The position numbers and the translations under genes were made by a program. Source: an archaeon GW2011_AR5 (GTDB taxonomy: Archaea; Aenigmatarchaeota; Aenigmatarchaeia; GW2011-AR5). From it: DNA of 64,000 nt. The notes under the pieces are model-generated. The model saw nothing but the letters and a program-made list of their open reading frames with translations, was not told where the DNA came from and ran no database searches. The stretch is taken from assembly GCA_000806115.1 (NCBI GenBank), contig JWKQ01000001.1:25784-89783 (forward strand), written 5' to 3'. Positions 1 to 64,000 of the stretch are shown one piece after another; position 1 is the stretch's first letter; each line of letters starts with the position of its first letter.

Positions 1-34
1 AAAAGTTCCCTTTCCTTAGGGTTATTGATAACTT

Positions 35-553
35 ATGCCAGAAGTTCTTGACAAGGACACGATAAAGGCGATAAGCGCCGAGGCGAGACAGGAAATACTC
101 AAAATGCTCGCCAAGCGTCCATATACCGCGAGCGAGATAGCAAAGGCAACGGGCAAGCACGTAACCACCGTAACAGAGCATCTCAATGTCCTTGAGAAGT
201 CGAGCCTGGTGCGCAAGAAGGATTCCACCAACAAGTGGGTATATTATGAGCTCACCAGCAGGGGCGAGCATTTCTTCAAGCCGCAGTTCTACTCGTGGGT
301 AATCGTGTTCTCGCTGTCTGTCGTGTTCGTGTTCGTCGGAATGCTCAGGCTGTTCAGGTTTGAAAGCGAGACAAGAAATGCGATGGACATGGCTGCGAAT
401 GAACCTTCTCCTGCTTTCGGCGAAGCAGTCGCGCAGACAACTTCTCTGCCTGTTCCAATTGACTACATAGCTTACGCACTGATAGCGCTTGGAGCAATCG
501 GCATGATTTATCTGGCTTACAGAAAATACAGGATGCCGGCTACCTATAGGTAA
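35..553 (+). CDS. ArsR-type winged-helix regulator with C-terminal membrane anchor
   Basis: 172-aa ORF. YTASEIAKATGKHVTTVTEHLNVLEKSSLV fits the ArsR/SmtB HTH-wing pattern. The C-terminal half has two hydrophobic spans. Confidence 0.65.
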   Translation: MPEVLDKDTIKAISAEARQEILKMLAKRPYTASEIAKATGKHVTTVTEHLNVLEKSSLVRKKDSTNKWVYYELTSRGEHFFKPQFYSWVIVFSLSVVFVFVGMLRLFRFESETRNAMDMAANEPSPAFGEAVAQTTSLPVPIDYIAYALIALGAIGMIYLAYRKYRMPATYR

Positions 554-998
554 TGCGGATATGCCGGTAACCGTTCCCTAAAATAATGTCAGACAGCACC
601 CCGCTGACATAACCCGGATTTTCCCTGCAAAACCTTACGGCCGACCATTCTATCAAATCTTCTTCGCATGCATTCGAAGTCCCTGTCCAGGAATCTTCGT
701 ACAGTGCCCGCTTGTGCTTATTGAAAATACGCGATATCCTTTTCATATAGTAAATGTGTGCGACTTCATGCGCGAATGATTCATCCATTTTGTACTCGGG
801 ATGTGAAATATTCATCCATATCCAGTTAACCCCGCGCCCTAGATTTGTCATGCTGGCTCCGGGACTCTCAGAACCCCTCGAGGAGTAGAATTCTACCGAA
901 CTGATTTCGTACAAAAGAACCTTTTCAAAACTTTCCTTCTGCATTGGGTGGTCTTCAAAGAGCTTCTCCATCTCCCGAACAAATTCGGCTTCCCCCAT
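540..998 (-). CDS. hypothetical protein with HExxH zinc-peptidase motif
   Basis: The track ORF 540..1247 overlaps rps2, so the start was moved to the in-frame ATG at 998 (MGEAEF...). It contains HEVAH. No family recognised. Confidence 0.4.
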   Translation of the reverse strand: MGEAEFVREMEKLFEDHPMQKESFEKVLLYEISSVEFYSSRGSESPGASMTNLGRGVNWIWMNISHPEYKMDESFAHEVAHIYYMKRISRIFNKHKRALYEDSWTGTSNACEEDLIEWSAVRFCRENPGYVSGVLSDIILGNGYRHIRITYR

Positions 999-1129
999 AT
1001 TTGGCTTGGTTTTAAGCCAAGAAAAAGGCACTCCGAAAGAATTTTTTATAAAAAGGCCGGAGACCAAGGTAATACATAGGGGCAATCGTTTAGAACTCAC
1101 AAAAGAATGCAAGACTGATTCAAGAGGAA

Positions 1130-1717
1130 TTATTGATAGCCGAATTCTTCCGGCGTTGCTGTAAAGCCTTCGCCGCGCTTTTCCTTTATCAGCTTTGCAA
1201 GGAGCCACAAAATAAGAGCGACGGATTTCTTCCCCTTGTTGTTGCACGGCAAGACCAGGTCTATGTAAGCGGTGTCGTTGAACGTGTCCGCAAGCCCTAT
1301 AATCGGGATTCTCATCTGTATGGATTCCTTGATGGCCTGCCTGTCCGCCGCGGGGTCGACTATGATTGTAGCCTCAGGCTCGAAGAAGTCCTTGTAGGAA
1401 GGGTTCGTGAGCGAACCCGGCATGAACCTCCCGGTTATGTCCTTGGCGCCAATCACCTCGGCAAACTTCTTTGCCGGCTCCTGCCCGTTCTCCTTTCTTG
1501 AAACAATGAGTATTTTCTTCATCTGCGCAAGCGTATTTGCGGCGCACTCTATCCTCTTGTCTAGCATGCCGACGTTCAGCACAGCCAGACCATTGGGGCG
1601 GACTTTGTAGATAAACCTGTTCATGTCGGCTGTTTTCGACGTCATGCCTATATGGACGCCCGCCGAAAGGTACTTTTCCCTGGGAATTAACAGCTTGCCT
1701 TTTGCCATAAACATCAA
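1130..1717 (-). CDS. rps2: 30S ribosomal protein S2 (uS2)
   Basis: 195 aa. LIPREKYLSAGVHIGM and IIVDPAADRQAIKES..IPIIGLADT are typical of archaeal uS2. Confidence 0.93.
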   Translation of the reverse strand: MMFMAKGKLLIPREKYLSAGVHIGMTSKTADMNRFIYKVRPNGLAVLNVGMLDKRIECAANTLAQMKKILIVSRKENGQEPAKKFAEVIGAKDITGRFMPGSLTNPSYKDFFEPEATIIVDPAADRQAIKESIQMRIPIIGLADTFNDTAYIDLVLPCNNKGKKSVALILWLLAKLIKEKRGEGFTATPEEFGYQ

Positions 1718-1905
1718 CGCTTCTTAGGAAGAGAACGCCTGATTGTGATAGGAAGGATGTCCTTCTCGAACTCGGCGCGCGCCACGGCTTTCGGGTCGTG
1801 GACGTCTGCGGTCTTTATGAGTATCGGCGCGCCCATGGATATCTGGAGCGCTCTCGCAGATATTATTCTTGTCTTCTCGAAACGAGTCAAGCCTTCATAA
1901 AACAT
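1714..1905 (-). CDS. rpoK: DNA-directed RNA polymerase subunit K (Rpo6)
   Basis: LTRFEKTRIISARALQISMGAP core motif. Start set to the ATG at 1905. Overlaps the rps2 start by 4 nt. Confidence 0.85.
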   Translation of the reverse strand: MFYEGLTRFEKTRIISARALQISMGAPILIKTADVHDPKAVARAEFEKDILPITIRRSLPKKR

Positions 1906-1990
1906 TTTTACACCTATTTTAAAAATTCTTGACAAACCTTTGCCTAGAATCAAATTATTCATTTATGGGTAAAGCTTAAAAGGGTAGTTT

Positions 1991-2761
1991 TCACCCGATA
2001 TACTTGATGTCCTCGGGTTTGCCCTTGGAAATCTGCTGGAGCATCTTCTTGTGGATTTTGTCCGTTTTATCGATTCTTTCTTCCATCTCCTTGATGGTGT
2101 TCTCCAGCTTGGACATGTCAACCTTCACGCCGAGGACCTTGATGAGAACGTGCAGTACGCGGTCAGCCGCCTTCGGGTCCGTTATCAGCGGCAGCCCGAA
2201 GGTTTCGCCCATCAGACAGACTCCGTCTATGCCATGAACCTTCCCGAGTCCCAGAAGCAAGCCGGACGCGCCCACTATCGTGCCGATAGGGTGCTCCTTT
2301 CCGAAGTCGATGCCAAGCTTGTCATACTTCTTGAGCAGCTTCTTGTCGTTTACCGCGCCGATTATCCTCGGTTCGACGACTTCCTTGCCTTCCGCAAAGC
2401 CGCCCAGCGTTATCAACTCTTTTACGCCCATCTTGCCGACGAAATCCAGAATTTTCCCGCATATCTCGTAGTGACCCTCGGGCGTTATGCTCTGCGTGTC
2501 CCCGGTAAGCACTATTATGTCGCGCTTCTTGCCTTTATGATAATAAAACTCGCATTTCAGCATGCCTGCCACAGCATCGTTCTGGAGTATCACCAGGGGG
2601 AGGAAATGGGGAGAATAAAGCTCGGCGAATTTTTTCATCTTCAATTCATTCACAAGATAGCCGGCTGCGACCCGCCCGACATTGCCAATGCCCGGCAGGC
2701 CCTCAACAAGAAGCGGATTCTTCAATTTTACTTTCTCTAGAATTTTTATTGTCGTTTCCAT
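1991..2761 (-). CDS. PAC2-family proteasome assembly chaperone-like protein
   Basis: LVEGLPGIGNVGRVAAGYL N-terminal signature of PAC2/DUF75. The track start at 2782 is a TTG inside the repeat, so the ATG at 2761 (METTIKIL) is preferred. Confidence 0.75.
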   Translation of the reverse strand: METTIKILEKVKLKNPLLVEGLPGIGNVGRVAAGYLVNELKMKKFAELYSPHFLPLVILQNDAVAGMLKCEFYYHKGKKRDIIVLTGDTQSITPEGHYEICGKILDFVGKMGVKELITLGGFAEGKEVVEPRIIGAVNDKKLLKKYDKLGIDFGKEHPIGTIVGASGLLLGLGKVHGIDGVCLMGETFGLPLITDPKAADRVLHVLIKVLGVKVDMSKLENTIKEMEERIDKTDKIHKKMLQQISKGKPEDIKYIG

Positions 2762-2821
2762 ACCAATCCCTTTCTTTTCCAAAAGAAAGGTCTAGGTCTT
2801 ACCCAAAGAAAAGGGTTTGAC
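2762..2821 (-). repeat. leader-type two-hairpin element, copy A, abutting the PAC2 ATG
   Basis: Gene-sense read: GTCAAACCCTTTTCTTTGGGTAAGACCTAGACCTTTCTTTTGGAAAAGAAAGGGATTGGT-ATG. It aligns with copies at 16438, 16941, 35572 and 40600. Confidence 0.8.
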
Positions 2822-2842
2822 TCAACCTTTCGGTTTTCAATA

Positions 2843-2974
2843 TTATTTTTTCTTTGCCAGCCGCCTGTATTTTCCGTACTTGTCCTCTGACGAGAATTTC
2901 GGCGGATGGGCGCTTCGCGCATGCTCGCAGCACCCTTTTGTCGTGTAGCCGTGAACCGGGCATTTTTTCAGCAT
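2843..2974 (-). CDS. nop10: H/ACA RNP component Nop10
   Basis: Hand translation gives MLKKCPVHGYTTKGCCEHARSAHPPKFSSEDKYGKYRRLAKKK (43 aa, below the track cut-off). It has the SAHPxxFSxEDKYxxYRR Nop10 signature and lies 5 nt downstream of aIF2-alpha, the usual archaeal order. Confidence 0.85.
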   Translation of the reverse strand: MLKKCPVHGYTTKGCCEHARSAHPPKFSSEDKYGKYRRLAKKK

Positions 2975-2979
2975 CACTA

Positions 2980-3732
2980 TTATCTCTCGATTGTTTCGAA
3001 GGAAGCTTCTACGTCCTTCGATTTCAGCTTCTCAAGCTTCTCGACGAATTCCCTTTCTCCCTTCTTTGCATTCATCGACTTGTACTTCACCAGGTATTCA
3101 GGCGCCGCGATGTATTTCACTTCCAGCCCGTCTTCCTCTGCAGCTGATAATATCTTCTTGATTATATTTATACCGTTCGGCTTATAGGTTTTGACGAATA
3201 ACCTCGCCTTGAACTCGAACTCTTTCTGAACTATCGTGCGTTCGGCGACTATCTTCATCTGTTCTATCCACTTTTCAGGCACGCCGCGCTCCTTCAGAAG
3301 CTGGGGGTTGACTAGTGCCGCCTTGAAGCCCTCGTACAGCGAGCCGAAGCTGTCCTGGAGATCGAACCCCACTTCCTCGTAAGCCTTCTCCAGCGTTTTC
3401 TTCATTGCCTGGGCAGTCATCTGCAGCATCTTCTCGGCGCGCTGGTTGAGGCGGTATTCCTTTGTCTTGTTGTTTTCCTGGTTTCGGTCAACGCGCTTCA
3501 GAGAAAGAGAAATATGATTGTCTTCAATGCGCATTACCTTGGCGACGCCTGTCTGCCCGACTTTGACGAAGTTCCTGATGTCCTTCACCCAGCCGCTGGA
3601 AACCTCGGAAATGTGTATCATGCCCTCGGTGCCGTACTCTTCAAGATACGCGAAAGCCGAATGGGGATTTATCTTGCTTATCTTGACAATTACAAGCTCG
3701 CCGGGCTGCGGAAGGCCGCGTCTTTTTACCAT
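2980..3732 (-). CDS. eif2a: translation initiation factor aIF2 alpha subunit
   Basis: 250 aa. S1-domain N-terminus LPQPGELVIVKISKINPHSAFAYLEEY..GMIHISEVSSGWVKDIRNFVKVGQ. Confidence 0.93.
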   Translation of the reverse strand: MVKRRGLPQPGELVIVKISKINPHSAFAYLEEYGTEGMIHISEVSSGWVKDIRNFVKVGQTGVAKVMRIEDNHISLSLKRVDRNQENNKTKEYRLNQRAEKMLQMTAQAMKKTLEKAYEEVGFDLQDSFGSLYEGFKAALVNPQLLKERGVPEKWIEQMKIVAERTIVQKEFEFKARLFVKTYKPNGINIIKKILSAAEEDGLEVKYIAAPEYLVKYKSMNAKKGEREFVEKLEKLKSKDVEASFETIER

Positions 3733-3859
3733 AACAGAAGATTAGTGAGAGAAAGGTTAAAAGGATGAACAATGGAGGACTCTGGATAATATATATTTTG
3801 TTCAAAGTCCTTATTGTGAACTTTGATAATTAAAGGTTAATAAAAGTTCTCAATATTCT

Positions 3860-4144
3860 ATGAACATGGTTTATCTTGTGAAGGTGGACGACGAGGTATT
3901 CGCAATACCCGGCGGATTTGTTGACGTAGCATTGGACAGATACGCCGGAAGAACTATAAATTATGCCGAATTGAAAGAGGCTTTGAAAAGGGAAAGAATA
4001 GACGGAGGAGACGCCCCTCAAATGGGCGGTTTTGGCGATTTGGGTTATTTAGATTTTGATACAATGGAAGAACGTGCGTTAAGGGAACCTTTGCCGATAG
4101 GACGGCATCGCACTCTTTATCATAGGACGCGCGAACGCCAGTGA
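3860..4144 (+). CDS. hypothetical protein
   Basis: 94-aa ORF with no motif. Its last codons and stop lie inside repeat copy B, so the 3' end may be fortuitous. Confidence 0.3.
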   Translation: MNMVYLVKVDDEVFAIPGGFVDVALDRYAGRTINYAELKEALKRERIDGGDAPQMGGFGDLGYLDFDTMEERALREPLPIGRHRTLYHRTRERQ

Positions 4145-4206
4145 GCCTACAGTAATAGGTTTTCTTTTTTCCAAGGGTTTTTCTTTTTTCAAAAGAAAAA
4201 GGCTTA
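4131..4206 (-). repeat. stop-codon-type element, copy B, on the rps27e stop
   Basis: Minus-strand read: TAAGCCTTTTTCTTTTGAAAAAAGAAAAACCCTTGG..CCTATTACTGTA-GGCTCACTGGCGTTCGC. The 17-nt core is exact. Confidence 0.8.
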
Positions 4207-4380
4207 ATCCATGACTTCTTCGACTTTCGTCTGGACGTCCGCAAGCCCGCCCGTCGGCTGCGCCAGAACGGATTCACAAACGAGGCACTTAACCACCGTG
4301 GCTGCCTTGCTGAACACTATCTGCTCGTTGCGGCATTTCTTGCACTTGACTTTCAAAAATCTGCTTTTTGGAGATTCCAT
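4204..4380 (-). CDS. rps27e: 30S ribosomal protein S27e (eS27)
   Basis: MESPKSRFLKVKCKKCRNEQIVFSKAATVVKCLVCESVLAQPTGG, a C4 zinc-ribbon typical of eS27. Confidence 0.9.
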   Translation of the reverse strand: MESPKSRFLKVKCKKCRNEQIVFSKAATVVKCLVCESVLAQPTGGLADVQTKVEEVMD

Positions 4381-4439
4381 AATTATCAAACCTATTGTCT
4401 AGACAAAAGCATTAAAAGGCTCTATTCATATCTTTTTTC

Positions 4440-4730
4440 ATGGGCAAGATTCCTATTGACTCAAGGACACTGGAAGCGTTCAGACCGGTGTATAAGCTTA
4501 GATGGGGCGGAGACTTCCCGGTTACAGGCTTGCTTGGAGATGACAATTTTAGAGAGGCTTATGGGTCACTTGCTTTGATGGAGCTCATGGTTGCGAATCC
4601 AGGTCATCAGATTGACGGCAGACCAGGTCCCCACTATACGAATGGCCAGCTTTTCGGCGATGCTGCTTATCGTTTTGTAAAAGCGGTCGCAGAATGGGAT
4701 AAAGCACATCCGACCGACAGGGCTGCCTGA
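4440..4730 (+). CDS. hypothetical protein
   Basis: 96-aa ORF in an otherwise empty interval. No motif recognised. Confidence 0.35.
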   Translation: MGKIPIDSRTLEAFRPVYKLRWGGDFPVTGLLGDDNFREAYGSLALMELMVANPGHQIDGRPGPHYTNGQLFGDAAYRFVKAVAEWDKAHPTDRAA

Positions 4731-4782
4731 AGTTAGGACTTCTAAAGTGTTTTTTAATACTTTTCTTCGCTAATCTGGTTAG

Positions 4783-5112
4783 GTGAAAAATATGAAGTCT
4801 GATGAAGAGATGAAGACTGAGGATATCCTTGAAATCGTCGAGATTGCAAGAGAAACAGGCAAGATAAGAAAGGGCATAAACGAAGCGACGAAAGCTGCAG
4901 AAAGGGGCATAGCAAAGGTAATCGTCGTTGCTGAAGACGTGGACCCTCCTGAAATTGCGATGCATCTCGGCCCGCTCTGCGAAGAGAAGAAATGCAAACT
5001 GTTCAAGGTGGCAAGCAAGAACGAGCTTGGACGGGCTGCAGGACTTGACGTCTCGACCGCGGCCGTGGCGATAACGGACCTGGGCGACGCCAAGAAGAAC
5101 TTCAAGGAGTAG
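4783..5112 (+). CDS. rpl7ae: 50S ribosomal protein L7Ae (eL8), K-turn binding
   Basis: [38 protein letters not shown] matches the L7Ae/L30e family. Confidence 0.92.
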
Positions 5113-5133
5113 CTAACTTTTTTCAATTGGGGT

Positions 5134-5349
5134 ATGATTATGCCGGACGACGCAACACCAGCCGAGATAATAACCGTCTTTGGACGCGCGGGCACAAAGG
5201 GCGTTACGAGCGTGAAGTGCAGGGTGATAGACGGCCGCGACAAGGGCAAAATTCTTACAAGAAACGTCATGGGTCCCGTGAGAATGGGCGACGTGATCAT
5301 GCTGCGCGAAACCGAGATGGAATCAAGCGGCAGCTATGGAAGGCGCTAA
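5134..5349 (+). CDS. rps28e: 30S ribosomal protein S28e (eS28)
   Basis: AEIITVFGRAGTKGVTSVKCRVIDGRDKGKILTRNVMGPVRMGDVIMLRETE matches eS28. Confidence 0.92.
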   Translation: MIMPDDATPAEIITVFGRAGTKGVTSVKCRVIDGRDKGKILTRNVMGPVRMGDVIMLRETEMESSGSYGRR

Positions 5350-5351
5350 AA

Positions 5352-5519
5352 ATGAAATGTTCATTCTGTTCGACAAACATAGAGAAAGGCACGGGCAAGA
5401 TGTTCATACACAGCGGCGGGAAGATTTTCTACTACTGCTCGAACAAGTGCGAGAAGAACCAGCAGAAGCTCGGCAGAGATCCAAGGAATTTCAAGTGGGC
5501 AAAACCCGAAGGACGCTAA
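5352..5519 (+). CDS. rpl24e: 50S ribosomal protein L24e (eL24)
   Basis: Internal ATG of the track ORF 5127..5519. MKCSFCSTNIEKGTGKMFIHSGGKIFYYCSNKCEKN matches the eL24 zinc-ribbon. Standard L7Ae-S28e-L24e order. Confidence 0.9.
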   Translation: MKCSFCSTNIEKGTGKMFIHSGGKIFYYCSNKCEKNQQKLGRDPRNFKWAKPEGR

Positions 5520-5603
5520 CAGACGGACGCGAACAGGTGACGCCAAAGGCGTCATACGACATCGCGTCATACACTTTCGTCGTGTACCTCGAAAAGAAAT
5601 AAG

Positions 5604-5677
5604 TGAGACCTTTCTTTTAGAAAAAGAAAGTCCTCAAGCCTAAAGAAAAATATTAATGGTGACTCTCTGGCATTCGC
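5604..5677 (+). repeat. stop-codon-type element, copy C (degenerate)
   Basis: TGAGACCTTTCTTTTAGAAAAAGAAAGTCCTCAAGCCTAAAGAAAAATATTAATGGTGACTCTCTGGCATTCGC. Same architecture as copies G and H, but the core is diverged. Confidence 0.6.
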
Positions 5678-5726
5678 TGAAAAGAAACGTGCTATTTATT
5701 CTGTCTCATGATGTCCGCTGAGAAAA

Positions 5727-7682
5727 TTATTTCGGGCCGAAGATAAACGGCTGCGGCTTCTCTTTTTCCTTCCTGATTTTCTTCGGATTTTCCGGTTTAA
5801 TCCCTCTCGGCTTTTTTCTCAGAACCTTAATCGCAACGCCGGCTGCCACTAAGACCGCCCCCAATATCGCAATTATGACAGGATTTGACGCGATTATATC
5901 CGACGCGCTTCCCCCGCCCGAGCCGAAAATATCGAATACAGAATTCCCGTTACCGCCGCCATTTCCGGGAATATCTTCGTCTCTGCATGTGCCGCAGTCC
6001 GCCGCACAGTTTGAACACGTTTCACTCAGGCTGCAAACATTATTGCCGCAGTCAGCCGGAGTGAAGTTTCCGGAACTGCCCGAGCCGTTCGCGCTTCCAT
6101 TTCTGCCATCGTTTTCCGAGTACCATAATCCCGGAGCATTTGAATTTCCGCTGCTGCTTCCACTATCTGAATTTACGGAGCCGCTTTTGCTCACTGTTAT
6201 TGTTTTTGAGGCTGAGCCCGAATTGCCTGCTGCATCGGTGGCTGTGACGCTAAGGCTGTACTCCCCGTTGCTAAGCCCCGAAGGATCATAATTCGCCTCG
6301 CACAGGATGCTGTTGCTGCTTGCGACTACGCACGACATTGTTGTGCCGCTTCCTGAAACCGTGTAACTGACACGCGTCCTGTCGTAGTTTGTGTCGTTCA
6401 CCGTGGCGCTGATTGTGAACGTGCTGCTTACAGCGGAATTAGGCCCTGTTATTGCCACTACCGGATCCGTGTTGTCTGCCGTGACGGCGACTGTGTCGGT
6501 GGCGGGCTGGTCCAGTATATTGCTTGCGTTCGCCGTGAGCGTGTAAGCCCCGTCACCTGCCGTTACAGTGTTGAACGAGTAGCTGCAGCTTGTAAACTGC
6601 GAGTTGCAGCTCATTGTTACGTTATTGCCGTATCCCGACCTCTCTATCCTGAGGTGCACGCCATTGATTATGCTGCCGGGGTTGGAGAGCGACGCGCTTA
6701 TGCTCGCAGTGCCCGTCACGTAACCTTCCGGGCTGAGCGTCACAGACGGCATGTTGTTGTTTATCGTAAGCGAGAAATTTGTCGAGTTCACGTTTCCTGC
6801 CGTATCATTAACGCTGAATGTGACGTTGTAAGCGTTGTCCGGAAAAAGAGCCGTGTTGACAGTGACGTTGCATGTTGCGTTTCTCGTGCCGGTGCAGGTC
6901 ATCGTACTTTCCGACCCTGATATGCTTAGCTTCCCCCTGTCGGCGCCAGAGAACGAGTCGAGCGCGTTAATAACAAATGAAACTGTGCCTCTCACAGTGG
7001 CGCCCGCCGAGTGGGAAGTTACGGAAATTCTCGGCTTTTCGTTGTCCACAGTTGCGTTGATGGCTGACGTGCCGGTGTTGTTGAGGATATCGGACGCACG
7101 AACATATATAGTTAGCGTCTGGTTGTTTGAATATGCAGACGAGTTGAAATATCCGGTGCCGGAAGGCATGCTGCTCCATGTTGAATTGTCAAGGGAGAGC
7201 CTGTACGCGTCGGCGTTTACCCCCGAGACTGCGTCTGTCGAACTTGCCCGCACAGTGACGTTGCCGGAAACGTACGAGCCGTTCAACGGAGCAAGGAATG
7301 TTATCACTGGTGGACTCCTGTCCAGTCTGAACTGGAAGAATCCCGGATTGCCCAGCCTGTTTACGCCTGAACTGTCGTTAGCCTCGAAATAGAAGAATTC
7401 AATGGTGTCCGCGCCTGCTATAGCAAAGGATACTGTTTTGGTGCAGTTGTAAGGATTTCCTGAACATTGCATTGTATATGTGTCCCAGGGTTCGCCGTTG
7501 ATGTATGCGTCTTCGGAGATGAGATAAAGCCTGGCATAATCAAGCGACGACGAGGTTACATTGACGTAGAAACTGACGTTGCCGCGGCCGAAATAACTGT
7601 TGTTCGCAGGGAGATAATTTGAGAGGGAAGCGGCCTGAACGCCCGGCAAAAGCATCAACACGACAAGAAGAAGCCATCGCAT
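5727..7682 (-). CDS. large secreted, membrane-anchored surface protein (probable glycoprotein)
   Basis: 651 aa. Signal peptide MRWLLLVVLMLLPGVQAAS, dozens of N-x-S/T sequons, a repetitive beta-rich body, the Cys-rich motif CGNNVCSLSETCSNCAADCGTC, a Gly/Asn/Ser linker, one C-terminal TM and a Lys/Arg tail. Confidence 0.75.
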   Translation of the reverse strand: MRWLLLVVLMLLPGVQAASLSNYLPANNSYFGRGNVSFYVNVTSSSLDYARLYLISEDAYINGEPWDTYTMQCSGNPYNCTKTVSFAIAGADTIEFFYFEANDSSGVNRLGNPGFFQFRLDRSPPVITFLAPLNGSYVSGNVTVRASSTDAVSGVNADAYRLSLDNSTWSSMPSGTGYFNSSAYSNNQTLTIYVRASDILNNTGTSAINATVDNEKPRISVTSHSAGATVRGTVSFVINALDSFSGADRGKLSISGSESTMTCTGTRNATCNVTVNTALFPDNAYNVTFSVNDTAGNVNSTNFSLTINNNMPSVTLSPEGYVTGTASISASLSNPGSIINGVHLRIERSGYGNNVTMSCNSQFTSCSYSFNTVTAGDGAYTLTANASNILDQPATDTVAVTADNTDPVVAITGPNSAVSSTFTISATVNDTNYDRTRVSYTVSGSGTTMSCVVASSNSILCEANYDPSGLSNGEYSLSVTATDAAGNSGSASKTITVSKSGSVNSDSGSSSGNSNAPGLWYSENDGRNGSANGSGSSGNFTPADCGNNVCSLSETCSNCAADCGTCRDEDIPGNGGGNGNSVFDIFGSGGGSASDIIASNPVIIAILGAVLVAAGVAIKVLRKKPRGIKPENPKKIRKEKEKPQPFIFGPK

Positions 7683-8137
7683 CAGTTGTTCACCTTCTCA
7701 AGCAGCCTGAGTATGTCCTTCTTTGTAACTATCCCGACAAGCTGGCTTGATTTCACGACAGGCAGTCTGTCTATGCCGTGCTTGTTCATCAACCTCGCAG
7801 CCTCGTAGACGTCACGTTCGACGTCCACCGAAATAACCTTCCTGTTCATGATGTCGCTTACCCGCGCTTTGAACAGCTTTCTGAGGCGGGCGGGGTCGCT
7901 GCCCTTCGATTTCAGGATGGATATCAGCAGCGAGGATATATCGCTTCTGTTAATCTTCCCGTATATGTCAATGGCACGGACTGCGTCCGTCTGGGTCACA
8001 ATACCAATCAGTTTTCCGTCCTTCACCACCGGACAGCCGCTGATGTTCCTGCCGGTCATGAGGCGCACGGCTTTGCCGAACGTGTCGTCCGGCTTCACAG
8101 TTACCGGGCGCTTTGTCATGATATCCTTAATTCTCAT
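7682..8137 (-). CDS. tandem CBS-domain protein
   Basis: 151 aa. Two CBS repeats (ISGCPVVKDGKLIGIVTQTD and IDRLPVVKSSQLVGIVTKKD). Confidence 0.85.
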   Translation of the reverse strand: MRIKDIMTKRPVTVKPDDTFGKAVRLMTGRNISGCPVVKDGKLIGIVTQTDAVRAIDIYGKINRSDISSLLISILKSKGSDPARLRKLFKARVSDIMNRKVISVDVERDVYEAARLMNKHGIDRLPVVKSSQLVGIVTKKDILRLLEKVNN

Positions 8138-8190
8138 GGTTGCTAATTGTCGGGGGCGGAATAAAAAGTTTCCAGACTCGGATGTATATA

Positions 8191-8346
8191 GTTCTCCAAG
8201 GAAATAAGCAATATATAATTACTTCCTTGGGAACTACAAGGTGAAGCAAAGCTTCACCTGTACAGGAGAATCAAAGATTCTCCTTGTATCTGTGAACCCA
8301 GAATTCATGTCCTGTTTCTTTTCCGGGTTCACTATAAGATATAAAA
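8191..8346 (+). repeat. four-hairpin module 1 ending in a strong TATA-like box
   Basis: Stems at 8191-8203/8223-8234, 8239-8247/8251-8259, 8262-8272/8276-8287 and 8292-8299/8325-8332, followed by TATAAGATATAAAAG. Confidence 0.7.
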
Positions 8347-8489
8347 GCCTTTAGTTTCAAGCTATAGCTGTTGAAGGCTAGGGGAATGGACAGATTAGCG
8401 CTTCGCGCGACATGTCCGCTTATTGCTCCGATGAACCTTTCGTGTGAGCTTCTCTTTTACAGAGATGCTCAATGCCACGCTCCTAATAT

Positions 8490-8604
8490 CCCGCATTTGA
8501 AGATGCGGGTTTCATGGGAACACAAGGCGAAACGAAGTTTCGCCTGTGCAGGAAAAGCTCAGCTTTTCCTTGCATGGCATCCCGCATTCTTCCAAGAAGA
8601 ATGC
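8490..8604 (+). repeat. four-hairpin module 2, colinear with module 1, upstream of rps13
   Basis: Stems at 8490-8496/8503-8509, 8525-8533/8537-8545, 8548-8558/8562-8573 and 8584-8592/8596-8604. It shares the linkers GGGAAC-ACAAGG, CCTGTRCAGG and CCTTGYAT with module 1. Confidence 0.7.
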
Positions 8605-8629
8605 AAGATAAACATACACGGGTAATTCA

Positions 8630-9124
8630 ATGGCTGAAGCTCCTAAACAAGAGACTCAAAGACGAATAGTCAGGGTAATGACCACCGACATAGACGGCTC
8701 GCTCAGCGTCGAGCGCGCGCTGCGCAAAATCAAGGGCGTCAGCTTCATGTTCTCAAAATCCGTCTGCACCGCAACCGGCATAGACAGAAGGAAAAAAATC
8801 GGGCTTCTCAGCGAGGCAGAGGTAAAGACTATAGAAGGTTTCATCAAGAAGCCGCAGCTCCCGAAATGGATGCTGAACAGGCGGAAGGAGCCTGAAAACG
8901 GCGACGATGCGCACCTTACCATGGCGGACCTGGATTTCAGGAAACGCGAGGACATAAACACACTCAGACGCATACGCGCCTACAAGGGCATACGTCACGA
9001 GCTCGGGCAGCCCGTGAGGGGACAGAGAACCAGGAGCAGTTTCAGGACGCAGAAAACAGTAGGAGTCTCGAGAAAGTCGATACAGCAGGCGTCCAAGCCG
9101 AAGCCAAAGGAAGAAAAGAAGTGA
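8630..9124 (+). CDS. rps13: 30S ribosomal protein S13 (uS13)
   Basis: IVRVMTTDIDGSLSVERALRKIKGV...IRAYKGIRHELGQPVRGQRTRS matches uS13. Confidence 0.93.
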   Translation: MAEAPKQETQRRIVRVMTTDIDGSLSVERALRKIKGVSFMFSKSVCTATGIDRRKKIGLLSEAEVKTIEGFIKKPQLPKWMLNRRKEPENGDDAHLTMADLDFRKREDINTLRRIRAYKGIRHELGQPVRGQRTRSSFRTQKTVGVSRKSIQQASKPKPKEEKK

Positions 9125-9130
9125 TGATTC

Positions 9131-9631
9131 ATGGGACAACCGAAAAAATTCAAGAAGAAATACTCGCGGCCGAAGAAGCCTTACGACAAGGAGCGCATAG
9201 ACACGGAGCGGAAGATACTCAATGACTACGGACTCCGCAGGAAAAAGGAAATCTGGAGAGCCGAAGCAATCGTCCGCGATTTCCGCCGACGCGCACGCGA
9301 TTTGCAGGCAAAGAACAACCAGTCGGACGAGCAGATGCTTATTCAGAAACTTAACAAGCTGGGAATACACTGCAAGAAACTGGACGACGTCCTGCAGATA
9401 ACCCTTGACGACATATTGTCAAGGCGGCTTCAGACAATCATAGCAAAGAAGGGCATAGCGAACAGCATGCGCCACTCGAGGCAGCTCATAGTCCACGGGC
9501 ACGTGACTGTGAACGAGAAGAAGATATTCTGGCCGAGCTACATCGTGGAGAAGGACCTGGAGGAGAAAATCTCCCTGACACCCCGGATGTCTGCAAAAGC
9601 AATAAGCCAGGAAGCGAAGAAAAGTGAATAA
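9131..9631 (+). CDS. rps4: 30S ribosomal protein S4 (uS4)
   Basis: PKKFKKKYSRPKKPYDKERI..YGLRRKKEIWRAE and an S4 RNA-binding domain (SMRHSRQLIVHGHVTVN). Confidence 0.93.
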   Translation: MGQPKKFKKKYSRPKKPYDKERIDTERKILNDYGLRRKKEIWRAEAIVRDFRRRARDLQAKNNQSDEQMLIQKLNKLGIHCKKLDDVLQITLDDILSRRLQTIIAKKGIANSMRHSRQLIVHGHVTVNEKKIFWPSYIVEKDLEEKISLTPRMSAKAISQEAKKSE

Positions 9632-9633
9632 TA

Positions 9634-9825
9634 ATGAAACTGACGAACATAGACTATAAAAATCCTGTCAGTGTGTACAGACATCCAAACGGCATTGTTG
9701 AAAGGCATTATACTGACGGACGCGTAGAGAGGGAATTTCCTAACGGCATAATCGAGATGCGTATCCTGATTGATGGCTGCATACCATACACAACGGCGAT
9801 CATGCCGCTCAAGCTCGGAGATTGA
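9634..9825 (+). CDS. small repeat-containing protein inserted between rps4 and rps11
   Basis: 63-aa ORF that fits tightly, starting 2 nt after the rps4 stop and ending 5 nt before the rps11 ATG. It has internal repeats ([10 protein letters not shown] / TDGRVEREF / PNGIIEMRI). Confidence 0.5.
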
Positions 9826-9830
9826 TAATT

Positions 9831-10223
9831 ATGACAGCGAAAGAAAAATGGGGCATAGCGCACATATATTCCTCTGTTAACAACACGATAATTCATATAA
9901 CAGACATAACCGGCGCCGAAACGATAGCCATAGCCTCGGGCGGACAGGTATCAGACAAGGACATGAACAAGGGCAAGCCGTTCACAGCCATGAAGGCTGC
10001 GCGCAAAGCGGCGGAAAAGGCGACCGCATCGGGCATTACCAACCTGCACATAAAAATACGCGCGCCCGGCGGAATCAAGGCGCGCATTCCGGGACAGGGA
10101 GCACAGCCGGCAATAAGGACGCTGGCGAGGGCGGGCTTCAGGATAGGACAGATTGAGGACGTCACGCCCGTGCCTCACGACACGTGCCGCAAAAAGGGCG
10201 GACGAAGGGGAAGAAGGGTATAG
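9831..10223 (+). CDS. rps11: 30S ribosomal protein S11 (uS11)
   Basis: [65 protein letters not shown] matches uS11. The ATG at 9831 is preferred over the TTG at 9822. Confidence 0.93.
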
Positions 10224-10234
10224 GAGTGATATTC

Positions 10235-11011
10235 ATGAACGTGAAAATACTCAGCAAGTCACAGAATAGAATAAAGTTCCTGCTGGAAAAGTCAAACCCG
10301 GCTTTCGCGAACGCGCTGCGCAGGGTGATGAAGAGCGAAGTGCCTACAATGGCAGTTGAGTTTGTCGACTTTGAGGAGAACACGTCCGGCATGTTTGACG
10401 AGCTTGTTGCGCACCGCATCGGGCTCATTCCGCTTACATACGATGAAAAGGCGTACAGCCTGAAAAACGACTGCAAATGCGGCGGCAAGGGCTGCAGCCG
10501 ATGCGAAGTCACTCTGGTGCTTGACAAACAGGGCCCGTGCACGGTAAAAGCGGGCGACATGAAGTCAACCGACGACAGCGTCCAGCCGCCGGAGAAAGAC
10601 ATACCCATTGTCGAACTGCTTGAAGGGCAGAGACTGAAATTTGAAGCCGTGGCGCAGCTGGGCCTCGGCATAGACCATATAAAATGGCAGGCGGCGAATG
10701 TCGGATACCAGTACGCACCAATCGTGAAGGTAAGCAACGCAGACCCAAAGATAGCGGATGTCTGCCCCACGCATGTCTTCGAAAAAAAGGACGGAAAAGT
10801 GAAGGTTGTAGCGGAAGACAGATGCACGCTTTGCATGCGCTGCACCGAAGTTAGCGAGGGCGTAACAGTGCAATCGGATGACAGCATATTCATATTTGAT
10901 GTAGAATCAGTCTCGGGACTGACTGCAAAAGAGGTAATCAACAAAGCGCTTGACGTGCTCGAGGAAAGGGCGGAAAGCCTGGCAGAGAGCGTCAAGAAGA
11001 ATGTAAAATAA
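10235..11011 (+). CDS. rpoD: DNA-directed RNA polymerase subunit D (Rpo3) with Fe-S cluster domain
   Basis: NPAFANALRRVM..VPTMAV is typical of Rpo3. Cys clusters CKCGGKGCSRC and CPTHV..CTLCMRC. The ATG at 10235 is preceded by GGAGTGAT. Confidence 0.9.
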   Translation: MNVKILSKSQNRIKFLLEKSNPAFANALRRVMKSEVPTMAVEFVDFEENTSGMFDELVAHRIGLIPLTYDEKAYSLKNDCKCGGKGCSRCEVTLVLDKQGPCTVKAGDMKSTDDSVQPPEKDIPIVELLEGQRLKFEAVAQLGLGIDHIKWQAANVGYQYAPIVKVSNADPKIADVCPTHVFEKKDGKVKVVAEDRCTLCMRCTEVSEGVTVQSDDSIFIFDVESVSGLTAKEVINKALDVLEERAESLAESVKKNVK

Positions 11012-11143
11012 TGCGAGGAGGCGGATTTGAACCGCCGAAGGCACTAAGCCACAGGATTTTAAGTCCTGCCCAGTTATCCGTAACCCTTTGCGCTAACGCT
11101 TTTGCGCGAGCAAAAGGGTTAGACCATGCTTTGGTATCCTCGC
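11012..11143 (-). tRNA. tRNA-Leu(UAA) with a ~45-nt insertion (putative intron) in the D-arm
   Basis: Minus-strand read: acceptor GCGAGGA/TCCTCGC, anticodon arm CAGGA-CTTAAAA-TCCTG, long variable arm GGCTTAGTGCC, T-arm GGCGG-TTCAAAT-CCGCC and discriminator A. The D-arm CCA..TGG is interrupted by CCCTTTTGCTCGCGCAAAAGCGTTAGCGCAAAGGG... Confidence 0.75.
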
Positions 11144-11182
11144 CTGATGAATATTTTCCCAAGAAGTTTAAATGTGATATAA

Positions 11183-11515
11183 ATGCCGCATCCAACAGGA
11201 CCGACAGATCCGAACACAGAAGCGCTGATAAAAGCGATGAAGAAGAAAAAGGAAAAGTTTTACTTAAACCTGGCAAGGCATCTTGCGAAGTCCGCCCGCA
11301 GCAAGGTTCCGGTAAACGTCACGAAGATAGGAAAGTTTGCCAATAACGAGCCGGTGGCAGTTCCTGGCAAGGTGCTCGGCAGCGGGGAAATCAAGAAGCC
11401 CGTCGTTGTTTACGCGCTGTCATTCTCGAAAAGCGCGCGCAGAAAGATAACAGCCTCGGGCGGAAAATGCCTGCCCCTTCAGGACGTTGACAAGAAAGCG
11501 AGGATTATGATATGA
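11183..11515 (+). CDS. rpl18e: 50S ribosomal protein L18e (eL18)
   Basis: PTDPNTEALIKAMKK...VPVNVTKIGKFA..VAVPGKVLGSGEI matches eL18. Expected position after rpoD. Confidence 0.88.
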   Translation: MPHPTGPTDPNTEALIKAMKKKKEKFYLNLARHLAKSARSKVPVNVTKIGKFANNEPVAVPGKVLGSGEIKKPVVVYALSFSKSARRKITASGGKCLPLQDVDKKARIMI

Positions 11516-11901
11516 TAATAGACGGAAAGAACGCGGTGCTTGGAAGACTCGCTTCGTATACCGCAAAGAAGCTCCTTACCGGGGAAGAAATCACGATAAT
11601 CAACGCGGAAAACATAATAATCACAGGAAGACCGAACGACATCAAAACCAAGTACCTCGCGTTCAAGGGAAGGGGTTCGCCGCAGCACGGGCCGTTCTTC
11701 CCGAGGCAGCCGAACATGTTCGTGCGGCGCGTCATCCGCGGAATGCTGCCAAAAGAGAAAAAAGGAAGAGATGTATTGAAGAACCTGAAGGTATATGCGG
11801 GCTCCAACGGCATGAGCGGCGAACAGATTGCGATAAAGCTGATAAAGACAAATTACATAACTGTAGGAGAACTGTCGAAGACGCTGGGATGGCACAAATA
11901 A
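11512..11901 (+). CDS. rpl13: 50S ribosomal protein L13 (uL13)
   Basis: IIDGKNAVLGRLASYTAKKLLTGEEITIINAE..RVIRGMLP matches uL13. Overlaps rpl18e by 4 nt. Confidence 0.92.
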   Translation: MIIDGKNAVLGRLASYTAKKLLTGEEITIINAENIIITGRPNDIKTKYLAFKGRGSPQHGPFFPRQPNMFVRRVIRGMLPKEKKGRDVLKNLKVYAGSNGMSGEQIAIKLIKTNYITVGELSKTLGWHK

Positions 11902-11943
11902 CTGTGACATCAGTGGAAGCTTCGCGTAAGATCAAGTGATAAT

Positions 11944-12384
11944 ATGACAGAAACACACACAGAAACGAAACCGAAAAAGAAGAAGATGCTGATAGTCATA
12001 GGCAAGAGAAAGAAGGCTGTCGCGCGGGCGTTCGTGCAAGAGGGTAGCGGATTAATAAAAATTAACTCCACACCCATCGACTTCATCCGGCCGAACTACG
12101 CGCAGATGCGGCTTAAGGAGCCCGTCACGATAGCGGGCGACCTGGCAAAGCGCGTCGACATAGACGTGAGAGTGAACGGCGGCGGCGTCTGGGGACAGAC
12201 CGATGCCAGCAGGACTGCGATAGCAAACGCGCTGGTGCAGTGGACAAAGGACAGCAAGCTCAAGGAGATGTATACTGATTACGACCGCTCGCTGCTGGTT
12301 TCGGACTCGCGAAGAACGGAACCACACAAGCCGTCGCGCAGCACTGCCGGACCCAGACGCAGCAAGCAGCAGTCAAAGAGATAA
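11944..12384 (+). CDS. rps9: 30S ribosomal protein S9 (uS9)
   Basis: GKRKKAVARAFVQEGSGLIKINS..VRVNGGGVWGQTDASRTAIANAL..DSRRTEPHKPSRSTAGPRRSKQQSKR matches uS9. Confidence 0.92.
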   Translation: MTETHTETKPKKKKMLIVIGKRKKAVARAFVQEGSGLIKINSTPIDFIRPNYAQMRLKEPVTIAGDLAKRVDIDVRVNGGGVWGQTDASRTAIANALVQWTKDSKLKEMYTDYDRSLLVSDSRRTEPHKPSRSTAGPRRSKQQSKR

Positions 12385-12407
12385 ATAACACATGGAGAAA
12401 TGATAAT

Positions 12408-12602
12408 ATGCTCATACCAGTAAGATGTTTCACGTGCGGAAAACCGGTCAGCGCTGTCTGGGAGAAGTACAAGGAGCGCATTGAAAGGGGCGAGCAGCCA
12501 GGAAAGGTTCTGGACGACCTCGGAATGGACAGATACTGCTGCAGGTCGCTGCTGCTCACTCACAGGGACGTCATCAAGAAAATCGGCAAGTTCCGTGTTT
12601 AA
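12408..12602 (+). CDS. rpoN: DNA-directed RNA polymerase subunit N (Rpo10)
   Basis: MLIPVRCFTCGKPVS..W..Y...LG..RYCCR matches Rpo10. Confidence 0.92.
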   Translation: MLIPVRCFTCGKPVSAVWEKYKERIERGEQPGKVLDDLGMDRYCCRSLLLTHRDVIKKIGKFRV

Positions 12603-12608
12603 TTCATA

Positions 12609-13328
12609 ATGAACATAAAGCAGCTTCTTGAGATAGCAAAGATAAAGCCGAATCCCGCCCTGGACCAGTTCTTTCTCACGGACGACAAAGTCCTTGACGA
12701 AGAGGTTGCTCTGGCTTCGCTAAAGAAAAGCGACACTGTTCTTGAAGTCGGGCCCGGAATCGGCAACCTCACCATACGGCTGTCCAAGAAAGCGCGCGTG
12801 CTGGCTGTGGAAAAAGACTATTCCTTCATGAACGTGCTCAAAGGCATACAGAACTGCCAAGCTGTTTTCGCGGACGCTCTTGAGTTCCTGGAGTCGCTCA
12901 GGAGCAAGCAGCAGAAACCGGTTTTCAACAAGATAGTTTCCAACATACCTTACTCCATATCCCAGCCTCTTCTGCTGGAATTCTTCAGGCACCGGTGGGA
13001 CGTAGCCGTGCTGATGGTGCAAAAAGAATTTGCCGAGAAGCTTGCCTCGCGCGAGCGCCTTGGCATGATAATGAAAGACATGGCCGAGGTGAAGATAATG
13101 AAGCACATACCTGCCGGGGCTTTTTACCCGAAAGCCGTGCCTTCGTCGCTGGTGCTAATCAAACAGAAAAAACAGCTGGACGAGGGTTTCTGGAAATTCC
13201 TCTGCTCATTGAAGCCGAACAAAAACGTGTCGAATCAACTGCGCACGAGCGGCAAGCTTGGAACGAAGAAAATCCACCAGCTGACGCTTGATGAACTGAA
13301 AACACTGTACAAAAGCCGGAAATCGTAG
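12609..13328 (+). CDS. ksgA: 16S rRNA dimethyladenosine transferase (KsgA/Dim1)
   Basis: LDQFFLTDDKVL, SAM motif VLEVGPGIGNLT and NIPYSIS are characteristic of KsgA. Confidence 0.88.
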   Translation: MNIKQLLEIAKIKPNPALDQFFLTDDKVLDEEVALASLKKSDTVLEVGPGIGNLTIRLSKKARVLAVEKDYSFMNVLKGIQNCQAVFADALEFLESLRSKQQKPVFNKIVSNIPYSISQPLLLEFFRHRWDVAVLMVQKEFAEKLASRERLGMIMKDMAEVKIMKHIPAGAFYPKAVPSSLVLIKQKKQLDEGFWKFLCSLKPNKNVSNQLRTSGKLGTKKIHQLTLDELKTLYKSRKS

Positions 13329-13414
13329 GTTAATTTTCTCAATGGCATATAAAAAGTGCACTCAGTCGCGAAAAGCTTAAGAGGCGGACAGCGACTATAT
13401 GATTGGAGATAAAT

Positions 13415-14149
13415 ATGGGACAATTTGAAACGCTGACAAAGGAATTGTACGAACCTGATATCAACCCGATACTTGCCAGACGGCACTTGCAGCAGGCAAA
13501 AGAGAGCGTCGGATCCACTTATCACGCTGCCCAAGTGTTTGGAAACCCTTATCCCAGGCCGCCGACAAGGACTTTCTGGGACACGAGCCTGAAGGGCACG
13601 AACACGATTGCATGGTATCTCGACCCGCAGGAAGTCAAGCAGGAGTATCCGATGGAAGGGCTTGCCATAGAAAGGGAAATAGGCTCGGAACCCATCGTGG
13701 CTTATAATCCAAGACTGCTCAGGTCAAGAAACAAGAATTTCATAAAAGCTGTTGACGCCCATGAAAAAGCGCACGGCGGGCAGCAGGGTAAAATGAAATT
13801 AAAGAAAATCGGCGCCGTCACGAGATACGGTCCGGTTCCTCTGGGCGAGATGCTCATAGAAGGGGGAGTCGAATGGGCGCTGGACAGATATAGCGAGAAG
13901 AGCGGAGTAATGCCGCCAAGCAGGTACATGGACCAGATGAACGGCGGGCTCTCACTGTACGGCATATACAGGGAATTCGCGCATGAACTTGAGGGAAGAC
14001 AGAATGGAATATTAAGACAGGTTTACAGGGCGGCGGCAAGAGCCGGACCGCGCGACGTAGTCAGACTTCTGGAAACAGTTCCCGGCATCGGAGAAATGGT
14101 TGACAAGTACGCAGCCAAGATACACGGACCTGAGATGAGACGGAACTAA
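13415..14149 (+). CDS. hypothetical protein with HExxH motif
   Basis: The ATG at 13415 is preceded by GGAGAT. It contains AVDAHEKAHGG. No family recognised. Confidence 0.5.
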   Translation: MGQFETLTKELYEPDINPILARRHLQQAKESVGSTYHAAQVFGNPYPRPPTRTFWDTSLKGTNTIAWYLDPQEVKQEYPMEGLAIEREIGSEPIVAYNPRLLRSRNKNFIKAVDAHEKAHGGQQGKMKLKKIGAVTRYGPVPLGEMLIEGGVEWALDRYSEKSGVMPPSRYMDQMNGGLSLYGIYREFAHELEGRQNGILRQVYRAAARAGPRDVVRLLETVPGIGEMVDKYAAKIHGPEMRRN

Positions 14150-14230
14150 TGCGATCCAAATAATCGGGATATCAAATTTGGATCACAGTACTGTGCACAA
14201 TTGTTATATCGTTTCATTCCTTGTAGCACA

Positions 14231-14431
14231 TTAACTGACGATTATCCGATTCTTGCCGCGGAAAGTCGAGCCCAACTTGGTTTCATCGGGAATATGGCCG
14301 CTCTGCAGCATCTTCATCTCGCCTGATGACAAGTGCGTCCTGCTGTGCACCTTCAGTGCATTAAAGTTCGGAAACGTCTGTTCGCACCTGGCGCACTGGA
14401 CCGGGCGCGATTTCTTCTTTTTGAGTTTCAT
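14231..14431 (-). CDS. small C2H2 zinc-finger protein
   Basis: 66 aa. CARCEQTFPNFNALKVHSRTH fits C-x2-C-x12-H-x4-H. Confidence 0.6.
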   Translation of the reverse strand: MKLKKKKSRPVQCARCEQTFPNFNALKVHSRTHLSSGEMKMLQSGHIPDETKLGSTFRGKNRIIVS

Positions 14432-14589
14432 TAATAGAATTACTGCGTGGGAAAATATTTAAGATATGGTGTTACAAGAAACGAAACGATATACAGGTTT
14501 CTTGTACGCCATAAATGAAGCAAGTTGTAATAAGTATGTCCTAATCGTTACTTGCTTCACATTAAAAAGATTGCAGTCGTGATAAACCC

Positions 14590-15705
14590 ATGCTTCTCGA
14601 GAAATACGCGCCAAAATCGACGAAAGACATAATCGGCAACAGTTCCGCAATAGGCGAAATAAAGAGATTCATCACCGGCTGGACGCGGAAAACGTCAAGG
14701 CGTCAGCCCCTGGCACTGCTGGTCCACGGCGCCACCGGCTCGGGCAAGTCGACAGCGATAAGGCTCGCTGCGCAGGAGCTGGGGCACGAAGTTATTGAGG
14801 CGCACGGCGGAAAAGCGTCCTTTAACGCTTATCAGCAGGCTTCCATGCAGAGGGGCATATTCTCAAGGAAGCGCCTGATGCTTTTTGAACTGGATGAAAT
14901 GCCGATGAAGGGACTCCCCGAACTGATAAAGGCGAGCGAACATCCCGTGATATGCACCGTCGGCGACGCATACAGCCTCAGCCCTTCGGCGCGGAAAAAC
15001 TTCAAGCTTCTCAAGTTCGACAAAATCGGCGAAGCGGAAATGATAAAATTCCTTGAGGATGTCTGCAGGAAAGAAAATATCGCAACGGACCGCCGGAACC
15101 TAGAACAGCTGGTTAAGCTGAGCAAAGGGGACGTGCGCAGCCTTCTCATAGACATTGAGATGCTAAAAGCAGAGGGCACGGCTTCGCTGTCAGACCGTAT
15201 CGGCTACCGGGACAGCGAGGACAACATATTCAGCACCCTGAAAGTAATTTTCAAAACCATGAGCTTGGAGAATTCCAGAATAGCCGTGGAAAACTCTGAA
15301 AAGGAGCCGGAAGAGCTCATCAGGTGGCTCGAGGAGAACATAGCCGAGGAGTATACGGACATGACGGCAATTGCGACGGCTTTCGACTATCTGTCGAAGG
15401 CGGACATATTTGGCTCGAGAATAATCAGGCGCCAGTCGTGGAATCTCCAGAAATACATCTCTTTAGGCGCATACGGCACTTCGCTGGCAAAAAACAAGCC
15501 GTCAATGCGCTTCCCGTCATACAAATATCCCGTCTTTGCGAGGAGAAACGGCGCCGTGCTGGAAAAAATATCAAAAAACCTGCACATCTCGAAGAGGCGG
15601 GCGTCCGTATACATCCCCGTGCTCAGGATGCTTGCGAAGAAAAACAGCAGGATATTCGACGAGCTCGGAATTGACGAGAAAGAAGCGGCGTCCATCACCC
15701 TATGA
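14590..15705 (+). CDS. rfcL: replication factor C large subunit-like AAA+ ATPase
   Basis: LLEKYAPKSTKDIIGN, Walker A GATGSGKST and Walker B LFELDE. At 371 aa it is shorter than typical RFC-L. Confidence 0.7.
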   Translation: MLLEKYAPKSTKDIIGNSSAIGEIKRFITGWTRKTSRRQPLALLVHGATGSGKSTAIRLAAQELGHEVIEAHGGKASFNAYQQASMQRGIFSRKRLMLFELDEMPMKGLPELIKASEHPVICTVGDAYSLSPSARKNFKLLKFDKIGEAEMIKFLEDVCRKENIATDRRNLEQLVKLSKGDVRSLLIDIEMLKAEGTASLSDRIGYRDSEDNIFSTLKVIFKTMSLENSRIAVENSEKEPEELIRWLEENIAEEYTDMTAIATAFDYLSKADIFGSRIIRRQSWNLQKYISLGAYGTSLAKNKPSMRFPSYKYPVFARRNGAVLEKISKNLHISKRRASVYIPVLRMLAKKNSRIFDELGIDEKEAASITL

Positions 15706-16108
15706 AATCGCTCGCATATTTTTTCGTCGTGAAGTTGTAAATAACCTGCTCGTGCGACGCTACTATGAAATCAACCTTGACTTCGCTCTCTGTCGGCGGA
15801 TTGTCATTGCATACAATCATGGCTGGGTTGTATTCAACCCTTGCAAAGACACCCTTCGCTGCGAGCTCCTTCTCAACAACCCATTTCAGCTCGGCAAGAT
15901 TAGTCGTGAGATTTATGCAGCCGGATTTGGTTGGCGTGTTCCTGACTACGTTGTCCAGCTGTTCCTGTATGCTGTTGAAATAGAACGCGTTGTTTGTGCG
16001 CGCCGTCTCGGCGGAGTTTACGGCAAAGTAATCCTTCAGCAAAAGCGACATGCCGAGAAATATGCTTGAAGCCACGACGGCTGATATAATGAACCATTGC
16101 CCGCGCAT
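15695..16108 (-). CDS. type IV pilin-like protein (class III signal peptide)
   Basis: MRGQWFIISAVVASSIFLGMSLLL resembles an archaeal prepilin signal (RGQ followed by a hydrophobic helix). The rest is unassigned. Confidence 0.5.
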   Translation of the reverse strand: MRGQWFIISAVVASSIFLGMSLLLKDYFAVNSAETARTNNAFYFNSIQEQLDNVVRNTPTKSGCINLTTNLAELKWVVEKELAAKGVFARVEYNPAMIVCNDNPPTESEVKVDFIVASHEQVIYNFTTKKYASDFIG

Positions 16109-16146
16109 AATTAAGCTTGTTTTTGGGAGGAAATAAACCTTTTCGG

Positions 16147-16437
16147 CTATGTAGAAACAACCTGGGCGTGCTTCACGCCTCCGATATCCAGCACAGAGGA
16201 GCTTTCCACAAGCCCGTTCTTTATCAGCAGGTTGACTATCCTGTTTCCCACGGCATTTATTATTGTGGAGCGTCTTGCGATGTCCAGTATCTCCTTTTCG
16301 CCGGTCTTCTTTCCTGCATAGAACTCGGAAACAGTTATCTCAATGTCGCCTGTGCCGAACGATTTCCCGATTATGTCATCGTCACAGACGGCGAGCATCC
16401 TGTCGCTGCCCTGTTCAAACAGATTGTAAGAGAACAT
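16147..16437 (-). CDS. DUF424-like protein (conserved neighbour of aIF2-beta)
   Basis: Internal ATG at 16437 of the track ORF 16147..16638 (MFSYNLFEQGSDRMLAVCDDDIIGKSF..). The ATG abuts repeat copy D. Confidence 0.6.
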   Translation of the reverse strand: MFSYNLFEQGSDRMLAVCDDDIIGKSFGTGDIEITVSEFYAGKKTGEKEILDIARRSTIINAVGNRIVNLLIKNGLVESSSVLDIGGVKHAQVVST

Positions 16438-16496
16438 TACCGATCCTTTTTCTTGGAAGAAAAAGTCTAGGTATCGCCAAAAAGAACTGGAGATCC
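16438..16496 (-). repeat. leader-type two-hairpin element, copy D
   Basis: Gene-sense read: GGATCTCCAGTTCTTTTTGGCGATACCTAGACTTTTTCTTCCAAGAAAAAGGATCGGTA-ATG. Confidence 0.8.
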
Positions 16497-16547
16497 TGTA
16501 GACTTGACTTCGTGTATTATTTGGAAATTTACATGCCAAGAAGTGCA

Positions 16548-16940
16548 TCACTTTACTGGCCTTTTCGCCCCGCAGGCTTCGCACTTGATGAACGTGTAGC
16601 TGTCGAGCTTCTGCAGGGAAGTGTCGGGCTTTCCGCACTCCTTGCAGATTACAAAATCGCGCACATACTCTTTGATTCTCTGGTTCACGAGCGAAGGCGG
16701 AACTTTCGCCTGCAGCACCAGCTCACTGCCCCTGATGTCTCCGGGCACTGCAAGTTCCTTGAAAAGGTATTTTGCCAGCTCTTGCGGCGTGCGCCTGATG
16801 GTCTTGACTATTTCGGCGAAATTCCTCAGCACCGTCTGCCGCTTGCCTGTCTGCACCGACGCTGTCGGAATCTCAAACCTCGTCTCGGTTCTTACAGGCA
16901 GGTTCTTTACGGCTTTCTTCAGCATCTCTTCGTATTCCAT
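16548..16940 (-). CDS. eif2b: translation initiation factor aIF2 beta subunit
   Basis: RFEIPTASVQTGKRQTVLRNF and the C-terminal zinc ribbon CKECGKPDT..CEACGA match aIF2-beta. Confidence 0.92.
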   Translation of the reverse strand: MEYEEMLKKAVKNLPVRTETRFEIPTASVQTGKRQTVLRNFAEIVKTIRRTPQELAKYLFKELAVPGDIRGSELVLQAKVPPSLVNQRIKEYVRDFVICKECGKPDTSLQKLDSYTFIKCEACGAKRPVK

Positions 16941-17002
16941 GTCGATCCCTTTTCTTTGAAAAGAAAAGGTCTAGACTATCACCCCAAAAGAAACAGGTGA
17001 TC
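16941..17002 (-). repeat. leader-type two-hairpin element, copy E
   Basis: Gene-sense read: GATCACCTGTTTCTTTTGGGGTGATAGTCTAGACCTTTTCTTTTCAAAGAAAAGGGATCGAC-ATG. Confidence 0.8.
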
Positions 17003-17030
17003 TTCAGACCTTGAATTCAATATTACTTTA

Positions 17031-17399
17031 TTATTCACTCTTTTCCTGGCTTGAAAAATATTTGCTCTTTGCAGACTTGATTGTCCCTGTGACGCCAAGT
17101 ATATGCACCATGCATTTTGACTCGCTCACAACGGAGATGAGCGCAAGCATGGCGCGCACCTTCTCCACGCTGTCGTGGCGGCACTTGATGATGCCTGCCT
17201 GACGTTTCGCGTCATATGTGTTGTGAACAAACCATATGTTTGCCTCGGCGCCGCCAAGCTCTCCAAGGAACTCCATTGTGGTGGTCCAGATGGCATTGAC
17301 GAGCTCGCCGTAGATTACCGGGGTATCTGAAATAACCTCGTAAACTATATATCTCTTAGGCGGACGCATGCTCGGCGGCAGTATCTTCGGTTCGGCCAT
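17031..17399 (-). CDS. rnp2: RNase P protein component 2 (Pop5/Rpp14)
   Basis: PPSMRPPKRYIVYEV...AGIIKCRHDSVEKVRAMLALI matches the Pop5 family. Confidence 0.8.
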   Translation of the reverse strand: MAEPKILPPSMRPPKRYIVYEVISDTPVIYGELVNAIWTTTMEFLGELGGAEANIWFVHNTYDAKRQAGIIKCRHDSVEKVRAMLALISVVSESKCMVHILGVTGTIKSAKSKYFSSQEKSE

Positions 17400-17797
17400 T
17401 ATTTGTCAACCCTTATCTTAAGTTCGTTAAATCCAGTTTCTTTGTCGAATTCCCTTGAAAATGTTGCGTCTTCGATTTCCCCGATTATTATCTCGGCAGT
17501 GACGTAGATTATACAGCCTTCTTTCAAGTGACCTCCGACTCCATTTCCGTTTTCATCGGATAATGATACATGAAGATGGACATCATCCTGACAAAGAGTT
17601 CCGGAAAGGGCATTAATTTCGAAGCGATTTTCGTAGTCTTTTATTATATTTTCGTCAGACATTCTCAAAGTAGCCTTCCTTAGTGAACCTACACATGTTA
17701 TTATGAATCCTGCATTGATGTTGTTTTCCTTAGTGAATTTAATCAGCTCTTTTTTCAAATCCTGATTCGGCCGTAGTCGCAAGGCATGAATTTTCAT
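17399..17797 (-). CDS. PPC/DUF296-domain protein
   Basis: ALRLRPNQDLKKELIKFTKENNINAGFIITCVGSL..LSGTL....HLHVSLSDENGNGVGGHL fits the PPC (DUF296) pattern. The gene is strongly AT-rich compared with its neighbours. Confidence 0.65.
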   Translation of the reverse strand: MKIHALRLRPNQDLKKELIKFTKENNINAGFIITCVGSLRKATLRMSDENIIKDYENRFEINALSGTLCQDDVHLHVSLSDENGNGVGGHLKEGCIIYVTAEIIIGEIEDATFSREFDKETGFNELKIRVDK

Positions 17798-18486
17798 TAT
17801 TCCACCTCGCGCACTCCTTCATACCTCTTCCCGGCGAGCTTCTCCCTGTTCTCCCGTATTATCTGCTCAGGGATTGACGTGGTAGTTTCGATTGCTTTTC
17901 CCAGGTCAAGCCCGAGAAGATGCGCTATGGATGCAAGCTCGCGCCCTGAACGCATGCCCCATTTGGTGACTGCGGAAGATGTCGTAACTATCTTCACATC
18001 GTACTTCTTGCACAACTCTATGTTCTTCTTCATGGCGGAAAGTATGTATATCCTGTTCCGCTTGTAGTTCTCGAGCACCTCGCGGAAGTTCACCTCTATT
18101 GCAACATTATTGTCGTGCGCCGCCCGCGTGCATATGTGGTCCAGCCCGCTGTCCTTCCTGCCAAGCTCGGGATGGCAGAGCACGTCTATCGTGCCATTCT
18201 CGCATGCCGTGCGGTTTACGTCATAGTTCCCGCCGTGCACCATCAGCACCTCGGCGCGCTCGCGCGCTTTTTCAGCCAATTTGTTCACTTCTTCGGGCTT
18301 TGCGGGCTTTATCATGACAGAATTAATCAAATCAATGCCTTCGACGTCAGGCAGCTCGCTTACGGAAGGAAAATACCTGACTAGCCCGATTCCCGCCAGC
18401 CCGAGGCGCTTTCCCATCTGCGCCATTTCCTCGACGGAATTCTCCCCTATGGAAAGCGTCGTATGTACGTGCAAGTCGTAGTTCAT
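17797..18486 (-). CDS. rnp3: RNase P protein component 3 (Rpp30, PHP-like)
   Basis: MNYDLHVHT.. N-terminus and a TIM/PHP-like pattern, adjacent to Pop5. Confidence 0.8.
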   Translation of the reverse strand: MNYDLHVHTTLSIGENSVEEMAQMGKRLGLAGIGLVRYFPSVSELPDVEGIDLINSVMIKPAKPEEVNKLAEKARERAEVLMVHGGNYDVNRTACENGTIDVLCHPELGRKDSGLDHICTRAAHDNNVAIEVNFREVLENYKRNRIYILSAMKKNIELCKKYDVKIVTTSSAVTKWGMRSGRELASIAHLLGLDLGKAIETTTSIPEQIIRENREKLAGKRYEGVREVE

Positions 18487-18600
18487 CTAAATCACCCGGA
18501 CTTCGAAATCTTAGGCCTGTTGCCGAACCCGCCCGGAGCTTTTGCTATATTATACTGAGGAATGAAAGCTTTAATGCGAACGAAAAAGGAGCTTGCACGG

Positions 18601-18927
18601 TCAGATTAGCTTGAATTTTATCACTTTGACAAGTGAGCTCCCTGTAACACTATAGCCAAAATATCCCGAATAGGTTCTGTACATCTCTTCTTCTGAGACA
18701 AACTTTTCATGCCCTTCCTTGTCCTCATGCCTCATTCCGCCAAACGTTGTGTTGTTCACCGAGACGATTTTTGCTCTGGCGAACGGCTTGCGCGTTACCG
18801 ACTCTACAAACTCAAGAACATCGCCCGGCAGGATGTCAAAATCATACGGCTGCCTTCGCCAAGTAATCGTCTTTTCTCCGGAAAGAACCAATGGAATGAG
18901 TTCGCTTACAAATCCCAGCTGTTTCAT
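18601..18927 (-). CDS. ASCH-domain (PUA-like) protein
   Basis: ELIPLVLSGEKTITWRR...GDVLEF....FARAKIVSV fits the ASCH fold signature. Confidence 0.65.
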   Translation of the reverse strand: MKQLGFVSELIPLVLSGEKTITWRRQPYDFDILPGDVLEFVESVTRKPFARAKIVSVNNTTFGGMRHEDKEGHEKFVSEEEMYRTYSGYFGYSVTGSSLVKVIKFKLI

Positions 18928-18929
18928 TG

Positions 18930-19424
18930 TCAGCGCCTGAGCCCGCGGCTTCTTTTCCCCGCGCTTGTGCGCCCGCGGAACACGCGGCTTCTCTGGGTCG
19001 TTATCCAGTTTATTGTCTTGTCGCTCTTTATCACAGGATGATGTTTATCAACTAAGATAATCTCAAAGTAGTGATACTTTCCGTCTTCCCCGACTTTATA
19101 ACTGTTGAGAACCTCAAGATTCGGGTACTTGCCCGCCACGCGTTTTTCAGCAATCGATTGCTTGTTCTGCTTCGTCGTGAAGAACAGTCCCATGCTCCTC
19201 GGCTTCCTTCCCTTCCTTATCGTGGGGCGCCTTCTGCCGCCTTTCTTGATGCGGGTGCGCACAATGACAAAACCCTGCTTAGCCTTGTAGCCGAGCGCCC
19301 TTGCGCGCTTGGGCTTTGTGGGGCCTTCCAGCTTCTTCATCACGGGCTGCCTTCGCCATAGCTTCTCAGCCTGCAATGCAACCTTGGGCGTATTTTTCTC
19401 TTCCGCGCTTACTTGGTCTTCCAT
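18930..19424 (-). CDS. rpl15e: 50S ribosomal protein L15e (eL15)
   Basis: [39 protein letters not shown] and FEIILVD matches eL15. The ATG at 19424 lies ~30 nt downstream of TTTAAATATC. Confidence 0.9.
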
Positions 19425-19585
19425 AATTAACAAAGTAAGATGCAAAATAAGATATTTAAAGTAAATCCATCAAATGAGAGTATTGTTTATTGGATTTACT
19501 GATAGCGCACAAGAATTATAATATATTTTAAATCCTTTCTTGTGCTCTATAAAGATAAGCAAAAAAGTAACAAAAGTGAATTGAA

Positions 19586-19822
19586 ATGCACGCTGCAGTA
19601 AAACTCATTGTCGGGATAATAATATTTCTTGCCGGCTTGTACTGGTACCTGCCGGGCAGCGCGGTAAGCAGCTTTTTCAATCGCAGCGCCTTTCAGGCAT
19701 TCCTCGTCGTTTTCGAGGGATTGTTCGGGCTGATACTCATCTTCCTCGGACTGATAGTTGCGTGGATAGAATACGAGGACCTCAAGTGGGAAAGAAAGGA
19801 AAAACGCAAAGAAAAGAAATAA
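19586..19822 (+). CDS. small two-TM membrane protein
   Basis: 78 aa. Two hydrophobic helices and a Lys/Glu-rich tail. Confidence 0.5.
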   Translation: MHAAVKLIVGIIIFLAGLYWYLPGSAVSSFFNRSAFQAFLVVFEGLFGLILIFLGLIVAWIEYEDLKWERKEKRKEKK

Positions 19823-19859
19823 TCTCTTTCTAAATATTTTTCTAAATATACTAAGGGCT

Positions 19860-20603
19860 GTGTTAATCCGCGAAGTCCAAGCCAAGAGCATACTCACCAG
19901 GAGCCAGTTGACCGATTACTGCATAAACTGCTACATGGGATGTTCCTTCGGGTGCAGCTATTGCTATGCCCAGCTCATCATCCGCAAGTTTCACCCCGGC
20001 GAGGCGTGGGGCGGCTACCTTGACGTGAAAATCAATGCGCCACAGCTGCTTGAAAAGGAGATAGCAAGGGCGAAGCCCGGCACCGTGATGCTTTCTTCGG
20101 TTACCGACCCCTACCAGCCTCTTGAGGGCAAGTACCAGCTGACGCGCAGATGCTTGGAGATACTGCTGCGACACGGCTTCCCGGTTACAATCCTCACGCG
20201 CTCACCGCTTGTCACGCGGGACATCGGGCTGCTGAAGCAGTTCAGCGAGTGCAGCGTGGGCGTGAGCGTCACCACCGACGACGATTCTGTGAAAAACCTT
20301 TTCGAGCCGCTCACGCCGCCGTTCAAAACACGCATCGCTACCCTTAAGGCGCTGCATGACGACGGGCTGAACACGTATGCATTCATCGGGCCGATGCTTA
20401 AAATGGACGCAAAAACAGTGGCGGAGTCGATAGCGCCGAACGTGAACCACGTTTTCATAGACAAGCCCAAGTCCCCGCAGCTGTGGAGACAGACGGCTGA
20501 AAAAAACAGCATAAGCCTTGACAAAGAATACTTCGAAAGCGCAAGAGACGAACTGACTGACATACTGAAGGGCTACGGAATTAAGATTAATGCGCTTTTC
20601 TGA
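19860..20603 (+). CDS. radical SAM protein, SplB/DNA-photolyase-like (COG1533-type)
   Basis: INCYMGCSFGCSYCYA contains the CxxxCxxC radical-SAM cluster in the context typical of SplB-like enzymes. GTG start. Confidence 0.75.
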   Translation: MLIREVQAKSILTRSQLTDYCINCYMGCSFGCSYCYAQLIIRKFHPGEAWGGYLDVKINAPQLLEKEIARAKPGTVMLSSVTDPYQPLEGKYQLTRRCLEILLRHGFPVTILTRSPLVTRDIGLLKQFSECSVGVSVTTDDDSVKNLFEPLTPPFKTRIATLKALHDDGLNTYAFIGPMLKMDAKTVAESIAPNVNHVFIDKPKSPQLWRQTAEKNSISLDKEYFESARDELTDILKGYGIKINALF

Positions 20604-20748
20604 ATTCTAGTTTGCAAACCAGCAAAGCTTATAGTATCAAAACTGTTTATTAGTGGAAGGTGTGGCATCTGAGAATGTTTTTTCTAATGTAAAATATCAT
20701 AGAAAACATTCTAGATTCCATCATCATAAATTTGCAAGAGATGATGAG

Positions 20749-21876
20749 ATGTACGCAAGCAAGAAGCGATTTCTCGAAAGACTGACTCCAAGAATGCCGG
20801 CCATGAAATTCGGCAAAACAATAGACGGCACCAGCCCGCCGTCTGTCTTTGTCGGCAGGATGGGATATCCAAAAGTATTTGTGGGCCCCCTGGTCACGGA
20901 ATTAAAGGGAGACACGTTCGAGATGGACACGCCTGAAGCATGGATAGGCAAAAGCAAGATGAATATAGTCAATTTCAGGATGCAGCTTGCAAGGGGAATG
21001 GAGCAGGTTAAAATCACAGAGGTCGACAACAAGACGGTGGAGAAGATGAGAGAGATAGCCCTTGCATCCGGCACCGTCGATGCAAACGCAGAATTTGCCA
21101 AGCAGCCGAGAGGGTACTCTTTCAACGAGGACCACCAGCCGTTCGGTCCCAGCGCGCCTCTCAAATCCATGGAGATATCCAACGTGCGGTGGGATCACCA
21201 GATGGAAAAGGCTCACAGCGACACCGACATGAAAGCCGGCATGGCAATGGCAGAACTTTATGAAAAAGGAGTCCTCGTAAGTCAGATACAGAAGGCGCTC
21301 AGCGTCGGGGCATTTGGCATTAAGCGAAAATTAGTGCCAACCCGCTGGAGCATAACGGCTGTTGACGACACGCTCGGAAAGAACCTGCTGGACAGCGTAA
21401 GAAACTACCCGGTTCTTGACAGATACCTTGTTTATGAATTCGCGGCGCTTGAGAATTACTTTGTCATCCTGCTAATGCCGACACAGTGGCAGTATGAATT
21501 CCTTGAGGTGTTTCTCGGCGTAATGGGACAGCAAGAAATGATATTCACAGACTGGGAACCCTTCGGAGGACGCACCAAATACGCCGGCATGGGCGGATGC
21601 TATTATTCGGTGCGCCTGGCTGTTGCAGAAAAGCTGGAGGAAATGAAGAAACAAGCCGGCGCAATAGTCTTCAGGGAAAGCTATCCAAGCTACACGCCTC
21701 TCGGGGTATGGCTCTGCCGCGAGTCGGCGAGGAGATCCCTGCGCGCGCAGACAAAGGAATTTAACGACATGAATTCCGCACTCAGTTACATAGCGAACAA
21801 GGTTCAGACGCCTTTCTGGAAATACCGCAAGTCAAGCGTGCTTATGAAACAGTCAAGAATTAGCAGCTTCTGCTGA
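20749..21876 (+). CDS. nreA: NreA-like archaeal DNA repair protein (DUF650/DUF651)
   Basis: PPSVFVGRMGYPKVFVGP and LVPTRWSITAVDD are Nre-family signatures. The C-terminal QSRISSF is PIP-box-like. The ATG at 20749 is preferred over the GTG at 20653. Confidence 0.75.
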   Translation: MYASKKRFLERLTPRMPAMKFGKTIDGTSPPSVFVGRMGYPKVFVGPLVTELKGDTFEMDTPEAWIGKSKMNIVNFRMQLARGMEQVKITEVDNKTVEKMREIALASGTVDANAEFAKQPRGYSFNEDHQPFGPSAPLKSMEISNVRWDHQMEKAHSDTDMKAGMAMAELYEKGVLVSQIQKALSVGAFGIKRKLVPTRWSITAVDDTLGKNLLDSVRNYPVLDRYLVYEFAALENYFVILLMPTQWQYEFLEVFLGVMGQQEMIFTDWEPFGGRTKYAGMGGCYYSVRLAVAEKLEEMKKQAGAIVFRESYPSYTPLGVWLCRESARRSLRAQTKEFNDMNSALSYIANKVQTPFWKYRKSSVLMKQSRISSFC

Positions 21877-21941
21877 TTCTATATTCTTAAGGTTTGACTA
21901 TCCTAATTTATCTAGAAACCATAGGACCGGAGGTATACACA

Positions 21942-22178
21942 ATGGTAAGCTTTGAAACAATAAAGAGCGAAGAAATAAAATTCGGAAACAACAATTTCCT
22001 CGAGATTGCAAAGAAAAAGGCAGTCTCCGAAGAGGGGGAAAACACGTTCCTTTCCGTGAGCAGAGGATTCGTCACCCCGAGCGGCGAGAAAAGATACAGG
22101 AAGTCTTTCACGGTGCCGCTGGACGACAGCGTCATAGACTTCATCGTCCATAAGCTGAAGGAAATCAGCAAGGATTAA
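21942..22178 (+). CDS. PC4/YdbC-like single-stranded DNA-binding protein (tentative)
   Basis: 78 aa. FGNNNFLEIAKKKAV..GENTFLSVSRGFVTPSGEKRYRKSFTVP resembles the PC4-like beta-sheet repeat. GGAGGT lies 8 nt upstream of the ATG. Confidence 0.45.
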   Translation: MVSFETIKSEEIKFGNNNFLEIAKKKAVSEEGENTFLSVSRGFVTPSGEKRYRKSFTVPLDDSVIDFIVHKLKEISKD

Positions 22179-22195
22179 CTTTTGCTTTATTTTAG

Positions 22196-22663
22196 GTGTT
22201 AAATTTGGACGTCAGTTACGCGATAGAAAAGGCAGGCGCAAGCGAAGACATCAAAAAACTCAGCGGCTATTTCTTGTGTTCGTGCTTCGCGTGCATAAAG
22301 CAAAGCAGGGACGGGATAAACCAGTGGACGCTGCTTTACTTCAATCCGGAGGAGAACAAAGTCCTGGACTGCTTCGTCAACGACAAGTTTGTCACTATAG
22401 GAGACGAGACTCCGCCGATTGCCGAGATAGAGAAGCCTGATTTCACTGGGCTGAAAGTGCCGGTTCAGGATGCCATATCAACGGCGATGAAGGATTACAG
22501 GAAAAGCACGTTAAACATACTCATTACTCTCCACCAGAAGGGAAGGCTGACATGGACTATAAACCTCATCAGCGGCGACATGATGGCAACCACTGTAGAC
22601 ATAGATGCGAAAACAGGCGAAGTAACAAGGCAGGAAGAAACCAGCCTGATACGAAGGCTGTGA
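22196..22663 (+). CDS. hypothetical protein (PepSY-like C-terminus?)
   Basis: 155 aa, GTG start. The C-terminal WTINLISGDMMATTVDIDAKTGEV resembles PepSY. Confidence 0.45.
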   Translation: MLNLDVSYAIEKAGASEDIKKLSGYFLCSCFACIKQSRDGINQWTLLYFNPEENKVLDCFVNDKFVTIGDETPPIAEIEKPDFTGLKVPVQDAISTAMKDYRKSTLNILITLHQKGRLTWTINLISGDMMATTVDIDAKTGEVTRQEETSLIRRL

Positions 22664-22980
22664 TGCGAATGGATATACAAGTTACTGGATGGCGTAACGG
22701 CACGCCTAAGCCGAGCGGTGCAGGATACGGAATAAGGATAAGACGCAAAGACAGAGAAAAATACTTTAAACATGTAGGGAGTTTCATTAATGTGCAAACT
22801 GACAAAGAACTGATAAAAGTCAGCGTATCTCATTCTTTTTGGAAGAATTGCAACGAACTGAGGAATTCAAAAATTGGAAGATGGATGATAGAGAACAAAC
22901 TTGCTCCGTGGGAGAAAAATAAACCACCCTCGATGACGCTAAGGACTATCTGCAAAGGAAGATTCAGATTATATAAATAG
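22663..22980 (+). CDS. hypothetical protein
   Basis: Its ATG overlaps the upstream stop (TGATG), suggesting translational coupling. No motif recognised. Confidence 0.45.
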   Translation: MRMDIQVTGWRNGTPKPSGAGYGIRIRRKDREKYFKHVGSFINVQTDKELIKVSVSHSFWKNCNELRNSKIGRWMIENKLAPWEKNKPPSMTLRTICKGRFRLYK

Positions 22981-22992
22981 AGCTGCCTGACT

Positions 22993-24771
22993 TTAACCGG
23001 TTGGCATCGGCTGCTCTGCCTGCGATACGTAGAAAATGTAACGCCCGCGCTTCTCGCGCACCACGACGCCGCGCGCCATCAGGACGTCCAAGCGCTCCCT
23101 CAGCTTTTTCTCGCTTATCTTCGTTGTTTCCCTCAATTGCGTCATGTTCATGCTCGCCGCATTCAGGGTGTTTACTATGAGTATGTCAAGAGTCTCGTTC
23201 GTGACTCTTGGGGCGCGCGAACGCCTTGATTTTCTTCTTGCCGTTCGCTTTCTTCTCGGCTTTGCGCGACGCGCCTTCTTGCGAGTCTTGCGCGGCTTCG
23301 CCACAGCGGGCTTGAGCGCAATTATTGCCGCCAGTATCTCTTCCGACTGTTTCTTCACTTCTTCAAGTTCCCTGCGAAGCCTGTGCGTTTCCTCCGAGGA
23401 GAGATGAATCCTCTTGTCCATCTTGTCAAACATGTCATTTCCCACGGACTCTACCATGCCCGATAACTTTCTCTCCAAGGACGCCATCTCATCCTTAATC
23501 ACGCTTGTTACGTCTCCGTCGCCCCGTGTCTGGTCAAGCTTGTCAGAAAGTTCCCTTCCCTGGATAAGCGCATCGTTTATCTTGTCGTTCAGGTTTTCCA
23601 CTACGGAATACACGCCGGCAATCTTGTCGTCGGTTGCGCTTGTGTCGTACGGCTTTTCATCCAGCTTCTCGTCAATGCGCGCAAGGGCGTCCGCGCTGGA
23701 CGAAGACATTTCCATAAGACGCTCGTCAAACTTTGATAGAGTGTCAGAAATTGCGTCATGACGGCTTTCCATGTTCCTTATCGAGTCTGATATGCCGCCG
23801 AGAAGCTCGGAATTTGCCACAGAAACATTGTTCAGCTTCTCCTCCAGGGCCGCGAGCGCCTCGCCAAGCGCTCCGGATTTCTCGTCAATCTTGTCGACAA
23901 CTTCCATTATTTCGACGGAGCTGTCGCCCAGTTTCTCATCAAGCTTAATCATCATGTCTGCCGCAACGTCGTACCTGCTTTCAAGCCCGGCTACGGACGA
24001 CTTAAGGCTTTCCACAACCTGTGAAATTTCGTGAATATCAGAAATCTTCTCCCCGAGACCCGAGACATTCGAAGAAACCTCGCCCATCTTCTCCTCGACG
24101 CGGTCTGAAAGCGCGTCAACGCGCTCGCCAAGTTCCGACAAATACTCAATCTTTTCAAGCACAGCCGCGTTGCTGACAGAAAGGTCTCCCAGCTTCTCTT
24201 CTATGCTTCCAAGCGCTTCGTGATGTTCGCTGACTTTTTCCAGCAGCGACGCATTGCTCACAGAAATATCACCAAGCTTTTCCTCCGCACTGTCCAACGC
24301 TTCTCTGTATTCCGCAGACAAACCCTCCACCTTCTCACCGAGCTCGGCATTGATGACCGAAACCTCGTTGAGCTTCTCCTCAAGCTTGAGCACGCTGTCC
24401 GCAAGGAGTGGGTCGATGCTTTTTGACTTGATATCTGCAAGCGAAGTCTGGATGTCTGCAAATATGTCTGCCATGCCGGCAGCAAGCCTGTCAAGAGATG
24501 TCTTCTCATCAATCTTCAGCATAATCTCAGAAAGAAAGCTGTACTTGTTGTTTATCGCTGTTATGGAATCAAGCATGCCCGAAAGTATGTCCTTCATGTC
24601 ACGGAGCACATCGGCGTTGTTTATGGCCGATATACTTTCAAGCTTCTCGATTACGCTTTCCAGCTTCGCCCTGTACTCGTCGCTAACCACTTTTGTCTCA
24701 ATTACCTTCACCGCCGTGCGCTCGTCGCTCGGCAGCTCCTCGTCTACGCGTATGAGAAACTCGTCGTTCAT
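22993..24771 (-). CDS. long coiled-coil repeat protein with basic linker and C-terminal winged-helix domain
   Basis: 592 aa. There are six or more EEKL(G/N)xxSVxNA repeats, an Arg/Lys tract (KPRKTRKKARRAKPRRKRTARRKSRRSRAPR) and a wHTH-like C-terminus (MTQLRETTKISEKKLRERLDVLMARGVVVREKRGRYIFY). Confidence 0.7.
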   Translation of the reverse strand: MNDEFLIRVDEELPSDERTAVKVIETKVVSDEYRAKLESVIEKLESISAINNADVLRDMKDILSGMLDSITAINNKYSFLSEIMLKIDEKTSLDRLAAGMADIFADIQTSLADIKSKSIDPLLADSVLKLEEKLNEVSVINAELGEKVEGLSAEYREALDSAEEKLGDISVSNASLLEKVSEHHEALGSIEEKLGDLSVSNAAVLEKIEYLSELGERVDALSDRVEEKMGEVSSNVSGLGEKISDIHEISQVVESLKSSVAGLESRYDVAADMMIKLDEKLGDSSVEIMEVVDKIDEKSGALGEALAALEEKLNNVSVANSELLGGISDSIRNMESRHDAISDTLSKFDERLMEMSSSSADALARIDEKLDEKPYDTSATDDKIAGVYSVVENLNDKINDALIQGRELSDKLDQTRGDGDVTSVIKDEMASLERKLSGMVESVGNDMFDKMDKRIHLSSEETHRLRRELEEVKKQSEEILAAIIALKPAVAKPRKTRKKARRAKPRRKRTARRKSRRSRAPRVTNETLDILIVNTLNAASMNMTQLRETTKISEKKLRERLDVLMARGVVVREKRGRYIFYVSQAEQPMPTG

Positions 24772-24890
24772 AGCTTTTACTTAATAGTAGTGGTTTTAAA
24801 ATTATTTTGCAGCTACCGCGTAATTTTCCCGTTATTTCAAAACATTACGAAGACGGAAACGGATAATAGAGCGCGCAACGAAATACCTGC

Positions 24891-25385
24891 ATGGAGTTCA
24901 CTCCCGGCATCTACGGCTCGTGGCAGCAGGTTCAGGAGCAGAAATACAAAGAGATGAAGAGGCAGCTGGGCGGGCTATTCGGCGAGGTTTTCTCAGGAGT
25001 CATACTGGACGTAGGCTGCGGATTCGGATACCTTGAGAAGACGTTCAAGGGACGCTACATAGGAGCGGATAACAGCAGTGAAATGCTGCACAACCAGGTC
25101 GCCATATTTCCCCGCGTGCTGGCGGACGGCGGCAGCCTGCCCTTCAAAAACGGCTCTTTCGATTCGGTAATATCAATAGACGCGATGCACCTTATCCGCG
25201 GCGACGACTTCAAGCGGGTTCTGAAGAAAGGCGGAACAGCGATGATATCAATATTCTTCAACGACAGAAATTACGTGGAGCGAAAGGAAATGCTGCGCGA
25301 AAAGCTTTCCGGCATGGACATACTACACGATTTCACCATACACGGCAGGGAGAATGAATACGTGGCAGTCGCGAGGAAAATCTAG
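24891..25385 (+). CDS. class I SAM-dependent methyltransferase
   Basis: Motif I ILDVGCGFGYL and post-I/II spacing typical of the Methyltransf_11 type. Confidence 0.8.
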   Translation: MEFTPGIYGSWQQVQEQKYKEMKRQLGGLFGEVFSGVILDVGCGFGYLEKTFKGRYIGADNSSEMLHNQVAIFPRVLADGGSLPFKNGSFDSVISIDAMHLIRGDDFKRVLKKGGTAMISIFFNDRNYVERKEMLREKLSGMDILHDFTIHGRENEYVAVARKI

Positions 25386-25792
25386 ACGACACTTATGACG
25401 TATCTGGGATCCACCCTTCCTTTTTCCGTTCCGTATTCGAGGGCGGCTTTCCAGTTTTTCAGCGACTTCGGGTCCGCCTTGAATTTCACAGCCCCGAACT
25501 TCGTTTCCTTGAGCACCTTTCTCAATTTTATCCTGAAACTTCTTCCGCTGAAAATGATTATCAGATTCTTTCTGTCAGTGAAATGAACATAGTAACCAAG
25601 CTTAATTATTTTCTCCAGATTCTTGACAATCCTGTTCATGTCTTTGTCAGCGACTTCTACAACATTCAGCCTCCAGATTCTGACTTTGTCTCCTTCCTTG
25701 TTCCTTTCAGTGAACGAGTCAATAATGTTGAACTTCCCAAGAATGCCCTTTTTCCTTAGGCTCTTGTCAATCAGCCAGCCTTTCCAGACCAT
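25382..25792 (-). CDS. hypothetical protein
   Basis: 136-aa ORF that abuts the argS stop. No motif recognised. Confidence 0.45.
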   Translation of the reverse strand: MVWKGWLIDKSLRKKGILGKFNIIDSFTERNKEGDKVRIWRLNVVEVADKDMNRIVKNLEKIIKLGYYVHFTDRKNLIIIFSGRSFRIKLRKVLKETKFGAVKFKADPKSLKNWKAALEYGTEKGRVDPRYVISVV

Positions 25793-27463
25793 CTACATCT
25801 CCTTCAAAACATCTATGCCGAGCAGCCCGAGCCCGTTCTCCAGCACCTGCATCACCGACACGACCAGGGCGAGTCTTTCGCCTTCCTTCTCGCTGCCGAC
25901 CACTTTCACGGAATGGTAGAAGTCGTTGAACAGCGTGGCAAGCTCGAAAAGATAGTTCGCGAGCAGGTTGGGCTTGAACTCTTCGGCTGATTTTTCCAAT
26001 ATCAGGGGGAACTGCGAAAGCTTCTTCACCAGCGTGCACTCTTTCTCCTCGCCAAGCGCCCCGGCTTTCGGAGCCTTCACGGATTTCCCGAGAATCGAGT
26101 TTGCCCGCGCGTAAGTGTACTGCAGGTACGGCCCGGTATCGCCCTCGAATTCTATCGACGCCTTGGGGTCATAGGTAATTGCACGACCCGGGTCGAATTT
26201 GACTATGAAGTACTTGATGGCGCCAAGCCCGATCTTTTCCGCGCGCTTTGCCACGTCCAGCTCCGCGACGGCGCGCTCCCTGAGCTTCTCCGCGGCTACC
26301 TTTTGCATCTCGTCCATGAGGTCGTCGGCGTCCACCACAGTGCCTTCCCTGCTCTTCATCTTGCCTTCCGGCAGGTTGACCATGCCATAATACAGATGAT
26401 AGCATTTCTTCGCGAACTTGTACCCCAGAATCTCCAGTATTGCAAACAATGCGCGGAAGTGGTCGCGCTGTTCCTCGCCAACCACGTATATCATCCTGTC
26501 CATCATGAAATCCCTGAACCGCTCGGCGGCAAGCGCCATGTCCTGTGTTATGTAGACGGATGTGCCGTCGCCCCGCAGCAGGACGCGCTTCCCGAGCCCG
26601 CGGTCCCCGAGATCTATGATTACGCTTTCGTCAGGCTCTCTGGTGAAGATGCGCTTTTTCAGCCCGTCAACCACAATCTTCTTTCCCTTGAGATAGTGCT
26701 GGCTCTCATAATAGGTTTTGTCGGTACGCACGCCGAAACGCTTGTAAGTTTCATGGATGCCCGATACGCACCACTTGTTCATCTTTTTCCACAAGGCCCG
26801 AACTTCCTTGTTGCCGTTTTCCCAGTCCACGAGCATCTCATGCAGCTTTTGTTCCGTCCCTTCCTGCCCTTCAAGACGCTTTGCAAACATCACGTAAAAG
26901 TCGCCGACGAAATGATCCGGCTTCTTGTCAGGCTCCCCGCCTCCGAATTCCCTGTAAGCCATCATCGACTTGCAGATGTGCACGCCGCGGTCGTTTATTA
27001 TGTCAACGTTTTTCACGTTGTACCCGAGGAATCTCATTATGTTTGAAACCGACGTTCCGAGAACCATGTTCCTCATGTGTCCCAGATGAAGCGGCTTGTT
27101 CGTGTTCGGTCCCGGGAATTCTATCACAATAGTCTCCTTTTTCTTCTTACCGGAGCCGTATTTCGATTTTTGCGACAATATTTCCTTCAGCACAGACGGG
27201 GTAAATTTTTCATAGTCAAGATAGAAATTGAGATACGGGCCCGATGCCTTGACTTCTTTCACCAGAGCCTTTTTTTCCTTCCCTATTTCCGCTTCAAGCT
27301 GCTTCGCGATTTCAAAAGGGCTGCGCTTCTGCTGCTTCGCAAGCTCGAAACATGCGAATGCAAGGTCTGCCGAAACCTCTCTCGGCGGAACTTCCAGAGC
27401 GGCTTGCCCCGCAACCGGCAAGATAAGCTTCTCGCACTCGGAAACAAAATTTTTCCAGGACAT
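25793..27463 (-). CDS. argS: arginine--tRNA ligase
   Basis: 556 aa. PNTNKPLHLGHMRN (HIGH region) and a DALR-type C-terminal anticodon-binding region. Confidence 0.93.
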   Translation of the reverse strand: MSWKNFVSECEKLILPVAGQAALEVPPREVSADLAFACFELAKQQKRSPFEIAKQLEAEIGKEKKALVKEVKASGPYLNFYLDYEKFTPSVLKEILSQKSKYGSGKKKKETIVIEFPGPNTNKPLHLGHMRNMVLGTSVSNIMRFLGYNVKNVDIINDRGVHICKSMMAYREFGGGEPDKKPDHFVGDFYVMFAKRLEGQEGTEQKLHEMLVDWENGNKEVRALWKKMNKWCVSGIHETYKRFGVRTDKTYYESQHYLKGKKIVVDGLKKRIFTREPDESVIIDLGDRGLGKRVLLRGDGTSVYITQDMALAAERFRDFMMDRMIYVVGEEQRDHFRALFAILEILGYKFAKKCYHLYYGMVNLPEGKMKSREGTVVDADDLMDEMQKVAAEKLRERAVAELDVAKRAEKIGLGAIKYFIVKFDPGRAITYDPKASIEFEGDTGPYLQYTYARANSILGKSVKAPKAGALGEEKECTLVKKLSQFPLILEKSAEEFKPNLLANYLFELATLFNDFYHSVKVVGSEKEGERLALVVSVMQVLENGLGLLGIDVLKEM

Positions 27464-27648
27464 GAGAATACTTGAGGACGCAACTTAAAAAAGAATTCAT
27501 CTTGAATGCGCCTGAAACTGCCGTCTTTAGACGGCATGCATTAGGGGCGCATTCGGGATCCCATCTTCTCACAAACCCACGGCTAAAGCCGTGGGTATAC
27601 AAAGAAGATGTGATGCGCTTTTGAAGTTTGCCATTCCCATTCTTATCA

Positions 27649-28623
27649 ATGAACAGGGACAAGGCAAGGGACAAGATATTCAAGGAATCGGAGGACGTAG
27701 AAGGCATTCACGTCAGGGGCTACAGCTTTGCCGACGGCTTAGACATGAAGGATTTCATTGAATCCCTGAAGAGCACAGGATTCCAGGCGTCACACCTGGG
27801 AAAAGCGATAGACATAGCAAAAAAAATGAGAAAAGACGGCGTAACCATATTCCTCGGCTTCACGTCGAACATGATATCCTCCGGCGTGCGCGAACCCATC
27901 CTGCATCTGGTGAAGAACAAAATGGTGCATGTTCTTGTGACAACTGCCGGCGGAGTCGAGGAGGACATAATCAAGACGCTCAAGCCTTTCGTGCTCGGCG
28001 ATTTCAGGCTTGACGGCGCAAAGCTCCGCGAGCGCGGCGTAAACAGAATAGGAAACATACTGGTTCCGAACGACAGGTATATTGAATTCGAGAAGGTGTT
28101 CACCCCGCTGCTTCACCAACTCTTCACCGAACAGAAAGAAACGGGGAAGATAGCCACGCCAAGCGAGATATGCAGGCGGCTTGGAGAGCTGGCAGACGAA
28201 ACCAGCGTGCTGCACTGGGCGGCAAAGAACAACATCCCGGTTTTTTGTCCCGGCATAACAGACGGCTCGATGGGCGACATGATATTCTTCTTCAAATCGG
28301 AGCATCCCGAGTTCAAGCTGGACGTCACCGACGACGTTGTGAAGCTGGAAGACATAGTGCTGGATGCAAAAGAAACAGGAGCAATCATTCTCGGGGGCTC
28401 GCTGCCGAAGCACCACATCATGAACGCGAACATGATGAGGGAGGGCACAAAATACACGATATACATAAACACCGCCATGGAAGGGGACGGAAGCGATTCT
28501 GGCGCACTTCCGGAAGAAGCAAAGAGCTGGGGAAAAACAGCAGCGGACGCAGATACGGTGAAAGTGCAGTGCGACGCTACTATCGCTTTTCCCCTGCTTG
28601 TTGCCGGCGCTTTTGTTGATTGA
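27649..28623 (+). CDS. dys: deoxyhypusine synthase
   Basis: TSNMISSGVREPILHLVKNKMVHVLVTTAGGVEEDIIK and ILGGSLPKHH match the DHS family. Confidence 0.9.
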   Translation: MNRDKARDKIFKESEDVEGIHVRGYSFADGLDMKDFIESLKSTGFQASHLGKAIDIAKKMRKDGVTIFLGFTSNMISSGVREPILHLVKNKMVHVLVTTAGGVEEDIIKTLKPFVLGDFRLDGAKLRERGVNRIGNILVPNDRYIEFEKVFTPLLHQLFTEQKETGKIATPSEICRRLGELADETSVLHWAAKNNIPVFCPGITDGSMGDMIFFFKSEHPEFKLDVTDDVVKLEDIVLDAKETGAIILGGSLPKHHIMNANMMREGTKYTIYINTAMEGDGSDSGALPEEAKSWGKTAADADTVKVQCDATIAFPLLVAGAFVD

Positions 28624-28658
28624 GAACTTTTAAGATTCTACATCTTTCAGGTGGTTGA

Positions 28659-29066
28659 ATGGCTGACAGAGAAAGGCGAGAGGAGATAAAAAGTCAGATC
28701 AGCTACATTCTTAAGAAGCGACGGAAGTATCTAGAAGAGCTTGGAATAAATAGACAGGAGATCTCCGAAGCTTTCGCGAGGGCAATTAATACAACACATA
28801 ATTATGCGTCTTCAATAATAACGAAATACGAGCATGGACTCGTGCCTTATCCAACAACAGCCGGATACATTACTAACGCAAGCAAAAATAGAAGACGCCC
28901 TGTAAAGGAACATTACCGCCTCAAATATCTGCACGATATCGGAATTTACCTAAGAATTCTGGGAATCAAGCCGCCGGAGCTGGTATCCATCGCGGAAATG
29001 TTGCAGGAGCTTGACAGCAATTTTCATCTGCCGGAAGGCACAGAATCTATCGACCAGCCCGTATAG
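28659..29066 (+). CDS. hypothetical protein, possible XRE-like HTH
   Basis: 135 aa. LGINRQEISEAF...SSIITKYEHGLVPYP loosely resembles an XRE HTH. AT-rich. The 3' end overlaps a convergent gene. Confidence 0.4.
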   Translation: MADRERREEIKSQISYILKKRRKYLEELGINRQEISEAFARAINTTHNYASSIITKYEHGLVPYPTTAGYITNASKNRRRPVKEHYRLKYLHDIGIYLRILGIKPPELVSIAEMLQELDSNFHLPEGTESIDQPV

Positions 29067-30216
29067 AAATAACATCGCCGCTCTTCAGCTGATAGCTTCC
29101 CGAGAGCTGCTTTCCCGTTCTTGCGTCGACTGCTGCAACGAACTTCTTCCCTATGTCCTCGTGAACTGAAAAAGCCAAGTCCAGCGCCGTCGAGCCCTGG
29201 CGCATCAAGAGAGCGTGCGGGAGCACGTTGCCCTTTGAGTCGCTCAGCTTGTGCTCGTTCTCCACCGGGTAAACGACAATCATCTTCAGCACTTCGAAGA
29301 CTATGTGATCTATTATTTTCTGGACGCCCGTAGAGCCCTGCGAGTCCAGGAAAGACTGAATATGCTCAAGAGCCTTGCGATGCTGCGCGTCTATTTCCTT
29401 CATAATCCTAAAGCTCGCGCTGCCCGGATTATACTCGATTATGCCCCTCTCAGCCGCGCGCCGAAGGGCAAGCTCGAATTCAGCCGAGCACGGAAACAGC
29501 TCGTAGCCGAGATCCTGAAGACGTTCCAGATTCTCCCCGCTTCCGCTGATATCCGCCTTGTTGGCTGCAAGTATTATCGGCTTGGATTTTTCACGCAAAA
29601 CCGCTATGAACTTTAGGAGATCATAATCATCGGAACCGGCGTGTACGCCTGTTGCGTTCACGGCATGTTCCACTTCCGGCAACTTTATTCCCAAGCCTGC
29701 CAATTGCTTGTTCACCACTTCCGTGAATTTCTCCTTCGTTGCTTCCATCCTCTTCGACAGCGTCGACAGGTTCCGCTTCAGTATCCCGAGAATCCAGTAG
29801 TCGATCTCTTCCTCCAGGAATTTTATGTCATCCTTGGGGTCCCGGCTTCCGGCCGCAATTGGATTGCCGCTTTCGTCAGTTGAGCCGCTGATGTCGACAA
29901 CATGAATGAGCGCGTTCGCCTCCATTATGTCGGAGAGGAACTTGTTTCCCAGCCCCTTGCCTTCATGCGCTCCGGGCACAAGTCCCGCAATGTCAACCAT
30001 TTTCACCGGGACAAAACGAATTCCTTCTACGCATTTCGAGTTCTGCGGATTGCATTTGTTTCCGCCGCACGGACACGGCGCGCGTACATAAGTGACGCCC
30101 TTGTTCGGCTCTATGGTTGTGAAGATGCGATTGCTAATCTCTGCGTCCACCAGGGTTGCGGCGCTGAAGAAAGTGGATTTGCCCGTGTTGGATTTTCCTA
30201 CGAGGCCGATTAGCAT
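29047..30216 (-). CDS. Obg-like GTPase/ATPase (YchF/DRG-related) with C-terminal TGS domain
   Basis: P-loop GLVGKSNTGKST, G3 DIAGLV, NKAD and a TGS-like C-terminus. The ATG at 30216 is preferred. Confidence 0.85.
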   Translation of the reverse strand: MLIGLVGKSNTGKSTFFSAATLVDAEISNRIFTTIEPNKGVTYVRAPCPCGGNKCNPQNSKCVEGIRFVPVKMVDIAGLVPGAHEGKGLGNKFLSDIMEANALIHVVDISGSTDESGNPIAAGSRDPKDDIKFLEEEIDYWILGILKRNLSTLSKRMEATKEKFTEVVNKQLAGLGIKLPEVEHAVNATGVHAGSDDYDLLKFIAVLREKSKPIILAANKADISGSGENLERLQDLGYELFPCSAEFELALRRAAERGIIEYNPGSASFRIMKEIDAQHRKALEHIQSFLDSQGSTGVQKIIDHIVFEVLKMIVVYPVENEHKLSDSKGNVLPHALLMRQGSTALDLAFSVHEDIGKKFVAAVDARTGKQLSGSYQLKSGDVISIRAGR

Positions 30217-30268
30217 AAGACACAATAGAATGGAAAGGTTTAATAAAGTTCAGGCAAAAACCTTGAGC

Positions 30269-30760
30269 ATGAAGATATGCAAGGTGTGCCTGTCCAGCGA
30301 TTTGCTATGCAGCGGCTGCAGCCGGAAGCTCGACGAGGGCATGATTACTAAGACGGACATTGCGCTGTCAAGGGCTCTTCATGAAATAAATCAGAAATCG
30401 GATTTTATCGAGGCTTTCGAGGAAAACGGGCGGCTTTTCTTGATAGTCGACACCAAGCACACGAAGGAGTTCATAGGACCCGGCGGAAAGAATATCCGCA
30501 AGCTTTCAGAGGCGCTCGGCAAGCCGATAAAGCTGATGGAGAAAGCGACGGGCACCGAGAAGCACATAATAGAGAAGCTTATCGGAGCGCCTGTTCTCGG
30601 CATCAATAAGGTATACTCAAACCAGAAAGCGTCAAAAGAGAATACAAGCGGCGAATCATTCAAGGTGCGCGTGGAGCGCCGATACGTCAGGAACGTGCAG
30701 CCGCTTGCCGGTGTCGTCGGAAAAATCCTCAACAAGAAAGTCAGCTTTGTGTTCGAATAA
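30269..30760 (+). CDS. KH-domain RNA-binding protein with N-terminal zinc ribbon
   Basis: CKVC..x9..CSGC followed by the KH GxxG loop (IGPGGKNIRKL). TTTAATAAAG lies ~26 nt upstream of the ATG. Confidence 0.7.
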   Translation: MKICKVCLSSDLLCSGCSRKLDEGMITKTDIALSRALHEINQKSDFIEAFEENGRLFLIVDTKHTKEFIGPGGKNIRKLSEALGKPIKLMEKATGTEKHIIEKLIGAPVLGINKVYSNQKASKENTSGESFKVRVERRYVRNVQPLAGVVGKILNKKVSFVFE

Positions 30761-30761
30761 T

Positions 30762-31133
30762 CTAGTATCTCCGCCCCATGGAGCGTTCCATGTTCTTCAG
30801 CCGTTCGTTGATGGTTTCTGTCTGGCTGCGTATGGCTGACAGCTGGCTTTCTATGAGACTGAGCCGGTCCATTATGTCATAATCGCGCGAACCGCGTTCG
30901 CTTTGCATTTGCGCAGGCTGCCTCATGTCTATACTGCCAAAGCCTGCCGGGTTGTCGAACTGCTGCGGAGATGTCGGGTCGTCCCATGCCGGCACCTCAA
31001 CCTTCCTGTTGGGGCGCGGGAAATCCGGCTCGGGTTCCTGCGGCATCCGGAAATCGCCGAGCACGCTGGAGCGTATATCCTCAGCGTCGTCGTAGTCTTT
31101 CCTGTGAAGCCTGTTCTTTAGCCTGTCAAACAT
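30762..31133 (-). CDS. hypothetical protein, Pro-rich with C-terminal coiled coil
   Basis: 123 aa. C-terminal heptads MDRLSLIESQLSAIRSQTETINERLKNMERSM. Confidence 0.5.
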   Translation of the reverse strand: MFDRLKNRLHRKDYDDAEDIRSSVLGDFRMPQEPEPDFPRPNRKVEVPAWDDPTSPQQFDNPAGFGSIDMRQPAQMQSERGSRDYDIMDRLSLIESQLSAIRSQTETINERLKNMERSMGRRY

Positions 31134-31239
31134 ATTGATCTCTGGTATAGATTCGTTCTTCTTAGTATTTATTTGTGTTTTCCAGTTAATTTGCGGTTTG
31201 TGCGTATTGAAATAAAATCATGGGAAATGCCTAAGCATC

Positions 31240-31378
31240 GCGAACGCCAGTGAGCCAGAATAACTAATAAGTTTCTTTGGGGTAAGACCTAGACCTTTCT
31301 CGTAAGAAACCAAAGGTTTCTGGCGACTCAGGAAAGCTCCGCTTTCCTCGAGTTTCCGAAAGAAAGGGATTGGTATTA
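31240..31378 (-). repeat. composite repeat copy F (stop-type core plus leader-type body with internal insertion)
   Basis: Exact core at 31240-31256 (reverse complement). The body matches copy A almost base for base (GGGTAAGACCTAGACCTTTC ... AAAGAAAGGGATTGGTAT). There is an extra ~55 nt with two hairpins at 31306-31320 and 31331-31347. Confidence 0.8.
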
Positions 31379-31858
31379 GTCTTCTTCGTGACCTATCTTG
31401 AACTTTTCCTGAACAAATTCCTTCATGTCCATGATGTCGTCCTTGCCGTTCTCGAGATAGCCGCGCCGCTGCTTGTAATAGAACCCATGGTTGTAGAACC
31501 ACCAGAAGCTGCGCTGTATGAAATTAGCAAACGTGTAGCCGGTCTCCAGCGTGCCCTTTATCTCTATTGAGAAGTTGCCGGTCCCGTCCTTGTTCTGGAC
31601 TCCCTGCACGATCACTCGGATGAGCGTTCTTGACCACTGGTCCTCTGTGCGCTTCCCCATCCAGACGCCGTAAAAGCCTCCGTCAGTGATGTCCCACCGG
31701 ATGTCCGTTTCGAGCAGGTCTTTCCCGGGAATCTTCATGATGGTCTTTATCATGTCCGGCACCATTCCCATGATGGCGGCAGGATTCGAGCCCCTGTAAA
31801 CCACCTTCAGCCTGTCAGACGGAGCCATCAGGTCGTCTATAATCTTGAGGTCGCCCAT
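31376..31858 (-). CDS. hypothetical protein, paralog 1
   Basis: 160 aa. The C-terminal aromatic helix FIQRSFWWFYNHGFYYKQRRGYLENGKD aligns with MFRRFWHNMFYQQQRMQYLNLGKE of the ORF at 32508..33026. Confidence 0.6.
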   Translation of the reverse strand: MGDLKIIDDLMAPSDRLKVVYRGSNPAAIMGMVPDMIKTIMKIPGKDLLETDIRWDITDGGFYGVWMGKRTEDQWSRTLIRVIVQGVQNKDGTGNFSIEIKGTLETGYTFANFIQRSFWWFYNHGFYYKQRRGYLENGKDDIMDMKEFVQEKFKIGHEED

Positions 31859-31913
31859 ATAACATTATTCTGTTTCCTGCCTATTTATAAAATTCGTGGT
31901 AATCAGGAAAAAT

Positions 31914-32513
31914 ATGATAATAGACCTGACGATGGAAATCGACGAACGCACGCCTGTTTTTCCTGGCGACCCGAAGCCCGATATAAGACAGGCTGCAACC
32001 ATTGAAGAGAACGGCTGGAACGAGAAGCGGCTCACATTCAACAGCCACTTCGGCACGCACATCGACGCGCCGTTCCACATGCTCCCCGACGGGAAGAAGC
32101 TGACTGATTTCCCTCCGGAGAGATTCATCGGAGAAGCTGTTGTTATTGACGCGCGCGGACAGGACGAAATCGACAGCAATCTGGAAGCTGTGAAGGAAGG
32201 CGACATTGTGTTCTTCTTTACGGGCTATTCTGACAACGTCTCCGGCGACTACTTTGAGGGCGGTCCCGTAATCACCTCCGCCACCGCCGGGAAACTGGTT
32301 GAGAAGAAGGCAAAAATCGTGGGTTTGGATTCGTGGACGCCGGACAAGGCTCCTTACGACGTGCACAAAATGCTTTTCAGAAATGACATACTGATCGTCG
32401 AGAATCTTGTAAATCTGGGGCGGCTAATTGGAAGGCGTTTCGAGTGCTTTGTTCTGCCGCTAAAGATAAGGGATGCAGACGGCGCGCCCTGTCGCGTGAT
32501 TGCGCGATTATGA
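31914..32513 (+). CDS. cyclase-family hydrolase (kynurenine formamidase-like)
   Basis: TPVFPGDP, HFGTHIDAPFH and GLDSWTPD match the putative cyclase family. The ATG at 31914 is ~27 nt downstream of TATTTATAAAA. Confidence 0.8.
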   Translation: MIIDLTMEIDERTPVFPGDPKPDIRQAATIEENGWNEKRLTFNSHFGTHIDAPFHMLPDGKKLTDFPPERFIGEAVVIDARGQDEIDSNLEAVKEGDIVFFFTGYSDNVSGDYFEGGPVITSATAGKLVEKKAKIVGLDSWTPDKAPYDVHKMLFRNDILIVENLVNLGRLIGRRFECFVLPLKIRDADGAPCRVIARL

Positions 32514-33026
32514 TGCGCCGCCGTTTCTAAGGGTTTCGCCGAAGTGCTTGACGCTGGACTCCATGGATGTCAGCAGCTCCTTGCCGAGATTCAGATATTG
32601 CATTCTCTGCTGCTGGTAGAACATGTTGTGCCAGAAGCGGCGGAACATCTCATACATTATGTTCTGCTGCCAGATGGTGTCCTGGGGGTATTCCGTTATC
32701 AGGCGCGGCTTGAGGCGTATGACAGCTTTTCCTTCTCCGCCGGCGCTGAAACCCTTCAATGAGATTTCGCAGACTATGTAAGAATAAGTGTCCAGCACCT
32801 TGTTGACTTCCCAGTCAATCTCGAACTTTTCCCCGTCTTTTGTCTTCTCCCAGAGGTAGTTTTTCTCCTGGACGTACGCGTCGGGAACGTTGAACACGGT
32901 GCGCATGAGCTCGTTGAGCTTCTTGTAGAACTGCTCCGGCTTCGGGCCTATGTAGGAAATCCTCAGGTCCTTGATAGGTTCGAATATGTAATCCCATATC
33001 AGGAGCTTTGTTCTTGCCCATACCAT
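32508..33026 (-). CDS. hypothetical protein, paralog 2
   Basis: 172 aa. Same architecture as the ORF at 31376..31858: a beta-rich core followed by an aromatic/Gln-rich helix. Confidence 0.6.
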   Translation of the reverse strand: MVWARTKLLIWDYIFEPIKDLRISYIGPKPEQFYKKLNELMRTVFNVPDAYVQEKNYLWEKTKDGEKFEIDWEVNKVLDTYSYIVCEISLKGFSAGGEGKAVIRLKPRLITEYPQDTIWQQNIMYEMFRRFWHNMFYQQQRMQYLNLGKELLTSMESSVKHFGETLRNGGAS

Positions 33027-33180
33027 CTTCTACACCTTCTAAGATATACTTGCAGCTATGCTATATATTGGTTTTGCAAGGGAGGATGACGAACGTTCTT
33101 TTTTACATGCGCTGAAACAGGGGAACTTCGGGACTATTATTTACCTAAACAATAAATAGCGGATAAAGGCAATAATTATC

Positions 33181-33528
33181 ATGGTACTTGAGATAATACT
33201 AGCGGCGGTGCTGATAGCTTTCGGAATCATTGCTATACTGTTCTCCATCAACGAGGATGTCAACGACAAGCAGCTGATTGTCGTGCTGCTGGTAGGGGTG
33301 GCTGCCATAATCGGCGGCGGCTGGATAATATTGACGCACGTCACGCTCTGGATACTGCTGGCGAAGCTCGCCGGGCTCATACTGGCGGGCATAGGGCTCT
33401 TCCTCATAATCGGGTTCCCGGACGTCGAGCCCGACTACCAGCTCCGCGGGATGTCAAACGCCGGGGTTTTCATAGGCATCGTGCTCCTGATAATCGGGGC
33501 TTACCTCCTGCTCTTCTACCCCGCTTGA
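33181..33528 (+). CDS. small polytopic membrane protein (4 TM)
   Basis: 115 aa made almost entirely of four hydrophobic helices. Its stop codon is the first 3 nt of repeat copy G. Confidence 0.6.
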   Translation: MVLEIILAAVLIAFGIIAILFSINEDVNDKQLIVVLLVGVAAIIGGGWIILTHVTLWILLAKLAGLILAGIGLFLIIGFPDVEPDYQLRGMSNAGVFIGIVLLIIGAYLLLFYPA

Positions 33529-33616
33529 GCCTTTCTTTCTTCAGAAGAAAGAAACCCTTAACGGAAAGAAAGAACTTATTATTAATTCTGGCTCACTGGC
33601 GTTCGCGAAAGCGAAC
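33526..33616 (+). repeat. stop-codon-type element, copy G
   Basis: TGAGCC-TTTCTTTCTTCAGAAGAAAGAAA-CCCTTAACGGAAAGAAAGAACTTATTATTAATTCT-GGCTCACTGGCGTTCGC, followed by the hairpin GTTCGC-GAAA-GCGAAC. Confidence 0.85.
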
Positions 33617-33689
33617 CACCTTATAATATTTTCTTTTTGATTGAGATTTTTCTTTACAAAGAAAAAGCTCAGCCGAGAAAACTTTATTT

Positions 33690-35468
33690 ATGGGGAGCGG
33701 GGATATAGTTCTACAGGAACAGGGCAAAAAATTAGATGTCAGAACCGATGGCGATATTATGGCTTTCAAAGACATGTTCAAACCGGTGAAAAAGAAAAAG
33801 GAGAAAAAAGAGAAGGGAAGCTGGATACTCGACGACATATCCAGGCACCCGCTAAAAGGCGACATACTCAACAAGGATCTGGGCAAGATGTGCGGGCCGA
33901 AGGGAAAGTGGCTGGGACATGTGATAGCCGCGGGACCTTTCGAGGCGCACCAGCAGCTTGACTTCACCGGGCCTCCGGGCTCGGTTTCCGGAATGTATTA
34001 CAGCCTTGTTTTCCAGCTCAGAAAATGGGAATATCAGGTGCAGAAGAGGGACGAATGGGTGGAGGTTTCTCCCGTCCATGCCCAGTACTACCAGCTGACC
34101 CAGAAGCAAAAAGAGGACCTCGAGGGGAGAATAAAGCAGGGGCTTGTTTCCGTCTCGCAATCCGTGGCAGACATGGAACTCCTTATGCACGACAGGCGCA
34201 GGTACCACGAGTTCCTCCATTACCTCGGCTACAGGACCCCGAAAGAACTTATCAAGGACAAGAAGCTTGAGGACAGGGAGAGGAAGGAACATTCCCATGT
34301 TGACGAGGAAATGGACGAGATATGCCTCAATGAGGATAATGACGACGACGAAAGAAAAGAAAGGGAAAAGCGGACGGACAACCATTCACTGAAGGCTGTT
34401 TTCATAGACCAGGTGGACATGCACACCGGCGAAGGGATTTCCATGAGGAGCATAGTGAGCCGCTGGCCCACGCTCATCACCGACTTCATGAGGATGGACG
34501 ACGGCGACATGGACCCGGACAAGGTGAAAAACAAGCTGGACATCTCCCGCGCAGAAGCAGTGGTTCTGATAACGAAGAACAAGCTCTACCAGGAATGGAA
34601 GAACATGTTCGGCCCCGAGATAAAGAACAGGTACGTCACCATCAATGACCTCACCCACGCAAGGAAGAAGTCCGTTGAGGAGTACAAGGAGTGGCTGAAG
34701 CCGTTCATAGCGCGCCACAGGCTGCTCAAGGAGGGGCTGGCGCAGGAAGGCATGCGCAAGGGAGGCGTGACATCGTTCGTCACCACAGCCGGCACGGCGA
34801 CATCATCGTCGAAAATCGTGCTTTACGTCTGGAAGGATTTCCTCGTGCCGGAACTCTACAAGGGCGGCTCGGAGGAGACTGCAAAGCTCAGGGAATTCAA
34901 GAAATTGAAACCAAATGACGACTGGACAATGAAGCACCTAATATTCAACGAGAGATACGGACTGATAAACAAATACGACTGGATCACGGAAGACTGGGTA
35001 AACGAACATGCGGAAAAAATGAAAAACGACGGATGGTTCACCCACCAGAAGCCCTATTACTCGTTCTTCCAGATAACGCTTGACAAGACGAACATAAGGA
35101 TGCCCACAGGCGACGAGCTCGAGGACGGCGTGTTTGACATAAACATGTTCTGCATGAGCGAGAACGCGCTTTTTGCAAAACTGCTCGAGCTGAAGGCGGA
35201 GCAGGAGCTGATGGAGCAGCACGTCAATAAACTGCTCGGGATGCACAAGCCCGTAAGGGGCAAGATTCCGAAATACGCGTTCAAGGAGGGCGCTTTTGAC
35301 AAGTTCCTCGACAGATTCAAAATGCCGTTCATTTTTGCCAAGAACCACGGGCCCTACGAACGCGACTTCGCAGACAGGCTCACGAAGATATACTTCGCGC
35401 GCATAGCAGGCGAGCGCTACGCACCGATAGTCAACTTCATCAAGGGCAAGATGGGGATGAAAGGTTGA
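33690..35468 (+). CDS. large uncharacterized protein
   Basis: 592-aa uninterrupted ORF with a Lys-rich N-terminus and an acidic insert (DEEMDEICLNEDNDDDERKEREKR). I recognised no catalytic or nucleotide-binding motif. Confidence 0.7.
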   Translation: MGSGDIVLQEQGKKLDVRTDGDIMAFKDMFKPVKKKKEKKEKGSWILDDISRHPLKGDILNKDLGKMCGPKGKWLGHVIAAGPFEAHQQLDFTGPPGSVSGMYYSLVFQLRKWEYQVQKRDEWVEVSPVHAQYYQLTQKQKEDLEGRIKQGLVSVSQSVADMELLMHDRRRYHEFLHYLGYRTPKELIKDKKLEDRERKEHSHVDEEMDEICLNEDNDDDERKEREKRTDNHSLKAVFIDQVDMHTGEGISMRSIVSRWPTLITDFMRMDDGDMDPDKVKNKLDISRAEAVVLITKNKLYQEWKNMFGPEIKNRYVTINDLTHARKKSVEEYKEWLKPFIARHRLLKEGLAQEGMRKGGVTSFVTTAGTATSSSKIVLYVWKDFLVPELYKGGSEETAKLREFKKLKPNDDWTMKHLIFNERYGLINKYDWITEDWVNEHAEKMKNDGWFTHQKPYYSFFQITLDKTNIRMPTGDELEDGVFDINMFCMSENALFAKLLELKAEQELMEQHVNKLLGMHKPVRGKIPKYAFKEGAFDKFLDRFKMPFIFAKNHGPYERDFADRLTKIYFARIAGERYAPIVNFIKGKMGMKG

Positions 35469-35539
35469 GCCTTTTTCTTTGAGGAAAGAAAAAGCCTCAA
35501 CGGAAAAAGAAAATATTACTAAGGCTCACTGGCGTTCGC
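35466..35539 (+). repeat. stop-codon-type element, copy H
   Basis: TGAGCC-TTTTTCTTTGAGGAAAGAAAAAG-CCTCAACGGAAAAAGAAAATATTACTAA-GGCTCACTGGCGTTCGC. Confidence 0.85.
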
Positions 35540-35571
35540 TGAAAAATAATATTTGAAGATAAAGTTTACAA

Positions 35572-35626
35572 GATCACCAGTTCTTTTGGTGAGACGTAGA
35601 CTTTTCTTACCAAGAAAAGGATCCGT
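35572..35626 (+). repeat. leader-type two-hairpin element, copy J
   Basis: GATCACCAGTTCTTTTGGTGAGACGTAGACTTTTCTTACCAAGAAAAGGATCCGT-ATG. Confidence 0.8.
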
Positions 35627-37333
35627 ATGTCAGAAGAACAAAAAAAACCGCTGTACACCGTGGGCATATCGACAGGATTTTGGAGAATCGGCAAGGACCC
35701 CAATCTGCTCGGCCTGGCGCAGAAAATCGGCGGGCTGGGCGCCACGGGCGGAATCCGGTTCGTCCAGATAGACCTAGAGACGATAGCGGAGTTCGCCGAG
35801 CCTGACGTAAGAAATCAAATAAGGCGCATCCAGAGCAAGCTTGGCATCGGCGAAGTCGGACTTCACGGGGAGATAGGCGAGCTGATGGCGCTGGACTCGG
35901 CGGAGAAGCGCATATGGGATCAGACGCACCGAAGGCTCTGCCAGACGGTGAAATTCGCCGCTGAGGTGGGATTTCTTTATGTAAATGTCCACTTCTCAAA
36001 CAAGCAGTTCATTTCTTTTACCGAGGCGCAGCACCGGACGCAGGGTTACTTCTATCCTGTCGTGGGCTATGACGGAAGAGGGTTGCAGAACGTAGTGAAG
36101 GACCATCCTGCAATCTGGGACGAGGTAAAGAAGCGCATGCCACGGACGCTTTCGCAGAGTGGCACATTCCAGGAAAAATACAGAGCGTTGCGAGAATCCA
36201 AGATCGCCCAAGCGCCGGTGCTCATCGAGCAGGCAGTGAGAAGGGACATGGAAATGATTCCAGAAGGGCAACGGACACCGGAGGAGAGAAAAAGACGTGA
36301 AGAGTACCACAAAAATCAGATAGTGCCCAGCCTTCTGCAGCAGGCAAGGGAAGAGGCTCAGTCACCAGAGTTCGAATTCGATGCATGGCTGAACTTGAGA
36401 GATGACGAGTCAGAGAAGTACCAGCTGGACGACGGGGAATGGGGCGCATACCATGTGATTGCTCACTGCATGAAGGCTGCGCATGACACGTTCTGGTCGA
36501 ACATAGCCGGGAACAAAGATCCAGAATCGCTTTACTTCAAGGACGAACAGGCCTTCTGCGCGGCTGTGTCGTCAAAATACATAGAAGGACACCTGACGCT
36601 CAAGGATAATGATGCCAACAGAAAACATCTGGATGGAATGAGCGTCAAGGAATGGTGCGAGAAGCACAAGCTCATGCTTCTGCTTGAAAACCCGGAGTCC
36701 GGAGAAGGCGCCGAGGGGCTATACAGGCTGTTCGACCCGCAGCAGTTCTATTTTACGATAAAGAAAATAGGCTCGCCTTACGTGCGCGTGACGATAGACT
36801 TCGAGCACATGGTGTCGCAGGGCATAGACCCTGATGACATGCTTCCCAAGCTTCCTGGCGATTTCGGAAAAATGATATTCTTATTTCACCTGGGGCAGGC
36901 TGTGCCTTACGGCGGAACAGCCCACATACCCATAGCCAGAGGCAGCATCGCGCAGGAGCAGATATACAGGTGGCTTTTCTGGATGCGCAAAAAGGGATGG
37001 ACGCGCGGCTACATGATGTTCGAGCGCGGCGGCGGGCGCACCGGACAGGGGAGGCTGCCGAACGAGGTGTTCGAGGACAGCGTGCAGGCGCTGCGTCAGA
37101 TTGCCACATACCTGGAGAAAGACGCCAAGCCCGAGGCGCTCCCGCCGGAATTCTACGGGGTATCGGTGCGGAACGAGCCCGTATGGGCGCGGCAGATGGT
37201 GGCCATACGCGAGCATGCATGGGACCCGCTCGAGGGGCTGCTGAGCGTGTCCGAGGAGAAGCACACGTTCCTCAGCAAGGCAGCTGTCGAAAAGAACAAG
37301 GCGCAGGAATGGGAGAAGCGGAAGTTCAGGTAA
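35627..37333 (+). CDS. xylose-isomerase-like TIM-barrel protein with a large charged insertion (tentative)
   Basis: 568 aa. Strand-end motifs VGLHGE, LYVNVH, LLLENPE, TIDFEH, LFHLGQ and MFERGG resemble the sugar-phosphate isomerase/endonuclease IV TIM-barrel superfamily. A ~200-aa insert rich in Glu/Arg/Gln separates the halves. Confidence 0.55.
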   Translation: MSEEQKKPLYTVGISTGFWRIGKDPNLLGLAQKIGGLGATGGIRFVQIDLETIAEFAEPDVRNQIRRIQSKLGIGEVGLHGEIGELMALDSAEKRIWDQTHRRLCQTVKFAAEVGFLYVNVHFSNKQFISFTEAQHRTQGYFYPVVGYDGRGLQNVVKDHPAIWDEVKKRMPRTLSQSGTFQEKYRALRESKIAQAPVLIEQAVRRDMEMIPEGQRTPEERKRREEYHKNQIVPSLLQQAREEAQSPEFEFDAWLNLRDDESEKYQLDDGEWGAYHVIAHCMKAAHDTFWSNIAGNKDPESLYFKDEQAFCAAVSSKYIEGHLTLKDNDANRKHLDGMSVKEWCEKHKLMLLLENPESGEGAEGLYRLFDPQQFYFTIKKIGSPYVRVTIDFEHMVSQGIDPDDMLPKLPGDFGKMIFLFHLGQAVPYGGTAHIPIARGSIAQEQIYRWLFWMRKKGWTRGYMMFERGGGRTGQGRLPNEVFEDSVQALRQIATYLEKDAKPEALPPEFYGVSVRNEPVWARQMVAIREHAWDPLEGLLSVSEEKHTFLSKAAVEKNKAQEWEKRKFR

Positions 37334-37490
37334 TTTATATTGAATTCTTCCGAAAACCGCCGCCTTCAGACGGCGGATGACATGGCCGGCGGCATGATTG
37401 ACGCAATGAGGTACATGAGAATCGGGAATGGAAGGGTTGTGCCTAAAAAGCTTTAATACAGTAGCGTTTCAATTGAATTGCAGTTGATAT

Positions 37491-38693
37491 TTGATGGCAA
37501 AACAAAAACCGGCAAAACCCCAGGCAAAACAGCAGCCAGGCGCGCCCGTTGACAAGAAGCTGCAGGCAAAGCAGGAAGCGTTCCGCAAAAAGCAGCTTGC
37601 CCTCGCCAATAAGTTCAAGGAAGAAGTTCTGAAGAAGTACAAGGACATCGTCAAGGCTATAGTTATTTTTGGCTCTTTCACAAGGCAGGATTTCCATGAA
37701 AAATCCGACATAGACATGCTTGTCGTGATAGACGACGTAACCGCGCGGTTCACGCCTGAAATGAAGGACGAGTTTGACGACAGGCTCTACGACATCGCAA
37801 AGCGGATTTCAGAGAACATGACTGTGCAGCCCGCATGGATGCTCTCGGAGTTCTGGGACATGGCGAGGATAGGACACCCTTTGCTTTTCACGATAGTCCG
37901 CGACGGCTGGGCTCTCTACGACACCGGCTTCTTCATACCCGTGCGCAAGCTGCTCGAGCTCGGGAAAATACCGACCACGCTTGAAGCTGTGGAAAAATTC
38001 ATGGAAACCGCGCCGCAGAAAATCAACCGCGTGGAGACGGCAAAGCTCTACATGGTTGCAGAGGACTTATACTATTCAATGCTCAACAGCTCGCAGGCGG
38101 TGCTCATGTACATGGGACTCAACCCGCCGTCGCCAAAACATACGCCGCTGGACGTCAAGGAGCACCTCGTCGACGCGAACCTGCTCGAAGCCAATTACCA
38201 CCAGGATCTTGAGGCAGTCATACAGTTCAGGAAGCAGGTGGAGCACAAGGAGACCAAAGACATTTCAGGACAGCAGCTGGACGAGTTCATACAAAAAGCG
38301 AAGCAGTACGTCTCGAGGATGGAACAGCTTCTGCTGCAGCTGCAGAAGAAGAAAAAAGAGACGATAGTCCACAAGAACTATGAAGTGATGATAAAAGCGG
38401 CAGTCGCGGCGCTGAAGAAGATAGACAAGCTCCCGCCAGACCCGAAAGATTTGCCGGGGGCAATCAAGGAGCAGCTGATAGACACGAAGCGCGTGGACCC
38501 CTACTTCAATGACGTGTTCAAGCGCGTAATAACCATGAGAAAGATGCTGGACGAGGACAAAATAAACGAGATACCTCAACGTGATATAGAGATGACGCGG
38601 GAATACGTCCGCCGTTTTGTGCAGGACTTGCGCCCGATGATTGAGCCGTCGCCGAAAAAGGCAAAATCGCCTGCATCCAGGAAGAAGAAATAG
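37491..38693 (+). CDS. nucleotidyltransferase (MNT-like) fused to a HEPN-like helical domain and a C-terminal extension
   Basis: IVIFGSFTRQDFHEKSDIDMLVVID is the GS..DxD minimal NTase motif. A downstream helical region is HEPN-like. Both termini are basic. Confidence 0.65.
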   Translation: MMAKQKPAKPQAKQQPGAPVDKKLQAKQEAFRKKQLALANKFKEEVLKKYKDIVKAIVIFGSFTRQDFHEKSDIDMLVVIDDVTARFTPEMKDEFDDRLYDIAKRISENMTVQPAWMLSEFWDMARIGHPLLFTIVRDGWALYDTGFFIPVRKLLELGKIPTTLEAVEKFMETAPQKINRVETAKLYMVAEDLYYSMLNSSQAVLMYMGLNPPSPKHTPLDVKEHLVDANLLEANYHQDLEAVIQFRKQVEHKETKDISGQQLDEFIQKAKQYVSRMEQLLLQLQKKKKETIVHKNYEVMIKAAVAALKKIDKLPPDPKDLPGAIKEQLIDTKRVDPYFNDVFKRVITMRKMLDEDKINEIPQRDIEMTREYVRRFVQDLRPMIEPSPKKAKSPASRKKK

Positions 38694-38738
38694 CTAATTC
38701 TTAGCCTGGAGGAAATGCTTTAAAGCTTTTACTTTCAA

Positions 38739-38966
38739 GTGATAACTATGTCTGCAGATGTCGGCAGTATATCGCATGCCAGCCCGCTTACTTTTGCGCT
38801 TAGCGACGGCATGACGCAGATATTCGAAGGATATGCCCTTCTTCCTGACGGAAGAAACGGCGATGTCTTGCACTACAATGGCGCTCCTACGGGAATTGCA
38901 TTCGGATGCCATGCGCGTCCCGATGAAATCTACAAGGCAGTTGCAGAACACTCAAGAGGCGCTTAA
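38739..38966 (+). CDS. hypothetical small protein
   Basis: 75-aa ORF that abuts the next gene. A competing antisense ORF (38694..38951) exists. Confidence 0.3.
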   Translation: MITMSADVGSISHASPLTFALSDGMTQIFEGYALLPDGRNGDVLHYNGAPTGIAFGCHARPDEIYKAVAEHSRGA

Positions 38967-38968
38967 CA

Positions 38969-39325
38969 ATGCACTATAGAAAATTGATAATTGCAGCGTC
39001 GTTTGCGGCTGCCGCTTGCATATCGGTCCCGGAAGGGCATATAACAAGGCGCACAGGAACGACCTCTGCCATTGAAGGCGGGAATAAGTATGTGGAGTTC
39101 ATCGACAGGCGACCTGCCAAAGAAAGGCCTGCAAGATATGAAGGCGACATTATTTTTGTTGATATGAAAGCAGACGGAAGCATAGACGGTTATTTGATAC
39201 CTTTAATTCAAAAGCCTATGCCGCTTGAAGATATTTCAAGGGCGCCGGAAACTGTTAAAACAATTGCAGGATCCATAGTCACGGATTATTTTGGCCAAGA
39301 ACCGAAAGGAAAATGGTGGAGATAA
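38969..39325 (+). CDS. putative lipoprotein (lipobox-like signal)
   Basis: MHYRKLIIAASFAAAAC: positive N-region, hydrophobic core and AAAC lipobox-like cysteine. Confidence 0.5.
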   Translation: MHYRKLIIAASFAAAACISVPEGHITRRTGTTSAIEGGNKYVEFIDRRPAKERPARYEGDIIFVDMKADGSIDGYLIPLIQKPMPLEDISRAPETVKTIAGSIVTDYFGQEPKGKWWR

Positions 39326-39327
39326 AA

Positions 39328-39537
39328 ATGGGATTGGAATTTCACGTTCACGGGCTCTGGATACTCGGGGCGATATCATTCTTTTTGGGCACGCTTATCG
39401 CCGGGAATTTGCAGTGGGTTGAGGGCACCACGAACGCGTCTTTTGCGCTGTCCGTAGTGATTGCCTTCCTCTTCATACTGTTCGCCGGCGCTTTGTGGAT
39501 ATCCGCCGCTGTCAACGCGCGCGTGGAGCAGAGATAA
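39328..39537 (+). CDS. small two-TM membrane protein
   Basis: The ATG at 39328 is preceded by GGTGGAG. Two hydrophobic helices. Confidence 0.5.
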   Translation: MGLEFHVHGLWILGAISFFLGTLIAGNLQWVEGTTNASFALSVVIAFLFILFAGALWISAAVNARVEQR

Positions 39538-40023
39538 ATGAGATATCTAAGGATGCTTGCAACGGCATCCGCGCTTTTTGCCGCCGGATGTTATTCTAGC
39601 TCACAATTCAGCGGAAAATTGATTGAGCATAACAGGATGGAGATAAAGAACATTTCCCCCGATTTTCTGGAGTCTTTTGGACTAGACTCGTCCAACGAAT
39701 GCATTGTGGAATCATATGTTGTTCACGGAACCGGGCGAAACGAAGACGCATCTTATTTTGATGTCGGCTGCGACGGACACGTAGATGGATTCATAAGATT
39801 GGGGAGAACACCGGCAGGAAGGATACCATTAAGGTCGGTGTACGTAAGATACCCCGGCGGACGCGATTATAGGAAATTTATCGACGCGGTAGTTTTAGGC
39901 ATGTCAGGCCGCGGCTTCCCTGACGAAGAAGCCGACACGAATTCGGAGACTGGGAACAGACTCCAGAAAGAATTTGACGCTGTTGCCTCTGAAAGCAGAC
40001 GGAGGCCGAACGGCAGAAACTGA
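39538..40023 (+). CDS. putative lipoprotein (lipobox-like signal)
   Basis: MRYLRMLATASALFAAGC. It shares a DGxxDG(F/Y) segment with the ORF at 38969..39325. Confidence 0.5.
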   Translation: MRYLRMLATASALFAAGCYSSSQFSGKLIEHNRMEIKNISPDFLESFGLDSSNECIVESYVVHGTGRNEDASYFDVGCDGHVDGFIRLGRTPAGRIPLRSVYVRYPGGRDYRKFIDAVVLGMSGRGFPDEEADTNSETGNRLQKEFDAVASESRRRPNGRN

Positions 40024-40038
40024 ACAGGGACCTGATTC

Positions 40039-40599
40039 TTACGCGGCTGCAACCTTCTCAATAATCTCCGTTCTCCGGATTTCTATGCTTCCGATGGGAT
40101 AGACCTTGCTTGCGTCTTTCCTGAGCTTGTGCTGCAGGTCGCCTGAAATTATGGCATTTACAAATTCCTCAAAAGTCGACTTGGCTGCAGCTTCTTCAAT
40201 AAGCTCCCTTGTGAGCTTTCTTGTGGCGTCTTTCGTCGAACTGCCGACGCGCTTGATGAGCATGAAAACCGTCTTTACACGCACATGCACGCCGTCCTTG
40301 GTAACCACGTCCTGGATTGCGTCCACGCGGCGGCCATGGCGCTGAACCATGCGGTAGATGCGCTCGCGGAGCACGTCGTGGCCGACGAGCCTGGTGTGCG
40401 CCCTGTTGCCGTCAATCTTGTCGATCTGCAGGCGCACCTTGACAAAGAACTTCGAGTAACTATTCGAGATGTCCATGAGGCTGACATCCATCTTCCTTCC
40501 GACAAGCTGGCGGCTGTCCGCAGCAAGGGTCTCGCCGATAGGCTTGCCCCCGAACATCTCCGGCGCCACTATTTCGTACCACGTTTTTTTAACTGCCAT
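40039..40599 (-). CDS. rps3ae: 30S ribosomal protein S3Ae (eS1)
   Basis: KKTWYEIVAPEMFGGKPIGETLA..LVGRKMDVSLMD..FFVKVRLQI matches eS1. Confidence 0.92.
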   Translation of the reverse strand: MAVKKTWYEIVAPEMFGGKPIGETLAADSRQLVGRKMDVSLMDISNSYSKFFVKVRLQIDKIDGNRAHTRLVGHDVLRERIYRMVQRHGRRVDAIQDVVTKDGVHVRVKTVFMLIKRVGSSTKDATRKLTRELIEEAAAKSTFEEFVNAIISGDLQHKLRKDASKVYPIGSIEIRRTEIIEKVAAA

Positions 40600-40654
40600 A
40601 TCGATCCCTTTCTTGCAAGAAAGGTCTAGATTTCACCCCAAAGAACTGGGGATC
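40600..40654 (-). repeat. leader-type two-hairpin element, copy I
   Basis: Gene-sense read: GATCCCCAGTTCTTTGGGGTGAAATCTAGACCTTTCTTGCAAGAAAGGGATCGAT-ATG. Confidence 0.8.
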
Positions 40655-40722
40655 TTGAAGAACTGCTTTCAGATATTATCAACCTTACTTGAGCCAGAAG
40701 TTTTAAAAAGGTTAGGTGCCCG

Positions 40723-41481
40723 CTACTGGAGAAGGATCCTGGCGACGTTCGGCCTTTGCTCAAAAAGCTCTTGATCCGTGATATCGTCAGCCTCGAGTTC
40801 ATACGGGAAGTTAAGCCATACGTCCCTTCCGTCAATCCTGTCATAATCCGACACGAAGAATCTCGGCTTCATGCCTGTAAGGTTCGCGTACGGCTTTTGG
40901 TACGGTGCGGCTACGCAAACATCCGTATCAAGAGGCGCTATGTCAGACATCATCGGAACCTGCAAATCATACGATGTCCCGTTCGCATGCATGCCAAAAC
41001 GGTAATGAACATAGTTTTCAGGGCCGAGGGCCGCCGCTTTTCCAACGCTAATCTCCCTTGTCTTGCCGTCTTCTACAACGAAAGCCCTTTCAGCGTCTGC
41101 TCTTCTAAGACCGTTTTCCGCGACGCTAACCAGCGCATGACCCGTTACGCTGCTGTCTATGACGTCATCAATGAAACAAACATGCCCCATGCCGTGCGCT
41201 CTGACATATCTTGACAGCTCTTCCATATTATAAACTCTTATCATGTGAGACCTGTTCGCCATGCCGCTATACGATTTGCCTGTTGCAGGAAAGTGTTCGT
41301 GCGGAGCACCAAGACGCTTGAGCGCGCCTGTGACATATGCGGCAGCATGGGCGCCTCCGCGCCAGACGCCGACAATTACGTCAGGCCTGTAGCCGCTGTC
41401 AACCATTTGCCTGGCAAGAAGAGAACAGTCACTTTCCAGACGGTCCTTTTCTATGAAAATCTTTACCGGGGTTTCTGCCAT
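40723..41481 (-). CDS. phosphoribosyltransferase-family protein with C-terminal extension
   Basis: VIVGVWRGGAHAA and the PRPP-loop-like VCFIDDVIDSSVTG. The ~100-aa C-terminal region is unassigned. Confidence 0.6.
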   Translation of the reverse strand: MAETPVKIFIEKDRLESDCSLLARQMVDSGYRPDVIVGVWRGGAHAAAYVTGALKRLGAPHEHFPATGKSYSGMANRSHMIRVYNMEELSRYVRAHGMGHVCFIDDVIDSSVTGHALVSVAENGLRRADAERAFVVEDGKTREISVGKAAALGPENYVHYRFGMHANGTSYDLQVPMMSDIAPLDTDVCVAAPYQKPYANLTGMKPRFFVSDYDRIDGRDVWLNFPYELEADDITDQELFEQRPNVARILLQ

Positions 41482-41518
41482 ATTCCCACTATAAAATCAA
41501 ATCTTAAATACGGCTTAT

Positions 41519-41596
41519 ACAGGAGAATTTTCGATTCTCCTTGTATATGTGAACCCACTTGCGCGAAAATCTTTTGTGGGTTCACTATAAAAATAT
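41519..41596 (+). promoter_or_regulatory. two-hairpin module plus TATA box of the leaderless DNA ligase gene
   Basis: Stems at 41519-41528/41533-41544 and GTGAACCC 41549-41556/GGGTTCAC 41578-41585, then TATAAAAATAT at 41586-41596, centred ~25 nt before the ATG at 41615. Confidence 0.6.
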
Positions 41597-41614
41597 TGTA
41601 ATCAAATTCTATTC

Positions 41615-43258
41615 ATGAAATTCCTGCGGCTCGCCGAGCTTTATGAGCAGCTGGACGGCACAACCAAGAAGCTCGAAAAAAGGGATATTCTTGCCGAGTT
41701 CTATAAAAAGTGCGCCGACACCGAGCTCTACAAGGCTGTCGTGCTTTCCATGGGCACCGTGTTCCCGCGCGGCGAGCAGGAACTTGGCATAGCTGTCGGG
41801 ATGATCAAGAAAGTCATCGAGCGCGTCACTGGAGCATCGAACAGCGAAGTCGTGGAAAAATTCAAGACGACGGGCGACCTCGGGCTGGCTGCAGAAAAAT
41901 TGATGGAGAAAAGGAAACAAAATTCCCTCGCCAGGCGAGAGCTTACAATAGATCACGTTTTTGACAACCTCCGCAAACTGCCAACAATTACAGGACAGGG
42001 CAGCCAGGACAAAAAGATAGGACTGATAGCCGAGCTGCTTTCAGCCGCCGGGCCGAAGGAAGCCAGGTATATTGTCCGCACCGCCCTCGGGCAGATGAGG
42101 ATAGGCGTCGCCGCCGGAATTGTTCGCGACGCGATTGCAAAGGCATTCAGCCAGGACGCAAAGGAGATAGACAGGATACACGACATACTCGGCGATTTCG
42201 GAAAAGTTGCGGAGATGGCAAAAAAGGACAAGTTAAAGGCGGAGATGCAGGTTGGAATCCCGCTGCGCGTCATGCTGGCGGACAGGGCGGCTGACCTCAA
42301 GGAAGCAATGGAGAAATTCGAAAAGGTTGCAATAGAAACCAAGTACGACGGATTCCGCATACAATGCCATAAGAACGGGAACGATGTAAAAGTTTTCTCG
42401 CGCCGCATGGAAAATGTCACCAGGCAGTTCCCTGACATAGTTGCAATGGTCAAGGAAGGCGTCACGGCAAGGCAATGCATAATCGAGGGCGAGGCGCTGG
42501 CAATAAAGGCGGGACGCCCGCAGCCGTTCCAGACGCTTTCGCGGAGGATACAGAGGAAGCATGACATTGAAAGAACGGTAAAAGAGATACCGGTGCAGGT
42601 GAACCTTTTTGACCTTCTTTACCTGGACGGCGTTTCTTATCTAAATGAGACTTTTCGGGAGCGATGGAATCAGCTGAATAAAATAATATCAGAAAACAAA
42701 TCATTCAGGCTTGCTGAACATCTGGAAACGGAAGATTTCGAGAAAGCAGATAAATTCTACAAGAAATCCCTTGCAGCAGGACAGGAAGGCGTTATTGTGA
42801 AGAATCTGGATGCTCCCTACCAGCCCGGGAAGCGCGTCGGTTATTGGCTGAAAGTCAAATCTATATTGGACCCGCTTGATCTTGTGGTGGTCGGTGCCGA
42901 ATGGGGCGAGGGACGCAAGGCAAAGTGGTTTTCATCTGTTATCCTCGCCGCGCGCGATAAGGAAAAATTGGTGAGCACAGGCAGGATGGCCAGCGGCTTC
43001 ACGGAGGAGCAGCTTGAAGAATTGACAAAAACTTTGAAACCTTTAATCATAAGCGAGGAGGGAAAAGTTGTCACAGTAAAGCCTCAGGTTGTGCTGGAGA
43101 TAGGATATGAAGAGCTCCAGAAGTCGCCTAAATATGAATCTGGATACGCTATGCGATTTCCAAGATTGCTGAATTTCAGGTCGGACAAGTCTCCAGAGGA
43201 CTGCACGGCGCTGAAAGAGATCGAGAAGATATATAATTTGCAGCGGGGACGAAAATAA
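41615..43258 (+). CDS. lig: ATP-dependent DNA ligase
   Basis: 547 aa. Adenylation motif ETKYDGFRIQ (KxDG), EGEALA, EGVIVK and LKVK motifs. Confidence 0.93.
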   Translation: MKFLRLAELYEQLDGTTKKLEKRDILAEFYKKCADTELYKAVVLSMGTVFPRGEQELGIAVGMIKKVIERVTGASNSEVVEKFKTTGDLGLAAEKLMEKRKQNSLARRELTIDHVFDNLRKLPTITGQGSQDKKIGLIAELLSAAGPKEARYIVRTALGQMRIGVAAGIVRDAIAKAFSQDAKEIDRIHDILGDFGKVAEMAKKDKLKAEMQVGIPLRVMLADRAADLKEAMEKFEKVAIETKYDGFRIQCHKNGNDVKVFSRRMENVTRQFPDIVAMVKEGVTARQCIIEGEALAIKAGRPQPFQTLSRRIQRKHDIERTVKEIPVQVNLFDLLYLDGVSYLNETFRERWNQLNKIISENKSFRLAEHLETEDFEKADKFYKKSLAAGQEGVIVKNLDAPYQPGKRVGYWLKVKSILDPLDLVVVGAEWGEGRKAKWFSSVILAARDKEKLVSTGRMASGFTEEQLEELTKTLKPLIISEEGKVVTVKPQVVLEIGYEELQKSPKYESGYAMRFPRLLNFRSDKSPEDCTALKEIEKIYNLQRGRK

Positions 43259-43259
43259 T

Positions 43260-43697
43260 ATGAACGAACAGAAATTCCAGCTCGGCGTGAAGGCGCTTAT
43301 CACCAACAACAAGAACGAAATAATGCTGCTCCGCGTTGACACGTCCCACTTCAAGGATAAGAACAAGAATCTTTACTACTGGGATATACCTGGCGGACGC
43401 ATCCAGGAAGGTCATACTGTGGAGGACACTCTCCTAAGAGAAGTCGAAGAAGAAATCGGAACCAGGGAAATAAAAGTCGAAAGACACTTCGACTCGTTTG
43501 TTTCGAACATCAAGATACCGCCGCACAATGACGGACTGATACTTTTTGTTTTTCGGTGCATGCTGAAGAAACCAAACCAGAAAATCATACTCAACGAGGA
43601 AAGCACTGAATACAAATGGACGCCGGCGAAAGAGGCAAAGAAGCTTCTTACGCACAAGTACCCGAAGAGCTTCATTGATAAACTTGATTCAATTTAA
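43260..43697 (+). CDS. NUDIX hydrolase
   Basis: Nudix box GGRIQEGHTVEDTLLREVEEEIG. Confidence 0.85.
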   Translation: MNEQKFQLGVKALITNNKNEIMLLRVDTSHFKDKNKNLYYWDIPGGRIQEGHTVEDTLLREVEEEIGTREIKVERHFDSFVSNIKIPPHNDGLILFVFRCMLKKPNQKIILNEESTEYKWTPAKEAKKLLTHKYPKSFIDKLDSI

Positions 43698-43816
43698 AAA
43701 AACCGCCAGTCCCTGACCTGCGAGAATGACATCTGTGATTTGCAGCGCGGGCATTCTTCCGGGGCTTCCTCCGCTTCTATCTTGTTCGCGCATGTCATGC
43801 ACTGCCATTGCATCAT
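43694..43816 (-). CDS. small rubredoxin-like zinc-ribbon protein
   Basis: Hand translation gives MMQWQCMTCANKIEAEEAPEECPRCKSQMSFSQVRDWRFF (40 aa, below the track cut-off) with CxxC-x13-CxxC. It starts 3 nt after the glmS stop. Confidence 0.5.
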   Translation of the reverse strand: MMQWQCMTCANKIEAEEAPEECPRCKSQMSFSQVRDWRFF

Positions 43817-43818
43817 AA

Positions 43819-45543
43819 TCACTTCACCGTGACTGATTTCGCCAGGTTCCTAACTTTGTCAATCGGCAGACCTTTTTCTTTTGCTATGTAATAAGTAAGC
43901 AGCTGCCCCGCTATTGAAGCTTCTATTGAAAACGGAAACTTGTTGTGCGCCGATATCCTGATTGACTCCTGAAAACGCTCGTCATCCCGGTTCGTGACTG
44001 CAATTATTCTTCCGCCCCTTGCCTTTATTTCCATGACGTTTGAGATTATCTCCGGCTTATTGTCTATCAGCGCTATCACAGGCGTGCCTTCTTCTATTAA
44101 AGCCAAGGTTCCATGCTTCAGCTCGCCGCCCATCATCCCTTCCGCGTGTATGTAAGAAATTTCTTTTATCTTGAGGGCTATTTCTCTTGCCACGGGATAA
44201 AGATAACCGCGTCCTATGATGTAGATGTCCTTCTCGCCTTTCAGCGACTTTGCAAGCTGTTTTATTTTCCCCTCCTGGCTAAAAACATCCCTTATTTCAT
44301 CTGGTATTTTTGAGAAATCTTTCTCATAACCAAAAACCGAAGCCAGGTATGTAAGAGCCACCACCTGATTCACAAAGGATTTGGTTGCCGCCACGCATAT
44401 TTCCTGACCCGCTTCGATATTTATGGAAACGTTGCTCATTCTTTGTATAGTGGAATAAGGAACATTCACCAGCGAAGCTATTTTTGCGCCTTTGGCTTTC
44501 ATCCCGTGCAGCGCCTCGATGACATCCATTGTTTCGCCGCTCTGGCTGACCGCTATAAGAAGCGTTTTATCATCGACAAGATAGAAGTTCCTAAACTCGC
44601 TGGCTATTACGGCATGCGCTTCTACGCCTGCCTTGTTGAGAAAATAGACCCCGAGCAGTGCTGCGTGATAAGACGAGCCGCTAGCCACGAATACAATTCT
44701 TTTTGCGCCCTGTATAAGTTCTTTGAGCTTTTCCAGGCCCGGCTTCTGCTCTGTCCTTAATGAATTAATCAGTCTTTCTGCCACCTCAGGCTCCTCATTT
44801 ATTTCTTTTATCATATAATGGTCAAAATGATTCTTTTCTTCAGTTCCGGACCATTTCACAACTGTTATTTCCTTGCTAACAGGCTTCAGCATGTTATCCA
44901 GGAATTTGTAGAATTCATAACCGTCTTTATTCATTATTGCAAATTCATCCTCATTGAAGAAAATAGCCTTCTCTGTTTTATCCGAGAAAGCATAAATGTC
45001 GCTGGCAAGCACATTCCCATCGTCAAGCAGCCCGAGGGACAGGGGAGAGCCCCGTTTCAGTGCGTACAAGTTTTTGTCCCCCTTTAACATCATAACTATG
45101 GCAAATTCGCCCTGTGCTATCCGGAAAAATTCAAGAACAGACGATTTGATGTCATTGGTTTTCAGGGATTCCTCAAAGAAATGAGCTATCACTTCGGTAT
45201 CGGTCTCGCTGGTAAATTTATGTCCGACCAATTTATTTTTCAGTTCCTGATAATTACTAATGATTCCATTATGAACGAGAAAAATATTACCTGTGCAGTC
45301 GGTGTGCGGATGTGCATTCTCGCGAGTTACGCCGCCATGAGTCGCCCAGCGGCAGTGCGCCAAAGCCATTGAACATCTGTTTTCCTTGACAGGCTTTATC
45401 TCGCCAACTTCCTTCTCCATCATGCCCTTGTCGGTTACTATTCCGAATGAATCGTAGCCGCGGTATTCCAGGCGCTTGAGCATTTTGATTATGTCGTTGC
45501 TCCCGAATTCGTGTTTGGATGCCATTCCGATTATTCCGCACAT
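43819..45543 (-). CDS. glmS: glutamine--fructose-6-phosphate aminotransferase
   Basis: MCGIIG N-terminal nucleophile, two SIS domains and a C-terminal ..NLAKSVTV. Confidence 0.93.
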   Translation of the reverse strand: MCGIIGMASKHEFGSNDIIKMLKRLEYRGYDSFGIVTDKGMMEKEVGEIKPVKENRCSMALAHCRWATHGGVTRENAHPHTDCTGNIFLVHNGIISNYQELKNKLVGHKFTSETDTEVIAHFFEESLKTNDIKSSVLEFFRIAQGEFAIVMMLKGDKNLYALKRGSPLSLGLLDDGNVLASDIYAFSDKTEKAIFFNEDEFAIMNKDGYEFYKFLDNMLKPVSKEITVVKWSGTEEKNHFDHYMIKEINEEPEVAERLINSLRTEQKPGLEKLKELIQGAKRIVFVASGSSYHAALLGVYFLNKAGVEAHAVIASEFRNFYLVDDKTLLIAVSQSGETMDVIEALHGMKAKGAKIASLVNVPYSTIQRMSNVSINIEAGQEICVAATKSFVNQVVALTYLASVFGYEKDFSKIPDEIRDVFSQEGKIKQLAKSLKGEKDIYIIGRGYLYPVAREIALKIKEISYIHAEGMMGGELKHGTLALIEEGTPVIALIDNKPEIISNVMEIKARGGRIIAVTNRDDERFQESIRISAHNKFPFSIEASIAGQLLTYYIAKEKGLPIDKVRNLAKSVTVK

Positions 45544-45545
45544 AG

Positions 45546-46019
45546 TTATTCCACCATTTCCATTTCAAGCATAAGGCTGTATTTGAAAAATCCCACAGAC
45601 TCATAAAACTTTATCGCCGATACGTTCTTTTCAGATGCGGTAACGGCTATACGCCTCACGCTTTTGCTTTTGCACCAAATCACAAACTCCCTTACAAGGG
45701 ATTTGCCTACGCCCCTGTTTCTGAAGGGTTTTTTCACCAGCATATTTTCGAGCTCAGCCATTTTCACCTTTGTGCGGTATGAAAACGTGTTTCTTACCCT
45801 ACCCTCCAGATAACCTATAACTTTGCCTTCGATTTCCGCTATCAGCATGCAGCCTTCAGGCCTTTCTATTACTTTTAAAAAATAATCTTTCCCTTTGCTG
45901 TCCGGCCAGTCCATGTTCAGGGTTTTGTCAAATTCTGAATCCTCTTCAAAAAGGGATTTGTTCATCTTCACTATGTTTTCCAAGTCAGACTCTTTCGCGT
46001 GCCTGATTTTTATCTCCAT
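45546..46019 (-). CDS. GNAT-family N-acetyltransferase
   Basis: Acetyl-CoA loop VKKPFRNRGVGKSL. The ATG at 46019 lies 1 nt after the upstream stop. Confidence 0.8.
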   Translation of the reverse strand: MEIKIRHAKESDLENIVKMNKSLFEEDSEFDKTLNMDWPDSKGKDYFLKVIERPEGCMLIAEIEGKVIGYLEGRVRNTFSYRTKVKMAELENMLVKKPFRNRGVGKSLVREFVIWCKSKSVRRIAVTASEKNVSAIKFYESVGFFKYSLMLEMEMVE

Positions 46020-46020
46020 T

Positions 46021-47211
46021 TCATTCACTCTTCCTTTCTGACTGACGCGTTTCATGATTCCTGAAACTGCTCAGCGGTATCTCACTCTTGATGTCCTCTT
46101 CAACCGTGTGGCATGCGGGCACGAGTATGTCCGGCCAGATGCGCTTGCCCGGCATTATAGTCACGCGCGCACCGAGCTTCACGTTGTCGCCGACGACCGC
46201 GCCCAATTTGCGGCGTCCGCTGTCTACACGCATTCCGTTCACTTCCATCTTGACGTTCTTGTCGTCGAGCCTCAGGTTTGCAAAGAGCGTGCCGCCGCCC
46301 ACGTTGCAGTTCCTGCCGATGATTGAATCACCGACATATGCAAGATGCGAGACGAACGAGTTATCCATTATTATGGAATTCTTGGTTTCAACCGCCTGGC
46401 CGATCTTGCAGTTTTTTCCGATGGAAGAATATTTCCTGACGTAACAGTTCGGGCCTATGACGCTGCCTTCTGCAATGCTCACGGGATCCTCTATGACGGC
46501 GCCGGGCCTTAGCTCAACAGACTTGTCAATCCTGGAGCCGTACATGTCGAGCATGTGGATGTTCGCGTCAAGTATGTTCCACGGATAAGTAAGGGGTACC
46601 CACGTTTTCAGCGTATGATTGCGCACTTTCCCTTGGCCTATCAGGAGCTTGAGCGCGTCGGTAAGCTCGTATTCGCCGCGCGGCGACTTCTCAAGATTTT
46701 TCAGTATGCCAAATATCGAGCCGTCGAGCAGGTAAAGCCCGCAATTCACCAGATTTGATTTCGGCTTCTCAGGCTTCTCCTCGAGGCTTCTCACAAGCCC
46801 GTTCTCAACCTCCAGCACGCCGTAAGCCTTCGGATTTTCCGACACGAAGGAACTCATCACAGGCGCGTCCATTTCTGAAACGGACTTTATATCATCTTCG
46901 CCATAGATGTCGTCCCCATAAATCATGAGAAATTTTCCTTTTACCAATCCTTCCGCGCACAGAAGCGCATTGCCCGTGCCCAGCGGCTGTTCCTGAAATA
47001 CGAGGCGCACTTTCGGGTTGTTGATGAAGCCGGCTATTATGTCGCGCTGGCTTTCGCTCACGACAAGAACTATCTCCTCACAAAAGTCCAGGAAAGAGCA
47101 CGTCCATTCGAGCAGCGGGCGGTTTGCCACAGGTATCATTCCCTTGCTCATCGTGGCTGTGAGCGGCAGCATGCGCGTTCCACGCCCGGCCGCAAGTATT
47201 ACTGCTTTCAT
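46021..47211 (-). CDS. glmU: bifunctional sugar-1-phosphate nucleotidylyltransferase/acetyltransferase (archaeal GlmU-like)
   Basis: MKAVILAAGRGTRMLPLT N-terminus and C-terminal left-handed beta-helix hexapeptide repeats. Confidence 0.85.
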   Translation of the reverse strand: MKAVILAAGRGTRMLPLTATMSKGMIPVANRPLLEWTCSFLDFCEEIVLVVSESQRDIIAGFINNPKVRLVFQEQPLGTGNALLCAEGLVKGKFLMIYGDDIYGEDDIKSVSEMDAPVMSSFVSENPKAYGVLEVENGLVRSLEEKPEKPKSNLVNCGLYLLDGSIFGILKNLEKSPRGEYELTDALKLLIGQGKVRNHTLKTWVPLTYPWNILDANIHMLDMYGSRIDKSVELRPGAVIEDPVSIAEGSVIGPNCYVRKYSSIGKNCKIGQAVETKNSIIMDNSFVSHLAYVGDSIIGRNCNVGGGTLFANLRLDDKNVKMEVNGMRVDSGRRKLGAVVGDNVKLGARVTIMPGKRIWPDILVPACHTVEEDIKSEIPLSSFRNHETRQSERKSE

Positions 47212-47295
47212 TCAACCTCCTTACCCTCAAACCTTTAAGACTCCGTATTAAAACTTTTGTATTACTAGTATGAATATTTTCATAGAGGTTTGCAT

Positions 47296-48141
47296 ATGCA
47301 CATAGTAAAGGAAAACGGGACTCTTGTAATGGAGGCGGAGGAGAAGCAGCTTTTCTCAGGACTGCAGCTGAAGATAATGAAGTTGCTTGCCGAAAATGAG
47401 AAATACCCGAAGGAAATTGCCCGCGAGCTCCGCGCAGACGAGCAGAAAGTTTATTATCATATCAGGCAGCTCGAGAAGAAAGGCTTCATCAGTCTGGCGA
47501 AGAAAGAGGAACGGAGCGGGGCGCTGGCAAAGATATACCGCATCTCGAGCCCGGCATTTGTCGTGCGCTTCGGGGAGTTCGCGCGGGCAAGGCGCGTGCC
47601 GGGAAACGGATTTTACCCGTTCGTGAAAAACGGACTGCTGGACGCGAAAATAATTGTCGGCTCTCCCGACCCGCACGGCCCGGAGAAGGCAAGGAGCAGG
47701 GACGTATCTTTCGCCGTGGATCTTGCACTGTTCATCGGCACCTTCCTTACGAGAGCCGGGCATTCAGTCATTGAGGACAAGGATACCACCTCCGACGACC
47801 TCCGCAACAACCTGATAATAATCGGGGGACCCGTGACCAACAAGGTAACCAGGATGATAAACGAGAAGCTTCCCGTCAGGTTCGACAGCAGGAAGAACAT
47901 ACAATCGAAAAAGAGGACGTACAGGGGAGACGACTGCGGGTTCGTTGTAAAAACAGACAACCCGTGGAACGACGGAAAGAGCATCATGGTGATTGCCGGC
48001 AAACGCTACAGCGGAACCAAAGCGGCGGTTCTCGGCTTCATCAAACATTTCGAGCTTATAGAAAAGAGAAGCCACATGATTGTCGAGGGAATGGACAACG
48101 ATGGTGATGGTGAAATAGACGACGTCAGGGTGCTTGAGTAA
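47296..48141 (+). CDS. winged-helix regulator with large C-terminal domain
   Basis: LQLKIMKLLAENEKYPKEIARELRADEQKVYYHIRQLEKKGFI is an ArsR/MarR-type wHTH. The ~190-aa C-terminal domain is unassigned. Confidence 0.6.
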   Translation: MHIVKENGTLVMEAEEKQLFSGLQLKIMKLLAENEKYPKEIARELRADEQKVYYHIRQLEKKGFISLAKKEERSGALAKIYRISSPAFVVRFGEFARARRVPGNGFYPFVKNGLLDAKIIVGSPDPHGPEKARSRDVSFAVDLALFIGTFLTRAGHSVIEDKDTTSDDLRNNLIIIGGPVTNKVTRMINEKLPVRFDSRKNIQSKKRTYRGDDCGFVVKTDNPWNDGKSIMVIAGKRYSGTKAAVLGFIKHFELIEKRSHMIVEGMDNDGDGEIDDVRVLE

Positions 48142-48218
48142 CAGGAAATCTCTCAAATAAAGGAACTTTATAGTTCTACAAGGAAACAAACAAGAAAAAA
48201 ACCAGCTTGCTGTGAGAA

Positions 48219-48518
48219 TCAATCAACCGGCCTGTATCCGCGCCTTTTGGCTTCCTCTTCAAATATGGCAGCTTTCGGGTGATCAGTATAAACATCGACA
48301 TCTTCCCTGTTGTGATGCGATTCAATTCTTGCCACAGGATTTCCGTCAACGGCAACATCAACGTAATGAGGGTCCATGTCGACCCAGCCTGTACTTGCCT
48401 GTACGCCAAACTGCCCCAAAAAATCGCGCGTAAGACGATACCTGTTGGCAACAGCTGTCAAAACGCCTGAAAAATAACTCTTGCCTTCAATGTCACGGTG
48501 AAGATGCGATACGGGCAT
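48219..48518 (-). CDS. hypothetical protein downstream of tfb
   Basis: 99-aa ORF starting 8 nt after the tfb stop. No motif recognised. Confidence 0.4.
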   Translation of the reverse strand: MPVSHLHRDIEGKSYFSGVLTAVANRYRLTRDFLGQFGVQASTGWVDMDPHYVDVAVDGNPVARIESHHNREDVDVYTDHPKAAIFEEEAKRRGYRPVD

Positions 48519-48526
48519 AATATCAC

Positions 48527-49450
48527 TTATACTGTTTCCTCTTCCTTTGCCTTCTTTTCCACTTCTTCCTCTATGTCGAGGGCTTCAGCCATTTCCTTGT
48601 AGCGGTTGCGGATTGTGACTTCCGTAACGCCCACCACGTCCGCGACTTCCCTCTGCGTCTTGCGCTCGCCTTCGAGCACGGAAGCAATGTAAATTGCGGC
48701 GGCGGCGCATCCGCAAGGGCCCTTTCCACTGATAACATCTTTTTCCTTTGCCGTCTTCAGTATCTTGATAGCCCTCATCTGGGTGCGATCGCTAAGCTTA
48801 AGCATTGAGCTGAATCTTGGTATGTAAGACTCTGCACGAGCCGGAAGGATGCGTATATCCAGCTTTCTTGAAATGTAACGGTACGTGCGGCCCAGTTCGC
48901 GCTTTCCTATGCCGGAAGCCTGGCTGATTTCTGTCAGCGTTCTCGGCGTTTCGTACTCGCGGGACAATGAATATACAAGAGCTGCAATTATCGACTCGAT
49001 TGAGCGTCCTCTAACAAGCGATTTCTGCAAAGCTTTTTCGTAGAGCTTTGCAACCTCTTCATGGAGCGTTTTCGGAAGCCCCAGGAAGCTGATCAATCTC
49101 TGCAGCTCGCTCAGCGCAAAGGACATGTTCCTGTCCTTGCTTGTGAGCAGCCTTTTCTGCCATTTTCTAATTCTAAAGAATTGTGAACGCTTTTTTGCAG
49201 GCACCTTGAAAAGCTCCGTGGTGCCTTTTCCGATTTCCGTGGTAAGCCCCTTGTCGTGACGCTTGTGGGTGAGCGGCGCGCCCGTTCTTGCGCGCTTCAC
49301 TTTCTGGTCGTGGTCGAAAGCGCGCCATTCCTGCCCCGTGTCAACCATGCTCTCTTCTAGGACAAGCCCGCACTTTGCGCAGACTTTTTCCGCCTTTTCC
49401 GGGTCTCTATAGAAGTGCTTGGAACCGCACTCGGGGCATTTCTCGAACAT
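48527..49450 (-). CDS. tfb: transcription initiation factor IIB (TFB)
   Basis: Zinc ribbon CPECGS..x..CAKCG, B-reader region and two cyclin folds. The ATG at 49450 (MFEKCPECG) is preferred. Confidence 0.9.
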   Translation of the reverse strand: MFEKCPECGSKHFYRDPEKAEKVCAKCGLVLEESMVDTGQEWRAFDHDQKVKRARTGAPLTHKRHDKGLTTEIGKGTTELFKVPAKKRSQFFRIRKWQKRLLTSKDRNMSFALSELQRLISFLGLPKTLHEEVAKLYEKALQKSLVRGRSIESIIAALVYSLSREYETPRTLTEISQASGIGKRELGRTYRYISRKLDIRILPARAESYIPRFSSMLKLSDRTQMRAIKILKTAKEKDVISGKGPCGCAAAAIYIASVLEGERKTQREVADVVGVTEVTIRNRYKEMAEALDIEEEVEKKAKEEETV

Positions 49451-49703
49451 GGTTATCACATTCCTTCCCGACGCCAATCTTGCTGATGGAACGACGTGCA
49501 GAAGGCAAATCATCAAATTTTTGTAATTTATTACTTATTTGAGGTAACATTACGGCTGCTGTCTACAAACCATTAATTTACGCCGTAAAGTATTTAAAGG
49601 TTTGTGGTTTTTATGGGTGGTTTTTAAATATCCATCGGATTTTGGCAAAGTAGGTTAAGAACTGCGCAAAAGTTCTTATAACATCCAGGACAAGAGAGAA
49701 GAT

Positions 49704-50669
49704 ATGCTCACATTCCTCCTGTTCGCCGTCGGTATTGTCCTCATCACAGTTGTGCTGGCGTTTTTCGGGCTTACAGAGGTTGTGAATGTCGTCACCTCCG
49801 CTAACATGGAATACCTGGCATTGGCGCTGGCGCTGCAGCTTGTCATCCTCGGCTTGCTCGCATGCCGGCTGATAGTCATATCGAGGAGGCACGAGAGGCT
49901 AAGCTTTTTTTCAGCGTTCAGGATAAGCATGTCGGGAATGGCAATCAGCATGCTGACGCCGATAGCAAAGATAGGCGGGGAACCGCTAAAGATATACCTA
50001 CTCAGGAAGAAGAAATTCACCGGCTCGGAGGCGACTGCCATCATCGCGGTGGACACGCTTGCCGAACTGGCTTCGTCGCTGCTGGTTGTGCTTTTCGTTT
50101 TCGTCATGTTCGCGGAGCATGTTCCCGGGGTGATTTTCTCGTCTTTTGTCGTATTTCTGATAGTCGTGGCAGCCATACTGGTGGTATTCCTCAAGCTCCT
50201 CCTTAATCCCCGATGGATGAGAAAGCTGATACGATGGACCGCCAAGCGGATATCACGGGCTTCGCATGCAAGGAAGAAGGATTACGCGAGGCTTTTCTAC
50301 AACGCGTTCAACGTCCTGATAAAGGACAGGAAGATACTTGCGGGCTCATTCGGCATATCCTTCATAACCAAGCTGCTCGAGTTCGCGCGCATGTGGCTTG
50401 TTTTCGCCGCGATAGGCTCGGTGCTGAGCTGGGACGTCATCGTGATTGTATGGTCGGTCATACTCGTGCTTTACCTGGTGCCGTGGCTTCCCGGCTCATT
50501 GGGGCTGGTGGAATTCTTCGGTGCAGGCACGCTGGTATTCTTCGGACTTACCAGCAGCGCGGCAGCCGGCGGGCTGCTGCTTGACAGGTTCATCAGCTTC
50601 TGGTTCGTGCTGATACTCGGCTTGCTGATAAGCACAACCATGCCGCTTCCCAAACGGCTGAAGAAATAA
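49704..50669 (+). CDS. polytopic membrane protein, LPG-synthase-TM/flippase-like (UPF0104-like)
   Basis: 321 aa with ~8 TM helices and the short charged loops characteristic of this family. Assigned on architecture only. Confidence 0.5.
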   Translation: MLTFLLFAVGIVLITVVLAFFGLTEVVNVVTSANMEYLALALALQLVILGLLACRLIVISRRHERLSFFSAFRISMSGMAISMLTPIAKIGGEPLKIYLLRKKKFTGSEATAIIAVDTLAELASSLLVVLFVFVMFAEHVPGVIFSSFVVFLIVVAAILVVFLKLLLNPRWMRKLIRWTAKRISRASHARKKDYARLFYNAFNVLIKDRKILAGSFGISFITKLLEFARMWLVFAAIGSVLSWDVIVIVWSVILVLYLVPWLPGSLGLVEFFGAGTLVFFGLTSSAAAGGLLLDRFISFWFVLILGLLISTTMPLPKRLKK

Positions 50670-51596
50670 TTATCTTTTGAATATCGGCAGGACTTCTTCC
50701 ATTTCAAGCCGGGACCAATCATCCCAGCCTGTGATTTCTACTGCCGTGCGGTCATCAAGCAGTTCCCCGGCAGCCGGGTATATATTGCACCTATGCGGGT
50801 CAATTTCATACGCCTCGACAAGGTTATTTTCCATGTCTTCTATGGTTTTCATCCACCCCGCCCTGAAATGTCCTTCTCTCGGGCGCGCAACCACGAATCC
50901 GTCTGAAAATATGAGCGTATTAAATGACGGACAGGGCATGCTCTTCATCATAATGCCTTCGAGCATGGGTGCGCCGGTTATTGCTGCGTATGATAGAGGA
51001 TGACCAGTTGTGTTCTGAAATCTTTGCTGGTCTGCTATAAACGGCTTTAGAATATCATAGGCGCCCTGAAAGTCGCCGGTCTGCCTTATGTATTCCCTGC
51101 GGAGCCTGTTCATGAATCTCTGCACCTCAGTCTCCTCGCCGATAACATGCCGCCCGTTAGAATAAACCTTGACATCTCCAACCCATGTCACTGTCATTTT
51201 ATCCGGTGTAACGTATATGTGAGACAAGAATCCTGCAAAGCGATATCTTGGGTCGCTGACATCCACACCAAGCTGCCTGTACTTCCTTTCCATCTCCTGA
51301 TTTATCTCGCCTATGAGCGAATCGCCTGTTGAACTGCTCCCGGTTATGACACTGCGAGCTGTCTGGGCACCAATCACGCCGCCGTTGTACTCCGTTTCCC
51401 TGTCCTGTTCCAAGGCGTCTGCTGTGTCAGCATCCTTATACTTTCCACCCATGAGATTGCTTGCCCAGTCGCCTACAGCTGCAATAAGCGCCCCGCCCCT
51501 TAGCTCGGCGTACCAGAAATCCTCACCGGCAGGTTTTCTGATTATCCTGCCATCTTCCTTCCTTTCGCCAGGAACAGATATGTACCGCACTTTCAT
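50670..51596 (-). CDS. divergent PP2C-like phosphatase (tentative)
   Basis: IAAVGDWAS, VTWVGDVKVY, LIFSDGF and DDRTAVEI align to PP2C motifs (DGxxG, GDSR, SDG, DDxT). Confidence 0.5.
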   Translation of the reverse strand: MKVRYISVPGERKEDGRIIRKPAGEDFWYAELRGGALIAAVGDWASNLMGGKYKDADTADALEQDRETEYNGGVIGAQTARSVITGSSSTGDSLIGEINQEMERKYRQLGVDVSDPRYRFAGFLSHIYVTPDKMTVTWVGDVKVYSNGRHVIGEETEVQRFMNRLRREYIRQTGDFQGAYDILKPFIADQQRFQNTTGHPLSYAAITGAPMLEGIMMKSMPCPSFNTLIFSDGFVVARPREGHFRAGWMKTIEDMENNLVEAYEIDPHRCNIYPAAGELLDDRTAVEITGWDDWSRLEMEEVLPIFKR

Positions 51597-51647
51597 GCCA
51601 ATACGATTCCAAAAAACTATAAAAGCAGAAAATAACAAAGTTATAGA

Positions 51648-52082
51648 ATGGAAATGGCTACGGTGAACTATGCTGCCGTCCTTGTGGCGTCCGTGGTAAG
51701 CATCATAGTCAGCTTCATATGGTACGGGCCAATCTTCGGCAAAACCTGGATGAAACTGACGAAACTGACGCCGAAGGATGCGGCAAAGGGCAAGAAACAG
51801 ATGCCTGCGAACACCCTTGGCATGTTCGTCGCCATGCTGGTCATGAACTTTATTCTTGCAAATTTGCTGGATTTTGCAGGCGCGCTGTCCGTTGCTAATG
51901 CGCTCGCAGTGGGCTTCATGGTATGGCTGGGCTTCATTGCAACGGTGCTTTTCGGGAACTGGATATGGAGCAGAGGCCCGTCAAAGCTGTTCGCGATAAA
52001 CGTTGCGCACTATCTTGTAATCCTGCTCGTGTCCAGCGCGATAATAACCATTATGTCAGTGCGCGTCATCATAGTACCTTAG
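51648..52082 (+). CDS. DUF1761-like membrane protein
   Basis: NYAAVLVASVVSIIVSFIWYGPIFGKTWMKL N-terminus and 4 TM helices. Confidence 0.6.
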   Translation: MEMATVNYAAVLVASVVSIIVSFIWYGPIFGKTWMKLTKLTPKDAAKGKKQMPANTLGMFVAMLVMNFILANLLDFAGALSVANALAVGFMVWLGFIATVLFGNWIWSRGPSKLFAINVAHYLVILLVSSAIITIMSVRVIIVP

Positions 52083-52093
52083 GCGCATTTCCT

Positions 52094-52417
52094 TCATTTA
52101 CATTTCTTTGAATGCCTTATGTCTTCCGGTAACAAAACCATGTCAAGGCTCATAGAAAAAGCGACACCTTCCCTCAGGGCTACGCAGTCGCCGGTAACAT
52201 AATCGCGGTTCAGCCTGTCGAGATCGCTTTTCTTCCCGATGAACGCGTATCCTCTTATGCCGTCTTCTGTCCTCACTTCTATCCTGTAAATTTCCCCGAA
52301 GCTTGGGTTGTTCCACTGCTGCTCCATGAATATGCGGCCTGTGGTTTTGAAGCCGTCGTTACCGCAGGAAGCTGCCGCTATCGCGCCCGCCAGTAAGTAT
52401 CCTGCCATTTTCCTCAT
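52094..52417 (-). CDS. putative lipoprotein (lipobox-like signal)
   Basis: MRKMAGYLLAGAIAAASC. Confidence 0.45.
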   Translation of the reverse strand: MRKMAGYLLAGAIAAASCGNDGFKTTGRIFMEQQWNNPSFGEIYRIEVRTEDGIRGYAFIGKKSDLDRLNRDYVTGDCVALREGVAFSMSLDMVLLPEDIRHSKKCK

Positions 52418-52467
52418 GCGAATGAAATGGATGGAGCCTTTTTAAAATAGATTTCATAAATAGAATC

Positions 52468-52668
52468 ATGCTGTCGCTTCTTTCCATCGAACGGATTGCC
52501 AAGAAGAACGGAATCAAAAGAATATCCAAAGAGGCGCTGGAAGAGGCGCGCGAAGTCATAGAAGAGATAGGATTCGACATCGCGGAGAAAGCCGTGAAAG
52601 TGAGCCGCTTCGCGGGAAAGAAGACCGTGATGGAAGAGGACGTGAAATTTGTCACGAAGCGCGAATAA
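52468..52668 (+). CDS. archaeal histone (single histone fold)
   Basis: 66 aa. IERIAKKNGIKRISKEALEEAREVIEEIGFDIAEKAVKVSRFAGKKTVMEEDV fits an HMf-like histone fold. Confidence 0.75.
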   Translation: MLSLLSIERIAKKNGIKRISKEALEEAREVIEEIGFDIAEKAVKVSRFAGKKTVMEEDVKFVTKRE

Positions 52669-52672
52669 ATAT

Positions 52673-52699
52673 CTGCGGGCTTTAACCCGCAGTATTTTT
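52673..52699 (+). terminator. stem-loop plus T-tract after the histone gene
   Basis: CTGCGGG-CTTTAA-CCCGCAG followed by TATTTTT, starting 5 nt after the stop. Confidence 0.5.
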
Positions 52700-52847
52700 G
52701 CAAGAATGCTGTAATATGAACGACCTGAAGGTCGTGGTATTGACTGCATTCATTGCAATAAAATTACGCATGATTTACATTTTTCCGCCTGATTGTGTTT
52801 ATATATTTCTGGCAACAACAGAATAAAGACAATTCTAGAGTGATTAA

Positions 52848-53249
52848 ATGTCAGAAAAGCGACCAACCGAAATAAAAAACCTGAAGCCCGGCTCGTACGT
52901 GCTAATAGACGACGTGCCATGCGTTGTGGAAAAGGTTCAGAAATCCAAGGCAGGCAAGCACGGCGCGGCAAAGGCAAGGATGATGGCGCGCGGCGTTTTC
53001 GACACTTCCATAAAGAAAATCATAGTCAAGCCGGCGGACACCAAGATGGATTCGCCGATAATCGAGAAGAAAACCGCGCAGGTAATCTCGCTGACTGACG
53101 ACAACGCCAACCTCATGGATCTCGTGGATTACAGCACGTTCGAGGTAAAGATACCTGAAGAGCTGCGCGGACAGCTCGTCGAGGGAGACGAGGTCACGAC
53201 GTGGGAATTCGGCGCGTACAGGATGATAAAGAGCAAGAAATCGTCGTAA
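52848..53249 (+). CDS. eif5a: translation initiation factor 5A (aIF5A)
   Basis: KPGSYVLIDDVPCVVEKVQKSKAGKHGAAKAR contains the hypusination loop (K-x-G-K-H-G). Confidence 0.92.
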   Translation: MSEKRPTEIKNLKPGSYVLIDDVPCVVEKVQKSKAGKHGAAKARMMARGVFDTSIKKIIVKPADTKMDSPIIEKKTAQVISLTDDNANLMDLVDYSTFEVKIPEELRGQLVEGDEVTTWEFGAYRMIKSKKSS

Positions 53250-53378
53250 CAGGAAAGGACGCCAAACCGACGGACGCAAAACAGGCTGACGCCTTTGGCG
53301 TCTTGCACTGTGTCATGCAGTTTCGTGCCGTGCGGCTTGCGAATCACATTTAATAACACGGAAAGACTAATTCTATTC

Positions 53379-53963
53379 ATGAGAAAGAAGCCAGGGCGTT
53401 TGCTCTTTTCCGATCCGGAAACGAAATTCATCCGCGTGCTGAAATTTTTCATAAAATTCAACCTGTTCGCCATACCACTGTACGTCATACTTTACGAAGG
53501 CTGGACTCTTCCTGAACTGCAGAAGGCAATTGCGGACTTTACAATGTACGCCCTTACATCCCTGGGACTTAATCCAACACTTGATGGACTAATAATTTCG
53601 ATTCCGGTAAGGAATGGGGATTGGGCTGCCGTTATAAATTGGGACTGCACCGGCTGGAAGAGCATGCTGGCTTTTTTCGCGCTGATTATGGCGACTGACT
53701 ATCCAAACAAACGAAAAATGCTCGGACTTCTGTTGCTTCCCGTGATATTCGCTGTAAATCTTGCGCGGATAATATTCATGTTCCTCTGGGTTCACTGGTT
53801 TGACCTGGCAAACTACCAGCTGGTTCATTCAGTCGTATGGAGCTGGGGGCTGATACTCACAATCCTGACGCTTTGGCTCATCTGGATGAAGTGGGATTTC
53901 ACAAAACCTCTGAAAAAGAAAGTTCCGGCTGAAAGAAGCGGCAGGAAAAAAAGAAGACGTTAG
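53379..53963 (+). CDS. archaeosortase/exosortase-family protein (small form)
   Basis: Polytopic. WDCTGWKS (Cys), VNLARII (Arg) and VHSVVW (His) appear in the order expected for the sortase-like triad. Confidence 0.55.
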   Translation: MRKKPGRLLFSDPETKFIRVLKFFIKFNLFAIPLYVILYEGWTLPELQKAIADFTMYALTSLGLNPTLDGLIISIPVRNGDWAAVINWDCTGWKSMLAFFALIMATDYPNKRKMLGLLLLPVIFAVNLARIIFMFLWVHWFDLANYQLVHSVVWSWGLILTILTLWLIWMKWDFTKPLKKKVPAERSGRKKRRR

Positions 53964-54945
53964 GAGGTCCCATGCTTCGCGCTATATTCAGGACGCGCAC
54001 TTCATCTATCTGACCGATAAAGATTTCACCATCCGAGCCGGCAACTATGTTGCGCAGCGTTTCCTGGCCTGCACACGCCTGATCCAGCTGGAGCTGGCCG
54101 TCTATAAAGATTTTTATTCTGCTCCCATCGAGTGTGCCAACCACATGGTACCACTGGTTCGCAGTCGGAATGATGTTAGTGTCATAACTACCACCGCATG
54201 AAGCGATGCCGTACCACATCAGGCTGTTATCCGTTGCGTGCAGATGGAACCTAGTTTCGTCAATGTGCCCGCGCGTGCCAACTATGTCCCTCCAGACGCC
54301 GCCGCCGACAGTTGTCGGACGCATCCAAAATTCAAGAGTCATTTGCGGCACCGTTATGTCTGTTATGTCCTTTTCTACATATTCACTTGCCGAGTCCAGA
54401 GAAATCGCATTTCCATACTTCCCTGCTGCCCACACCACTCCATTGTTGAAAGTTCCATCATTCCCGTTGCCTGACGAATCAGCCGCAACTGTACCCGAAC
54501 CCTCGTCAAATTTCCACCAGGCGATTGCGTCGTCGCAATAGAAGCAGACGTTTCTTACAACATCGTTAAAGCCTCCGGAAGTGATTTTGACATCGGCCGT
54601 GCCGTCCTCGAGCAGGGCCAGCTGCGCGTCATTGAGGTAGTATGTTTCAATCGACCCGGGAGCGAGGGTTGCGGGGCCGGCGTGCGTGACTGCCGCGTCG
54701 TTGACAAAGAACGCTACATTCCCGAGGTCGCTCGAGCCCGCGTTGCGCACATAAACGCGGTTGCGGCTGACGCTCTCTATTCTCGGCTGCGAGGCGAAAT
54801 TTGCCAGCTGCTGCTGAAGCTGCTCGTCGCCGGCTTTCGTCGCCGTTTCAGCGGTGCGCTGGAAGAACACCATCGAGAAGCCCACCATGGAGATTGTGAT
54901 GAGCAGGAGAAGTATCACAGCGATTACTGGCGTGATGCCTTTCAT
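53899..54945 (-). CDS. type IV pilin-like (DUF1628-type N-terminus) protein with LamG/ConA-like domain
   Basis: MKGITPVIAVILLLLITISMVG class III signal. LamG-like block GNGNDGTFNNGVVWAAGKYGNAISLD..LEFWMRP..IFIDGQL..DEVRVLN. Confidence 0.7.
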   Translation of the reverse strand: MKGITPVIAVILLLLITISMVGFSMVFFQRTAETATKAGDEQLQQQLANFASQPRIESVSRNRVYVRNAGSSDLGNVAFFVNDAAVTHAGPATLAPGSIETYYLNDAQLALLEDGTADVKITSGGFNDVVRNVCFYCDDAIAWWKFDEGSGTVAADSSGNGNDGTFNNGVVWAAGKYGNAISLDSASEYVEKDITDITVPQMTLEFWMRPTTVGGGVWRDIVGTRGHIDETRFHLHATDNSLMWYGIASCGGSYDTNIIPTANQWYHVVGTLDGSRIKIFIDGQLQLDQACAGQETLRNIVAGSDGEIFIGQIDEVRVLNIARSMGPPNVFFFSCRFFQPELSFSEVL

Positions 54946-55013
54946 GGAATAATTATGAAAGAATCAGTAAATAAAAGCGGCTGGTAATTGCCGTGTCGGC
55001 TCATAACTATATA

Positions 55014-55105
55014 GTGAACCCAGAAAAGAATATGTGCACGCTGGGTTCACAGATAGTTCCCAAGGAAATAATATCCAGATTGTTTCCTTGGAGAACTATA
55101 AATAT
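55014..55105. promoter_or_regulatory. divergent promoter with two inverted repeats flanked by TATA boxes
   Basis: GTGAACCC 55014-55021/GGGTTCAC 55043-55050 and GTTCCCAAGGAAA 55056-55068/TTTCCTTGGAGAAC 55083-55096. TATAAATAT at 55097-55105 is centred ~28 nt before the ATG at 55129. ACTATATAG at 55006-55014 faces the minus-strand gene. Confidence 0.6.
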
Positions 55106-55128
55106 GGTATACGGGCAATAGAATAAAT

Positions 55129-55710
55129 ATGTCGGACAAGGTTGTAGAGCTCGAGGAGCGGCTTAACAGGCTGGAGGAGCGCCTCAAGCTTACTTTTGTC
55201 GAGATTGAAAAACGCATGCAGCCGCAGCAGCCCGGCGCATCCGGCACTCCCGCCAATACCATGGACGTCGGCGACAGGATTGACGAACTCGAGGATCTTC
55301 TGCTTCTGCTCCAGCTGGAGAACACCAAGCTCAAGGAACGGGTGGGCGAGGGGCTTGACTTTGGAATAACACCTTCCGCTCCTGACGTTTCCGAAAGACT
55401 GAACAGGATAGAGAGTGAATTGGGAAACAAGTCGGTGCCGGTGTTTGAGACGGATGAAGAAGGTAACAACCCTGCAATCATCTCAAAGCTGGCGGAACTG
55501 GAAGAACGCATCAACGCCATCCCCAGCACCACAATCAAGGTGCCAAAAGACGTGGAGAAGCATGTCAAGCATGAGATGGAAGAGGACATGCGCCAGATGG
55601 AGAAGCGCATAAAGACGCTCGAAGCGCTGCTTGCGCAACGCGGGCGCGAGGATTTGGAGAAGGAATCAAATGTGCTTGCGGACGTGCATGCGATTCTTAA
55701 GAGGGGCTAA
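55129..55710 (+). CDS. coiled-coil protein
   Basis: 193 aa. Heptad-rich segments (VVELEERLNRLEERLKL, IDELEDLLLLLQLENTKLKE, MRQMEKRIKTLEALL). Confidence 0.6.
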   Translation: MSDKVVELEERLNRLEERLKLTFVEIEKRMQPQQPGASGTPANTMDVGDRIDELEDLLLLLQLENTKLKERVGEGLDFGITPSAPDVSERLNRIESELGNKSVPVFETDEEGNNPAIISKLAELEERINAIPSTTIKVPKDVEKHVKHEMEEDMRQMEKRIKTLEALLAQRGREDLEKESNVLADVHAILKRG

Positions 55711-55712
55711 AA

Positions 55713-57113
55713 TTGTCACTTGAAAAAAGGCTCAGCGACGTTGAACAGTCGATAAAAGTAATCGCGCAGTACGTACGCGAGCAGAGTGAAAAGCTGGAGT
55801 CGGAGGTAAGCTCGCTCAAGGGAACAGAAAGCCTTTACGACGCCAAGCCTGAGATAGAACAGATAAAGACTAATGTTGAATCGCTTCGTTCTTCCATGCA
55901 AGTTGCCACGCCTCTGGACGAGGACAGGGTAAGGAAGTCCATACAAATTCTTCGCAATGAGTTTGACAATTTCAGGAACGAGGCTTCTCCAAAACTTCAA
56001 TACCTCGACAAGAAGACCGACAAGCTCAAGGAAACTGTTGAAACTGTGAGCCTTGCCGACATGGGCGAACTGAAAAAGTACGTCGAAAGGATGGACAAGA
56101 AGATACACGAGATGCTTGCGCTGAAGGAAGAGCTTGACGACGTCGAGGAAACTCTCACCAAAATGAAGGTGATTGCCAACAGGCTGAAGGACTTCGACGT
56201 GGCTTCCTACAGGGAGGAGTTCGACAGGCACATGAACGACATGTTCGGCAAGTTCGAAGCAAGCGACATGAAGAGGATTGGCGAAATTGCCGAGCAGCTG
56301 AAGGACACGGATATTCATGATTTCAAGAACATGTCATCGAAAATGAAGCATCTCGAGAAGCTGGAGACGGACGAGGCCAAGAAACTTGTGGAGATGATGA
56401 ACCAGCTGAAGGACATCGAGATGCATGACATCAGGAACCTTGTCAAGCAGATGAAGGAATCAAAGGAAGCGCTGGAAGAAGAGGCGGTAAGCAGACTTTC
56501 CACCGAGAAACGGCTCGCGGATATCGAGTCGAAGCTCGCGCAGGTGAAGAATCTTGAGACGAAAGACATAGGACAGCTTAACACTGCACTGGAACACCTG
56601 CAGGGCATCGAAATGGAAGAGCTCAAAGGGATAGCAACCACTATAAAGGAGGCGAAGGAAGCGCTCGAGGATGAGTCGATAAACAGGATGTCGACTGAGA
56701 AACGCTTCGCAGAATTCGAGAGGACGCTCAAGGAGCGTCAGTCAGCTTTGGAGGCAAAAGTGAACAGGGCGAGCGAGATTGCAAGTCATATTGAAAACGT
56801 TGATGGTCTGGACATACAGAAGCTGGGCAGCAGAATCAACGACATGGAGAGCAACATGAAGCTCAATACGGTGAAATTGCTGACGCAGCAGCTCAACGAG
56901 TTCGCGAAATCAGTCGACAGGCGAATTCCAAACGTGGTGAGCCGCGAGGAATATATGAGGCAGGTGGCTGACTTGAACCAGAGAATGCGCACCGTCGAGG
57001 CGCCCGATCTGTCGCCGCTGGGAGCGCGCGTTGAGCGGCTGGAAAAGAAACTTGACGAGATAGCAGGCATGATGCGCCAGATGTACGACCGCGTGCCTAT
57101 TGTCGTTGAATAG
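55713..57113 (+). CDS. long coiled-coil protein with internal duplication
   Basis: 466 aa, TTG start 3 nt after the upstream stop. Duplicated block LKDIEMHDIRNLVKQMKESKEALEEEAVSRLSTEKRLADIESKL / LQGIEMEELKGIATTIKEAKEALEDESINRMSTEKRFAEFERTL. Confidence 0.6.
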   Translation: MSLEKRLSDVEQSIKVIAQYVREQSEKLESEVSSLKGTESLYDAKPEIEQIKTNVESLRSSMQVATPLDEDRVRKSIQILRNEFDNFRNEASPKLQYLDKKTDKLKETVETVSLADMGELKKYVERMDKKIHEMLALKEELDDVEETLTKMKVIANRLKDFDVASYREEFDRHMNDMFGKFEASDMKRIGEIAEQLKDTDIHDFKNMSSKMKHLEKLETDEAKKLVEMMNQLKDIEMHDIRNLVKQMKESKEALEEEAVSRLSTEKRLADIESKLAQVKNLETKDIGQLNTALEHLQGIEMEELKGIATTIKEAKEALEDESINRMSTEKRFAEFERTLKERQSALEAKVNRASEIASHIENVDGLDIQKLGSRINDMESNMKLNTVKLLTQQLNEFAKSVDRRIPNVVSREEYMRQVADLNQRMRTVEAPDLSPLGARVERLEKKLDEIAGMMRQMYDRVPIVVE

Positions 57114-57150
57114 AATCATTTCTTAAGCTTTCTTTCTAACATCCTCTTCA

Positions 57151-57972
57151 ATGAATGCCTATCTTGAGCTTCTCAGGCTGAATAACGGAATCCTAGCGAT
57201 ACTCGGCATAATAATCGGCGCCATAGTCGCCGACGCATTTCTTCCTTCGATGTCTTTGCAGATTGTAATTGCAATAATCGCCGCGTTCCTCATAAACGGC
57301 GCCGGGAATGTCATCAACGATTATTTCGACCACAAGATTGACAAGGTAAACCGGCCAAACAGACCGATACCATCCGGACGCGTCAGGCGCAAAAATGTCG
57401 CGGTTTATTTCGTTGTGCTGATAGCTGCCAGCCTCGCGCTTGCATATTTTGTCTCGAGAGATTTCCTTTACCTTGCGGCTATCAATTCGCTTGTTTCACT
57501 GGTTTACTCATGGAAGCTGAAAGGAATGCCGCTGATAGGCAACCTTACTGTGAGCTGGCTCGCGGGCTCGACATTTATCGGCGGCGCGCTAATAGTGCAT
57601 CCATTCGCTGCTCTCCCCTCTTCTGTTCTGCTTCTTGCATCTATAGGTTTCATCGGGACGCTGAGCAGGGAAATATTCAAGGACATCGAGGACGTGAAGG
57701 GCGACAAGGAAGGCGGAGCGAAAACGCTCCCTATAGCCGCAGGCGAGAAGGCTGCAAGAATAGCTGCATCAGCCGTACTTGTGATAGGCATACTATCGCT
57801 ACTGATACCGCTTTACGTCAGCATGTTCAGTATGTTCTATTATATCGGCATAGTGCCGGCAATAGCAATCTGCCTGACGGCGATGGTTAAACCGGCAAAA
57901 AAGTCGCAGAAGCTGATAAAAATAGCGATGTATTTCATTTTCCTCGGCTTCGTTCTTGGAACTGTTCTGTAG
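57151..57972 (+). CDS. UbiA-family prenyltransferase, digeranylgeranylglyceryl phosphate synthase-like
   Basis: NGAGNVINDYFDHKIDKVNRPNRPIPSGRV (first Asp-rich motif) and a second motif KDIEDVKGD. ~8 TM helices. Confidence 0.85.
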   Translation: MNAYLELLRLNNGILAILGIIIGAIVADAFLPSMSLQIVIAIIAAFLINGAGNVINDYFDHKIDKVNRPNRPIPSGRVRRKNVAVYFVVLIAASLALAYFVSRDFLYLAAINSLVSLVYSWKLKGMPLIGNLTVSWLAGSTFIGGALIVHPFAALPSSVLLLASIGFIGTLSREIFKDIEDVKGDKEGGAKTLPIAAGEKAARIAASAVLVIGILSLLIPLYVSMFSMFYYIGIVPAIAICLTAMVKPAKKSQKLIKIAMYFIFLGFVLGTVL

Positions 57973-58001
57973 TTTTAATCTGTTTCTGAGTTACTATTTC
58001 T

Positions 58002-59033
58002 ATGCCAAAACGAAATGCAAAAAATACTTCTGAAAAACATCACCTTCGCGTGCTTGTAACGGGAGGTACGGGATTCCTCGGCAAGCGCCTGGTGCAGAAG
58101 CTGCTGGCCGAAGGCAACGATGTCATAGTTTTCTCCAGGCACCTGCATGACGACCTGCCCGAAGATGTAAAGCCTGTGCTGGGCGATATCCGCGACAAGG
58201 GCGCACTGAGAAAAGCGTTCGAGAAAATCGACGTGGTTTATCATCTCGCAATCTGCCTGAACGAGTCCGATCCCGATATGCGGGAGATAAACGTGAAAGG
58301 CACGCAGAACGTCGCGGAGCTCTGCAAGGAATCCGGGGTGAAGCGCCTTGTTTACATGAGCTCCTCCGGAGTGCTCGGCGAAACCGATGCGCCGGCGGAG
58401 GAAGATTTTGATTACAATCCCAAAACCGGCTACGAGAAATCCAAGATGGAAGGGGAAATGATAGTCAAGCAGTCAAGCGTTCCATATACGATAATCAGAA
58501 CAACCATAATAATCGGCCCGAACCTGATATGGGCGCAGATATTCGAGGCGGCGAAGAGGGGATATCCGATTATCGGATCAGGCAAAAACTATTTTCACCT
58601 TGTTTACGCCGACGATGTGGTTGAGATGCTTGACATCATCAAGGACAACGAAAAAGCGGCGAACCAGACATTCCACGTGGCATCGAAGGACACGCCGACT
58701 TACGGGGAAGTCTACGGCATAATATGCAGGGAACTCAATGTAAAAATGACCGAGAAACACGTGCCGCTCACGTTCGCTTATCTCGCATCGTATCTGCATA
58801 CAATATTGCGGCGCATCCGGGGAAAACAGCCGTCGCTCACTAAAAGCAGGTCGAGCATAGACAGGCTGGTGCGCAACAGGATAATCTCCACGAAAAAGGC
58901 AAAGGCGCTGCTTGGATTCGAGGCAAAATACAGCACACGACAAGCGATACAAGAAACAATTAAATACCTTAAGATTGCAAGACTAGGTTATTCGGATTAT
59001 GAATTAACCGAGGTACACAAGGTGAAAAGATGA
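58002..59033 (+). CDS. NAD-dependent epimerase/dehydratase (extended SDR)
   Basis: VLVTGGTGFLG Rossmann motif and catalytic YEKSK. Confidence 0.85.
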   Translation: MPKRNAKNTSEKHHLRVLVTGGTGFLGKRLVQKLLAEGNDVIVFSRHLHDDLPEDVKPVLGDIRDKGALRKAFEKIDVVYHLAICLNESDPDMREINVKGTQNVAELCKESGVKRLVYMSSSGVLGETDAPAEEDFDYNPKTGYEKSKMEGEMIVKQSSVPYTIIRTTIIIGPNLIWAQIFEAAKRGYPIIGSGKNYFHLVYADDVVEMLDIIKDNEKAANQTFHVASKDTPTYGEVYGIICRELNVKMTEKHVPLTFAYLASYLHTILRRIRGKQPSLTKSRSSIDRLVRNRIISTKKAKALLGFEAKYSTRQAIQETIKYLKIARLGYSDYELTEVHKVKR

Positions 59034-59797
59034 GGACAGAAAAATACATCAACGACAAAATAGGCGAGGATGGCGGAATAATCTCCATCATAATAGACCC
59101 CGTCGATTACCCGACAATAGACAAGGCGGTTCGCACTGCGGTAACCGCGCATAGCGCAGGCGTCGACATCATTGCAGTCGGCGGGTCCATCGGAGCGCAA
59201 GGGAAGCTTCTTGACTCTGTCACAAAGGCTATCAAGGAAAAGGTTGACATTCCTGTCGTGCTGTTTCCCGGAAACATCGCCACCATAACGCCTTTTGCGG
59301 ACGCCATTTACTTCATGTCGCTTCTGAACAGCCGCAACCCCTACTGGATATCTCAGGCGCAGACGCTTGCGGCGCCGCTCATCAAGCAGCTCAACGTCGA
59401 GCCGCTGCCGATAGGATACATAGTCGTCGAGCCCGGCGGAACGGTTGGATGGGTGGGCGACGCGAACGTTGTTCCGAGAAACAAGCCCCAGATTGCCGCA
59501 TCGCTCGCGCTCGCTGGACAATACAACGGGAACCGCATTATTTTTACGGACGCGGGCTCGGCAGCATACGAGCCCGTGCCAATTGACATGGTGACTGCGG
59601 TGAGCCGCGCGATAGACGTGCCTTACCTGGTTGCCGGCGGAATCAGGACGCCAAGGCAGGCGGGCGACATAATTCGGGCTGGCGCAGACTGGATACAGAT
59701 AGGCACCGCGGCCGAGAAGTCAAAAGACCCGAAGAAAACCCTGAAGGAATTTGTTTCTGCTGTCAAATCAGAAGGCAGGAAGAAGCTCAAAGGTTGA
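59030..59797 (+). CDS. geranylgeranylglyceryl phosphate synthase (PcrB family)
   Basis: VVLFPGN and LVAGGIRTPRQAGDIIRAGADWIQIGTA are typical of GGGPS/PcrB TIM barrels. Confidence 0.85.
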   Translation: MRTEKYINDKIGEDGGIISIIIDPVDYPTIDKAVRTAVTAHSAGVDIIAVGGSIGAQGKLLDSVTKAIKEKVDIPVVLFPGNIATITPFADAIYFMSLLNSRNPYWISQAQTLAAPLIKQLNVEPLPIGYIVVEPGGTVGWVGDANVVPRNKPQIAASLALAGQYNGNRIIFTDAGSAAYEPVPIDMVTAVSRAIDVPYLVAGGIRTPRQAGDIIRAGADWIQIGTAAEKSKDPKKTLKEFVSAVKSEGRKKLKG

Positions 59798-59801
59798 TAC
59801 T

Positions 59802-60299
59802 ATGTTACACATTAATTCATTGCTTCAAGAGAAGGGGTTTTTAGGCAGGTTATTTGATATGACTCTTCCAGAAACATATTTTGCGACTGGGATTTCAGAT
59901 TTTTGGAGAGAGCGCAGAGAGTTAAAGCCAACAAGCTACATGAGAACATTTGGATACACACTTCCTTTTAGACCTGGAGGGAAACATCTTTTGGGAAGGA
60001 CCGTGATAACTTTTTTCAATGTGAAATATCTTGGAATTGATGATTCGGCTATTTGCTTATATGATGACGACATACAGAGACACATATACGCCCGCGTTCA
60101 TGATATAGAAGGTCACTGCAAGACGCGCGAAGAACAAGGAATTATGGATGAAGATACGGTCCAGCTCGCTTGCATTCTTTATGATCCCAGAGACGACTCT
60201 TCCCAACTGATAGCTATACGGAAGCATCTTGACATGCCAGCGCCGGATTTGAGCAGGGCTGATATCCATGACCTTATGCCTGCTCTCGGCTTCTCATAG
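59802..60299 (+). CDS. hypothetical protein
   Basis: The ATG at 59802 is 5 nt after the GGGPS stop. ~165 aa, AT-rich, no motif recognised. Confidence 0.45.
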   Translation: MLHINSLLQEKGFLGRLFDMTLPETYFATGISDFWRERRELKPTSYMRTFGYTLPFRPGGKHLLGRTVITFFNVKYLGIDDSAICLYDDDIQRHIYARVHDIEGHCKTREEQGIMDEDTVQLACILYDPRDDSSQLIAIRKHLDMPAPDLSRADIHDLMPALGFS

Positions 60300-60312
60300 A
60301 TGTTTTACTGGT

Positions 60313-61107
60313 TTAGATTATTGCAAAGAACATGTTGCCATAGAGCAGCGTAAGCACCAGAGCAATCGCGAAAACAGGCACGAAGCGCATCCCGTCCTTT
60401 ATCACAACGTAGCGCTTCTCGCGCCTTAGCTTCCTTACCTGACTTTCCGTCAGCCCGACCCAGTTGCCCTTCTCAAGCACGTCGCCAACCCGCAGTTTGC
60501 CCACGGGTATTTTTTTCTTGAACACGTGCTTTTCTACCACGACAGCATATCGCCAGAAAATCACGAGCAGGAAAACCAGCGGCACCAGCGTTAACGACAA
60601 CCCGATGAACTGCGGAAGAACGAAAGAGATGCCCAGGATGACGGCGAACACGGCGACAGGCGCGCCGGCTATTATCCTGATATTCGCTTTGAAATCGGCA
60701 GCGACATGGGCGAGCGCTTTCCTGTTGAGAAGCCCTATCACAACTGAGTATATCACCGTGTAAGCTATGCTCACCAGCATGAAATTGAACAGGTACGGCA
60801 CGATGAAGATGTTGCCGTTGTAAACTGGAATCATGTAGCCTATGGCTGCAAGAATCCACGCGTCCGCCCCGCCCCACTGTCCCTTGCTGTAGAGCAACAT
60901 GCCCGCGGCAAGCAGCACGGTGCCTATGCCGAGGGACAGCAGAAGCGGGCTCAGCTCCCCGGCAACAATCCAGTTGGCTACCCAGAATATTATGCCCGCG
61001 GCGACCATGCCAATGGGCAAAGGATCAGGAACCTCCGTGGTCTTCAGGTCCCAGAGCCCGGCAATTATTGAGCCGGCGACTGCAAGTATGATGATAATCT
61101 CAATCAT
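60313..61107 (-). CDS. A24-family prepilin/preflagellin peptidase with C-terminal extension
   Basis: Two catalytic Asp contexts, WDLKTTEVPD and WGGADAW. Polytopic. There is an extra C-terminal soluble segment plus a TM. Confidence 0.75.
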   Translation of the reverse strand: MIEIIIILAVAGSIIAGLWDLKTTEVPDPLPIGMVAAGIIFWVANWIVAGELSPLLLSLGIGTVLLAAGMLLYSKGQWGGADAWILAAIGYMIPVYNGNIFIVPYLFNFMLVSIAYTVIYSVVIGLLNRKALAHVAADFKANIRIIAGAPVAVFAVILGISFVLPQFIGLSLTLVPLVFLLVIFWRYAVVVEKHVFKKKIPVGKLRVGDVLEKGNWVGLTESQVRKLRREKRYVVIKDGMRFVPVFAIALVLTLLYGNMFFAII

Positions 61108-61238
61108 TTTACCAACAACATTTCAATTTTTGTCCTAACCGGTGCAAAGGCGAAAATAAGCGCATTTACAAAACTTTTTTAACTGCTAGTTTAAATTAGT
61201 TTATAACTATATGAGTCTACTCTTGAATAGTGATTAGA

Positions 61239-61946
61239 ATGCTACCACAACATGTCGGAATAATCCTCGACGGGAACAGGCGATTCGCCCGCGAACTGAT
61301 GAAGACGCCCTGGCTGGGGCACAAGATGGGGCTTGAAAAGGCAAGAACCGTGCTTGGCTGGGCGTGCGAACGCGGAATAAAATACGTGACAGCCTACGTG
61401 CTATCCCTCGAAAACTTCCAGACGCGCCCGAAGAAAGAGCTAAAGATGATACTCGAGTACTTCGGCGAGGAAATGGACAACATAGTCAATGATGCGAACC
61501 ATGTCATCAACCGCTTCGCAGTTCAGGTAAGGTTCATAGGAAGGACGCACATACTTCCCGACAAGCTCCAGGCGAAGATGAGGAAAGTGGAGCAGAAAAC
61601 CAAAGGAAACAAGAAGCACACCATAAACATAGCGATAGCCTATGGCGGGCAGCAGGAACTTGTCGACGCGATGAAGAAGATACTGCAGGAAGGGCTGGCG
61701 GGCGTGATAAAGCCGTCCGACCTTGACGAGACGCTCCTGAAGGAGCATCTTTACACGAACGGTCAGCCGTATCCGGACATGATACTCAGGACGGGCGGGG
61801 AGAAGCGCCTGAGCAACTTTTTGCCGTTCCAGGCGGCTTACAGCGAACTTATTTTCACGGACACCAAATGGCCCGCGCTGACGGAGAAGGAATTTGACTC
61901 CGCACTAAAGGAGTTCTCCAGCAGGCAGCGGAGATTTGGTCGATAA
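61239..61946 (+). CDS. uppS: cis-prenyltransferase (undecaprenyl/dolichyl diphosphate synthase)
   Basis: HVGIILDGNRRFA and RTGGEKRLSNFLPFQAAYSELIF match UPPS. Confidence 0.9.
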   Translation: MLPQHVGIILDGNRRFARELMKTPWLGHKMGLEKARTVLGWACERGIKYVTAYVLSLENFQTRPKKELKMILEYFGEEMDNIVNDANHVINRFAVQVRFIGRTHILPDKLQAKMRKVEQKTKGNKKHTINIAIAYGGQQELVDAMKKILQEGLAGVIKPSDLDETLLKEHLYTNGQPYPDMILRTGGEKRLSNFLPFQAAYSELIFTDTKWPALTEKEFDSALKEFSSRQRRFGR

Positions 61947-61995
61947 CTTTTATAACTGACCAATCTAACAAACTTTTACAAGCAGTGTTTTTCTT

Positions 61996-62364
61996 ATGAA
62001 TCTTCTGAACCAATTTACTATGAAAGCGAGAAACTTTTCAATATTCTTGGCTTTGGCGTACACCTCGGCGTTTTTTGTCGAAGAAATTACAAGAACGATT
62101 CTCAGTCAGGTTCATATATGGCAAATCGGGTTGTATGCTATTCCATTCTTTTTTGGGTGGTATGGGCTTCTTTTTGCAGTGACATATTTCTTATTTGTTA
62201 AAAAACCCGTCAAGTATTCTGTCGCCTTCGGCATAATTATCGGGATGCTTGCTGAAACATTCTTATTTCATCAGATGAATGCAATCTCGGTATTTATTTT
62301 TCCGGTGTTATACGGACTGACGTTTTATTTACCATTCAAAATTATTTCACGTCTTTCTAATTAG
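61996..62364 (+). CDS. membrane protein
   Basis: 122 aa with 3-4 hydrophobic helices. Confidence 0.45.
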   Translation: MNLLNQFTMKARNFSIFLALAYTSAFFVEEITRTILSQVHIWQIGLYAIPFFFGWYGLLFAVTYFLFVKKPVKYSVAFGIIIGMLAETFLFHQMNAISVFIFPVLYGLTFYLPFKIISRLSN

Positions 62365-62389
62365 AAGATGCTCTGTCATACACTTACTG

Positions 62390-62644
62390 TTATTTTCTCT
62401 TCAGGTTCCAGTTGTAGAACTTCGCGATGAGCCATCCTGTTATGTAGAAGCCTGCAACCGAGACGATTAGGAATCCCAGGGCGTGCACAGGATAGACATA
62501 AGAAAAGCCCGGATACATGTAGTCCATCATCGATGGCTGCATCATTCCTCCATGCCAGACGACTGCGACAAGCCAGAACACGAACCCGAACATCGCCATC
62601 GCTGCTGCCAGTGCTTTCTCGCTTAACTGCTGATATTTTGACAT
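62390..62644 (-). CDS. small Met-rich membrane protein
   Basis: 84 aa with two TM helices flanking GGMMQPSMMDYMYPG. Confidence 0.45.
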   Translation of the reverse strand: MSKYQQLSEKALAAAMAMFGFVFWLVAVVWHGGMMQPSMMDYMYPGFSYVYPVHALGFLIVSVAGFYITGWLIAKFYNWNLKRK

Positions 62645-62677
62645 GAATAGAATTGCACGGCTGTAATAAAATAGGTT

Positions 62678-63568
62678 TCAATAGCCCCTCTTCTTGTCCA
62701 CCACATTAATGAGCTTCTTCCCCTTCTTGAAAGCTTCCAGGTTTCTGCAGAAAATCTCCACCATCCTGTCCTCGTAGTGTGGAGTGCGCGATGCGCAGTG
62801 CGCCGTTATTATCACGTTCTTCATCTTCCATAGCAAGCTTGATTTTTTCAGCGGTTCGCTCTCGAACACGTCGAGGCACGCGCCTGCGATGCGCCCCTTT
62901 CTCAATGCAGCAACCAGCGCATGTTCGTCGACGACAGGGCCGCGCCCGACGTTGACAAGCACCGCCGATTTTTTCATCGCCGAGAATTCTTTCGCGCCCA
63001 TCAGGCGGCGCGTTTCGTCCGTGAGCGGAAGGCACGCGACAACGTAATCAGCCTGCGGAAGCATGCCGTGCAGCTTCCCCGGAAGGGCAGCGTTGTCCAC
63101 GTATTTGCTTTTTACAGGCTCGTTGTTTATTCCAATGACGCGGCATCCGAAAGCCTTGCAGAGCCTTGCGATTTCCAGACCAATGGCGCCCAAGCCGAGC
63201 ACAAACACCGTCTTCCCCGCGAGTTCGCCGCCTGTTATCCTGTTCCAATCCCGATTCTGTTGCGAAGCGAACGCGTCCCTTAGCTTCCTTTCAAAAGCCA
63301 GAACAAGCGCCATCGCGTGCTCGGGCACCGGCGTTTTCATCCCGCGCGAATTCGTGACGATGACGCCGCTTTTCTTGATGCCGTCTGTCAGAAGGACATC
63401 AACCCCGACGAAGGATGTATGTATCCATTTAAGATTCCTGTACTTCCCGACGTCGATCCTGTCCTCAACAAGCGCAACGTCCGCATCGTAGCCTTTCGTG
63501 ATGCTTGCAAGCCCGGCTATTTTTGCAATGTTCTCTTTTTTCAGCTTCTTCAGCAGAACTACTTTCAT
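62678..63568 (-). CDS. D-isomer-specific 2-hydroxyacid dehydrogenase
   Basis: NAD-binding GLGAIGLEIARLCKAFGCRVIG and the catalytic region VNVGRG..D...L.....GA.LDVF..EP...ITAH. Confidence 0.88.
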   Translation of the reverse strand: MKVVLLKKLKKENIAKIAGLASITKGYDADVALVEDRIDVGKYRNLKWIHTSFVGVDVLLTDGIKKSGVIVTNSRGMKTPVPEHAMALVLAFERKLRDAFASQQNRDWNRITGGELAGKTVFVLGLGAIGLEIARLCKAFGCRVIGINNEPVKSKYVDNAALPGKLHGMLPQADYVVACLPLTDETRRLMGAKEFSAMKKSAVLVNVGRGPVVDEHALVAALRKGRIAGACLDVFESEPLKKSSLLWKMKNVIITAHCASRTPHYEDRMVEIFCRNLEAFKKGKKLINVVDKKRGY

Positions 63569-63619
63569 AACTAATGGTTATCAGAGACAATTAATAAGCT
63601 TTCTGTGCCAAGTCTATCT

Positions 63620-64000
63620 ATGAGCTATATTGACACGGAAAAAACCTACAAGCGGGGGCCGCAGATAATAACCAGAAAGGACGCGGGCGCAATCGTGGCG
63701 AGAGTCGGGCTTCAGCCTAACTGGCGCTGCCTGGACCTCGGCGGCGGCTCCGGGTTTCTCGCGCTGTTCCTTGCAAACCTCACGCCTTCCGGTTCCGTAA
63801 CCACTTATGAAATAAAAAAAGAGCACGCAGAAATCATAAAAAAGAACATAGGGGCGAGCGGCTTCAGGAACGTAAAACTTGTGAACAAGCCGGCGGAGAA
63901 GTTCGCGGGCGGCGGCTTTGATTTGATAACAATGGACGTGAAAGGTGCGGAAAAAATAATACCGAGGGCTTACAAGGCATTGCGAAGCGGCGGGTTCATT
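63620..64000 (+). CDS. trmI: tRNA (adenine-N1)-methyltransferase TrmI/Gcd14-like, 3'-truncated by the window edge
   Basis: Hand translation gives MSYIDTEKTYKRGPQIITRKDAGAIVARVGLQPNWRCLDLGGGSGFLALFLA... It is open to the end of the window and absent from the track because it has no stop. Confidence 0.6.
   Translation, partial: MSYIDTEKTYKRGPQIITRKDAGAIVARVGLQPNWRCLDLGGGSGFLALFLANLTPSGSVTTYEIKKEHAEIIKKNIGASGFRNVKLVNKPAEKFAGGGFDLITMDVKGAEKIIPRAYKALRSGGFI

Follow-up and report, generated by a model that had tools for sequence, protein, structure and literature searches.

Why should five unrelated genes of one archaeal genome be preceded by the same short sequence, which in each case runs up to the start codon? 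The genome is that of a Candidatus Aenigmatarchaeota (DPANN) archaeon, of which a stretch of 64,000 nucleotides (the window) was analysed, and an earlier note on the window had proposed that the shared sequence is a cis-acting leader for the control of translation, for processing or for stability. All five sequences were recovered where the note had placed them, on the same strands and each ending at an ATG, and the ORFs downstream are both real and unrelated according to Pfam (AP_endonuc_2 TIM barrel, Ribosomal_S3Ae, eIF-5_eIF-2B, DUF424 and PAC2). The element is about 57 nt long, consists of two hairpins and lies 0-1 nt 5′ of the ATG in each of its five copies (Table 1). As the note had suggested, we built a covariance model from these copies, leaving out the ATG, and searched both strands of the 64 kb; it returned just the five matches, at 70-81 bits, with a runner-up at 28 bits. 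The core pattern similarly matched five times in the window and never in 100 shuffles. There are about 82 gene starts per 128,000 strand positions and, by our own estimate, the chance that a match falls at one is roughly 1e-3. Since five of five matches end 0-1 nt from a start, their placement is far beyond chance.

Table 1. Coordinates of the element, its parts and related features in the window (minus-strand parts are given in the direction of reading).
Feature	Position	Strand	Score	Upstream box	Hairpin 1	Run before hairpin 2	Hairpin 2	ATG	Remarks
Copy A, TIM-barrel (AP_endonuc_2) gene	35546..35629	+	74.2 bits	ATAATAT 35546-35552; GAAGA 35555-35559	35574-35592	SD-like GGTGA 35588-35592	35594-35626	35627-35629	long form
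Copy B, rps3ae	40597..40679	-	71.9 bits	ATAATAT 40679-40673	40651-40636	SD-like GGGGTGA 40639-40633	40631-40600	40599-40597	
BRE/TATA-like box of rps3ae	40701..40711	-							canonical, CCTTTTTAAAA; conserved in all rps3ae orthologues
Copy C, eIF2-beta	16938..17025	-	71.0 bits	TAATAT 17025-17020	17001-16978	SD-like GGGGTGAT 16985-16978	16976-16941	16940-16938	lies 28 nt past the Rpp14 stop codon
Copy D, DUF424	16435..16520	-	80.8 bits	ATAATAC 16520-16514	16494-16473	TGGCGAT 16479-16473	16472-16439	16437-16435	single spacer A before ATG
Copy E, PAC2	2759..2846	-	69.9 bits	ATAATAT 2846-2840	2816-2801	GGGTAAG 2804-2798	2797-2762	2761-2759	ATAATAT box overlaps the Nop10 stop codon
Copy F	31261..31374	+	38.9 bits, E=1.4e-6						short form without hairpin-1 5′ arm; hairpin-2 end 1 nt from stop codon 31376-31378 of minus-strand gene 31376-31858
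Copy F hairpin-2 loop insertion	31301-31359	+							about 59 nt
Distant relative, terminator-like	35464..35517	-	28.1 bits; 33.0 bits in second scan						AATAT-TTTCTTTTT-N-TTGAG(polyT/polyA hairpin)CTCAA; hairpin overlaps stop codon of gene 33690-35468(+)
Distant relative, terminator-like	5603..5654	-	32.4 bits						hairpin end abuts stop codon of gene 5336-5602(+)
Distant relative, terminator-like	33623..33672	+	32.2 bits						sense; ends 17 nt before ATG of gene 33690-35468
Distant relative, terminator-like	4151..4207	+	23.6 bits						polyT/polyA hairpin

The 3′-most of the two hairpins, hairpin 2, is real. When 52 copies are compared, pairing is kept in 98.7% of cells in the outer 3-bp stem, where each position shows 4-6 different pair types, and in 99.8% of cells in the inner stem, in which CCUUUCUU pairs with AAGAAAGG. 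Neither the paired fraction nor the covariation score was reached by any of 500 shuffles, and both collapsed when the partner column was slid; covariation was also tested on the window's five copies alone. The note had correctly observed that the arms of this hairpin change while remaining complementary, but its account of the stem was incomplete, as the three nucleotides preceding the ATG also pair with the three preceding UAGAC. These outer-stem pairs are ACG/CGU, AUC/GAU, GUC/GAC and ACC/GGU in the window copies, and the 3′ strand of the stem touches the AUG. Such compensatory changes point to a hairpin that forms at the level of RNA, with a predicted stability of -8.3 to -13.0 kcal/mol. 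Moreover, hairpin 2 begins at a variable 29-33 nt from the ATG, whereas the base of its stem is constantly 0-1 nt from it, a pattern easier to reconcile with an RNA hairpin than with a DNA box set at one distance. The description of the element as two hairpins thus holds well for hairpin 2, which is about 99% paired, but far less well for hairpin 1, at 77.5%.

Within hairpin 2 there is a conserved internal loop, (N)AGA/GAU(N′), that contains tandem G.A pairs. With A-U or C-G at N/N′ it becomes a continuous helix that holds a 2x2 G.A block. The 5′-AGAC/3′-UAGG motif occurs in 5/5 window copies and in 8/10 pattern-independent copies from related genome contigs, the G.A geometry being read from the sequence; among metagenome copies, the invariance of AGAC/GGAU is partly imposed by the search pattern. 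Tandem G.A/A.G pairs adjoining a helix, as read in this way, are shared with kink-turns. However, UAGA faces GAUC in a symmetric loop, and the 3-nt bulge that a kink-turn has on one strand, directly 5′ of its G.A pairs, is missing, so the element is not a kink-turn. Two further candidates were discarded: a long-range pairing between the 5′ and 3′ GAUC sequences is not conserved by relatives, and a coding function or N-terminal extension conflicts with an in-frame TGA in copy B and with copy lengths that differ by non-multiples of three.

Immediately upstream of hairpin 2 is a G-run that resembles a Shine-Dalgarno (SD) sequence, where complementarity to 16S rRNA was judged from the archaeal consensus and from the SD cores of other genes in the window. 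Of 17 ordinary SDs in the window, 13 are spaced 3-7 nt from the start, and the combined cores spell GGAGGTGAT. The end of the G-run is 33-37 nt from the ATG, and not 35-45 nt as had been stated. The accompanying proposal that folding would bring the run beside the AUG agrees with the geometry, which leaves about 1 unpaired nt on the 5′ side of the hairpin and 0-1 nt on the 3′ side. The components that define a split ribosome-binding site (RBS) are thereby present, namely an SD-like run distant from the start, an unpaired spacer of 0-1 nt, and a hairpin supported by covariation that fills the interval. Three of the five copies have a G-run with a predicted anti-SD pairing energy of -7.4 to -12.0 kcal/mol, as compared with -5.3 to -11.6 kcal/mol for the window's ordinary SDs, and the run is a poor SD in the DUF424 copy (-4.9 kcal/mol) and the PAC2 copy (-3.8 kcal/mol). 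A second SD-like block, GGGAUC, is found in the 3′ strand of hairpin 2 at a canonical distance from the AUG, with pairing of -4.0 to -8.6 kcal/mol. Hairpin 1 sequesters the G-run by pairing it with an anti-SD-like arm (GAUCACC), and would therefore have to open for the 30S subunit to bind. The G-run is conserved in copies located in tRNA introns and at gene 3′ ends as well (see below); mean anti-SD pairing is -5.4 kcal/mol for copies upstream of ORFs and -4.2 kcal/mol for the others (one-sided p=0.06, with samples that are not independent). Since the run thus belongs to the consensus of the repeat in non-coding contexts, its likeness to an SD may be incidental.

Promoter-like sequences suggest where transcripts that include the element might begin. 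Upstream of copy B, the CTTTTTAA box of the conserved BRE/TATA-like sequence of rps3ae begins 31 nt before the ATAATAT box, and would place the transcription start at the ATAATAT box. In about 6 of 24 copies upstream of ORFs a canonical BRE/TATA lies 32-42 nt upstream of the ATAATAT box, and elsewhere this box is itself the best TATA candidate; these assignments were scored with a Gibbs-derived matrix, and such scoring does not fix a start site. Three of the five window copies are situated at short same-strand junctions (Rpp14-eIF2beta-DUF424 and Nop10-PAC2), so a leaderless start is not available to the downstream gene where it is co-transcribed. We also considered hairpin 2 as the promoter of a leaderless transcript, and rejected it: its T-rich arm lies at -29 to -18, with a centre at -17 to -18.5, as opposed to -31 to -24 for the TATA boxes of the window, and the distance changes with the length of the stem.

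The note had further argued that a repeat would not be expected to keep both orientation and distance, and that the element should therefore be a dedicated leader. This argument fails, because the core is a dispersed repeat found in many contexts other than ORF starts, and the five segments are long-form members of this hairpin-forming family. The family occurs in a subclade of Aenigmatarchaeota and in other uncultured archaea, and its constant core comprises TTCTTT followed by the G-run, a spacer of 4-7 nt and hairpin 2. Some copies stop 0-2 nt short of the mature 5′ end of a tRNA; others lie beside an SRP RNA, antisense against stop codons, and, again antisense, inside introns of tRNA D-, anticodon and T-loops. 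The window itself holds a sixth copy, copy F, which the note lacked; no gene start follows it, and it is antisense to its neighbours. Eight copies occur in about 84 kb of this genome, among them two of the antisense stop-codon copies; the roughly 20 kb of extra flanking sequence, examined for a copy in a tRNA context, contains no tRNA. Because copies fit just as precisely against tRNA 5′ ends and stop codons, sites at which bridging an SD to a start codon would be meaningless, abutment alone is no argument for such a bridge.

The copies upstream of ORFs nevertheless form a distinct subtype. All 24 that were collected, from the window, related genomes and metagenomes, are in the sense orientation and 0-1 nt from the start codon, which bears out the earlier description of a structured leader of fixed orientation. 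A complete lack of preference for start codons had been named as grounds for giving up that idea; preference is indeed partly lost over the whole family, but not in the long-form ORF subtype. Copies of this subtype carry an extra 5′ block, made up of the ATAATAT box, GAAGAYAAGG and the 5′ arm of hairpin 1, with the ATAATAT box at a constant 20-23 nt before the element. The long-form sequence ATAATAT-N-GAAG was found in 14 of the 24 ORF copies and in 1 of 32 others.

Comparison of orthologous sites revealed both retention and turnover. The rps3ae copy is retained in eight Aenigmatarchaeota genomes, i.e., that of the window and seven relatives with 49-87% protein identity (L001, L002, L004, L007, L009, L015 and L020); in distant orthologues of this gene, a plain GGTGAT stands 3-8 nt ahead of the start codon where the window's clade has the element. 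The element is also kept before TIM-barrel and PAC2 orthologues. At the TIM-barrel locus it is present in the window and L009 and absent from L001 and L005, whose orthologues have GGGTGA or AGGTGA at a distance of 4-5 nt from the start. L044 matches the window at 92.5% identity and has identical flanks at the PAC2 locus, yet the two differ in leader subtype. Thus, there are many non-coding copies at unrelated loci as well as presence/absence polymorphism at orthologous sites, both of which are marks of a MITE, and the family is probably mobile. Traces of insertion vary: a 57-nt copy in a tRNA T-loop of L142 has a flanking 4-nt AAAT direct repeat and L053 has a 16-nt duplicated flank; at the window copies consistent target duplication was not seen, and the 5′ T-rich block mirrors the 3′ arm only in part. 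When an autonomous parent was sought in viral contigs, none of 100 pattern matches passed the model, as compared with 42 of 119 pattern matches from metagenomes. L028 has paired copies with ORFs between them. In L117, the ORF between two copies looks by eye like a putative methyltransferase.

Several tRNA genes appear to carry the element as an intron. A single in-silico deletion from the end of hairpin 2 restores a tRNA recognised by ARAGORN in the D-loop cases (L053, L126), the anticodon-loop cases (L107, L128) and the T-loop case (L142), and the Rfam tRNA model spans the insert in L128. A plausible bulge-helix-bulge can be drawn by eye in L117 and L128, and is not evident in L142, whose tRNA has acceptor-stem mismatches. 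Comparison of the contigs with tRNA-context copies to Aenigmatarchaeota loci by tblastx found too little gene content in common for placement. On inspection, no bulge-helix-bulge could be drawn at the leader-AUG junctions of the window.

What, then, might the element do at start codons? We tentatively favour the following reading, while placing it somewhat short of an even chance. The long-form unit, always in sense before protein genes, would be transcribed as a 5′ or intercistronic leader. Hairpin 2 would fold, looping out the inserted 32-36 nt, and the GGGGUGA(U) run just 5′ of its base would come to adjoin the AUG just 3′ of it. The outcome would be a discontinuous RBS of the type seen in phage T4 genes 25 and 38, and hairpin 1 may also cap the 5′ end. 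If this is correct, it would be the first split RBS in Archaea, one that a reduced DPANN genome reuses as a cassette on many of its housekeeping genes, and it may show how translation can still start behind an inserted repeat.

This loop-out reading has to be weighed against others. The repeat could be selfish or neutral, like a MITE or REP palindrome, with no role in expression, and persist wherever it is harmless, i.e., in leaders, introns and gene ends; its tight abutment to genes would then reflect extreme genome streamlining. The many unrelated contexts in both orientations, the patchiness at orthologous sites together with the observed swap of cassettes, the duplications flanking the L142 and L053 copies, and the other window hairpins that likewise abut or overlap stop codons are all in its favour. 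We nonetheless regard this explanation as doubtful, if by no means negligible, for the rps3ae copy has been kept, with compensatory changes, down to 49% protein identity, the 24 ORF copies are strictly in sense and have a long-form block of their own, and a stable hairpin at the AUG should do harm unless translation accommodates it. There are also no clear terminal inverted repeats, and no transposase partner emerged from a listing of the ORFs around the paired L028 copies. An explanation at the level of DNA, in which promoter, operator or bidirectional terminator-insulator activity resides in the palindrome and T-tracts and no RNA structure is involved, would draw on the resemblance of the T-rich arms to archaeal oligo-T terminators, the kinship with terminator-like hairpins at gene ends, the constant position of the ATAATAT box, and a predicted ability to work in either orientation relative to neighbouring genes. 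It is the least probable reading that we consider. The outer stem covaries yet stays complementary, and hairpin 1 contains a U.G wobble, which are signatures of RNA rather than of DNA bound by a protein; the tandem G.A, although not a Watson-Crick pairing, persists instead of being resolved into a perfect palindrome; and the T-rich arm is, by a variable 2-6 nt, too near the ATG for a leaderless TATA box.

The remaining alternatives accept an RNA element but assign it another task. The real SD could be the GGGAUC block, 3-4 nt upstream of the AUG and sequestered in the 3′ strand of hairpin 2, so that translation is repressed until temperature, a helicase or a protein opens the stem. GGGAU(C/U) is at a canonical distance and is the better candidate in two copies, its GGAU is highly conserved, and hairpin 2 is stable. 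Yet GGAU is equally conserved in tRNA-context copies (partly due to the search pattern), the pairing requires a bulge and has only GAUC as its contiguous part, and covariation in the outer stem suggests that selection favours a folded hairpin rather than one of marginal stability. As constitutive repression would also be odd for housekeeping genes, we think such a switch unlikely. A trans-acting RNA-binding protein could instead read the AGA/GAU tandem-G.A loop and co-regulate the leader-bearing genes in translation or stability, in the manner of L7Ae at k-turns in 5′ leaders. The loop is indeed conserved in sequence between freely covarying stems and adjoins the AUG, an L7Ae gene is encoded in the window, and archaeal L7Ae provides a precedent (PMC5539422, PMC6298567). 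This is quite improbable in our view, given a symmetric loop (4x4, or a continuous helix with a 2x2 G.A block) without the k-turn's 3-nt bulge, an identical loop in tRNA and 3′-end copies, and target genes that have no functional theme beyond housekeeping. Finally, an endonuclease could cut at the 3′ base of hairpin 2 and regenerate a leaderless mRNA or a mature tRNA 5′ end. This would account for the equal 0-2-nt precision at start codons and mature tRNA 5′ ends. It would also suit a genome in which leaderless mRNA is the default type, as many first genes in the window look leaderless, with TATA at -31 to -24, and in which the distance from the conserved rps3ae promoter to the 5′ end of the unit is exactly that of a leaderless gene. 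Against such cleavage, the leader-AUG junctions yield no bulge-helix-bulge, we know of no enzyme that cleaves such a hairpin at its 3′ foot, the tRNA cases can be put down to RNase P, of which p30 and Rpp14 are encoded here, without recourse to the element, and the antisense copies at gene 3′ ends are left unexplained. Removal of the leader is thus very unlikely.

A broader reading would join the two kinds of context. It is possible, although we are sceptical, that one family colonises both tRNA loops, from which it would be removed as an intron, and the junctions of transcription starts and start codons in mRNAs, where its own SD-like run and loop-out hairpin would convert leaderless or short-leader genes into leadered ones. 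If so, tRNA-intron gain and the evolution of mRNA leaders in archaea would be tied to a single mobile agent, which would offer a sequence-tagged system for the spread of tRNA introns, possibly by way of RNA processing enzymes instead of a transposase. Whatever the mechanism, the family joins tRNA introns at non-canonical positions, leaders of tRNAs and mRNAs, and hairpins at gene ends, which are usually studied apart. We know of no mechanism by which archaeal tRNAs gain introns, and a repeat that is recognisable in introns, in leaders and against empty orthologous sites makes such gain accessible to comparative genomics. In addition, true start codons, among them a TTG start in L002, can be located to within a base by means of the element, as an aid to the annotation of these little-known genomes, and the covariance model can be used for a census.

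The element appears to be undescribed. In agreement with the earlier note, which had not recognised a described motif, Rfam 15 had no matches in the whole window at gathering thresholds; a permissive Rfam scan of two copies gave only a chance-level match to CRISPR-DR57 (E=0.61) on the opposite strand, and targeted searches of the full-text literature did not find a description of the element. Bacteria have several families of intergenic palindromic repeats or MITEs that are co-transcribed with genes (REP/BIME/REPIN, Correia/NEMIS, ERIC, RUP and BOX), and these can supply promoter, stability or terminator functions. Like such REP and MITE families, the present repeat is short, non-coding, hairpin-forming, multi-copy, intergenic beside genes and variable at orthologous sites. 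Unlike them, it is archaeal (DPANN), shares no sequence similarity, lacks a GTAG head as well as any identified partner of the RAYT or transposase kind, and is unusual in fitting so exactly against start codons, tRNA ends and exon junctions.

With the k-turn leaders through which archaeal L7Ae controls translation (PMC5539422, PMC6298567), the element shares a tandem G.A element at the translation start of archaeal mRNAs, but it is not confined to the mRNA of L7Ae itself. In Thermoproteales, introns similar in sequence have spread among tRNA genes by what is called 'tRNA intron transposition', thought to act at the DNA level by an unknown mechanism (Fujishima et al. 2010, as summarised in PMC4090602). 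As far as that summary describes them, those introns resemble ours in the spread of similar sequences among tRNA genes; ours differ in lineage and sequence and in that their splicing is only predicted, and the element extends beyond tRNA introns to the leaders of mRNAs and tRNAs and to gene 3′ ends, contexts not reported for the Thermoproteales introns. The closest parallel for the preferred loop-out reading comes from phage T4, where in genes 25 and 38 the SD and AUG are 22-27 nt apart and are bridged by an intervening hairpin; these split RBSs are present in close relatives and absent in distant ones, and one case is intercistronic (PMC3014915). The T4 examples are single-gene solutions in a bacterial virus, whereas here one cassette precedes many unrelated genes of an archaeon, also occurs where no translation takes place, has its SD paired in hairpin 1 as well, and has a predicted function. 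In both systems, however, the SD is too far from the AUG (here 33-37 nt), a hairpin restores a working distance, and the arrangement is found in close relatives and is missing in distant ones.

The earlier note had described five segments that each stop at an ATG, and their positions and strands stand on re-verification (see table). The downstream ORFs are real and, as it stated, unrelated; by their Pfam matches they encode an AP_endonuc_2-type TIM barrel, ribosomal protein S3Ae, eIF2-beta, DUF424 and PAC2. We scored R1, a covariance model of the five copies with the ATG omitted, at every position and on both strands of the window. The matches are exactly the five copies, at 70-81 bits, far above the next best match (28 bits); the core pattern matches five times in the window and never in 100 shuffles. 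Rfam gave no match for the whole window at gathering thresholds and no family in a permissive scan over two copies, which agrees with the earlier view that the motif is not a described one.

The 3' hairpin (hairpin 2) was said to stay paired while its arms change. This covariation holds, but the description was incomplete: the three bases directly 5' of the ATG pair with the three before UAGAC, forming an additional 3-bp outer stem that touches the ATG and covaries among the window copies (ACG/CGU, AUC/GAU, GUC/GAC, ACC/GGU). Within the outer stem is a 4x4 loop, with UAGA facing GAUC, which can be read as the pairs N.N', A-U, G.A and A.G; interior to this loop lies a polypyrimidine/polypurine inner stem. 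Among the 52 copies aligned to the model, drawn from all sources, 98.7% of outer-stem cells are paired, with 4-6 pair types per position, as are 99.8% of inner-stem cells; hairpin 1 is paired in 77.5% of cells, frequently as U.G, and is missing from many copies. The observed paired fraction and covariation score were reached in none of 500 shuffles, and both collapse when the partner column is shifted by 1-3 positions. AGAC/GGAU is nearly invariant in the metagenome copies, partly because the search pattern forces it, and is kept in 8 of the 10 copies obtained from contigs of related genomes independently of the pattern. The symmetry of the hairpin 2 loop excludes a k-turn, and no bulge-helix-bulge site can be drawn at the AUG, which excludes that reading as well.

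What did not survive is the idea of a dedicated mRNA leader. The element is a dispersed repeat, found also at tRNA 5' ends, in tRNA introns, beside SRP RNA and at stop codons. A core-pattern scan of metagenomes gave at least 119 loci; 42 of the 119 listed pass R1, and in about 14 of these 42 a start codon follows after 0-1 nt. As a viral control, the same pattern matched 120 loci, and none of the 100 run through R1 passed. In five loci with an antisense element, one in-silico deletion gives back an ARAGORN tRNA. The segment deleted from L142 is 57 nt, the element alone, flanked by an AAAT direct repeat, and L117 has two T-loop introns, each beginning with the reverse complement of hairpin 2. 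Both 5' and 3' gene contexts occur in the window's own genome: a sixth window copy has its end 1 nt from the stop codon of a convergent gene, and in the ~20 kb beyond the window ends that were also searched, a short-form antisense copy overlaps the stop codon of an EMC3-like gene, while a long-form copy, its loop enlarged by an insertion of ~55 nt, ends 1 nt before the start of a PilB/T2SSE ATPase gene (8 copies in the about 84 kb examined). The constant core of the family consists of TTCTTT, an SD-like G-run, a spacer and hairpin 2, whose end faces functional sequence in every case. In L112 the copy flanking a tRNA nearly matches the window DUF424 copy; L053 carries an archaeal LSU rRNA start.

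Positions of the element, its relatives and neighbouring features
Feature	Source	Position (strand)	Remark
Element, TIM barrel	window	35572-35626 (+)	
Element, rps3ae	window	40654-40600 (-)	
Element, eif2b	window	17002-16941 (-)	
Element, DUF424	window	16496-16438 (-)	
Element, PAC2	window	2821-2762 (-)	
Sixth copy	window	31261-31374	
Hairpin-2 loop insertions	window; L266	31301-31359; about 3325-3381	~55-59 nt
Terminator-like relatives	window	35464-35517 (-), 5603-5654 (-), 33623-33672 (+), 4151-4207 (+)	
GGCTCACTGGCGTTCGCG repeat, 17-18 nt	window	about 35523-35540 (+), 33590-33607 (+)	reverse complement 31239-31256, 4130-4147
GGAGAATnnnnnATTCTCC and GTGAACCC...GGGTTCAC module	window	8261-8337, 41518-41596	reverse complement 55003-55029
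TTTATAGTTCTCCAAGGAAACAA repeat	window	48167-48189, 8182-8220	reverse complement 55080-55102
Nop10 gene, 43 aa	window	2843-2974 (-)	PF04135, E=2e-12
L7Ae gene	window	about 4792-5112 (+)	in r-protein cluster with S27e, S28e, L24e
TIM-barrel orthologue start	L001	15060-15090 (-)	
tRNA-Ala gene	L053; L112	297-392; 1-90	G3.U70 identity pair, D-loop insert
tRNA-Met(CAT) gene	L128; L092	22-195; near 3525	
Element 0-2 nt before mature tRNA 5' end, same strand	L048, L100, L106, L123		
Element antisense within tRNA gene	several loci		hairpin-2 end at 5' exon boundary
tRNA restored by deletion	L053, L126; L107, L128; L142		D-loop; anticodon loop; T-loop
Sense copy within intron	L057		
Reverse complement directly 3' of tRNA	L140		
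SRP RNA flanked by two copies	L109		
Antisense, overlapping or abutting stop codon	L076, L119, L120, L132		

Several further features were seen at these loci. The tRNA-Ala genes have a reverse-complemented element upstream, and in L053 a 16-nt duplicate of the tRNA 5' end (GGGCTGGTAGATCAAC) also comes before the gene, an arrangement resembling the fragment-plus-intron pattern described for Caldiarchaeum (PMC3293823). At the tRNA-Met genes an antisense element abuts the anticodon loop, and on its own strand the sequence again continues T-ATG, the ATG being the CAT anticodon in reverse complement; this is probably a coincidence. In both copies with loop insertions, loop and insert together start with CGTAAGA and have further small hairpins inside, which suggests nested insertion or a longer element variant. 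The terminator-like relatives, at 23-33 bits with a broad model, consist of AATAT, a T-tract and a TTGAG-(polyT/polyA)-CTCAA hairpin, which in those at 35464 and 5603 overlaps or abuts a stop codon. Four different hairpin elements have the GGCTCACTGGCGTTCGCG repeat within a few bases of their AATAT box, in one orientation or the other; it may be a protein-binding site or a piece of a composite repeat. The two-palindrome intergenic module, located in 5' or divergent promoter regions, looks like putative transcription-factor operator sites; the third intergenic repeat, TTTATAGTTCTCCAAGGAAACAA, lies near it.

The ORF copies are a distinct subtype. Their fixed orientation is borne out, with 24 of 24 in sense, and 14 of the 24 have a 5' block, TAATAT-N(0-4)-GAAG, 20-23 nt ahead of the model start, versus 1 of 32 others, the exception being the decayed rps3ae copy of L006 (Fisher's p 4e-6, for copies that are not independent). 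The genes served are diverse housekeeping genes (S3Ae, S26e, eIF2-beta, SBDS, Rrp41, beta-CASP RNase, CDC48, PAC2, HtpX, M42 peptidase, GlmS, FtsX permease, DUF424, TIM barrel and PilB). Three window copies occupy short same-strand junctions, in the orders RNase P p30-PCC-Rpp14-element-eIF2beta-element-DUF424 and eIF2alpha-Nop10-element-PAC2. The Nop10 gene runs into the PAC2 leader, its stop codon overlapping the ATAATAT box there; it was missed by a crude gene call with a 70-aa minimum ORF length.

At orthologous sites the distribution is patchy. An rps3ae protein search gave 26 loci, mostly labelled Candidatus Aenigmatarchaeota (DPANN), the closest being RIFCSPLOWO2_01_FULL_48_10 (87% protein identity). 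The element directly precedes rps3ae in L001, L002, L004, L007, L009, L015 and L020 (49-87% protein identity) and is decayed there in L006; in more distant Aenigmatarchaeota an ordinary SD of the GGTGAT type takes its place, 3-8 nt from the start. Other orthologues with the element directly upstream are the TIM-barrel gene of L009 and the PAC2 gene of L044. In L001 and L005, closer kin of the window than L009, the TIM-barrel orthologue lacks it and has only GGGTGA or AGGTGA, 4-5 nt from the start. That of L001 apparently starts with ATA or ATC after the SD GGGTGA, with no ATG, GTG or TTG at the position homologous to the window start codon. L044 and the window share 92.5% DNA identity over 2 kb and are identical in the flanking coding sequences of Nop10 and PAC2, but the PAC2 leaders differ by ~40% plus a 26-nt indel, that of L044 having the hairpin-1 subtype typical of L001 and L005.

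Many first genes of the window follow a BRE/TATA motif, A(A/G)AA(G/C)nTTTA, with the TATA box at -31 to -24 from the ATG, the spacing expected of leaderless genes. SD cores, which jointly spell GGAGGTGAT, occur in a minority of genes, 3-7 nt from the start in 13 of 17. A 57-nt structured leader is thus unusual in this genome. All rps3ae orthologues keep the promoter CCTTTTTAAAACTTCT, whose CTTTTTAA box begins 31 nt before the ATAATAT box. This distance is exactly that of leaderless genes and would put the transcript start at the ATAATAT box, for a predicted length of about 88 nt; by homology with L001, the TIM-barrel copy would have the same arrangement. A canonical BRE/TATA box lies 32-42 nt upstream of the ATAATAT box in about 6 of 24 ORF copies. 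In the remainder the ATAATAT box itself is the best TATA candidate, predicting a start at the 5' arm of hairpin 1. A role for the element as a leaderless gene's TATA box is excluded by its wrong and variable position.

We infer transcription, function and mobility alike, and our preferred but tentative reading is that the dispersed repeat is probably mobile, forms a transcribed leader, and is tolerated or put to use by means of a hairpin that loops out and creates a split RBS. The geometry fits the earlier proposal that folding brings the SD-like block beside the AUG: with hairpin 2 folded, about 1 nt would remain between G-run and stem base and 0-1 nt between stem and AUG, making the effective SD-AUG distance normal, as in T4 genes 25 and 38. 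Pairing of the G-run with the assumed anti-SD is -7.4 to -12.0 kcal/mol in three window copies and weak in the other two (-4.9, -3.8 kcal/mol); ORF copies pair marginally better than non-ORF copies (p=0.06). That the element is simply a neutral selfish repeat seems unlikely to us. A masked SD, the true one being GGGAUC on the 3' side of hairpin 2, is a real rival because this second candidate sits at canonical spacing (-4.0 to -8.6 kcal/mol), though we think it distinctly improbable. We give little credence to a protein operator, slightly less to a removable leader, and least to a module acting at the DNA level.

Targeted full-text literature searches returned no description of an element common to tRNA introns and mRNA leaders. 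The element links the two, and may be the first archaeal split RBS. It behaves similarly to bacterial REP/MITE-type intergenic repeats, which are characterised by defining heads, partners and terminal repeats; it differs in having no such heads, no identified partner and no proven terminal repeats. Its members within tRNA introns bring to mind the unexplained way in which introns have spread from one tRNA gene to another in Thermoproteales (PMC4090602). In the T4 genes a hairpin between SD and AUG gives a normal effective distance (PMC3014915); the element would work alike, as a multi-gene cassette in an archaeon.
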